Below are positions 1 through 64,000 of a stretch of 64,000 nucleotides of DNA, piece by piece. This DNA comes from the human T2T-CHM13v2.0 reference genome, Homo sapiens: NCBI RefSeq assembly GCF_009914755.1, contig NC_060927.1, one strand, 5' to 3'. Numbering within the stretch: position 1 is the stretch's first letter; the number at the start of each line of letters is the position of its first letter. The notes under the pieces were generated by a model. It did no database searches. It saw only the letters and a program-made list of their open reading frames with translations, and had not been told where the DNA came from. The position numbers and the translations under genes are program-made.

Positions 1-190
1 CAGTATGGAAAGTTTTTTTAGGCATCTTTTCTGAAGTGCATCAATATACCCCTGAAAGTCTTGAGAACTGTGCTTTTTTTTTGTTTGTTTGTTTTGTTTT
101 TCTCTGTATTGCTTTCAGATACATGGTACGGACACATAGTAGGGCGTTATATCTGTAAATGCCATAAACTGTTTCTGATCAAAACTCAAA

Positions 191-503
<313 letters not shown>

Positions 504-1079
504 TTATTCTGTCAGACGTTAAGCACACTCCACTAATTTTGGAACATAAAATGCTTTATTTTTTCCCTCTACCCAATAAAGTTCCGTGTTTCGACTAATA
601 ACATGTAGTAGACAGTCCATTACATGGGAAGCAGGCAGATCCCCCCACAAAATAATTCAGCCCACAAATACCTTTTCAGCAGGTTTGCATAAATTAAGCA
701 TTCTCTACTCCTAATAAAGTTTCTTTGCATCAGAGCCAGTCACTTGACTAGACCTCTAAGATATTGTTGAAGAAAACTACTGTGAAACTAACAGTCACTG
801 GAAAGAGATAAGGTAATCAATTTCCCTGTGTGCCTTGGAAGATGTCTCTATCTTCATAGTCACCCTTCCATTAAATTGGTTACATTATTTTTACAGTGCA
901 GGATTGCGTGTTAATGCTACATTAGTTGTTCTTTTACAGTTTTACATGAATAAGAAGAAATTGGATGCAAACACAGAATACCTATGTCTTGGAAGCCCTC
1001 AAACATAAGTTTCATTTCTGTTTACAACACTTAAATCTTGGGATAAACAGCCAATGCACTTAATACCTTTAAGCCCTAA

Positions 1080-1190
1080 CCTTCTCCTCAGGAAAAAGAG
1101 ATAATACCAGTCTCACATAATTGTTATGAATATGGAATTAAAACACAGGTGCAATGCTAGGCATGGAGTAGGTTTCAGTAAATGCTGCTT
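1080..1190. mobile_element. MIR fragment (degenerate)
   Basis: Resembles the MIR core (ataatacc..ctcacat..ttgttatga...gcatggagtagg..tcagtaaatg). Confidence 0.5.
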
Positions 1191-4100
1191 TTTACATTAC
1201 CTGTAGGTATGAACTGTTCTCTCCAGGTACATGGTTCTGGAAAAGGTGATGTAAACATTGTAGTTCAATGTGCCTGGGTTTTCAAAGGCAACAAAATGTG
1301 TGCCGCTGTCTAAGATGTAACAATCTCAGGGAACTAACTCCCTTTCCCACCCTCTTCCCAATCCCTCACCTTTTTAGGTCTCATTTTTTTGCATGTTATA
1401 AAAAGGACACAATTATCCTGAATGAGTATCTCAAGGCAATCAATGAAATTCTAAAAAGTAACTCCAAAGGGTTAATGGAATATGTAATTATCTCTACTAA
1501 GAAATAGGGTGATGGTTTAAATTCATATGTAAACATACACACATACCCTCGGCGTGTCCATTTTAACACACACAAACACAACAATTCTCTCTCCTCCTTC
1601 TCCCTCCCACTCCCCGCTCCGCCCCCACCATCCTCTCCACACTTCTAGGGTAGCAACACTGAATACAGATGGCCAAGTCTGAGGTTATGTGACATTTCCA
1701 GATAAAGTGAACAAAAATGGCAGAGATTCTTCTATTGTTCTTCCTTATGGTCCACATTCCTAATGTGTCCCAGTTATTTATACTATGAGTGTTTTATATT
1801 TGCCAACTATAAGCAATCCATCTTAATATTTCCAATACGCTATTTTCTCATCTTTTCTCCCATTCTTCCTGTCCTCTAAAAGGACAGGAAGAGAGAATTT
1901 CTTCCTCTTAAATGGATTTAATCATTGTATTCCTTTTATTGCAATTCATCTTCCAAGTTGAAAGTAAAGTTTTAGCATAACATAGTGAAGAAAAAAAATG
2001 GTTATCTCTATATTTATAAATTAACCATTTTAAAGAATGTAAACCTGTTATAGTGCATCTTGAAGTTTTGGGATATTTTATTTTCATAACACCATTAAAT
2101 ACTACTATATATTGCTGTGGTATCTGCCCATGAGATTGTTCCATATGCTTGAGAAGTTTCTTCCCACCTTCACTGGGGGAGGGGAATATTTTTGTGTTTC
2201 TGACATACAAATGTCAGTGAATATACAAATCTGAAACTTTATAGAGGCAAGTTTTTAAAAATATTTTTATTCTTAGAAAAATATTTTTTATTAAATAAGA
2301 TAGAACTCATTTTATGTGAAAATCAAATATATAAATGTTTCTATACAATTACAAATATTTATGTCTTTATAGTTTCAAAAAAGAGGATTCTTTTAAGATA
2401 TTTAAAAAACTCATTCAGTCAAGTTTTGTTGATCCCCTAAGCACTTATTTATCATGGTGTTTATGTTTTCCTTGAGAAATCCATTCTTATCTATTTAGGG
2501 AATAAATTTCAGGATACCTTAAGTAGAAACCCCCTTTCCATCTTAGAACAAATACTTACCATAAACATAAAAATAAATAAAAAACAGACCCTAAAATTGC
2601 ACTAACTCTTACTTTATTTTTCTGTTACCTGATAAATGTCTGTCTGCCATGAAATCACTCAAAGCAAATATTGAATACTTTTAAATGATAAACTTCTCCT
2701 AGTTGGTAATATTATGTGATAATAAAAATCCAATGTATAAATTATATATCATAGGTTTTTTTTAAATCCATTGGCTTTTTAACAATAATATTATCACATA
2801 AGTCATAGTAATAAATTTCGAAAAATAAAATGGGATGGAAAGCTGATAGGATGATATGAAATATTAAGGTGTGAATTTGAAAGCTGAGTTAATTCCTCAG
2901 AATAGAAATGTATGTTAATTTAAAATAAATTTATCTAAACAGTAAAGCCAATTTAAAGGACTTATAATAAAATGCAATGATGTCACCATTTTTCAAAGTT
3001 CCAGTTTGTCATCTTTTATTTGCAGAGTGGATAATCAACAATATAACTAAGAGAGCAAATAATTGCACATTGTATTTTGCAGCATCCACAGAAATTTGTC
3101 GTTTATCCCTCTAAATTTTCCGCTCCGTTTTCATTTAAAATCCTGGATTTAAAAAAGTGCTATCTTCTGTATACATCTTACCAAGTGGGGATGCAATTAC
3201 TTAATCTGGAAAGTGTGAAAATTCATGTTAGTGGACTATCAAAATTTTCTGTCAATTATAAATTTCCTCCATGTTGCATGTTTTTGAAGGGAAAAAAGCA
3301 AGAAGAAAAAGGAAGCTCTTAGATCAGTGAAATGGAAGTAAGAACAAATAAAAACTGTGGTGAGTGGATGTTTGTGCATCTGTATGTGTGTGTGTAGACA
3401 GAGTGAGAGACAGATATGGATATGCAGATGTTTGCCCCACATAGAGTGTGCAAGTGTGCAATGTATTTACATACGTTACATGTACATAACTGCACGCACA
3501 TGCACCCAAACCTCAAATTATACAAACACACATATTCTTTGACTAAGATATTTTGATTTTTTATTGTGTATGTGCAATAATTTTACTTCTAAGAACCTTT
3601 TCGTTTTTAAGTTTATGAAATAAGTGATCAAGTTAATGTTTGATGAATAAGAAAGTACAAACAACAACAAAATTATATATACATTTTTATCCTGCCTTTT
3701 TCCTGTAAAAATATTATGAGCATCTTTCCATGTGAGACACTAATACCATTATACAAATGTATGAGAATAGCATAACTTATTTATAAAAATGTGTGAACAT
3801 AGCATAATTTATTTAGCTGCTTTTCTAATTTAGGTCATCACACTTTTTTTCTAATTTGCCAATTTTATAAATAGTGTTGCTCATATAACTTTGTGTAGAT
3901 GAACATACCTAGGACCTAAGTGTTCTTCCTACATTCATGTACAATATTGATCCTTTAGAAATTACAGCATCTAGGTTTTCATCATTTCTATCTCAGACTC
4001 CTTCTCTGGGTGGCATTGGACACTCCAAAATTCAATTTATGGTGGTAATTCTGTTCATCTAAAATTAAATTATAAAGGTGGATATTTGATTGGTAACCAA

Positions 4101-5932
4101 ACCTCATGTTCTAGTTATGATTCCAAATCAGCCTAGGAAATGCTAATTTATAGTAAAGAGTATTCAGATGTAGTAGTGATTTAGCATCTCCAAAACTCCT
4201 TTCTAGGAGTTTTCCTATACATTCCAATGCTGTTCTGATATTTAACAAAACAAACAAACAAGCAAACAAAACACTTCAGAAAAGCTTTTCAGCACTATTC
4301 TGAAAAGCTTCTCCAGGCTGTCTGCTAATATATCCTGAGTATAGAGTTGAGCTTTATGCATTTTGACATTCACCTTAATAACATCTTCATAAATAAGACT
4401 TTCTATCCCATTCTCGCTCTGGCCCTTCCCACATAATCGTCTGCTCATTACATGCATATTCTGTTAATTGATCTCATTCTCTGAGCACTGATCATGAAGA
4501 ACGGAAAACCCAACTAGTGCTACTCTTAGGACATACAGTTCCTTGAAAGTGGACAGCCAAAAAGCTGGCAAAACACCACCATCCTCAGGACCAGAAGCTG
4601 TTTTAACATTCTCTTTGTGGCGAATGTACATTGGACATATTTTAGTGTTACTGGCACCTGTCTTACTAAATCTGATGCAATAACAACAAACACAATAAAG
4701 CCTTGTTACTAAGCTATCTTTGAGCCATACTGGATTGTGATTGATTTTGCTGTGTTTAATGGTGTGGTGGCATTTTGCCTTAGGCCTTTTTTATAGAACA
4801 GTGGAAGGAACAGAAGAAGGAAACACTTGATCACTTTGTAAATGCTGCACATTGCAGGCAGAGTTTAATGACTGAACGTAGCCACTTCCAGTGTATTGAA
4901 ATGCCTGGGCCTTGCCTCAACGCATTGTACCTCTATTCAGATGGCAAAGAATAGAGTTCCTGTAACATTGTGGAGTGCAGCTCATTTTGGGCATAAACAG
5001 TTGCTGTGACCTTGTACAGGCAAATAGACCCTGTCAGGCCTGGAATTGCAGGGCCAGGAAATCATCTGTTTAGTCAGTGCTGGTTCTAGTCATTAGTTTG
5101 TGTTTATGGCTGGGAATTGCTAATATAGCCCTGTGTGGAGGGAGCTAACGTCTGAATACTAAAAGAGACCTATTTACCAACAGCTTTATTTTTTTAATTT
5201 AAAGTCAATTCAAATTGAAATGAGCCTTTTAACCCTTAATTAGGACCATGTTTCTTCTAAAAGTCAACCACATTAGTCAACCGGAGACAAAATTCACTTT
5301 GCAATTGAAAGGCTGCCTTCTTTCTTTCAACAGTAGCCACCATGGTTTACTAAGTGCATTTGTTTCCCTTTCACTATGGTAACTTTACCCATTCCCTGTA
5401 TCAGCATAGTTCAAAGTCATCAATTACAACTGTGACAAAAATGTGTTTTGTGCTTTGGGAATGAGGCCAAGATTCTATCTGGAAGCTCTTCCATAATGAT
5501 TATTCATTGTATAGGTAGTGCTCATAATACTCCCTGTTTCATACTTGTTTCCATATTATTTTTCAGAGCTGGCAGTTTGCTATTTTACCCCCATATGGGC
5601 CCACAGTGTTTAGTTCCTGTTTTATTGTTTCCCCTTCATAAATATGAAATCAGCAGGTTCCCAAAATATTTCTAATTCATCCACTACAAATTGGTATTAT
5701 TTTGGCTTCCTTCTATTATCTTACTCATATTTTTAGTATTTCTTAATAGAAAATTAACATTTTGCAAAGGCCTTATCTAATTTGTTTCACTGTGGCCCAT
5801 TCTGGGTGTTTTTTAAAATAAGTTTTGGTGTTTGCTCGATAATGCACAAGCATGCCGTCACTAACTCGGCACTTAAACTTGAAGAGCTGAAGACTAGATT
5901 AGCAAGAAAAGGGTAAATAAAACCTAACTGCA

Positions 5933-6236
5933 GGCTGGGCAGGGTGGCTCATGCCTGTAATCCCAGCAGTTTGGGAGGTTGAGGCGGGGAGATCACTAAG
6001 GTCAGGAGTTCGAGACCAGCCTGACCAGTATGGTGAAACCCCATCTTTACTAAAAATACAAAAATTAGTTGGTGTGGTGGCATGCGACTGTAGTCCCAGC
6101 TACCTGGGAGGCTGAGATAGGAGAACTGCTTGAACCAAGGAGGCAGAGCTTGCAGCAAGCCAAGATCACGCTGCTAATTCCAGCCTGGGTTACAGAGCAG
6201 AGCAAGACTCCATCTCAAAAAGAAAAAAAAAAATAA
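5933..6236 (+). mobile_element. AluS, full length
   Basis: Dimeric Alu with A tail. Imperfect TSD aaaacctaactgca / aaaacctcactgca. Confidence 0.95.
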
Positions 6237-7449
6237 AAAACCTCACTGCAGACTAACAGAAGGCAAATGTGCTCTCTTTTCAGTTGTCTTTTTAATACTG
6301 TGCTTATTTTTCTTGTCATTAAAAGAGAAAATATCTTAAATTTTTAAAATTAGAAATAATTTTGATTGATGTTATCAAATTTGATTTTTATGTCTATTCA
6401 TTCCCATAAAATTCACAAACTTCCAAACATTCTTCACAATGTAAAATGTGGGAAGGGGATGACTATCATAACATATAGTTTTATTATGTTATTGGTTATG
6501 ATGAAAGTATAACAGGGAATTATTTGTTTGGCAGTCAATGTATATCATTCAGTCCATTTGACTATAAAACCAATATGCCCTTTGAATATACACTACTCTG
6601 CTAGAGGAAAGCACTGCAAAATCCATCATTTCTTTTTCAAGTATATTTGTTCTCAGCCAGGAAAGAATTTCATTTCCTTGTTCTGTTGCCATATGGCATT
6701 TTATAATTTCAATGGCTAATTTTAATCCTTAAAGCAGTGATGAACATGAAGTTAATTTGTTCTTTTATCTCCACTTAGAAAGTGTTACTAATCCTACAGA
6801 TTTGGGCATACAGGGTATTAACATTTTAAAGTGTCTAGGCTAAGAAGAGTCTTTAGAGATAACTTAGTTAACACCTGTCATTTTTTAAATGAGGAAATTG
6901 AAGTCCTGATAAGACAACTGGTTGCAAATAATTCACTCACTTTAAAAATTCATCTCATTCACTGCTAGGTGCTGGATGGTGTGCCAGATATAGGGTGCAC
7001 AAAATGAATAGGAAATAACTCCTGTCTCTGTATGGCTCAGGCTCTAATCTGGGAATACGTAATTACTTAGGGTAGAACCTTAGAGTTATTTATAGAAGAG
7101 GAAGTCACTGTCTCAAACACCTCATTAAAGTTTGAAGATACCTGATCAGTAAATCTAAGCCAACACCTATTTAATAGGAAAAGCTAGATCAAAACATGCC
7201 ATTTCCCGCTTCCTAGTCCAGTGCTTTTCCTCTAACATGCTGAAGACAACTTGAAGTATTGGGATAAAAAGAAGAAATTTCAGGAAATTGCTTAGTGAAG
7301 ATAACATATAAATGACATATAAAAACGTATCTTGCAACTCCAATTCTCAGGTGAGAAGATCCATTTATAAAATAACCATGATATGAAACTGATCTCCTTT
7401 TTAAAAGCTGGGATTTTGACTTTTATTACTATAAGACACAATAAATGGT

Positions 7450-7812
7450 TGTTTTCATTTCTTTGGGCTGCTATATCAAAATACCATAAGCTGGTTAGTT
7501 TATAAACAATGGAAATTTATTTCTCCCTGTTCTGAAGGCTGGGAAGTCCAAGATCAAGGGGCCAGCATATTCGGTGTCTGGTGAAGACTTATTTCCGGGT
7601 TCATAGGTGACACCTGCTAGCTGGGTCCTCAGATGATAGAAGGGACAAGGCAGTTCTCTGGGACCTCTTTTATAAGGGCACTAATCTCATTCATGAGGAC
7701 TCTGCCTTCATGATCTAAACCTCCCCAAGATCCCACCTCCTAAAACCAACATATTGGTCATTAGATTTCAACATATATATTTTAGGGAAACACAATCATT
7801 CACATCATAGCA
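7450..7812 (-). mobile_element. MaLR solo LTR (MLT1A-like)
   Basis: Reverse-orientation MLT1A/MST hallmarks: gggctgctat..aaataccata, gaaatttatttct, ggctgggaagtccaagatcaagg, ttttataagggcactaatc, ending catagca. Confidence 0.8.
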
Positions 7813-9119
7813 AGTGTCTAGGTCATTTTAGGAAATCGATACATGTTTGATAAAAGTGAAGGAATGAATTCAAACATTATGTGAACAAATACAATTCGTA
7901 GCAAATCCAGGATGATATCTAGTAAGGCTTGAGAAGGTGCTGCCTTCCATTTTAATTGTTATCAACTTAGACTCATGGATCATCTTACTTGAATATATCA
8001 ATATAATGTTAAAGATAAGAGTTCCTGCCACAATTAACTAGTTTAAAAATCTTCTTACAAAATGGGAGAAAGCATCTCTGGAGCCACATAAAAAGGTGGC
8101 AATTTGCTTCCACTTGAAAGATTTTAAACTATTCAATCACTCTTTGGTTTTGCTATCCTGGGGTTAAGATCCATGAATAATTTTTCCACGTGTTTGACTG
8201 ACAAGAACATTTACTACTGGATTACCTGAGGGAAGACGTAAATCAGAATTGTGTCATTTTGGCAGCAGCTTTTTGATATGTGTGTATCTGCCTTAGTTAA
8301 GTATTGATTTAATAGCTGGTCTCCACTACAGACAACCTTGACTGTATAGCTGGGGCTTTGTATTTTAAAATTTGTCTCTGGATAAATCTTTTTTCCACCC
8401 TTCTTGTCTAATCTCTTTTTTCTTTGGTATTCTCTAATAAGTTGACTGGGACTTATTTTCATTAACAAAAGGAAAGAAAGCACATTAATACATCTACTTT
8501 TTATTTCCTACTTTTATTCTCTTATATGTGCAACCTCCTTCAGCCTATAAAAATGCTTAAATGAGAGAAATGTGTAGATTGTTACTCACTAGTTTTACAT
8601 TCAAGGAAGGAAAGGAGATGTTTTCAATATACAATCATTGTCTTTGCTACTATAAGCAAAGATAACACACACACACATTCACACACAAACATAGATGCTC
8701 CTTAAAGTCTTTAATACTCAGGATGATTTTTTGAAGGATAAAGAAGACATGACAGACAGACAGGTAATTGAGCACAAGTTGATTTACTGCAAGGGAGAGA
8801 GATTGCTTATTGATGATATAAATTTAAAAATTGGCTTGTTAGAGAAAAATACATTTATAGAGATTGTTTCTTTATAAAATAATAATTTTATACATTCTCC
8901 ACTCATATTCTCAAATTCATTGAACAGTTTTGGTGGAGAATTGAGATACTACTTGGACAAGAAATGGAAAATTTACTTATATGCCTCCCAAATACAGCAT
9001 GTCACTGTCGTCCTACTCGTGAAATTGAAAAATTCCCACTGCCCTTCCAACTAAAAGGACACTTACTCATCCGCCCATACCAATGTTAGACATCAAATAG
9101 ATAGCAAATCCTAGAGAAA

Positions 9120-9430
9120 GGCTGGGTGCAGTAGCCCAAGCCTGTAACCCCAGCACTTTGGGAAGCTGAAGGGGGAGAAACTCTTAAGGCCAGGAATTCA
9201 GTACTAGCCAGGTAATATAGTGAGACCTCATCTCTACTAAAAGTTTTAAAAATTAGCCAAGCATGGTAGAATGCACCTGTTGACCCAGGCTGAGGTGGGA
9301 GGATTGCTTGAGCCCAGGAGGTGGAGGCTGTAGTGAGCTGTTATCATGCCTCTGCACTCCAACCTGGACAGTAGGGTGAGAAGAGCAAGACCCTGGCTCA
9401 AAAAAAGAAAAAAAAAAAAAGAAAAACAAA
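9120..9430 (+). mobile_element. AluJ
   Basis: AluJ diagnostics (ggaggattgcttgagcccaggag). TSD aaatcctagagaaag at 9106-9120 and 9437-9451. Confidence 0.9.
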
Positions 9431-10129
9431 AATCCTAAATCCTAGAGAAAGACATGTACGAGAGAGCATTAGCCTTTCTGTGATGTTTTCTCACTTGGAA
9501 TAGATGACAAAGTCTTGCAATTTTTAATTAAATAAAAGTTTAAATGACTATTTTTCAATTTCATATCAACAGTTTAGAATTGGTAGAAAAATAATTTGTG
9601 TTTTAAGGAAGTAATTTGCTTTCAATGATTGATTTTTATAAAATTAAAAGAAAGATTCCTTCCCTGTTCAAACTATACCATTGAATTTCTTTGTTATCTT
9701 GGGCATGCTGTCCTTTCCATTGGTGCTTCAATTGTACAGTCTATAAAATACACAGACTGATACCTACACCGATAATTTCAATAGAACTTTGATAAGATTT
9801 AATTGAGATGGTACATATAAAAGTCCTACCAAAGAAGTAAAGACATCTACAAAAATTAAAATGTTATTATAGAATCTAGCATTTTACTCTGCATATAGTT
9901 GACATTAAATGACTATCTATTCATTCGTGGTTAAAGCCTATCAGCTAGTTATCAGGTGTCAGATGTTGCAATGTCTGTCCCTAAACTGTGTGTCACTTAA
10001 CTTTCTGGACTTCAGTGACCTCAGATGTAAAACACACATACAGATCAATGTGATTTCTAAGGATCTTTTAGCTCCATTAGGCTATTATTCTATTTAATTA
10101 GCACATCTCAACTGAATTTCCTATTCATC

Positions 10130-10597
10130 TAGTCACTCAGGTATGCCGTCTGCTACAAGTAAAAGAAACCTAGGCCACAGTGACTTAAACAAACAGGGTA
10201 TTGTCTTTCTGACATTATAAGAAATCTTGAGATTGGTGGTTCCTGGATCAAGTACAGAAAACACATCATGCTGAATTTCTTGGCCTTTCACTCATGATCA
10301 CATGTAAGCTGCTGCAATTCCAGCCATAATGTCCATAATCAAGGCTGGAATAACTTGGCTTCAAGTTGTATTTGTACATCTTGTTAGAAAACAAAAAGGT
10401 ATCACAAATATTTTAATCGGACTTCTGTGTACATTTCTTTGCCCACCTTTTTGTCCATAACTTTGGCCGTTCATCTCTAGCTTCACTGGTCTAAGGAAGG
10501 AAGGATTTGGCTGGCTTCATCTGTGAGCAAAATCAGGATTCTGCTGGCAAGAAGGGAGCAGAGTTTGGGTATTGAGTACCAACACTACTTGCCATAA
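10130..10597. mobile_element. Old MaLR/ERVL-type LTR (MLT1K/L-like), degenerate
   Basis: caagtaaaagaaacc...gacttaaacaa, gctgctgcaattccagcc and a 3' ...cttgccata end resemble old MLT1 LTRs. Confidence 0.45.
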
Positions 10598-10761
10598 AAT
10601 TCTATGTAACAGTTTGTATTTTTCATGTTGATTTATTTGTATATTGAATTATGCTTCATACTGGCCACTTCTACTATCTATGTATGATCTTTCTCAAATG
10701 GCGCTCCTTCTGTGGAGTCTCTTCCAACCACCAATCACAATGAAGTGATTGCTCAGCATGA

Positions 10762-11229
<468 letters not shown>

Positions 11230-11431
11230 TAATCACTTCCTAGGTACTGCACAAATTATCAAGATTATTGATAGTATCTTGAAGGTAGCTACAGTTAATA
11301 AACCTAAAAGTTAAGAATGCTACTCAAACTAGTCACTAGACTTTATCCAATTATGACTAAATAATAACCCTGAGATAATAACAGTAAAGGATACGTAGGC
11401 ACATATACATACAGCTTCATAAATATTTGTC

Positions 11432-11743
<312 letters not shown>

Positions 11744-13254
11744 TTATAATTGTTAGGGCAGTAGAATTGACTATATGTAATGGATCTCAGTGTGACACCA
11801 AAAGTTGTTCAATACATTGGAAATTGGTCCTACAGCAGCCATTCTTGGTAGGAACTAGAAAACAGTAAGACTAGATTAATGATTGCTATCATTTTAAGTT
11901 ATTCCAGTAGTTTATTTTGGCAGTGTATTTCCCTTGTCTTATTTTAAGAAACTTTCAGTAAGAAGATAGTCTACCATGGATATATTGTATTTCTTTTCAG
12001 AAACATATTTAGTGATTATAAATATTGATTTGTTCACACAGGTTTTACTTTAATGCAAATAATCTTCTCTTCACAATATGAAGTTAATATAAGAAAATTC
12101 TAGAATGTAATGACCATCTATAGGGCCTATTCTGTATATAAGTTCTGTAAATCATCAAGTCTATTTAAGTTCTGTAAATCATCAAGTCCAAATGTGGCAC
12201 TGAAATTGAGCTTTAGAAGTTTTAGAAATTATTGACTTCCAAGGATCATCTTGAATCTAAAATTTACATCCCAAATTCCTTCTCAAATGAATTACTAGAG
12301 ACTTCTTGGAATTTTCACTATGATTTTAGTTCTCAATGTAATTATAAAAATGCATCAAAAGAAGTAATGCAGCATTTTGAATTTTCTATCAGACAAAATG
12401 AAAATAATATAGTAGAGGCAGTTTTAGGCATATCTCTGTAAAACAGTACATAGATGCTGAACCCTAAATTATAAGCTGAAATCAATGTTCGATAACCAGT
12501 TCAATAGGCTTACAAAAACCATTTTATGCAGAGATATGGCCAGAAATTAAAAAGATAACACAGTTATTAAAAGAGCTCTCATCTAGTAACAGTTCATAAG
12601 TGTATTAGTTTAAATAGGAACTGTATATCCCTCTGTATTTCAGATATAGACAAAGGAATATATTTAAATCTTTATTTTAGGCCATTGCCATAGGAGGTAA
12701 GGAAAAGTACTGTCAAGCCAGAAAAAAATATTGTAGCTCATGAAAATTATTTATCAAGAATCTTAAAAATATACGTGAAGCCATGATCTCTTCTTTCAGT
12801 TGCTTACACTTTGTGGGACGAAGTTGTACCCACAGAGCAATTAGAAAACTAGTCAATGTTAATATACTGCTTGCTGCAGTGCAGATAGTATACACATTGC
12901 ATCATGTTTTAAAAAGGGAATTACTACATGGTGACATGGTTTTGCTTTATTTTCTCCACAAATAGTCCAATGCCAAGTAAAGCTGTGAAAACACAAGCTG
13001 GAAATTTCATCATACACTAGTGCCAAAATAATCTAAATCTTGTGTGTGTGTTTTTCTTCTTAACATTTGGTGCAAATTCAAGCATTTATGTAGAAAAACT
13101 ACAGTAGGCTCTGTCATTTGCTTCTGTAAATTCTTGGAGGAAAAAACTTGATTTTTATTTATAATAAATTCATATTCGAACTTACTTAAATCTGTTTTAC
13201 ATATTTTCAAAAAAATTATCACAGACTTTTAAAAGAGAGTCATTTTGTTTGTAG

Positions 13255-13410
13255 CTTGTCGACCAGGTTTCTACAAGGCATTGGATGGTAATATGAAGTG
13301 TGCTAAGTGCCCGCCTCACAGTTCTACTCAGGAAGATGGTTCAATGAACTGCAGGTGTGAGAATAATTACTTCCGGGCAGACAAAGACCCTCCATCCATG
13401 GCTTGTACCC
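13255..13410 (+). CDS. EPHA3: EPHA3 internal coding exon (exon 4): Cys-rich/EGF-like region, (A)CRPGFYKALDGNMKCAKCPPHSSTQEDGSMNCRCENNYFRADKDPPSMACT(R)
   Basis: Acceptor tttgtag|CT at 13254/13255 and donor CC|gtgagt at 13410/13411. 156 nt, phase 1/1. Translation matches the EPHA3 cysteine-rich domain and joins in frame to the next exon (C|GA = Arg). Not captured by the ORF track. Confidence 0.97.
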
Positions 13411-14093
13411 GTGAGTAGTTTTGCTGCAACCCATGCCTCCATGTTTGTTTTGTTTTCTTCTTGTTACTGTGCTGTTTGTTTTTGTTTTAAAGCATTTGGC
13501 CCATTTCCTTCTGTTGCCCGTGTGCAAATTGAAAGCTTTCTCTGCTTCACTCCCCATGCTTGGCTCACCACAAATGCAACATTTATCACACAAAATGAAT
13601 TAAATTTTAAAGCACTTCCTGCAACACAACCCCCTGAAAGAGAGAACATTTTCTGTGTCTTGTTTAGATCCTGCATTACATATGACAGGATAGGGGAGGT
13701 TATAGACAGGGGATTTATGTTTTTACATTTCTATTCCCTCTTGCTGTATGTTGGTCATAGGTCATAGGGAAAAAGGACTAAGAGTTATAAAACTAATACT
13801 AAAGTTTTCATAACTATTCACAAGGGTTTTGAACATAGTGATGAGTTACTTTGTTAGAATTTGTGAATGTATCCTTACCTTTGAGTTAAAACTCCGCCAT
13901 TCACAGCTTGGGGAAGACAGTGTTCTTGAATCCATGTGTCTATAATATCATGGATCCTCTAAGGATGAACTGAAAGTTGATAATAAAGAAAGGATAGTTA
14001 TTTACCTCATTCAGTTCCATTGTAAATTATCTATTTCCCTTGTAGTAGAAAACAGAAGTGAGGCTCATTAATCTTTGTTGAACTACTTTGCAG

Positions 14094-14429
14094 GACCTCC
14101 ATCTTCACCAAGAAATGTTATCTCTAATATAAACGAGACCTCAGTTATCCTGGACTGGAGTTGGCCCCTGGACACAGGAGGCCGGAAAGATGTTACCTTC
14201 AACATCATATGTAAAAAATGTGGGTGGAATATAAAACAGTGTGAGCCATGCAGCCCAAATGTCCGCTTCCTCCCTCGACAGTTTGGACTCACCAACACCA
14301 CGGTGACAGTGACAGACCTTCTGGCACATACTAACTACACCTTTGAGATTGATGCCGTTAATGGGGTGTCAGAGCTGAGCTCCCCACCAAGACAGTTTGC
14401 TGCGGTCAGCATCACAACTAATCAGGCTG
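14094..14429 (+). CDS. EPHA3: EPHA3 internal coding exon (exon 5): first fibronectin type III domain, (R)PPSSPRNVISNINETSVILDWSWPLDTGGRKDVTF...AVSITTNQA
   Basis: Acceptor tttgcag|GA at 14093/14094 and donor CTG|gtgagt at 14429/14430. 336 nt, phase 1/1. Core of ORF 14075..14479 with Eph FN3 motifs (W.WP..TGGR.D..F, YTFEIDAVNGVS). Confidence 0.97.
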
Positions 14430-15190
14430 GTGAGTACATACTAGATGCTTCTTACTCTTATCATATCACGTCTGAGTAATGGTTTTGACTCTGGGTGGAA
14501 AACTGGGCGGAAGGAAAAAAAGATTTTATAGAACCCCAGGATTTTGCCTTCTAACACATTTAAACAGTTATGGCACATTAAATAATTTAATTCTTCAAGT
14601 GAGAATAAACCATATTTGTTAGGTGATTTTTAAACTAGTTTATACCCATTGTTTCCCAATTTGAAATCCTTAAATATTTGAGGCTCTCAGATAGTAGTAG
14701 AGGGGCTCCTTGGGGGAAACATTTTTATATTTCAGAGAACTTAGGCAATGAATCTTAGCTTTAAAAAAAGTTATGCAGGATATGAAAAATTGTAAATATC
14801 TTCAGCTTAGTTAAAATTAGGTATTCCTTTGTTATTTCATACTTCTAAGAAGTTCTGTGTATTATAACTGATAGTTATAAATCTCTGATTGCTTAATAAT
14901 AACTATGTAGATTACTTATGGATTTTACTTGTGGGATTTTAATTGTGAATCTCTCAAACATATAAATGGATTATATATTACATAGAAATAATGCCCCTTT
15001 GAGATATAACAATCATTTTTCAATATTGATAACTGATAAATGAGTAATAAACAGTTTTCTTTTGTATTCAAAATGTCTTGTACAAAGCTAAACTGATAGG
15101 TATTTGTTGTGCTTAAATTATTGCTACAAAATGTCAGAATTAGGTATACATCCCAAGAAGCTCAATTCAGAGATATTATTGTCTTATTTT

Positions 15191-15191
<1 letters not shown>

Positions 15192-15241
<50 letters not shown>
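15192..15241. repeat. (CA)n microsatellite
   Basis: About 21 near-perfect CA units. Confidence 0.95.
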
Positions 15242-15244
<3 letters not shown>

Positions 15245-18179
15245 TTGGAGCCAAAGGGAGAGGGAAGAGAGAGACAAGATGCCACTCTGATTCTCCAGAG
15301 AACTACCGATTCTCCAGTTCTCTCCCAGGTGGGGTCACCTCTGAGCTGGTTGTCAAGATTGAGTATAAACTCGGCTTCTGCTCTTCATTTGGCTTACATT
15401 ATGGACATCCCTCTGGTCCCTAGTGGGAATCACCCCTTGCTCTGAGAATATCAGAATGTGTCCTGGATGCTCTAGGCAAAAGGAAACCAGAGGTGACTAA
15501 ATTATCTTATCACCTAGGTCTTCTAGTAGCCAAATCATGAGCCAAAAAAACTCACCACATTCTGTTTCCATCACCTGGCTTACTCAGAAAGGTTAGTTCA
15601 ACTAGTAAAGACACAGAGTAAGTGTCATCTACAAAAGCAAGTATGCATCAATATGACTCTGCTGGTTGTTAACATTTTCATCTATTTATCTACTGGTTAA
15701 ATGTAGTTCTAGCTGTTCCTGCAGGTTATTACAGAAATGCCTCTCTACTGGTTAATTTCTCAAATACACTGAGTAGTCCCCTAAGCTCAGTATGTCAGGT
15801 CCATCTCCATTCTCCCCATCATTCAGCAACCAAAGGGATAAATCTTTGCATAAGAGGGGTATACAGAGCCTTTGGCTAGCACCCGTCTTTCTTGAGGGGC
15901 CCCTGTCTTCCCCATGCCAATGGATAGATATTTTAAATATAAGCCATGGCAGAGTCCATCCATATTCAAATACGTATCTTTCTGATTCTAAATTTCTCTT
16001 TCGTTTCCACTTTGCTTCTGGTCTCATATATTGATGAAAATCTTATATTTTTACATTCCTCATGATGATAAGTAAACTTAATTTGTGGAAAATACATGAA
16101 TTTTAAATGAAGTGCACTGAATCATTACTTTAATCTTGCTCACTGTATCTATAATTTCTCCCACTTGGAGCTAGATCCCAGACCAACCAGTATATGCTTT
16201 GCTTTGCTTCCGTTAATGGTATTTATACTTTGTAACTAATGATATTTAAAAGTTTATAACTTAGGTTTATTTAACTGTCTTCTATGGGAAAAAATGAGTA
16301 CTGCAATACTGTTGCTATATATTGCATGATTATGGCTTCTCATCTTCAGCTAACACAGGAATTTTAACAAATTATGATCATGTGGCAAATGGTTTTCCGG
16401 AGCGCTATATTTCAAGCTGATTTACTACCTTGTTTAAAATTGTAGCATCAATCTGTGTTACAATTATCTCTTAAGTCAAACAGAATTGTATAAAAACAAA
16501 CAAGAGCTCCTTATTTCCTATCTTATCATTCCCCTCTGGCTTTCTGACAATGCATTTATCAGGAAACTAATAGTTCCAAATATACACAGTAAATGAATCT
16601 AGGCAAAGTGGCAACCAAGATCAGGCCAAGACATTAAAAAATAAATGAGATTGATGCTTTGGCCCTCCCAGTTACAAATCACAGTTTAAGACAGATTCAG
16701 CAAAGGTGATAGAAGTTACTTACCCTAGTCTCTCTCCCATTTAAAAAAAATCACTAATGTGTTTATAATATGCACCACCAGGCATTTTATATATTTATTT
16801 CAGGATGTCTGTATCATTTTGTGTGCCTGGGGAGATAGAGGTCTTTGTTCTATCTTCAAATCTCCAGGGTAAGATATATAAGCATGATTAGAAGCAATGC
16901 CTTTTCTGAAGGGAGTGTTTCTTTGTTTTCCTTTATTTTTGTTCTTGTGAAGGTTAATGGACTGGTAGCCTTGAAAAATAAGCTCCCTACCACTGGAAGG
17001 ATATGGCTGTGACAGATATGATGCCAGGGTGCTTAAAATCCTCCTAGCCTCTATCTTTGACGTGGATATAAAGGGGAAGCATGAATGTGTCCCTTTTAAT
17101 TTAGTTTGTGAGATCGAGTTTGTTGATTCTTCTCTTGATGACATTGTAAAAGCATTGTGATGATCAAATGATAAGGCACCTTTTAAATTGTAGAAGATTA
17201 TGTTGTAAATTCGGATATTAGTTCTCAGCTCTCAATACTTTCACAAAGTATGTCAGTGAGATAAGAAAGTAGGCCACCATATAAAGATTGTATCTGTGAA
17301 TCCATCAGTCAAGTAAAGAAAGAATTGCAGATTACAACACAAAAATCTTCAAACTTATAACGACATAAATTGCTGCTTTTTGTTTTCTTTCACAGAATGA
17401 GTATATTCATCTTTTTTTTTCTTCTGGACAAAAACAATCATTCCACTAGTGGAATATGCATATCTGTTCATTCTTAACTGCCATTATAGAATCTGCCGCT
17501 TTCCACTATTCTATAGCATATAATGATCTCAGACTAGAATAAGGAGCACTAATAGAGAATGTATGTGGCCTTGGGGTTTGGAGGTCCACCTCTACTCTTA
17601 TTTTACTACTTGGATGAACTGATATCTGAGAAGCTTTTTCAACATTTCATCAAGACAGCAAAGTTCTGAGTAAATTGACATTTCCTCCCTTTACCAGTTT
17701 ACCCTATTGGAATTCAGCATGTGTATGTACAATTTCTATCATAAAATTGGATTCATTCACATGTGTGAAAATATTGCAATAGTGTGCATTATGCCTATAT
17801 ACCTTCACCCAGATTTCTCCTAGATTAATAATTTATTCCACGTGCTTTATCCGTCCCACCCCCATCTCTCTTTCTATGTAAATGTTACTTATTTCTGAAC
17901 CACTTGCAGATATTATGACCTTTTCCTCCTGAACACTTCAGTGACAATTTCTTTTTTTTTTTTTCTTTTTTTTTTTTATACTTTAAGTTTTAGGGTACAT
18001 GTGCACATTGTGCAGGTTAGTTACATATGTATACATGTGCCGTGCTGGTGCGCTGCACCCACTAACTCGTCATCTAGCATTAGGTATATCTCCCAATGCT
18101 ATCTCTCCCCCCTCCCCCCACCCCACCACAGTCCCCAGAGTGTGATATTCCCCTTCCTGTGTCCATGTGATCTCATTGT

Positions 18180-22030
<3,851 letters not shown>

Positions 22031-22066
22031 TTAGTTGATGCAGTTTCTTCCTAGTCTCGATGGTCT

Positions 22067-23083
22067 TTACATTTTGGCATGATTTTGCAGCAGCTGGTAC
22101 CAGTTGTTCCTTTCCATGTTTAGCGCTTCCTTCAGGAGCTCTTTTAGGGCAGGCCTGGTGGTGACAAAATCTCTCAGCATTTGCTTGTCTGTAAAGTATT
22201 TTATTTCTCCTTCACTTATGAAGCTTAGTTTGGCTGGATATGAAATTCTGGGTTGAAAATTCTTTTCTTTGAGAATGTTGAATATTGGCCCCCACTCTCT
22301 TCTGGCTTGTAGGGTTTCTGCCGAGAGATCCGCTGTTAGTCTGATGGGCTTCCCTTTGAGGGTAACCTGACCTTTCTCTCTGGCTGCCCTTAACATTTTT
22401 TCCTTCATTTCAACTTTGGTGAATCTGATAATTATGTGTCTTGGAGTTGCTCTTCTCGAGGAGTATCTTTGTGGCATTCTCTGTATTTCCTGAATGTGAA
22501 CGTTGGCCTGCCTTGCTAGATTGGGGAAGTTCTCCTGGATAATATCCTGCAGAGTGTTTTCCAACTTGGTTCCATTCTCCCCGTCACTTTCAGGTACACC
22601 AATCAGACGTAGATTTGGTCTTTTCACATAGTCCCATATTTCTTGGAGGCTTTGCTCATTTCTTTTTATTCTTTTTTCTCTAAACTTCCCTTCTCACTTC
22701 ATTTCATTCATTTCATCTTCCATCACTGATACCCTTTCTTCCAGTTGATCACATCGTCTCCTGAGGCTTCTGCATTCTTCACGTAGTTCTCAAGCCTTGG
22801 TTTTCAGCTTCATCAGCTCCTTTAAGCACTTCTCTGTATTGGTTATTCTAGTTATACATTCTTCTAAATTTTTTTCAAAGTTTTCAACTTCTTTGCCTTT
22901 GGTTTGAATGTCCTCCCATAGCTCAGAGTAATTTGATCGTCTGAAGCCTTCTTCTCTCAGCTCGTCAAAGTCATTCTCCATCCAGCTTTGTTCCATTGCT
23001 GGTGAGGAACTGCGTTCCTTTGGAGGAGGAGAGGCGCTCTGCGTTTTAGAGTTTCCAGTTTTTCTGTTCTGTTTTTTCCCCAT
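22067..23083 (-). pseudogene. L1 ORF1p, disrupted by a premature stop at codon 98 (CGA>TGA, 22790-22792)
   Basis: ORFs 22790..23083 (MGKKQNRKTGNSK...) and 22067..22627 (...NHAKM) are in the same frame. Confidence 0.95.
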
Positions 23084-23379
23084 CTTTGTGGTTTTATCTA
23101 CTTTTGGTCTTTGATGATGGTGATGTACAGATGGGTTTTTGGTGTGGATGTCCTGTCTGTTTGTTAGTTTTCCTTCTAACAGACAGGACCCTCAGCTGCA
23201 GGTCTGTTGGAATACCCTGCCTTGTGAGGTGTCAGTGTGCCCCTGCTGGGGGATGCTTCCCAGTTAGGCTGCTCGGGGGTCAGGGGTCAGGGACCCACTT
23301 GAGGAGGCAGTCTGCCGGTTCTCAGATCTCCAGCTGCGTGTTGGGAGAACCACTGCTCTCTTCAAAGCTGTCAAACAGG

Positions 23380-23986
23380 GACATTTAAGTCTGCAGAGGT
23401 TACTGCTGTCTTTTTGTTTGTCTTTGCCCTGCCCCCAGAGGTGGAGCCTACAGTGGCAGGCAGGCCTCCTTGAACTGTGGTGGGCTCCACCCAGTTCGAG
23501 CTTCCCCGCTGCTTTGTTTACCTAAGCAAGCCTGGGCAATGGCGGGCGCCCCTCCCCCAGCCTCGCTGCTGCCTTGCAGTTTGATCTCAGACTGCTGTGC
23601 TAGCAATCAGCGAGATTCCGTGGGCGTAGGACCCTCTGAGCCAGGTGTGGGATATAGTCTCGTGGTGCGCTGTTTTTTAAGCCGGTCTGAAAAGCGCAAT
23701 ATTCGGGTGGGAGTGACCCGATTTTCCAGGTGCGTCCGTCACCCCTTTCTTTGACTCGGAAAGGGAACTCCCTGACCCCTTGCGCTTCCCAGGTGAGGCA
23801 ATGCCTCGCCCTGCTTCGGCTCGCGCACGGTGCGCGCACCCACTGGCCTGCGCCCACTGTCTGGCACTCCCTAGTGAGATGAACCCGGTACCTCAGATGG
23901 AAATGCAGAAATCACCCGTCTTCTGCGTCGCTCACGCTGGGAGCTGTAGACCGGAGCTGTTCCTATTCGGCCATCTTGGCTCCTCC
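23380..23986. promoter_or_regulatory. L1 5'UTR CpG-rich bidirectional promoter (sense promoter on -, antisense promoter on +); YY1 site at 23969-23977
   Basis: CpG-dense L1 5'UTR with AAGATGGCC intact on the - strand. Promoter function is inferred from L1 biology. Confidence 0.75.
23539..23754 (+). CDS. LINE-1 ORF0 (71 aa, MAGAPPPASLLPCSLISDCC...RCVRHPFL), intact, on the EPHA3 sense strand
   Basis: 216-nt ORF inside track ORF 23470..23754 with strong Kozak (GCAATGG). Matches the known primate L1 antisense ORF0 peptide. Donor motifs CAG|GTGTGG (23644) and CAG|GTGCGT (23729) are intact. Expression is unproven. Confidence 0.8.
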   Translation: MAGAPPPASLLPCSLISDCCASNQRDSVGVGPSEPGVGYSLVVRCFLSRSEKRNIRVGVTRFSRCVRHPFL

Positions 23987-24967
23987 TGAGTCTCCATATA
24001 TTCCAGTGACAATTTCTTAAAAACAATAATGCTTTTACATAGTCTCAATATATTTATTAAAATCAAGACATTAGCATTGTTCTATACTATAATCTCATCT
24101 GAAGATACTAGTCAACTTTTGTTCATTGTTTCACTCATATCCAAATGGCAAAAACAAATTGATGTTCTGTTTACCTCCAGTTTCTATTTATAATAATAAC
24201 ATATACTGATATAATATAGTTCCCATCCATAAAAATAAATAAGTAATTTTCTGTAAATTCAAGGCAGATGCAAAAAAAAAAAAAAAAGTGGAGAAGGAAG
24301 AAGACCAACACTTATTGATAGGACTTTCCAGGTGCTGGATATGATGCAGGGAATTTCAGAGTTGCCATTCCATTCAAAAATGATCAGCAAATTATGATAT
24401 TTAAAAGAGAGAACGTGACTTCATTTTATGTAGATTTTCGATAGAAGGTGCACTAATTTATGTAAAGGAAAAGATCTTTGAGGCTGTTAGCTATAATGAA
24501 GGAATTCCTATCCTCTGCTTTAGACAGAATGACCTCTATTATCTACTTAATTTGATGATCAAAGACAACCTCCTTCTTTTCCCCTTAGATAAACGCCTTC
24601 CTTTCTTCTGGCTGAAAATTGCCATCCATTACATGAAGGGATTAAACTGGAAATCCAATAATTATTTTTGTTTTTAATTTATTTTTTGGCATTCTGGGAC
24701 TATAATTCAAAATGTTGTCACTAATATAATTTTAAACAATTAATTATTTTTGACCTTTAAGACCACCTATGGACTCACTTACTATAAAAAACGTTTATAG
24801 GCTTTCTCGTTCATGGTTTTATGGCCTTTTATTTCACAGAATAAAGCAATAGTATCCATTCGTTAAGAAAAGTAAATATCTTTAATAAATGTTAAATAAA
24901 CAAGATATACTTAAAAAAAGAACTGTAAAATATTAGAGCCCTTTGACTAAATTTAGAATCCACACTA

Positions 24968-25346
<379 letters not shown>

Positions 25347-28171
25347 TCATTCTGGAATATGTTTCCTCTAGCCACCTTATTTTTCTTTTGGAACTTAGTG
25401 TATGTAGATATGACAAAGAAATAACTCATGTTGAAGATATCAGTCAGGCTTCAGCATTTCTGAAGAAGCAAACATTTTAAAATAAAGGTAGAATAAATGC
25501 TTAGCTGAATCTGCCATTAAACTATGGCCACCTATTGGTATAGTCCCTATAGAACTGTATGTTGCCGTGTAATTATACTCCTTGGAAGTAAATTAAACAC
25601 CAAAAGGATCTACATGAATTCTTTCAGAACATGAAGGTAGACGTTTTTCAGCGCCAATGTAGCGAATCGGAAACTGTAAACATAATGAAAATCACCTAAC
25701 AAAATAATGAACATCATATGACTTTAGTAATGTTCTATGATGCATCCTTCTCTTTGTTTCATTTTATGATTAATGAAACCTAAAAATCAAAGTCTTAACA
25801 TTTTGTTTATCTCAACAAACAAATGACGTCTGAATTTGGCCCTGAGAGTATAAGTGGTTATATACATTATGATTTTCACAGTACATCATGCTTGACTGGC
25901 AATTCAGCTTCTTCCTGTTTTGAAATCAAGGCAGATACCTGTGCATCTGGGAATGTCACTGTGCAGTGATGTGTCATAGTGTGGCCAAGCCTTCCACATC
26001 ATTTAACACATTAATGATGCCTCTCAGCCATCACACCCTGGTATGGAGGCACATTGCGTAACTGTAGAATGAGCAATAAGCTGTAGCAAAAGCAAAAACC
26101 ATATATTGTCCTGACAGTTATTCAAAACCCTTATATGAGCTTAGAGGCCATAACAAAATGGAACATGAGCTAAGGAAGACAGTTGGAGAGCTTCATGAAT
26201 CTAAACTGAATTTTCATTCCGTCTTCATTTCTGGTTTTATATACGACTCTAATTAATGGAGAAGACATGTACGTGGAAGGGTATGATTACAACTTTCATT
26301 CAAGAGTTTTCACTAGAAAAAGAATATTAATAACCAGTTAGAGGAGTAAATATAGTGTTAACTAAAGCACATGGAAATTAAGAAAGAATTAGACTTTTGA
26401 TGCTAACTTGTTGTATGTTAACTATATTCCCCCAAGGGCAAAAAATATTTAATTCACAGAAAGTTTTCTCATCCTTATTTTCCAAGGAGAACATTTTTAG
26501 TCTCAAATCACAATAAAATCATATTTTATACTTTAAATGTGTTCTACCTCCCTAAAGTTAACTGAAATATAGTCCTTAGGATATAATAGCATCGTATGTG
26601 AGTAATTGAGAAATTTAATAAATGCAAGTATTTAGAAAGAAAGAAAATGTTCTGTTTCCAAAAGCAGATATATTACTACCACTGGCAAAACTCTTTCATA
26701 ATAAATTCTTAATTATATTTCAGCATCTCCCAAAGTGTTATCTCAGTGTGAATAACCATCATACAGCTCAGCATTCTGACTTTATAATCCTATCAATATA
26801 GTACCAGTGTTCAAATAGAAAAAAAAAATACATCCCTTTCTTAAGTGACTTTATAGATATCTATCAGGAAATTATTGCAATAAGTATCCAAATTACAAAG
26901 ACTATGACTATGAGGTATGGCACCCCTATAAGCAGGGGCCCTGACATTCTATACCATTCGCACCAAAGTAAAAGAATGCCAAGGCCAAAGAGGTGAGAAG
27001 TTCATATTTTCTGCTCCTTTTTATTATTATTAATTGCTGACCTAACTCTTCTTGACATGATTAGCACTGCACTCCAGTCCTTTATGTAATTATCTTATTC
27101 AATCTTACAACAATTTTATATGGCTATAAGTGAATAAGTGTCTTGTCCATGGCCGCACAACTCCAGAGCCCCTATCTACATATTCTTTTTCCTATGGGTT
27201 GCAAAGGAGAGGCTTTGCACAAAATCTAAGTAAGGCTGAAGAAAGAAATATATAAAGATGGTTATTTTATTATAGTAAAATCTTGACTGCCTGGTACACA
27301 GGTGGTGTGATTTCTTCTTTGAAATCAAAATTTCACATGATTGTATTTACTCTTAATCAATGCTAATTCAAAAGCACCCTCTTGACAATTCATCATCCAG
27401 AAATAACCTCTTACTCCTTTCCCTTTTCATTTCAATTGGAAAAAAAATAATTATAACAAATTGACAAAAAAAAAAAATCTGTCTCTGGTCACAAGTTTTT
27501 CCTAGGAAATAGCTTTAAAGGCAAGGCCATGTGCCTGAGTAAGAAGAGTTCTGGAATGTGTGTCCAAAGAGGTAAATATTCATCTTGATCCCACTCCAAT
27601 TGGGCCTCAGAGTAGGTCAGAACTATTGCTTTATCTTTCTGTGAAATGTAACATTTGGACTAGACCATTTCTAAGTTTCTTTCCAATTATATATTCTAGG
27701 AAACTAAGTTAATGCACATTGTATCATGTACTTAAGAAAAAATAATCCACTGTTTATAAGTGAAGCAAATATGCCTTGGGAAAAAAAGGTATTTGAAAAA
27801 CAAAGTGGAACAGGACAGTAGCAAAAGTCCAATTGTAAATTCAGGTACTGTCACTTAATAATGAAGTGACTATTTTTTGTATTTTTAAATTTGCTTTGTT
27901 TATGCATTCATTTGCAATTTTGTTTAGAAATGAATTTAAGGGAGTTATTGGACTAAACTTACTGGCATCTTTGTATCCTTTTTGATTATTGGTACAGTAA
28001 GTCCTACACATAGATTGTTGTGAGGAGTAAATAAAATGAGAGAGCATTTGTGACTGGGAAAGGGCTTGAATAAGTTGTGCTCTGTCTCCATAATGATCAT
28101 GCAGATCTTCCCGTGTCTGGGGGAAATAGAAACTCTTTTTTTTTTAATTAAAAATGTGAATAAATATATAT

Positions 28172-28874
28172 ATTTATTTTATTTTATTATTATTATACTT
28201 TAAGTTTTAGGGTACATGTGAACAATGTGCAGATTAGTTACATATGTATACATGTGTCATGCTGGTGTGCTGCACCCATTAACTCTTCATTTAGCATTAG
28301 GTACTTCTCCTAAAGCTATCCCTTCCCCCTCCCCCCACCCCACAACAGTCCCCAGAGTGTGATGTTCCCCTTCCTGTGTCCATGTGTTCTCATTGTTCAA
28401 TTCTCACCTATGAGTGAGAATATACAGTGTTTGGTTTTTTGTTCTTGCGATAGTTTACTGAGAATGATGATTTCCAATTTCATCCATGTCCCTACAGAGG
28501 ACATGAACTCATCATTTTTTATGGCTGCATAGTATTCCATGGTGTATATGTGCCACATTTTCTTAATCTAGTCTATCATTGTTGGACATTTGGGTTGGTT
28601 CCAAGTCTTTGCTATTGTGAATAGTGCTGCAATAAACATAGGTGTGCATGTGTCTTTATAGCAGCATGATTTATAGTCCTTTGGGTATATACCCAGTAAT
28701 GGAATGGCTGGGTCAAATGGTATTTCTAGTTCTAGATCCCTGAGGAATCGCCACACTGACTTCCACAATGTTTGGACTAGTTTACAGTCCCACCAACAGT
28801 GTAAAAGTGTTCCTATTTCTCCACATCCTCTCCAGCACCTGTTGTTTCCTGACTTTTTAATGATTGCCATTCTA
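28172..28874 (-). mobile_element. 5'-truncated L1PA (PA3/PA4-like) 3' end, ~0.7 kb
   Basis: ORF2 C-terminus ([18 protein letters not shown]...), 3'UTR and A-rich tail. No TSD visible. Confidence 0.93.
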
Positions 28875-29200
28875 GTAAGATCAAATTCTGATACATTTCT
28901 TTGGTGTGATTGGCTTAGGCCCCAAGTTTTTTTCAAAATCGCAATTCATGTCTATAATGCGTGACAATCCTCAATGTAATAGGTCATTCTCGTGTTGTTC
29001 GTTGCACACATATACATATGTATATATAATGTATGTATATCCATTGATTCTGTGCCATCACTGAGGTGCCCTACATAGGATGTAATGGAAATGACTGATT
29101 GAAAGTTATATATATTGGCCTATATCTCTTAGTTGGGCTAGAACAAGAACCAAAGGCACACATAAAATAAGAAATTGATAAGACTAATAAAAGGACAACC

Positions 29201-29674
<474 letters not shown>

Positions 29675-32013
29675 TTAATCACTAGACTGTTAGTGGTTGA
29701 CTTTTTCTACAAGTTTATTTTAATAGATTCACTGTAATTCCAAGATGAGAATGTCAGATGACCCCAAAATTAATTGTGCATACCATAGATATTTTAAAGA
29801 AAGAAAATTTTTGCATCTTTACTTTTATTTGTTTAGCTTATCACGCTATTTGAATATACTTTGTGGGCAAAGTTCGTCTATCTTTGTCCACCTAAGGAGG
29901 GCAATTGGGTATATATCCTCTAAAATGAAGTACATGTTATGGATATTTATACAGATTTTCAACATATCAAAGAATAACATTCTCTATTTCTGTTTCAAGT
30001 AGTAAAGCTTGTTTTATTTCTCTTCTATTGAAATGATTTCAAAAGGTTTTTCATAGTTGATATCTGGGATACATTGCCTACTGTTCCATTAACTCCCAGT
30101 TAAAATAAAACAACTAGGCTAAGAACATAGCATGCTTTTCTCTTGGTTTGAATTGATATAGTAAAAAACTTCAGTTTAATTTGACATTTTTATATCTGAA
30201 AAGTTTGAAAAAAATCCCATCCATCTTCCCTGAGGTATGTTTCCATTCTAAGCTGCTTTTACAAATTCTTATTATTGCAGATATAAGATAGATGTCCTTA
30301 TTAAAATCCTAATATAAAATGGCTAGAAGAAGAACTAGGTTTTACAACTATTCATATGTGTATGTGTTTATATTTGTATATTCATGTGCGTGTGTATATA
30401 TGTACATGTATAAATTAGGAATGTAAAGATCTAGAAATAATAAAGTTATAGAAGGTATATGGAGTCTAACAGATATGAAAGAAGAGAGACTTTTTTTTAC
30501 TAAAATATTTGAACAGGATAGTCTTTTTCTTAACCATCTCATCTGTTAAATAAGGGTTATGGCTACATTGAGATATTGTGAAGTCAAGAAAAAAGCATAT
30601 ATAATACCTTGTGTGGTGCTGGCTGCTTATTAAGTGATCAATACTTGGTAGTTAATATCTTTCATAAACATTTGGAACATTTAGCAGTAAATGTGGTCTA
30701 AAAAAAAACCCATTTAGATAACTCCAGGTTTTCTTTGGCAATAAATAACACACTCAATTACTTGCCTTTTTCTGTTCCCAAAGCATTGACTAAGCCCTTA
30801 GTATGAGCCAGTTACTATACTGGATCTACTGGGATAAAATGATGATTAAGATGTAGTCACTACTTTCAAGGAGCTCTCAATTTAGGACATCTTAAAGGTT
30901 TCATGAATACAGCATGAAGTTGATTGGTTTGGCCAAGAAAAGACAGGCAAAGCCAGCTGCCAAGAGAATTCAAAAAGCATCAACAGCTCAATGAAGCCCC
31001 CCAGTGAAAGAGATTGGTCTTGAATTCACAGATTATATGACATTAAGTATAATAGTTTTATCTTTTTTTCATTACTAAAGCAGAGGAAAAAAAGAAAAAC
31101 CTACTGATTACACATGATGCTAAAAAACTCGCATGCTGTCCCAAAGTTTTTCACTAAAGAGAAGGAAAGTAAATGAAATGCTTTAAGTTATGTACAAATT
31201 CGATGATAATTGCATGTGTATTTTAATGATCTCTCAAATGCATGTATCTGGTTTATGAAAGCACATAGAATATGTGAACTTATAACAATGGGACAAGAGC
31301 AAATGTTTAAAGTTGTGCAGTAAAACTCACCACATTAATCTGACTTATTTGTCTATCTGTCCATTTACTTACCTATTTGATTAAGCTTATTGTTATTAGT
31401 TTGGAATTAAATATTCTAGTTAAATAGACAGTTACCACATAAAGTATATAAAACTAGAATGCATTAAAATATAATCAACAGTAATTAGTATGAAAGTGAC
31501 TCCTTATTTCAGATAAAGACAATGTCTAAAGTTTAGAAATGTTTAGAATAATCATTTTAATTATGAATTATAATTGTTTTGAAGATACCTGGCCAGAATT
31601 TGACACTAACATAATAGTAAGTCAGGTTTTACTAGTTTGCTAATATTTGTTAAGACATACATGTTTACAAACCTTGCCTATTTGTGAAAGTTAAAAGATA
31701 TTGCTTTCTCTGTATGAAAAGTAAAAACGATTAAAATGAGTTTCAAAAAAGATATAAAGGAAAAATCCACTATTTTATCTATGTTAATCTAAATGCACAC
31801 TTTGTTGAGAAGTAAGAATTTAGCTGTCTTGTTGGGTAGTACTTAAGGAGATTTTATAATTTATGTACATTTCACATGTAATACTGGTATTTACACACTA
31901 TTTGCTGTATTTTTTAGCACTGTATGATGTTTTTTAAATTGTGATACATTTTCAGATAATATATATTCCTCTACTATCAGTAGCCATTTCTTCTTTAGAT
32001 GAACTGGCAAACA

Positions 32014-32224
32014 TTATATATTGTGTGTGTGTGTGTATATACGTTATATATTGTGTGTGTGTATATATATATACATACATATATACACATATATACACAT
32101 ATATACACATATATACACACATATATATACATATATATACATATATACACATATATATACATATATATACATATATACACATATATATACATATATATAC
32201 ATATATATACACATATATATATAT
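32014..32224. repeat. Compound (TG)n/(TA)n/(TATACA)n microsatellite
   Basis: About 210 nt of alternating purine-pyrimidine repeats. Explains the six low-complexity ORFs at 31941-32349. Confidence 0.95.
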
Positions 32225-35200
32225 GCATATCTTTGGATTGTTGCAGTGGCCTGAGGGAATTGTTGCCCACATTCAAAATCAGAATATTTATTATTTAAAC
32301 TAACAACCAATACTGTACTGTACTGTACTGGGCATTTTCGAGATATCATTTAAGCCTTAAATCAACCCTGTAATGGAGACATTATTACCCTTATTTTTAG
32401 AAGAAACTTATCAAGAGTTTGCCAGTCCTATTTATCTAACTCAAGTTGCTAGGGAGAATTTGAACCTAGATCTTTCCAGTGCACCAATAATTTCCAAATT
32501 TCAGTAAACAACTTACTGCTTTTAGGAATTTTGCTTCATCCATATGCCACCAGGACTCCTACAACATAATGTGCTTAAATCAAGCCTCTCTTTTTTTTGG
32601 TTTTGTTTTGCTCTGAAATGTGAAAACAGTTTGCTCCTATAAATAGAAAACTAATGTTACTTGCCAAAAATTTATGACTAATTAGATAATAATTGCTTGT
32701 CCACATAACACCTAAAATTCTTTCACCAAACACCATGAGTAAACTTGGAGCACTATGAGTAATCTGCTGATTCCTATCAACACTACCTCACTGGCAATTG
32801 CTTATAAGGATCACTAAACCACAGGCCATCCCATTTCAGCTAACTGCAACTCTATGCTTTTAGTTATTTCAGTCAAAGCTGTTGGAGTCATTTGGCGCTT
32901 CTCTTTCTCTCAAACTGTATATCTACATCAGCATAGTCTATACAACATGCCTTCAACATATCACAAGAATCTCACCACTTCTTACAAGATCCATTGCTAC
33001 CACCCTAGTAGCATCATCTTCCCCAGATTATCGAAAATGCTCCCAACTGCATTTCTTTTTTCACCCTTGCCTTGAGAACACATGGACACAGGGAGGGGAA
33101 CATGAAAAACAAGCCTCTTATAACTATACTCATGTTTATTATTATTTATTTTATTGCATAAATTAGCAATGTTTGCAGTTTTTTAAATTATGTCATAACT
33201 AATCAAATTTCCTGTGTAATTTCAAATATTTAATTCACTTCTCATGTATTATTTCCAAGGTGACTGGCATTACTTTTTAATTGACCAATGACAAAATTTA
33301 ACACTCACTTCTCATATGAACAGATAGGTTTGTTTAAAAAATGGCTTAGGCAGGAATTGCTAGTGAACATGTGCCCTTAAATGCTAACTCACAATTATGG
33401 CAACTTACTGAGTCAATGGTTTGGGCACTTGGCAAGTCTTTCTTCAGTTAACATCTTGCATATAAAATATTCATTTTCAGAATTTTACCTAGAGTGCACA
33501 TATGGTTTTTCAACTCAAAAGACTACACTAAAACAATTGGAAAAAAGATGCCATTAGTGTTGCCCAAGGTACAGAGAAGGCCTTCTTGTATCCTTTGCCT
33601 TTCTTTGGAAATAAAGACCTATGAATTCCTAATCTATACTTTTTGTTAAGATCCCTTTTTAAAGGGTGTCATGTGTAGCCTAAGATATAGCTTGAAAGTT
33701 GATATGAGTGGTGCTTTGTGACAGAACCACAGATGTTCAGTACATGATATATTTATTTTTTACCCCAGTGGCCCTTATAAAAAGGGCTAGAAAATCAGCT
33801 TATAACAAGCCAACTAATGACATGATATAGAGAGGCCCCTGGTTCAATGACTGTTAGTACAGCTGTGTCCCATTACATATTAGATACCTAGAACATACTT
33901 GCATTCTGAATGGCATTTATCTTTTGAATTTCAAACATTCCTACCATAAATAAGGATTTTATGCTTTTCACAAATGTTTCACAGTTTAGTCTAGGGAATA
34001 CTGAAAGGTTGCTTTTACTTAATGAAATTTACCCTTTAAAGTTTCCTGGAGCTAAGACGAACATTTTCTGAGCGCTCACCTCAACAGACCTGCCTCACTC
34101 TCCTCTATGCCCATTCTCTGCTATCCCCTTAGCCTGGAGAGGTGATAATAACTTGAGTTTCACAAAACCAACAGTGTGGGGACCACATGAGAGCTGGCTT
34201 TTGATCATGGTTTAATAATTCCCTCTTTGTTACTTCTCCCTAATAAGAGGTATCTGAGTCTAACATAGAATTGCTACACTTGTGCTGTGGGAAAAGCAAT
34301 ATTTTTATATGTATTTTGTTTGCAAAATGCACACTATGTCTAAAAATTACTTTAAGTGAAAATATTTTCACAACCCCCTCAAGGTCCTGATTATAATTTG
34401 AAGGTAATAAAGACTCATACTTCTAAAGTAGAGTAGTATGACACCTTAAGAAATGTTATGTGAGATGACCTCACTTCTGAAATAATGTTTCAGAATTGTT
34501 TCGTTTTAAATAAGTGTGATGGTCCATCTCATCTTCTTCAAGCGCAAGTAGCTGCTATTAATCCAGAAGATCTTCATTTCTTTTTGGGTTGAACATATCT
34601 GCTATCTTGAGGAATGAACCATGAAAAAGAAGGAAAGTCATTTCTTGTGATTCAGGCAGGAACTCAGTCATTTTCCTTTTGTCCTTCAAATAATTGTTGA
34701 AATGGTGGGAGATTAGCCTAGATAGTGACTGCTGCAGTAACAACTGCTGCCTAGAAGTGAGCTTTATTCCACCTCCATGTAAAGAAAGCAGCTGTCTTTC
34801 TATTGCAGTTGGCGCCAGGCAGCTGCTTTTACTTTCTGTATTTCTTTATAGAGCCCTTCGTCTTAAATGCAGTCACCTGCACACAGCCTACACTTTTTTT
34901 AGTCACAAAGGCTGCAACAAGAAAGCTTCATATGACTCCTGTAATGAGCAATGCAGAAAGTAATATGGAAAGATGTTCCTTGAGCATTGTATAAGGAGTG
35001 TACTGGGTGGACGTTGGGAGATGGGGCAAGGGAGAAGGAGTTTAACATGTGTGATTGGGTGTTTGTGAAAAGCACCAGATTGTCAGATGGCAGGATGTGT
35101 ACAACATGGGATGAGTGGCAGGAAAGGCTCCAGTGGTCAGTTCTTGTCCTGCACAAAAAATTCACAGCACAATGAGAACCAAAGATATCTCCAATAAATG

Positions 35201-35496
35201 AAGTTTTACTTCTTCCCAGTTAAAAGAAAATATTCTCATTGACCAAGGTTATATTTACTAACTCAAACTAAGATTATAGTCTGGTGTATGTTTCAATCTC
35301 CTCTTTCCTCCTAGAGTTTTACTAAAGAAGATTTATGCAAACCCAAACTGTGATAAGATTTGTAAGATGATTGACTGTGGCACCAAAGAAAATTACTCTT
35401 ATCATTTCATCTTATATAAAGCTAGGTATCTATCTACTCTCTTTTTAAACATAGGTTTTGGTTTCATGCATAGATTTGCAAAGTCATTTTTCAATT

Positions 35497-36042
35497 ATAT
35501 TAGTCCACATATTAATGAAGTTTCTCCAGAGAAGCAGAACCAATAGACTGTGTGTATCTATCTATCCATTGAGAGAGAGATAGAGAGGGGGCAGGGAAAG
35601 AATACACCAATAGACTGTGTGTATTTATCTGTCTATTGAGAGAGAGATAGCGAGGGGGCAGGAGACAGAGAGAGAGTGAGAGAGAGAGAGTTTAAGGAAT
35701 AGGCTCATGTGATTGTGGAGGCTGCCAAATCCACAGACTGCAGGGTAAGCTGATAGGCTGGAAACCTAGGGAACAGCTGACATTGCAGCTTGAGTCTGAA
35801 TGCACTCTGAAGCTAGGATTCCCTTGGTCTTAAGGGTTCTCTATTTTTTCTCTTAAGGCCTTCAACGGACTGAATGAGGCCCACACACATTATTGGAGTA
35901 CAATCTGCTTTACTCAAAAGTGTGCCGATTTAAATGTTAATATCATCTGAAAAACACCTTCACAGTGACCCCAGACTGGTGTTTGACCAAATATCTGAGT
36001 ACCATGGCATAGCTAAGTTGACATATAAATTTAACCATCATA
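35497..36042 (-). mobile_element. ERVL solo LTR (MLT2D-like) with an internal ~67-bp tandem duplication and (GA)n
   Basis: ttctccagagaa.cagaacc, gctcatgtgattgtggaggct, aaggccttcaac..ga.tgaggcccac, ending aagttgacatataaatttaaccatca. Confidence 0.85.
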
Positions 36043-36644
36043 GTCAGTGGTGTGTGTGCGTGTGTGTGTGTGTGTGCATGCACATGATTGCTGTTTCTCT
36101 TTTGAGTTAATTTCTAGACTATATTTTTAAAAGAAATGTCAAGATAAATTGATATAAAGAAAATACTAATCTTTTAATTTCACCCACTGACCATATTGGA
36201 ATTCTCTTTTAATGGATCTTCATTCTTCCTTGAGAGTCTTTTTTTAGGTTTTTCTTGGAAGACAATGCCCAGTGCATCAGAAAGTGTCCCCTCCCCTATT
36301 CCTATCTCAAATATATTCAGTTTGAAAATCTCACTTGGATGACCACTTATCAATAGCAATGTAAACTGACAAACTGCTTTGTGGAAAAGGCACACTATAG
36401 GTTTTTTTTATTGGTAAATATTTTCATGTCAACATTACCCTTTTGGAGATCACCTTCTTATGTGCCTTCTGTGCATAGAATTTCAGGAATAGTGTCAGGC
36501 CTAATAAGACAGTCTTCACTACACTGTTTCCCTTTACCGACCTTTGAGAGTCATCCCTATTTTCAGGACAGTGCTGTGGCTGCTATTAGCACCACTTGAG
36601 GGCTTGTTAATCATCTTTGGGTACTGCTATTGATGAAAACTCTC

Positions 36645-36835
36645 AGCTCAGTGATTTTTGAAACCAGAATTGCTTAAAATATCATTCAGAGGCCTTTCAG
36701 AACACCAGTATTTACCTACTCCAAGCCAATCCTACAGATGCAGAGTCTCTGAAAATAAGCATAGGGATCCCTAGTAGCACATGCATTTTTAAATCACTCT
36801 ACAGATGAATCTGGTCAACAAGCACTTGGGAAGTT
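36645..36835. mobile_element. MER5-like hAT-Charlie DNA transposon remnant
   Basis: cagtgattttt.aaac..., cagagtctctg, tgcattttt aaa.cactct.cagatgaatctg... ttgggaa pattern. Confidence 0.5.
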
Positions 36836-37309
36836 CTTAGGAAGAAAAACTCTTTCCCAGTTGCAAGGCTGCAGACAGGCAGAAAATTTATAGCTCCTTC
36901 ACATTACAGTTTGTGCTTCCATGAACTGCCTGGCCTGAGGCCATGCAAATTGAACTTGCAGAAAGAGAAGTTGGATAAACCCTTGTTAAAAAACCAGATA
37001 TATTTATACTAATATTATCTTGGCCTCAAAAAGGCAACACTTGTTTTTCTAGATTTTATGCAAATTTAAGATATTGTCATTATCTTCTCAATATCCTCTA
37101 AATGTCTTTAATTCTAAAGAATTATGTTAAACCTGCTGAAGAGTAATGCTGAGATGGCCAATCAGTGTAATACAGAGATTGTACTTAAAACTGTTCATTA
37201 ACTAATACTGAGTTATCTTTTCTTCTGCATTTTCATCACTCCTTGCTACTTTTCAAAGATTTCCTTAATATTTGTTTTATAAAGTGACTTTACTTCCTAA
37301 CAATGAAAT

Positions 37310-37630
37310 TTAATTATTCAACTTAATTCCAACAATATTTGTTGCATACTGTTATGTGACCAACACTGTGCTGTATGTTGTGGTGAGAGATAATGATAAT
37401 TGATACCTACTTTCTACCCTCGATGAATTTATAATTACCTCAACATTTATTTAACTAAATATAGTTTGTGCAAAGAAAACACACCATAATAAAGAAAAAG
37501 AATGATTATTCTCTGTCTGAGAATAGAGAAAGGTTTTCTTGAAGAGGTGGGGTTTGAGGTGGACAATAAAAGGTAAAGAAGGGTTTAACAGGAGCCAGCA
37601 TGTTGAAGACTGGAAAAAGGAATAAAGAGG
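37310..37630. mobile_element. L2 fragment (degenerate)
   Basis: attccaacaatatttgttgcatact.ttatgtg.cca.cactgtgct and ggttttcttgaagaggtgg are typical of the L2 3' end. Confidence 0.55.
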
Positions 37631-37976
37631 TTGGGAAGATAATTGTCCCCTCAGATATAGCCTTTCAGCTGAGGCAGAGTAGAGGGGAAGACTGAAAGGG
37701 CAATGGTGGATGGAATGGTGGCTTAAGGTCTACAATCTTTTGGGGGGATTTTGTTAGTCCGCTGGAGTGGACACACACTTACCTTTCCAAACATATTTAG
37801 TCATAGATACGAAACATAATGCAAATAAAGGGGCTACAGGCATAAGAGCAGATACAACATAGCTTTTCACCTTGGTTTGATTTTCCACAGGGCAACACTT
37901 GACTGTCTGTGCAGCAAGGGCCCTGCCAGACTTGGAAACATAGACTAATGTTGCTGCACCATTGCTTGTTAGTACT

Positions 37977-38665
37977 CAGTTCTGTGTCAAGAATTCCAGA
38001 AAAAATAACACCAAGAAATTGTGTTCATCAATTTAAGGGACTATTCACACACATTGACTTCCTTTTGGTTCCTGAACCTACTTAGCATCAACAATACCAA
38101 CAAGTAGAGAGGAATAGAGGACAAAGCGGTATGACTGTCCTCATGTCCTTGAATAGGGTCTCTGCCTCCACTTTCCCTTGAAACAGAAAGCCCATTTCCC
38201 TGCAGAGCCTGCCATGCAATTTCTTCACCTGGGCAGAAATGCATGGGTATTTTTTCTTCATTTTATAGGTAGCGGTGCTTGTGTATGATATAGATGGTTT
38301 GGGATGGGATGGTTTAGCAGAAATGCTTCTTGATTTTTGTGTAGAAAAGTGACACAATCAGGCCTATGACTTAGAAAAATAAATGAAGATGCAAGGAAAA
38401 CAAACCAGTTGACACACTAATGATAGCCCAAATGAGAGATTATAAAGGTCTGAAATAAACCTGGGGAAATGAGGGAGATGACCTTTCAGAGATTAAAACC
38501 AGAATAATTAAAACCATGACCAGTTCTGTGTCATGCATTTGGGAAAAAAACAGAACCAATACATTCATCAGTTTAAGGGAATATTTACACATATTGAGTT
38601 CCTTTTGGTTCCAGAACCAACTCAGCATCAACAATACCAACAGGCAGAGGGGAATAGAGGATAAA
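37977..38665. repeat. Pair of ~145-bp direct repeats (37977-38125 and 38521-38665)
   Basis: Core of ~100 bp aligns without gaps with 12 mismatches by eye. Confidence 0.9.
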
Positions 38666-40703
38666 TTGACCAGAATTGAATAAAGGAGCAAGGGGGGAGT
38701 TGTAGCTCACTCAAACATGAGAATAATTTAAACACATGTGGAAGAAAGGATGATAATACCATTGATCAAGATCAAAAACATGAACGCATAATAAGATAAT
38801 ATACAGCATTTTAGAATTGATGAAATTAAGGCAAAAAACAGGTATTCTATGCGGGTGGTTGTACAAAGTAAGCAATTGACCACTAAGATCTGATTCTTGA
38901 GAAAGATCTTAAATATAATTTGTATATTTGAAAGCCATGAAAGTTGAAGAGAAAAAGTGTAGATAATAGAGCATGGAATTTAATTTTAAAATAGCATCAA
39001 GGAAAAGATCTTGAGAACAGCAATGGATAACTGCTGAGTATAGACGGAGTCAGCTTTGGAATCAAAGCCCAGACTTTAACTGGGAAACAGTTATCTACAA
39101 AGTCATTTATGAAATCTTACTCTGTTTTTGCCCTCTCACTTAGTCCTCCTCAAGGAATATAAGCCTAATGAGGGTGGGGAATTGTTGTTCACTTTGTTCA
39201 TTAGTATGTATTTTGTTCATTTTGTTCATTAGATGTGTTTCCTCAGCAACTAAAATGTATTGGATATTTTTAAAAATTCTATCAAATGAAGATGTAGCCA
39301 GTTAGCATGTCCCATAGATTCCACCAGCACAAACTCTCTTCTATTTCTATAACATTCTTCCTATCTTCACTTGATATTACTAACTTCAGGTTCTCATCAA
39401 CCCTCATCTTGATTATTACAGTAGCCACTAGTCTGCAGTTGCGTTTCCACCTCATCTGTTTTACAAAGTACCTTAATCCAAGTGCTTTACTGTGACTTAC
39501 AAAGCTCTCCATGAACTGTTTAAAGACTACCTGCCAATTAATACCTTTCCACTTTATGCTCCATGAATACATTTTCTTGTAAACTTGCATAAACTCGCTA
39601 CAGGTTCATGCCTTTTAAAATCTATTTATATACACGTATGGAAATTTCAACTATTTCCCTTCTTTACCTGTTCATTTCTCATCTCTCAAAAGTCAGTTCT
39701 TGAGTCACTTCCTGCAGGATGTTTCCCATTTCTTCACTAGAGTGAGCTGGCCTCCCGTGTACCCACATAGGAATCAGTTTCTAGCTCTGTCACTGCTCTT
39801 ATAGGTGAAGTGACTCCTCAAAGGCAGGGACCTAGCTTTATCCATGTTTGCTGAACTCTTGATAAAATCATTGTCAGATTAATCACATTAGCATATAGTT
39901 TCAATCACATAACTTAGCTCCTTTAAATAGTGGCTTCCATTACAGAGGAGAAAAAAACAAAAACAAAAAAAAACTTCTTAGCCTCGAAATTAAGATTCCT
40001 CTTATGTGGCATCACACAAATTTCCAATCATAATTTCCTTTACTCCTTGTTACAAAGATAGATATATCTCCTTCCTATTCTCCAGGATATTTTGAAAATT
40101 TGGTAACCTTCACCTAAAATACAATTATTCTATATGCATGTGTTTAAAATTTTTTAATTCTGCAAGACTCAGACTAAGTGCCAGCACTTTGTTAATTTTT
40201 CTCTAATTCTTCTCAGCTGGAAATAGTTGTCCTTTTATCACAACTCCCATAGGGCTACAGAATCGTTTATCTGTATTTCTCTTATGGTGCTTCTCTGTTC
40301 TAATTTGTATTAGAATGCTACTTCATATGCATTTAATCTTTCTTACTGCACTCTAGGTTCCTTGAGGGCGTGACCAAGGCATGGCTCACATTTGTCTCTT
40401 TCATAGTGGCTAACTTGGGCCTTATCCAATAGGCATTTTTATATACATTTTAAGTGAGAGAGCTGTAAGAAGAAGAAGAGCTGAGCAGAAGATTTCAGTC
40501 CTAGTGGTTTCATATAATTAGATCAGAATACTAAAGTGTGTGCTGTTGGTAGTTGTGGAGGTATGGGGTTTTTTAAAAAAATTATTATTTTAAGAGAAAA
40601 CTGAGTGAAATTTGGGGGCAGAATTTAGATCATAAGTGTTAGAGTACATTATTTAAAGCAATCTTCATTAATTAAAAAAAGACAAAGCAGAACTATAAGG
40701 TAG

Positions 40704-41282
40704 TATATTAGTTAGGGCACTCCAGAAAAACAGAACCAGTGGGTTATGTAGAGATATGTAAGAGGAGATTTATGATGGGAATTTGTTTGCATAATTATGG
40801 AGGCCAGAAAGTTCCACAATCTGTTGCCTGGGAGCTAGAGAAATAGAAAAGACTGATACAATTCAGTCTGAGGCCAAAGGCTTATGAACCAGGGGAGTCA
40901 ATAGTATAACTTCCAGTATGAAGTCCAAGGCCTGAAAACTGGAGGGTCTGATATTGTAATTCTTAGAATTAGCAGACCCAAGAAGCTGGATCTTCAATAT
41001 CTGAGGTCAGGAAAAGATAGATTTCCCAGCTCATGAAGAGAGAGCAAGTTCACTGCCCTCTGCCTTGTTCTATTTAGGCCTTCAATGGGTTGGATGATGC
41101 CCACCCACCTTAGTGAGGGTAGATCTTCTTTACTCAATCCATCTATTAAAATGCCCGTATCTTCTAGAAACACCCCCATAGATTCACCCAGAAAAAACAA
41201 AAAACAAAAAACAAAAAACGCTTCACCAGCAGTATGAGCATCCCTTAGCCCAGTCAAATTGACACATAAAATTAACCTTCAT
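40704..41282 (-). mobile_element. ERVL solo LTR (MLT2B-like)
   Basis: tattagttaggg..ctccaga.aaacagaacc, ttatggaggc.agaaagttccacaatctg, ending cccagtcaaattgacacataaaattaacc. Confidence 0.85.
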
Positions 41283-41489
41283 AGTTAGCAACCATTAATT
41301 TTCCAGTTTTTCAATGTGGAAAACTGAGGCAAGGATGTGAAGTAAGATGCCTAGTTCACACTGGTGTTGCTGACTCACAATTTGAACTCAAGTAATCTGA
41401 CAGCTGTGCCCACATTCTTAGTCATCGTTTTCTCTGCTATTGAAGCGTGTCATGGAAGGGAAGAAGAATATGAATTAGCAACTCAATGA

Positions 41490-43100
<1,611 letters not shown>

Positions 43101-44081
43101 AAGAAGGAATGCAAACAACAAAGTAGAAATGAATAAGGAAGTCTCTTTCTCTCAACATTGAGAAAAACAGGAAGAAAGTATAGGAGAAACTAAAAAGTCA
43201 AATTACCTGAAACAGGTTGTGAAGTGAATTGGGCAAAGTGTTAAGAAGTTGCTAAGACTTGAAATAAAACAGTACAGTAGCCCCTCAAACTGGTACTGCA
43301 GTTTTTCATCTTTTCTAAAACATCTACATTTTGGTAATGGATATAAAGTAAGAAAATAAAAGAACTACCAAGGAATTTTTAAAGTGAATATGGAAATTTT
43401 ATTATATCTGCTCTTAAATGGTATGAAAATAAATATTTCAAGGTAGTCAGGTTCTCTGGGAAATCAGCTTTGTATAGTCATTATAGATTTGTGTTTAAAA
43501 AATTCTTTATATTAGTTATTCATATATTTGTTTGTTTGTTTTCATTCCAGTGATTATTTTTATTTAAACTTGTTTTTGGCTGATGATTTTGAGACATTAT
43601 AATTTGTACCAATGACTACAGTTACCATAAAATTCTACTTGAGCACATTTAAACAAAAACATCTTTTATCTGTTCTCATATCTTTAAGTTTCCCTGGAAG
43701 ATTACTCTCTTTACTCATTTAATGAACATGCCCTTAACTATCGTCGACATTTTGGTACCTATTGTGCAGGAATCTTTTCATTCTGGGTCCACTTCTATCA
43801 GGTAAACTGAAGAAGAGATGATACAAGGTAAGATAGATAAAAGATAAGATAAGAAATGATAGGACAAGATAATGTGTGGGCTGGTTTATTTGTATTCCTT
43901 ATAAGGAGATTTGTAGAGTTTCTCTCTCAAAGTACTGACTGTCAGCCAGGGCCACCTCCAGTTCAGTAATACACAACTGTACCGTGTGGCACATTTAGAT
44001 TGTTTAAGGGAAGTCTGTTAATGGGAAGAGTTTTGCTAGTTTGTCTTCCTCTACTTGGTTTATTGTACAAGGCACAGTGAT

Positions 44082-44122
44082 ACACATACACACACACACA
44101 CACACACAACACACACACACAT
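44082..44122. repeat. Interrupted (CA)n microsatellite
   Basis: Visible CA run. Confidence 0.85.
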
Positions 44123-47100
44123 ATGTGTATGACTGAGATTGACAAGTAGCAAAGTTTTAAGACTGGATAATTTATTATATGGAAATCTTTCATATCCTAG
44201 TCAACACTGCTTGCCTATATTGAAGAGAAACAGTTTCTAAATGACTCAACATTTGAAGAGTTACTAGAATAAGTCTGGAGTGGGCTTTACTCTCAAACCA
44301 GTTGTTTCTGTAGGGCAATTCTCTATGATTAACTTCCAGCCTAGGGAGTTATCTAAAAGCTTTCTTCAATTAAAAAAAAAAATAAAACCATTTTAGCAGA
44401 GAGAGGGAGGAAAGAAAAAAAATGTCACCACAAGTTTAAGTTTCTGCATAACTGATCATCAATCTGGTCTGAAACATTCCGATAAAATTGGCATTGACAT
44501 TTGCCCATCTTGGAATCTATGGATTGATCCATCTGAAGGTTTTGGAACCAGTCAGCCTCAGTGGGATGTACTGACAAGAAGGTAGGGTATCTCAAGACAG
44601 GACATCCTAGGACAACTCATAGCTTCACTAGTCATGACCTAGTATTGAAGAGGCTTCATATACAAATTTAAGGCTTAAAGACTTTATAGTGTGATGGAGA
44701 CTATTGGTTACTTCTAGCAGCAACCCCCTCACCCTCATACTTAGATTCAAGCCTTTATATTCCAAGATATTTTTAAAAACACAGCAGCTTTTATTCATAT
44801 ATAGCACAGACTTTTTATTCCTTCTAATTGAAAAAAAAAAACTTTGCAATTTGCAATTGGCATATGTGCCACTTCTAGGAATGCTCTTAACCACTTCATC
44901 AGACTTGGCACTGTCTGGATGTTGGTTTTGATTGCCAACCTATGAAAGAGAAAGGAAATCACAAAAGAGAAAATTAACAAGTGAGCACAGTTCCAAAATT
45001 TGTTCGACAAATGTGTTTTAAATCAAATGAATCATCCTTTGGCACAAGCTATTCACTTTATAGTCATTCATTTGAACAGCTTAGTCTCTGTCTCCTACAG
45101 ACTGTGGTTAACATTATTCTTGATGAATGAGACAGTTACCTTAAAACATAAATAAAACAAATAGAATAACTTAACATCTGACTCTCAAAGGAAGGTATGT
45201 TATCTTACCTTGCACTAGTAATATATTTTAAATAAAAGTATTCAGAAAATCAGCTAAAACCACAAAAGAACCAAGGATATGTCTACATAGAACTGCTGCA
45301 TGAAAAAAGTAGTTTGATCAAATACATATATCTTGATTAAGAAAATATGTGACCCTTCCAAATATTTTATCAGTTTTCTTTTCTAGTCTTTCACTCCATA
45401 AAAGTAGTTTCCATTCTTATTATTTTTACTTACTAATTTAATTAAAAGTCTCTGGCACAAAATAGTTTTCACGCCATAGAGTATTGTACTTATTGCTGAA
45501 ATCAACATTTTAAAATTAATTTCAAGTCTTTGCAAGGGCAAAGACTTACAAAAGTAAATAATTATGTAAATCTTAACCTGTAAGATAATCTTTTTTTCTT
45601 GTTGTTTTTTGTCATCCCATTTAATCTTTACTTTTAAAGAAATTATATTGCTAATTTAAAATTTCCTCCAGCCACTTTTTGAACTGAATCCTTAGGCAAG
45701 ATAACAACCTTTTAAATGTGTAGAACATTTTTTCTTATTTATGTAGGCTTTATATAGATAACTTTGCATATATTTCTGCATCATTTTCCAACATCCATCT
45801 TACCTCACAAAACAAAACCCTGGTGTAATAATTGTGAAATGGCAATGTTATTTCAGAAAATTCTTTTAGCAGCAAATGGGAACTTAGAGAGTCAGAAACA
45901 GAAAAGATTTCTGTGTAAGCCCACTGGTCTCATTCCTATGTGACAGGTGTCTCTGTTGGTGAAGTCTGCTAGTCAGTGGGAAACCAGGATATCATCACCC
46001 TGCTGTGAATGAGTCTCTCCCAGAGGGAACTCACTTATCTGCCTCTGTCTCTGACTCCTACTAGACTCTAATTCTCACTCACCATGAGAATTGACAGGAA
46101 AGATCTATTCAGAGATGTATTTCACTTCACTTTCCATCCTGGATCAGGCTTCTATTTGTGGGTTTGTTCAACATATTATATTAACATAGAACTAAATTGC
46201 ATTTTATAAGGCTTTGAGATGTAGAGGATAAGGTCGATGTCATTACATGGTTTTATTCATTCTAAGTACTAGAATTTAACTCTAAGGGTCAAATAGAGTC
46301 CATTTGGTCTGATTACTATGAGATAGGTGCTATTCAATACTATATATAATAAATATCAGCTTTTATTAAGACAACAAAAGGATTTGTTAAAAATGAGTTT
46401 CCGAACTAAAATTTCAAATATGTACAATTATACACTCTCCACACACACACATACTCAGAAATATAGTCATATATAAAATGTTCAGTAAGATATTTTCTTG
46501 TTGCTTGGGAATTGGCAACTAGAATAAAAAAGTCAGGCAAAAATACACCAAGTATACCACATACAAAAGAGAACTGCAAACAGTTGGAGCCAGACACATC
46601 TTGAGGCATTTTTAAGAGGAATTAAATGGGTCCTTGCCATGTAGATTTTTGCAGAATCATCTGAAAACGTCATGAGTGCCTACAGAAAGCTAGCACACAA
46701 TAGTAAAAGTCAGTATTAGTCAAGAAAACAGTGGAAGTCAACAAATACAGTGCAAATGTGTGCACAGCTAAGTATAACCTCTATTTTCCACCATCTCTCC
46801 ACAGTCCTCCAACATTGGAAAAGGGAAGGAAGATGTAAATGAGCTGACTTTTTTCCTCTTCCACCCATGAAATTGCTGTTTTATACTGTTATACACTGGG
46901 CATTAATAACCAAAAGTGAAGAGCAGGCTATGAGATATTACAGCAATTTCATCAAAGAACAAGAACTTGAGGTTCAACAGATCAGAGGGTCTCTGTTCTC
47001 TGTATTTCACTTTTTAGAAAAATCCCATTGGTCTGGTCTGCATTAGGATGTCTGCTGCTTGTTTGAGGGCCAATTGTCGTGATACATCTCAGCTATTTCT

Positions 47101-47656
47101 TGGTCATTTGGAATGACCAAGTAATGAAGTAGCTCTTATTTTCTAACCTGAGAATGCCACATTCCGAGCACATAACAGAATAAAAAACTAAATTTTTGGT
47201 TCAGAATAGCCACCCAACTTAGAGTAGACAGAAAAATAGAGACTTCATTGAAAAAAAGTAATGCCACTAAACCTCTATATAACACCACAAACTATCCTTC
47301 ATTCCACTATAGCAACTGTAGGTCCTGTTAATCAAATAATTTTCAATATTATCTGTATCACAGCTTACAACTCAATTTCACAATTCAAGAATAAGTTTGA
47401 GGCATCGACGTTGCTGGGGTAGAGATATATTTGTGTATGTGTGTGTGTTAGCTCTGTGTATTCATATGCTTGTATGTTTGTGTGTTTTTTTAGTTTTCCT
47501 AAACTTTGTCCCACTCAAAGCCAAAACTACCCAGTGACACACAATGAGCCATTAACTAAAATAGACTTAAACTGTTAAAGTGTCTTGAAAACCCAAATAA
47601 AGCTTTATATGGTCTCGGCTGTCACCAATATTCCTAAGTATTTACAATGATGCAAG

Positions 47657-48130
47657 GTCTCTTAGTTTGAATTCTCCCAGAAGTAGGCATTGAGATGAGA
47701 ATTTGAATATAGGTTGTTTATTTGGGAATGATCCCTGAAAACACAGGCAGGGGAGCATAAAAATGAAACAAGGAAAGGAAGGCAGCCACTGAAGAATAAG
47801 TATTAATCATTTTACCCTGTGGGAAACTGGAGCTTAATCCTGTTGCTGAAGAGTGGGAGCCCGTTTGGAATACTTGCTTCAGAGTTATCCCACACTAGAT
47901 AAGAGGAAGCTGGGATATTTATACATGAACTCTTCATCAGTCATTGACTGAGAGCTGTTCCAAAGATGAGAGGTAATTGAAGAGTATAATTTTTTATCCC
48001 CAAGACTTCCAGCCTAAAGTGCATGAATAGAAGTGACTCTGATAACAAAAGAAGCCCTCAGTCATACAGATTAAGTAGCTGACATCTTGAAATTGGAAAG
48101 TTGCCCATATAGTAAATTCCAAAGGGATAT
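47657..48130. mobile_element. Old ERVL-type LTR (LTR16-like)
   Basis: tcttagtttgaattctcccagaag.ag.cattgagatgagaatttga...gtttatttggga.tgatccc, ctgtgggaaactggagcttaatcctg. Confidence 0.55.
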
Positions 48131-50372
48131 TGTACAGACACAAACAAAATAGGCCCATTAGGTATCCTGGAAGAGCTGTAGTACTTCAAATCCTTCAGTG
48201 GTTAACTGAGATGATGATAGGTTCCATATGCATTTGAGGGAACATAGGTTATCAGAGGGAAATTTGTAAAGAAATCCAACTCTAGCAATGAGAATGTTTC
48301 AGATCTCCATAAAGGCAGGCGACACATCTGCCTTTTTACACTACTTTAACCTTCACACCTTACATGGCACCTGGCATACAGTAAGCACAGAAAATCTTCT
48401 TGAATGAAATCATTTTATGATATTTACTTTAATAATTTTTACTAAACTGATAAGCAAAGGTAAGCAAAAAGGAACACATAAAGAGATATTCCATACATTA
48501 TTAATTTTAAAAAGACCCTAGAACCATAATAAGGAGCACTATAAGACTAATTAGGATGCTTTATTGAATTAAATGCAAAATTGTCTTTGAAACAATTTTC
48601 AAACAATTCCAGAATTTTTTAGATTACTTCGGGAATTAAATAAAAGAATACATGAATCTAATATATAATGATTAGTAATTGAGCTTTATGTAGGATGTGT
48701 GTATATAAATATATATATATACACACAACTAAAAGTGTATATTTATAATATGTATACATATTTTAGATATTGTATGTACATATAAGTATGTCCTCCAAGT
48801 TGTACCTTTAAAATTAGTACAATCAGATTTTGCTTTCCTCAGTTTTCTTTCCTTCTATATCAACTGTGAATAAATGATTTTCTAACTGGTGTAGGGTTTC
48901 TGATGATTCATATGGTTTAAATAATTTATGTTTTAATTTCATCAAATATTTGTGCCCATATTTTTGTGATTTTTATATTCATATTTAAAAATATAAACAA
49001 AGTCTCCTCTATACTGCATGTCTTCCACCTATATTTGGATTAAAATGTGTTGATAAGATTTCAAAGACTAAAGAAAGGTTGATACTAAGCCTTGAGATGC
49101 CAGTTTTCACAGCAGCCACTCTTGGGATAGTTTGTCATCAGCGTTATTTGCCATTTCCTTAAATGAACATTGGTAGTTAGCAATTTGTAGTTCATAAGGG
49201 CCTTTTAATTTGTCTTCGAAAAGTGGCTTTGAACATATGTTATTTTGTTAAATTATAGATGTTAACTGAATAAATTCTTTGGTTGCATGTTTTCTTTCTA
49301 CAATCACTTGATTGTTTCCTATAAAACCCTGCTGACTTTTTAAGGAACGTGTTGGAAAATTTTTCTCACAACTTTCCTTCTGTGCCTGTAGTTTTTGGAG
49401 TTGCTTCCCTCATTATAAATGTAATTGCCAGGGGTTTTGTCACAGGAATATGATCTTTTTTAGTTCAAAACTTTCATTCTGCTTATGTAGATTGTTTTTT
49501 CTTATCTGATTTCATGTCCCATTGTGTTACTAAAATCTAGTGGTGAATTACCTAAAGCACTTCCCAACCTGTCTCTATACATTCTTTTAGTGAATGAAGA
49601 GAATACGAACATTATATTATGTGTAATTGCCTGTGCATCAGATGCTTTATATTGAACACAAATGTTATGGAAGATTCATTTCATATGTACCCATTTGCAA
49701 ACTTTACATATTGTTTAGAACCAACATCTGGTCTTACTGAACTCTTATTTCAGGATCTCCTTTTAGAGATTAAACCAACCCATTAAAGCCAAAAATCCAT
49801 TTAAAAGTTATTCCTAAGGTTAACAAAGAGTAAAAATACCACACTTTAGCCATCCAGGAAGGTAAGGTATAACATAGATTCATAGATGCATGTATGAAAA
49901 CCAACTGTGAACCACTCTAGAATGTAAAGGGTAACGAAACCCACTCGTATTTGGAAAATAGACTACCAGACTTTGTAAACTTCAAGTTTGCTTTGCCTCT
50001 AGCATTTTTCCCTCATTTTTTTTCCTAGCTAGGTGCATTTTGAAGGAAATTTAACTTGAAAAGCATGTTTCTAAAGCTAAACCACAGACTGTGCGATGTG
50101 AATAATAATGATTCTTGGCTTATTGTTTTTCAATTCCAGAAGAAATCTGACAGACCAGGCCAGCAACACTTTATAATGCTTATATAATAGTTTCATACAG
50201 ATCTTTTTTTCAACAAATGGCTCTGAAAATTAGAAAAAAAATATGGAACACATAGAAAAATGTTCAAAATCATTCAAAGACATGTAATTAGTTTAACTAC
50301 CCCTTAATTCTGGTAAACCACATGTACTACTTTTTACTCCAGGTTATTCTTTTTTAAAACTAAGTGTATTGG

Positions 50373-50638
50373 CAAGAACAGAAAACCAAACACCGCATGG
50401 TCTCACTCATAAGTGAGAGCTGAACAATGAGAACACTTGGACACAGGGAGAGGAACATCACACACTGGGGCCTGTCACAGGGTGGGGGACTAGGGGAGGG
50501 ATAGTATTAGGAGAAATACCTAATATAGATGATGGGTTGATGGGTTCAGCAAACCACCATAGCACGTGTATACCTATGCAACAAAGGGGGACGTTCTACA
50601 CATGTATCCTAGAACTTAAAGTATAATAAAAAATTTTT
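50373..50638 (+). mobile_element. Short L1PA7/8-like 3' end inserted into an older antisense L1M remnant (about 50345-50765)
   Basis: L1 3'UTR with gcaaaccaccat diagnostic. 12-bp TSD taagtgtattgg at 50361-50372 and 50639-50650. Confidence 0.9.
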
Positions 50639-53136
50639 TAAGTGTATTGGGATATATTCACATCTCATGAAATCCATTCATTTCAAGTGGACAATTCAAT
50701 AATTTTTAGTTACTTTATTGACTCATGCCGGCATCCCCAGAAATCAGTTTTACAATGATTTTACAACTAACTAATAATGATGATAAACTCATCATTGCAT
50801 TTTTAACTATTTTTCGTGTCAATTCTAACTTAAGAATCATTACATGTAATTTAGTTTTTTACAAAAAATCTCATCATGAAAAGGCTTAAGTTTACTTCAC
50901 AAGCTTGGAAATAATGTTTAGAATCTTTCCACACATTAGGTAAAATGTAGTATCTCCCTGTAAAACTGAAGTCTTCACACCTGTGTTTGAGAACACTTGC
51001 TCTATATAGGCTAATGACAATTTTCTGTAAACTACTGAGGTTAACAATTAGAAGTGCAGGAACCTAAATACATACATTGGATTGAAAGCCAAATCCTTGA
51101 AAGAAACAAGTATTGCTGTATTTGTATCTGCATGATTTCCTTTTTAGCTTTACTTATGAAATCCAAAAATTGAGCAGCTTAAGGCTATTTTTTCTAATGT
51201 GTTGAAATTGTAAAGGCGTGTATAAACATCAATCAGTTAATCAGTTCTCAAAATTCTGAGATCAATTATGTGAAATATTCATAATGGCAAAAATAAGTAT
51301 TGATGCAATTTACTTATTTGGATGGACTTAAGAAATAGAATCGCTCCAAAATTTATGGCTAGCTGAAAAGTTACTTGACAAAAATTCTTCAGATAAATTA
51401 ATCCTGTGTGCTGGAACTAAACAGGTCAGGCCACAAGCATCATGGAAATTAAGCAGCAGGTAATCTGTCTCTGCAATTTCCCCTTTGCTTTCTGCTCAGA
51501 TTTTTAAAAATTTCTGTTTGTGAGGTATAAAGTTATTTATTGCCACTCAATGTTTGCATTTCTTAATCAAGTAATATGGGGCAGAGAAAGAGTAAATTTG
51601 TTTGGGATAAAAAGAGACTGAGAAGTATTAGTAAACCCAAGCATAGACAATGCAAATTTTACAGCCAAAATAGAAATTCTGCAGGCATGATTGCTTTTGG
51701 AAACTGTAAGTCTCTGCTGGTGTTCACTTTGTTTGTATAAATATGCAAACAGACCCAAATTAGCATATTCCCCACCTGCACCCTTCAGAAAGCTAAACTA
51801 GAAACTATTAATACACACAATCTCTTTTTGTAGTACTTAATTTGTTAACATTTTAATTGAAATTTGATAATGGGTTTAGGATATATACTTGGAGGAGAAG
51901 TAGAGTAGATATTAGGATTCCAGTTATAATTGTCAAGTGCATTTCACTTTTTCGTATTATATTTTTAGGTGATTGCTTCTAAGTTAGAAAATAAAGACTG
52001 TGCTCTTTAAGAGTACGCCTATGTTACAAATAAGTTTCTGGTATCGTGGTAACATGGAACTAGGGCTTCTCAGAAAGATTTCATGGTAATCAAAATGTTT
52101 TACATTGTATACAATGACCAACCAAAATTATTCTTATTTTCTGAAATACTATATTGTCCCATTTTTTCAAGCCAAATGAGTATTTTTATGTGTGAGTAAA
52201 TTGGATAGCTCTGAGCTAATTTCCAAAATCTGATTTCCAAATGTTTGAATTGACTTCATAAGTTTTCTGTTATGGGAGGTCTGGGATTTTGCCCCCTTAA
52301 AGGAAGGGATCAACCTACACAACTTTCAATAGGACCTCTCTTTCTGCTTCAATTAGTCTCTATTGCACTTTGGGTGGGGTTGTCAGGCATATACAAGCCA
52401 TATGGGCCAGGCATATATAGGCCATATGTTAAGCAATATTTTTTTTCTGTTTCCACGCACATGGTGAATAATATTTTGATGCAATGCATACGTCTATGTT
52501 GTCCACCATATTAAAAAAATTTTGAAGAGAGATAATTCCTTTTGAAAACTCATGAGTCATATAACAATGTAGAGTTAAGCAATGGTGACTCACTCAGGCA
52601 TGTGATATGTATAAGGACAGTTGTCATTTCTGTAGGAGTAAATCAATTTCTTTCTCACTCGCCTCAGAAGGTATTTATGTGAGAATGAAGTTATAATGGA
52701 GCCACAGTTGAATCCATACACATATATATATGCATGCGTCTGTGTGTTTTTGTGTATGTTTCAAATTTGGCTCCTCAATTAAAGTTAGCAGTTTATTATT
52801 TGTCACACAGACCCCAAAAACAACAGGGTTTGTGTATGACGCCTTTGATAACTCTGGTCTGGTGTAACAATGCCCTCATTTTCTTTTCTTACTTATACGA
52901 ATGAAAGGAGCCAGCCAAGACTAAACAACATTGTTTATTTTGGGCCTCAACAGTACCAACCAAGAGGAGGTAGTGCTAGAAAAGGGGTTTAGCTTATAAT
53001 TTAGTATAACCATCTAATTAATAATGTAAGCTGACTAAAATCAGAGGCGCTAATCAGCAGAGACACAAAGCAACATATAGTAAACTTGTAAGTGTACTAT
53101 AAACTGTGACTCTTTAAACAGCATAATAGGTAGTAG

Positions 53137-53636
<500 letters not shown>

Positions 53637-53699
53637 TATAGGCTGGTTTTAAACCTGTGTATAAGTTAAACATCAAAGAGTGCATCATAGACGTCTTTC

Positions 53700-54347
<648 letters not shown>

Positions 54348-54524
54348 AGAACTCTGGGTTTAAAGAGTGAGAAAAAAAATTACAGCAAGATTGTATACAT
54401 GCCAAATAGCCAGCTATTTCTTTAGATAGCTTATTACCTCTCTGTCAAGCAGAGGTCTTTTGCTTGCTTGAAAAAAGTTCTAGATTATATTTCTCTACTG
54501 CAATTGTTTTGAAATGCATGTTTT

Positions 54525-55345
<821 letters not shown>

Positions 55346-55947
55346 TCATATATTGATATACTGATATCTACTAATATAAACCATATGTTTTACTTCTTTT
55401 AATATTGAGTAAAACATACAATGAATTATTCTATTCATAAATTTGAAAGTTAATGGCCTTTCACAAATATATATCCTCCAATCAAGATATAGATTATTTC
55501 TAATTACTGTAGAGTGTTCTCTGCTGTTCACTTCCACTCTATAGTTGTAGTTTGCTAATAAAAGATTAAGACCAGCACATATTTTGTTTAGTGTCTGAAT
55601 ATAACATAACATAATATATAATGGCATTTCGTTTTACTCCTTTCTATCCTATGCTTGGGCACAGCACATGAGCCAAACAACCCAAGAATAGCCTTTCCGA
55701 ATAGTTTTCCTACCATTATCTGTTAGAATGGAGGGTGGGCAAATATCAATCCTTTCTTGAACTAAAGATATATTTAAGTTACATCTCTCAACTTTTGCCT
55801 CTAATTAAAAGTGACCAAAACCTTTTTTGAGAAGCTCCACAGAGAATCCTGCAAGCATCCACCTGCCCTGTGCTGGAACTGCCCTGGCTGTTCTAGCGCT
55901 GAATGACCCTCACTCAGAACAGATTTATGACCTCAGCAGTGCTTTAA

Positions 55948-56313
<366 letters not shown>

Positions 56314-57640
56314 GTCAGCCAATTTCTAATCTGAAATTTGTTCTGCATTGATTTCAGCTTGATTTTATAGAATCATTCAAAACCACATGTTCATCAGCCA
56401 TATACTTTCAATAGTTGTCCCTCCTCGATCTTTGGAGCCATCTATACTGAGATAAATGTGATTTATTGTTCAGACTAAAAAGTTGTATAAGATACTATCT
56501 AATTTTTTTCTAAGGTTTCATATTTAGTCCTTCCAATTTTGATTATCAACTGTAGTTTTAAAGTTTCTACTTTGTCGTCTTAATTTTGTGGAAACCAGTG
56601 AATTAAGACAACAAGCAGAAGATATTGCCTAAAGCAATCCTGCATTGGTTGGGGACTCGGGCTATTAAAATTCCATCAAAGTTAATGTTCTTACCCAAGA
56701 TTAACAAAGCCAGTAGATAGACATATTTTTCACTTGCAAATCTAAGCTATATTTTCTGGAAAGTGAAAGACAGAAACTTAACTGAATTTAGGAATTTTGC
56801 AAAATTGTTTTTCGCTCTCTGGGAATAAAGATTTGATCTTCTCCTTGTGGATTGTTTACATTGTCTCTGAAATGTATTTTTCTAAAACGTTTAGGCTCTA
56901 ACAAACAGAAGTGTGAAGCATGTATTTTTCATACATAAAATTAAGAATATTGCCTTTTAAAAATTCACACAATTAAATGCATATCTGTCTAAGCATTTTG
57001 AGGGTATCTTATGTTTCAGGTACAATTGATGAAAAAAAGAAAGAATGTCATAGATGCGGTTGAATTTCAGTTGTCTCATGTTAAAAGACCACCAGATCCG
57101 TTAGCAGCTTCATATGATATATGTAAAGAATAAGCACTAGGCTGAAAGATGCACATAAATACACACATACACAAATATTTAGATGAATAACCATCATTCT
57201 CATCACCTTGTATAACAATGTATGGATGTCCCAGGATAGGGATCACTAGATGCTTAAACTGCAGATGTATTATATGTACTCACAGCCCTCTAAAGGACCT
57301 AAAGAGATAAAAATATTGTAGAACATCCCAGAAAAGAGATAAGAATATTGTAGAACATCCCAGCAATCCAAGGATCATTTTTCTAAAACATACTGATTTT
57401 ATACACACACATACATAAATACAAATATTATACATACATATCTCCTCTAAGAGTCACAGTATTTTATGATAGGTTTGCTAATATACTGCATTTTCTAAAA
57501 GGATTTCATTATGAAAAAAAATTATTTGCTCTATATGTATTATTTCCTACCAACATAATTTCTTATTTTAGAGATAATCAACTTCAGCTTCAAGTGGACA
57601 ATAAGAGTTTTAAATATAGCTGTTTATCAATATTAACCTC

Positions 57641-59921
57641 TTATATGGTTTGACTCTGTGTCCCACCCAAATCTCAACTGGAATTATAGTTCCCACAATC
57701 CCCACATGTTATGGGACGGACCCAGTGGGAGGTAATTGAATCATGGGGGCTGTTACCCTCATGCTGTTCTCATCATAGTGAGTTCTCGCAAGATCTGATA
57801 GTTTTATAAGGATCTTTTCTCCCTTTTGCTTGGCACTTCTACTTCCTGCTGCCATGTGAAGGACATGTTTGCTTCAACTTCTGCCATGATTGTAAATTTC
57901 CTGAGGCCTCCCTAGTCCTGAAGAACTGTGAGTTGATTAACCCACTTTCCTTTATAAATTACCCAGTGTTGAGTAGTTCTTTATAGCAGTGTGAGAGAAG
58001 ACTAATATAGTAAATTGGTACCACAGAGAGTGGGGTGCTGCTATAAGGATACCCAAAAATGTGGAAGCAACTTAGGAACTGGGAAACAGGCTAAGGTTAG
58101 AACAATTTGGAAAACTCAGAAGAAGACAGGAAAATATGGGATAGTTTAGAATTTCCAAGAGACTTGGGAGGCTTAGAAGACAGAAAGATGTGGGAAAGTG
58201 TGGAACTTCCTAGAGACTTGTTAAATGGCTTTGACCAAAATATTGATAGTGATATAAACAATGATGACCAGGCTGAGGTGGTCTCAGATGGAGATGAGGA
58301 ACTTGTTGGCAGCCGGAATAAAGTGCTTCTTTTAATAGCTTGGCAAAGAGACTGGTGGCATTTTGCCCCTGCCCTCGAGATCAGCAGAACTCTAAACTTG
58401 TGAGAGATAATTTAAGGTATCTGGTGGAACAATTTTTTTAGTAGCACAACATTCAAGAGGAAGCAGAGCATTAAAGTTAGGAAAATTTGCAGCCTGATAA
58501 TGGAGTAGAAAAGAAAAACTCATTTTGGTGGGGGAGAAATTCAAGCTGGCTGCATAAATTTGCATAAGTAATAAGGAGCCAAATATTAATTGCCAAGACA
58601 ATCGGGAAAACATCTCCAGGGCATGTCAGATATCTTTTTGACAGGCCAGGAGGTCAAGGAGGGAAAAATGGTTTTGAGGGCCAGTCCAAGGACCCCCTGC
58701 TGTGTGCAGCATTGAGACTTGTTGTCCTGTGTCCCAGCTGCTCCAGCTGTGGCTAAAAGAGGCCAAGGTATAGCTTGGGCCATGGCTTAAGATGGTGCAA
58801 GACCCAAGCCTTGGCAGCTTCTTCCTAGTGTTGAGCCTGCAGGTGCACTGAGGTTTGGGAACCTCCACCTATATTTCAGAGGATATTTGGAAATGCCTGG
58901 ATGTCCAGTCAGAAGTTTGCTGCAGGGGCAGAGCCCTCATAGAGACCTCTGCAAGGGCAGTGCAGTAGGGAAATGTGGGGTCCCCAGTGGGGCACTGCCT
59001 AGTGAAGCTGTGAGAAGAAGGCCATTATCCTCTAGACCCCAGAATGGTGGATCCACTGACAGCTTGCGTTGGATGCACCTGGAAAAGCCACAAACACTCA
59101 ACACCAGCCCATGAAAGTAAATGGGAGGAGTGCTGTACCCTGGAAAACCCAAGGCTGTGGGAGCCCATCTCTTGCATCAGCATGACTTGGATATGAGACA
59201 TGGAGTCAAAAGAGATTATTTCAGAGCTTTAAGATTTAATTATTGCCTTGTTTGATTTTGGACTTGCATGGGCCTGGAGTCCCTTTGTTTTGGCCAACTT
59301 ATTTCATTTGGAATAGGTGTATTTAGCCAATGGCCGTACCCTCATCGTATCTGGGAAGTAAGTGACTTGCTTTTGATTTTACAGGCTCATAGGCAGAAAG
59401 GACTTGACTTGTCTCAGATGAGACTTTGGATTTGAATTTTTGGGTTAATGCTGGAATGAGTTAAGACTTTGGGGACCATTGGAAGGGCATGATTATGTTT
59501 TAAAATGTGAAGACATGAGATTTGGGAGGTGTCAGGGGTGGAATGACATGGTTTGGCTCTGTGTCCCCACCCAAATCTCATCTTGTATTATAATTCCCAT
59601 AATCCCCATGTGTCCTAGGAGGGAACCATGGGTGGGAGGTAATTAAATCATGGGGACAGTTACACTCATGCCATTCTCATGATAGTGAGTGAGTTCTCAT
59701 GCTATCTGATAGTTTTGTAAGGGCTTCCCTGCCACTTCACTCTGCACTTCTCCTTGCTGCAGCCATGTGAAGAAGGAAGTGTTTGCTTCCCCTTCTATCA
59801 TGATTGTAAGTTTCTTGAGGCCTCCTCACCCCTGAGTAACTATGTCAATTAAGCCTCTTTCATTTATAAATTACCCAGTCTTGGGCAGTGCTTTATAGCA
59901 GCGTGAGAATGAACTGATATA
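57641..59921 (+). mobile_element. Complete THE1 (THE1C/D-like) MaLR provirus: 5'LTR 57641-58009, internal 58010-59543, 3'LTR 59544-59921
   Basis: Two ~370-bp LTRs (..atggtttg.ctctgtgtccc.acccaaatctca ... ct.atata). Internal region starts gtaaattggtacc; polypurine tract before the 3'LTR. 5-bp TSD acctc at 57636-57640 and 59922-59926. Confidence 0.95.
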
Positions 59922-60599
59922 ACCTCTTTCACACTGAAGCATTATATTTAGAAATCTATGATTATCCCCTAGATTTTCAGAACCATATCACATATATCAT
60001 ATGTATGAAGATTGCTCTAATTCTGTGAGGATACTGGGAGATATTAAAAAGAAGAAGACTTTTATATTTTTATAACAAGGAATATGTTGATTAATTGTTA
60101 AAATGAAATATAAGATTTCATTTTGGTGAATTTATGCAATAAATGACTATGAAATGCATACTTCATTTGTCATTACTTTTTTAAAATTTTTTATTTCTCC
60201 ACGCTGAGAAAAGGATAAGATTATAAATTATAACAAAATTCTCCAGTCTTTAAAACTACTTTAGATCTTTAAAATTCAATGATTAAAATTTTGGAGTTTT
60301 AGTCTTTAGAAAAGACTAAATCTTGTGTATACTGTTATCAAAAAATCGGGGGAGGAAATTCTGGTCAAAATTTATTTTCAGTGTATTATGTCTTAGAATA
60401 TTTTTCTCCCAGCACAATTAATTCTATTGAGAAAATTACTTTTCTTTTTACTATAGAAATTGAATAACATAAGTTTATAGAGAGTAGTCTCTCTTCTAAG
60501 CACATTTTCATTGCCATTTTGATTTTAATTTTTTTATTTTAATATCACGGGCTAAATAGAACTTATTTTTCAGAGGAACCAGCCAGAAAATATGCTGTA

Positions 60600-61500
60600 T
60601 ACTTTATTCCAAGGCTAACCAAATTCCATGGTAGATTTATGCAAAGCCGGCACTATGCTAGGCACCTAAGATTCTGAGGGACATACAGTCTAGTGGGAAG
60701 ACATACTGTAAGCAAATGATGTAATTACAACACAATGCAGTCAGATAAATAATGGGAGAAGGAGCAACTATACTGTAAGAGGGCAGAGGAAGGACCTGAT
60801 CAACTATTGCCTAAGGGACTCAGGAGAAACTTTATGAGGGAATTATATTAGCAAAGGATTTTGGAGACTAATGAGTAGTAGAAGCAGTTTTCCAGGTGGA
60901 AAAGAGAGAGATCTAGTGTTGCAGACAGGGAGTACAGCATACACAAACAACTGAAAAAAAGAATTGTCTTTAGAATTTTAGCTTTGTATGGAGAGCAATA
61001 AATGACAAAGCTGGTATGTATGTTGCAGTCTTGTGAGGAGCACTAAATAATAATGAAATGAATTTCAAATTTTGTATCCTACTGTAGTCCAAAGTTTCCC
61101 AACTCTTTGTGATCCTAAGAGTTATCTGCTATCATCTTCTTAAAAATACAGATCTCCAGACCGTTCTGTTGGAGCTTATTATTTGCTTAACATTTTAGAA
61201 AACCTAGATTTGAAATTATGTGATTTTGAAAGAGAGGGGAATCAATGTTTCATTTGCTTTATAAAATACTAAATCATCAAAATGTATAGAAAGTTGAAAT
61301 TCTGAAAATATTAAGCTGAAAGTCATAGAATCCAATGCAGTTGGTAAATGGCAAGGGTTTGAACTAATCCACGGCTGGAAAAGTAGAAAAGTGATCAGTT
61401 TTCAGAAAGTTGAGCTGATTGGCAAGCTGAATTATTGGTGAGAAAAAATATAAACTATAACTCTGAGATTTTGAACTGGATACACTGCAAATTGATAAGG
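60600..61500. mobile_element. L2 fragments with a nested MER5-like piece (about 61088-61190)
   Basis: gccggcactatgctaggcac, cagtctagtgggaagaca, gcagacagggagtacagcat; aaaaatacagatctccag. Confidence 0.5.
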
Positions 61501-62358
61501 TTTTGTAGCTAAAATAGAAAATCAGAACACCAGGTTTGGGGAAATCAGTGTAGGAATGGTGAGTTGAAGAACATTAAGCAATGAATGATTATGCTAAATC
61601 AAACCCAAGAGAGTTTCTAGATTTAACAGAAGTGTTCACTTCTGAAAAAACTGAGAAGGAAATGTTCCTCAGTAGGCATTGTAATGAATGGTAAAGAAAA
61701 ATAAGAGACTAATGCTTTTAAAGTCATGTCTGATTCAAAAGAAAAATCTTTCAACCATTCACTGCATATATTTTCCCATGGAGACAATTTTTAAAAGCTT
61801 TGGCTCACTTAGAAAAGAAATCCTGAGCCCTTTTTGTTATTACTTTAACTTGTCCAATCTCTAAATCACAGAGATACCTCAGAGGTTCATTAGAAATTCC
61901 CAAATCTAGAAAGAGGAAGGTCCCAATAAAAACAAATAAACCAAACCAGATCCTTTATGGGTTGAATTTTGAAGTTTTCACTTCCTGATTTTAAGGAAGG
62001 GTCATATTTTAGAGGCAGAATAATGGCAAATATAGATTTTAAAACACCATAGTTAAAACAAAGAATCCCTTCCATGTCTGTCACCAGATCTGGCAGACAC
62101 ATGTATCAAGTGTAATTCTAACACAAATTGTGAATGACGCAAGTCTCATCCCTAACCAGATCCCTTCACAAGGAGACACTTTCTAGCCAACATTTTTGCT
62201 TTACCATTGTAATTTGTTTTTCTATTATTTTATTGAGTGTAGTCAATGACTCAGGTTACAATGTGCAAAAATCTTCCTTCTGTACTTCAAATAGATGAAG
62301 AAACAATCTTTTAGAAAAAGTTCTTCTCTACTTCTCGGCTGAGGTTCAATTATTAACT

Positions 62359-62653
<295 letters not shown>

Positions 62654-62681
62654 AATTATTAACTGTTAAGAGTGGTACTTT

Positions 62682-63021
<340 letters not shown>

Positions 63022-63149
63022 TCATTGCATGTTGCTGATTCAAGAGGCTGTCATTGCAGTGGCCTGGACTTAGGGAAGAAAACACTGTGAGCAAGTCAAC
63101 CCTTGGTTTCCAGAAAGTTATGTCTTCTTGGAAGAGAAATTGAAAAGCA

Positions 63150-63456
<307 letters not shown>

Positions 63457-63749
63457 TGAAAAGCACTTTTATATCAGCTTTTATAAAACACATATTACTA
63501 GATATATAGGGTGAAAATATCTGTCTAGTCCTATGTCATGATCGAAGAAACATTTGAAAGAAGAATAGATTGAAAGCATCATGCAATTCCACTGACACAC
63601 AGTTAAGAGTTTCTTTAGTACTGGCGGTGTTTGGAAGTTTTCAGTACCGCTGTGTAAGTCCGGAGAAGCTTCATGGAGAATGGTCAGCTGTGTGATGCAT
63701 AAGCCACCCCTCCCTCTTAGTCTTAACTACTTTTTTCTCCTTTATTTGT

Positions 63750-64000
63750 ATTTTTTTCTTTTCTTTTCTTTTCTTTTCTTTTCTTTTCTTTCTTTTCTTT
63801 TTTTTTTTTTTTTTGAGATGGAGTCTCGCTCTGTCACCCAGGCTGGGTGCAGTGGCGTGATCTCGACTCGATGCAAGCCTGCAAGCTCTGCCTCCCAGGT
63901 TCACGCCATTCTCCTGCCTCAGCCTCCCGAATAGCTGGGACTATAGGTGCCCGCCACCATGCCCAGCTAATTTTTTGTATTTTTTTTTTTAGTAGAGATG
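63750..64000 (-). mobile_element. AluY with (CTTTT)n tail, cut by the window edge
   Basis: gcaagctc, ttcacgccattctcc diagnostics. Confidence 0.88.

What the first reader, a model, noticed from the sequence alone, without database searches (positions are those of the whole stretch)
23539..23650. Intact L1 ORF0 whose first splice donor is in phase with EPHA3 intron 5: predicted ORF0-EPHA3 kinase fusion
Seen: the full-length L1 is antisense to EPHA3, so its antisense promoter points along the gene. ORF1 and ORF2 are both broken, but ORF0 (ATG 23539, strong Kozak) is intact. Donor CAG|GTGTGG at 23644/23645 falls 106 nt into ORF0 (35 codons + 1 nt, phase 1). EPHA3 exon 5 also ends in phase 1 (GCT G|gt), so the next exon must start in phase 1. 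Known: L1 antisense promoters drive chimeric host transcripts (e.g. L1-MET), and ORF0 forms fusions through these donors. Inference: splicing to exon 6 would give 35 aa of ORF0 fused in frame to FN3-2, TM, kinase and SAM. That is an EPHA3 with no signal peptide or ephrin-binding domain, potentially switched on by L1 demethylation (tumours, germline, early embryo) and restricted to lineages carrying this insertion. The second donor (23729) is phase 2 and would be out of frame.
Basis: partly seen in the sequence, partly recalled or inferred. Interest (0 to 1): 0.8.

Follow-up and report, generated by a model that had tools for sequence, protein, structure and literature searches.

The report
Ordinary L1 ORF0 inside EPHA3 intron
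A dead but full-length L1PA2 retrotransposon in EPHA3 intron 5 keeps its small antisense gene ORF0, and one ORF0 splice site does line up in frame with the next EPHA3 exon, but this is a common coincidence and no RNA evidence for the predicted fusion protein was found.

Summary
The sequence observation is correct in every detail. A 6-kb L1 lies antisense to EPHA3 in intron 5. ORF1 and ORF2 are broken. ORF0 (23539-23754, 71 aa) is open, and the donor CAG|GTGTGG after 23644 is in phase 1. I located the real exon 6 in the same assembly, 44.6 kb downstream. The join reads through in frame, while the donors at 23729 and 23792 do not.

The configuration is not special. ORF0 was open in 150 of 150 scored genomic copies, out of 8,640 candidates. 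Chance alone keeps it open about 70-80% of the time. ORF0's two donors are in phases 1 and 2, so most non-phase-0 introns fit one of them. The second antisense L1 in EPHA3, in intron 15, is also in frame with its next exon.

The locus is already published as L1-EPHA3-IVS5, an L1PA2. It is heavily methylated in most cells, and its hypomethylation went with lower EPHA3 mRNA. No EPHA3 intron-5 chimera appears in the L1 antisense-transcript catalogues I could search.

The fusion is a legitimate, testable prediction without support. I put the chance of a detectable in-frame transcript at about 7%.

The parts
17939..17953 (.). Left target-site duplication, CAGTGACAATTTCTT
   Evidence: An identical 15-mer occurs at 24004-24018, and these are the only two copies in the window.
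17954..17977 (-). L1 poly-A tail, read as a T-run with one C on the + strand
17978..23986 (-). Full-length, retrotransposition-dead L1PA2, published as L1-EPHA3-IVS5
   Evidence: Pfam hits to Transposase_22, Tnp_22_dsRBD, Exo_endo_phos and RVT_1. The first 750 aa of ORF2 align end to end with solved human ORF2p 8uw3; by my count of the printed alignment about 19 residues differ. It is 97.7% identical over 6033 nt to the L1HS in intron 15. Lanciano 2024 Table S2 lists it as L1PA2, REF, full-length, present in 12 of 12 cell lines.
22067..23083 (-). ORF1 remnant, frame kept, premature stops at codons 98 and 130
18295..22003 (-). ORF2 remnant: 752 open codons, then frame changes near L1 nt 4243 and 5019; the RT active-site motif differs from the solved ORF2p
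23488..23605 (+). Region to which published L1 antisense-promoter start sites (L1 nt 386-503) map in this copy; it straddles the ORF0 ATG
   Evidence: Figure 2 legend of review PMC4730256, citing Denli 2015. The mapping is by my own numbering, accurate to a few nt. Nothing was measured at this locus.
23539..23754 (+). ORF0, 71 codons plus stop, open
   Evidence: It differs at 2 aa and 7 nt from the ORF0 of the intron-15 L1HS. There is no Pfam family.
23642..23650 (+). ORF0 donor 1, CAG|GTGTGG, phase 1, in frame with exon 6
   Evidence: It matches the consensus at 7 of 9 positions. The consensus and the U1 motif were recalled.
23727..23735 (+). ORF0 donor 2, CAG|GTGCGT, phase 2, out of frame with exon 6
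23790..23798 (+). Third donor, CAG|GTGAGG, downstream of the ORF0 stop; second-best predicted U1 pairing of the seven listed donors and best of the three with 7 or more of 9 consensus matches; would give complete ORF0 and no fusion
23987..24003 (.). 17 nt of non-L1 filler between the L1 5' end and the right TSD
   Evidence: The filler plus the L1 start is unique in the genome at 2 mismatches or fewer.
24004..24018 (.). Right target-site duplication
14094..14429 (+). EPHA3 exon 5 (first FN3 domain), ends in phase 1
   Evidence: Hub annotation; Pfam fn3 at E 1.1e-11; reads through into exon 6.

Best explanation
The feature is the standard ORF0 of a fixed, full-length but retrotransposition-dead L1PA2. 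The element inserted antisense into EPHA3 intron 5 and is already published as L1-EPHA3-IVS5. Its ORF0, start context and antisense-strand splice donors are the generic features carried by thousands of young L1 copies. That donor 1 shares phase 1 with intron 5 is a coincidence. In most cell types the promoter is heavily methylated and, most likely, silent. If the element does anything on demethylation, a cis effect on EPHA3 expression is more likely than a fusion kinase. Shown here: the anatomy, the frame compatibility with the real exon 6, the commonness of the configuration, the published methylation values, and the absence from the searched catalogues. Inferred: silence of the antisense promoter at this locus, and the fate of any product.
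For: ORF0 is generic. A whole-genome search gave 8,640 first-look candidates, and 150 of the 150 scored cover residues 1-71 with no stop at 94-100% identity. Enumeration predicts that ORF0 stays open with probability 0.71-0.82 after 7 substitutions. By contrast ORF1 and ORF2 are 5 and 18 times longer.

The phase match is cheap. ORF0's donors are in phases 1 and 2. The intron-15 L1HS has identical donors, and its donor 2 reads in frame into exon 16, 5,867 nt away.

Methylation (Lanciano 2024 Table S2): mCG is 0.84-0.98 in 9 of 12 cell types, 0.69 in HEK293T, 0.076 in 2102Ep and 0.014 in K562. Phokaew 2008 describes the locus as highly methylated in normal oral epithelium and white blood cells.

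Aporntewan 2011 found that lower L1-EPHA3-IVS5 methylation went with lower EPHA3 mRNA, r = 0.80.

Catalogues: there were 0 EPHA3 entries in the 11 supplementary files of Criscione 2016, although EPHA6 is listed. The 1 EPHA3 row in Pinson 2022 belongs to the intron-15 L1HS. There were 0 entries in the held supplementary files of Garza 2023 and of PMC9288060, one file each.

Lanciano 2024 states that most unmethylated L1HS loci stay unexpressed.
Against: All sequence prerequisites for a fusion are intact. The promoter region keeps 36 CpGs in about 900 nt, against 37 in the L1HS copy. ORF0's ATG is the first ATG, in a good context. Donor 1 is unchanged relative to the L1HS copy. Exon 6 has a strong pyrimidine-rich acceptor.

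Pinson 2022 reports that about 17% of recent L1s with a 5' UTR give chimeric transcripts in brain or glioma. That paper also says such expression follows host-gene activity when the antisense promoter and the gene share orientation, as they do here.

The locus is almost unmethylated in 2102Ep and K562, so permissive states exist.

The catalogues searched are shallow (ESTs, 11 brain and glioma samples). Denli's fusion list was not readable. No RNA-seq, CAGE or junction database could be queried.
Confidence: 0.78

Rival explanations
1. When this L1PA2 is demethylated, or EPHA3 chromatin is open, its antisense promoter fires upstream of 23539. The transcript splices from 23644 to exon 6. ORF0's first 35 codons are then translated in frame with EPHA3 from the second FN3 domain onward, giving a receptor with no signal peptide or ligand-binding domain.
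For: The frame was verified on the real exon 6 and stays open through exons 6 and 7. The junction codon G|CT is the same alanine codon as in the normal exon 5-exon 6 join. Downstream exons carry fn3 halves, and EphA2_TM matches at C3:89489513-89489608. The ATG context and absence of upstream ATGs are favourable. Precedents exist for TE-driven truncated receptor kinases: L1-MET from an L1PA2, ALK-ATI and ERBB4. Reviews citing Denli 2015 state that ORF0 forms fusions through its two donors.
Against: No transcript evidence was found. Per Criscione 2016, citing Denli, only 57 of about 3,200 ORF0 loci showed exon fusions.

Published start sites span L1 nt 386-503, so part of them lie downstream of the ATG at about 452. 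For such transcripts the first 4 ATGs in exons 6-7 are all out of frame.

Two competing donors match the consensus better, at 8 of 9 positions against 7 of 9, and one of them pairs much better with U1. Both give stops.

The donor must reach across 44,567 nt. Thirteen poly-A signal hexamers lie between 23539 and 27000, the first only about 70 nt beyond the L1 5' end.

Hypomethylation at this locus went with less, not more, EPHA3 mRNA.

The 35-aa ORF0 part has no basic N-region and only a weak hydrophobic stretch (best 9-aa Kyte-Doolittle mean 1.89). A folded FN3 domain would therefore have to cross the membrane without a signal peptide, so correct topology is doubtful (inference).
Confidence: 0.07
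2. The element matters in cis, not as a coding exon. When hypomethylated, its bidirectional promoter makes L1 and intronic RNA that interferes with EPHA3 pre-mRNA or transcription and lowers EPHA3 output. This is the AGO2 model of Aporntewan 2011, and it is analogous to the reported reduction of MET signalling by L1-MET.
For: Methylation of L1-EPHA3-IVS5 and of IVS15 correlated positively with EPHA3 mRNA in head-and-neck cancer lines (r = 0.80 and 0.76). [quoted passage not shown] AGO2 knock-down raised EPHA3 mRNA. The review PMC5134097 reports that L1-driven MET transcription reduced MET protein and signalling in one study.
Against: The evidence is correlative and comes from one laboratory. 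The L1-EPHA3 RNA they detected came from intron 15, not intron 5. Methylation of the two L1s is tightly correlated (r = 0.913), so the intron-5 copy cannot be separated from the intron-15 copy or from a locus-wide chromatin state. Pinson 2022 found no general inverse link between L1 methylation and antisense-promoter output.
Confidence: 0.13

Closest known systems
L1 ORF0 and ORF0-exon fusions (Denli et al. 2015, Cell 163:583; not held here, known through passages of PMC4908685, PMC4859970 and PMC4730256)
   Same: Antisense strand of the 5' UTR at about L1 nt 237-452, 71 codons, purine at -3 and G at +4, with two internal splice donors.
   Different: Transcription, translation and any fusion are unshown for this copy. 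Whether it is among the 57 reported fusion loci could not be checked.
L1-MET: an L1PA2 in MET intron 2 whose antisense promoter drives a truncated MET transcript
   Same: The same L1 subfamily, antisense in an intron of a receptor tyrosine kinase gene, with a promoter controlled by CpG methylation.
   Different: L1-MET has EST, RT-PCR and tumour evidence. It splices through a MIR-derived exon into exon 3 and is thought to use a MET start codon. Here there is no RNA evidence, and the next exon is 44.6 kb away.
TE-promoted truncated receptor kinases: ALK-ATI (LTR16B2) and ERBB4 I12/I20 (MLT1 LTRs)
   Same: An intronic transposable-element promoter would remove the extracellular ligand-binding part of a receptor kinase.
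   Different: Those use LTR promoters and host start codons, and have demonstrated proteins and oncogenic activity. ALK-ATI also lacks the membrane segment. The product predicted here keeps FN3-2 and the membrane segment but has no signal peptide.
L1-EPHA3-IVS5 as studied by Phokaew 2008 (PMC2553567) and Aporntewan 2011 (PMC3057998)
   Same: It is this very element. It is one of the two full-length L1s of the EPHA3 gene listed in Lanciano's table and the one that lies in intron 5. The spacing between the two EPHA3 L1s is 115,216 nt in hg38 and about 115,235 nt in this assembly.
   Different: Those papers treat it as a methylation marker and a cis-repressor. Neither mentions ORF0 or a fusion. 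The primer table that would prove identity was not readable.

Membership tests
Full-length primate L1 (L1PA2) | Target-site duplications and a 3' poly-A tail | tested here: met
   A 15-bp perfect TSD and a 24-nt tail.
Full-length primate L1 (L1PA2) | 5' UTR, ORF1 (RNA-binding) and ORF2 (endonuclease plus reverse transcriptase) in order | tested here: met
   Pfam hits and the alignment to solved ORF2p. Both ORFs are broken.
Full-length primate L1 (L1PA2) | Subfamily assignment (L1PA2 rather than L1HS) | tested here: inconclusive
   It is 2.3% diverged from an L1HS copy. The 3' UTR reads GAG at the site where, by recall, the Ta subfamily has ACA. Lanciano 2024 Table S2 labels the locus L1PA2. 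No subfamily consensus was available to align.
L1 ORF0 | Open frame of about 70 codons on the antisense strand at L1 nt 236-452, with a strong start context | tested here: met
L1 ORF0 | Two splice donors inside the frame | tested here: met
   Donors at 23644 and 23729 are identical to those of the L1HS copy. This is by sequence only.
L1 ORF0 | Transcribed from the antisense promoter and translated | not testable with these tools
   No RNA, CAGE or ribosome data are reachable.
L1 antisense-promoter chimeric transcript / ORF0-exon fusion | L1 antisense to the gene and upstream of a coding exon, with the donor in the intron's phase | tested here: met
L1 antisense-promoter chimeric transcript / ORF0-exon fusion | An observed spliced RNA joining the L1 5' UTR to the host exon | tested here: not met
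   Absent from the catalogues that could be searched and from full-text searches. Primary RNA data were not testable.
TE-promoted truncated receptor tyrosine kinase | The product retains the kinase domain | tested here: inconclusive
   The frame is open through exons 6-7, and the membrane-proximal exon lies downstream. The remaining exons were not assembled. The rest follows from the normal EPHA3 frame.
TE-promoted truncated receptor tyrosine kinase | The protein is detected and signalling-competent | not testable with these tools
   None.

The most novel reading that the evidence does not exclude
In cells where this L1PA2 is unmethylated or EPHA3 chromatin is open (embryonal carcinoma, early embryo, some leukaemias or gliomas), the antisense promoter yields an ape-restricted ORF0-EPHA3 protein. 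It would lack the ephrin-binding, cysteine-rich and first FN3 domains, and would act as a ligand-independent or dominant-negative Eph receptor and a possible tumour-specific antigen.
Probability: 0.04. Interest if true: 0.6.

Novelty: already known. Interest (0 to 1): 0.18.

Why it matters
If the fusion were real, it would be a lineage-restricted, epigenetically switched, truncated Eph receptor and a candidate tumour antigen, in the same class as L1-MET. As things stand, the value of this check is negative. An intact ORF0 with a donor in the intron's phase should not be scored highly on sequence alone. Thousands of L1 copies keep ORF0. Its two donors fit any phase-1 or phase-2 intron. The second L1 in the same gene shows the same 'hit'. 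The prediction can be tested cheaply in existing RNA-seq of K562 and 2102Ep, where the locus is unmethylated.

Tried and rejected
A crude scan for cryptic exons between the L1 and the window end found 0 candidates. It required at least 16 of 20 pyrimidines, YAG, and a donor matching at least 8 of 9 positions. By my reading, the real acceptors of exons 4 and 5 would fail that threshold too, so the scan says nothing and I dropped it.

I searched for the source of the 17-nt filler as a possible 5' transduction. The only hit was the locus itself.

Donor ranking by consensus match and U1 duplex energy uses a recalled consensus and U1 motif, not a trained model. It is indicative only.

I considered reading selection into the ORF0 differences from the L1HS copy, where 5 of 7 are silent. 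I rejected this because the numbers are too small, the differences mix subfamily and decay changes, and by my reading of the sequence several of the sites are CpG sites.

Five papers were not held: Denli 2015, Speek 2001, Macia 2011, Yang 2003 and Matlik 2006. The supplements of Phokaew 2008 and Adami 2025 were unreadable.

After both fn3 halves were found, only 150 of the 247 ORFs from the 30 kb beyond the window had been scanned. The other 97 were not scanned.

Full report
OBSERVATION.
- On the + strand, an ATG at 23539 opens a 71-codon frame ending at 23752-23754.
- The start context is gggcaATGG, with G at -3 and G at +4. No other ATG occurs on that strand between 23291 and 23760.
- CAG|GTGTGG has its last exonic base at 23644, which is 106 nt into the frame (phase 1). 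CAG|GTGCGT at 23729 is 191 nt in (phase 2).
- A third donor, CAG|GTGAGG at 23792, lies past the ORF0 stop.
- Exon 5 (14094-14429) ends GCT G|gt in phase 1.

THE ELEMENT. The L1 lies on the minus strand.
- It has perfect 15-bp target-site duplications at 17939-17953 and 24004-24018 and a 24-nt tail.
- Its body runs from 17978 to 23986, followed by 17 nt of non-L1 filler before the right duplication.
- Pfam finds the ORF1 RNA-binding domains and the ORF2 endonuclease and reverse-transcriptase domains.
- ORF1 keeps its frame but has premature stops at codons 98 and 130. ORF2 is open for 752 codons and then changes frame near L1 nt 4243 and 5019.
- The open part of ORF2 aligns end to end with solved human ORF2p (8uw3). 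By my count of the printed alignment about 19 of 750 residues differ, including one in the reverse-transcriptase active-site motif.
- The element is 97.7% identical over 6033 nt (130 mismatches, 6 gap openings) to the L1HS in EPHA3 intron 15.
- Lanciano et al. 2024 (PMC10879037, Table S2, searched) list hg38 chr3:89345615-89351640(-) as a reference, full-length L1PA2 seen in 12 of 12 cell lines. The spacing between that element and their EPHA3 L1HS is 115,216 nt. In this assembly it is about 115,235 nt. I therefore take them to be the same two loci.

THE FRAME CLAIM, TESTED ON THE REAL EXON 6. The window's own assembly could be searched. I fetched the 30 kb beyond the window and scanned 150 of its 247 open stretches of 30 aa or more against Pfam.
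- This gave the two halves of an FN3 domain: profile positions 9-39 at E 3.7e-6, and positions 40-83 at E 2.4e-7.
- Exon 6 is L005:4212-4336, which is 68212-68336 in window numbering. It is 125 nt long and has a pyrimidine-rich acceptor.
- Exon 7 is at 71693-71855 in window numbering.
- Exon 5 plus exon 6 translate without a stop.
- ORF0 up to 23644 joined to exon 6 also reads through, and stays open through exon 7. The junction codon G|CT is the same alanine codon as in the normal mRNA.
- Joins from 23729 or 23792 run into stops.

The product would begin with 35 ORF0 residues and continue with the second FN3 domain. An EphA2_TM match lies further downstream, at C3:89489513-89489608.

HOW SPECIAL IS IT? 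It is not special, for three reasons.
- ORF0 is almost always open. A genome search with this ORF0 gave 8,640 first-look candidates. All 150 that were scored cover residues 1-71 without a stop at 94-100% identity.
- Chance explains why ORF0 survived while the larger ORFs broke. Only 4.9% of all single substitutions (2.8% of transitions) remove the ATG or create a stop. A copy with 7 substitutions therefore stays open with probability 0.71-0.82. ORF1 and ORF2 are 5 and 18 times longer.
- The phase match is cheap. It is nominally 1 in 3 for one donor. Because ORF0 carries donors in phases 1 and 2, any phase-1 or phase-2 intron fits one of them.

As a control I applied the same test to the other antisense full-length L1 in EPHA3, the intron-15 L1HS. 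Its ORF0 is open and differs from this one at 2 aa. Its donors are identical. Its second donor reads in frame into exon 16, the start of the SAM domain, only 5,867 nt away. Both L1s in the gene therefore score a 'hit'.

WHAT IS PUBLISHED ABOUT THIS LOCUS.
- Phokaew 2008 (PMC2553567, passages read) measured 'L1-EPHA3-IVS5' among 17 intronic full-length L1s. It was highly methylated in normal oral epithelium and white blood cells, and barely hypomethylated in some cancer lines.
- Aporntewan 2011 (PMC3057998, passages read) found that lower methylation of this L1 went with lower EPHA3 mRNA (r = 0.80). The L1-EPHA3 RNA they detected came from intron 15.
- Lanciano 2024 gives mCG fractions of 0.076 (2102Ep), 0.014 (K562) and 0.69 (HEK293T), and 0.84-0.98 in the other nine cell types. 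Its text says that most unmethylated L1HS loci remain unexpressed.
- Criscione 2016 (PMC4908685) catalogued 988 EST-supported antisense-promoter transcripts. EPHA3 occurs 0 times in its 11 supplementary files, though EPHA6 is listed.
- Pinson 2022 (PMC9396940) has one EPHA3 row, with 0-2 reads per sample. It belongs to the L1HS at hg19 chr3:89509975-89516006, the intron-15 element.
- The held supplements of Garza 2023 and of PMC9288060 (one file each) have no EPHA3 entry.
- Full-text searches for EPHA3 combined with L1 terms returned only the two methylation papers and one unrelated mappability paper.
- Denli 2015, which holds the list of 57 ORF0 fusions, is not held.

MECHANISTIC APPRAISAL.
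In favour of the fusion:
- The promoter region keeps 36 CpGs in about 900 nt, against 37 in the L1HS copy.
- Donor 1 is intact, and the exon 6 acceptor is strong.
- Pinson 2022 reports chimeric transcripts from about 17% of recent L1s in brain. That paper ties them to host-gene activity when the antisense promoter and the gene share orientation, as they do here.

Against the fusion:
- A review legend citing Denli places the 24 mapped antisense start sites at L1 nt 386-503. This range straddles the ATG at about 452. Transcripts starting downstream of the ATG meet four out-of-frame ATGs first in exons 6-7.
- The two other donors match the consensus better (8 of 9 against 7 of 9), and one of them pairs much better with U1. 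This ranking uses a recalled consensus and U1 motif.
- The donor must reach over 44,567 nt. Thirteen poly-A signal hexamers lie between 23539 and 27000, the first only about 70 nt beyond the L1 5' end.
- Criscione 2016, citing Denli, gives 57 fusions among about 3,200 ORF0 loci.

The 35-residue ORF0 part has no basic N-region and only a weak hydrophobic stretch. The product would thus lack a signal peptide. Whether its membrane segment could carry a folded FN3 domain across the membrane is doubtful. This last point is inference from general knowledge of membrane-protein insertion.

COMPARISON WITH KNOWN CASES. The closest case is L1-MET. There an L1PA2 lies antisense in MET intron 2, and its methylation-controlled antisense promoter drives a truncated MET transcript through a MIR-derived exon. 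ALK-ATI and ERBB4 I12/I20 are LTR-driven truncated receptor kinases (PMC5134097, passages read). The EPHA3 element meets the sequence-level criteria of an ORF0 locus. It fails the defining criterion of a chimeric-transcript locus, which is an observed RNA.

VERDICT. The element itself is already in the literature. I put about 0.78 on 'ordinary, normally silent L1PA2 with a generic ORF0', about 0.13 on a cis-repressive role as its main effect, and about 0.07 on a detectable in-frame fusion transcript. I put about 0.04 on a functional fusion protein.

LIMITS. No expression data of any kind could be queried, several primary papers and supplements were unavailable, and the subfamily label rests on a published table rather than an alignment to consensus sequences.

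Noticed in passing
Outside the window: L008:2197-8225 (G000:C3:89537197-89543225, minus strand), with exon 16 at L010:5837-5992: The second antisense full-length L1 of EPHA3 is an L1HS in intron 15. Its ORF0 is open, and its second donor (phase 2) reads in frame into exon 16 (SAM domain), 5,867 nt downstream. It is the source of the only EPHA3 L1 chimera in Pinson 2022. Lanciano's table marks it as a source element with progeny.
   Followed up: partly
window 23987-24003: There are 17 nt of non-L1 sequence between the L1 5' end and the right target-site duplication. The filler plus the L1 start occurs nowhere else in the assembly at 2 mismatches or fewer, so no source locus for a 5' transduction was found.
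   Followed up: yes
window 19745-22003 (minus strand): Within the still-open first 752 codons of ORF2, the reverse-transcriptase active-site motif differs from that of the solved human ORF2p. The element would therefore be inactive even without its frame changes.
   Followed up: no
window 23091-23990: Despite 2.3% overall divergence from the L1HS copy, the first ~900 nt of the element keep 36 CpGs against 37 in that copy. The CpG-rich promoter has hardly decayed.
   Followed up: no
window 23539-23754 vs L008:7779-7994: Of the 7 nt differences between the two ORF0 copies in EPHA3, only 2 change the protein. This is too few to test for constraint.
   Followed up: no
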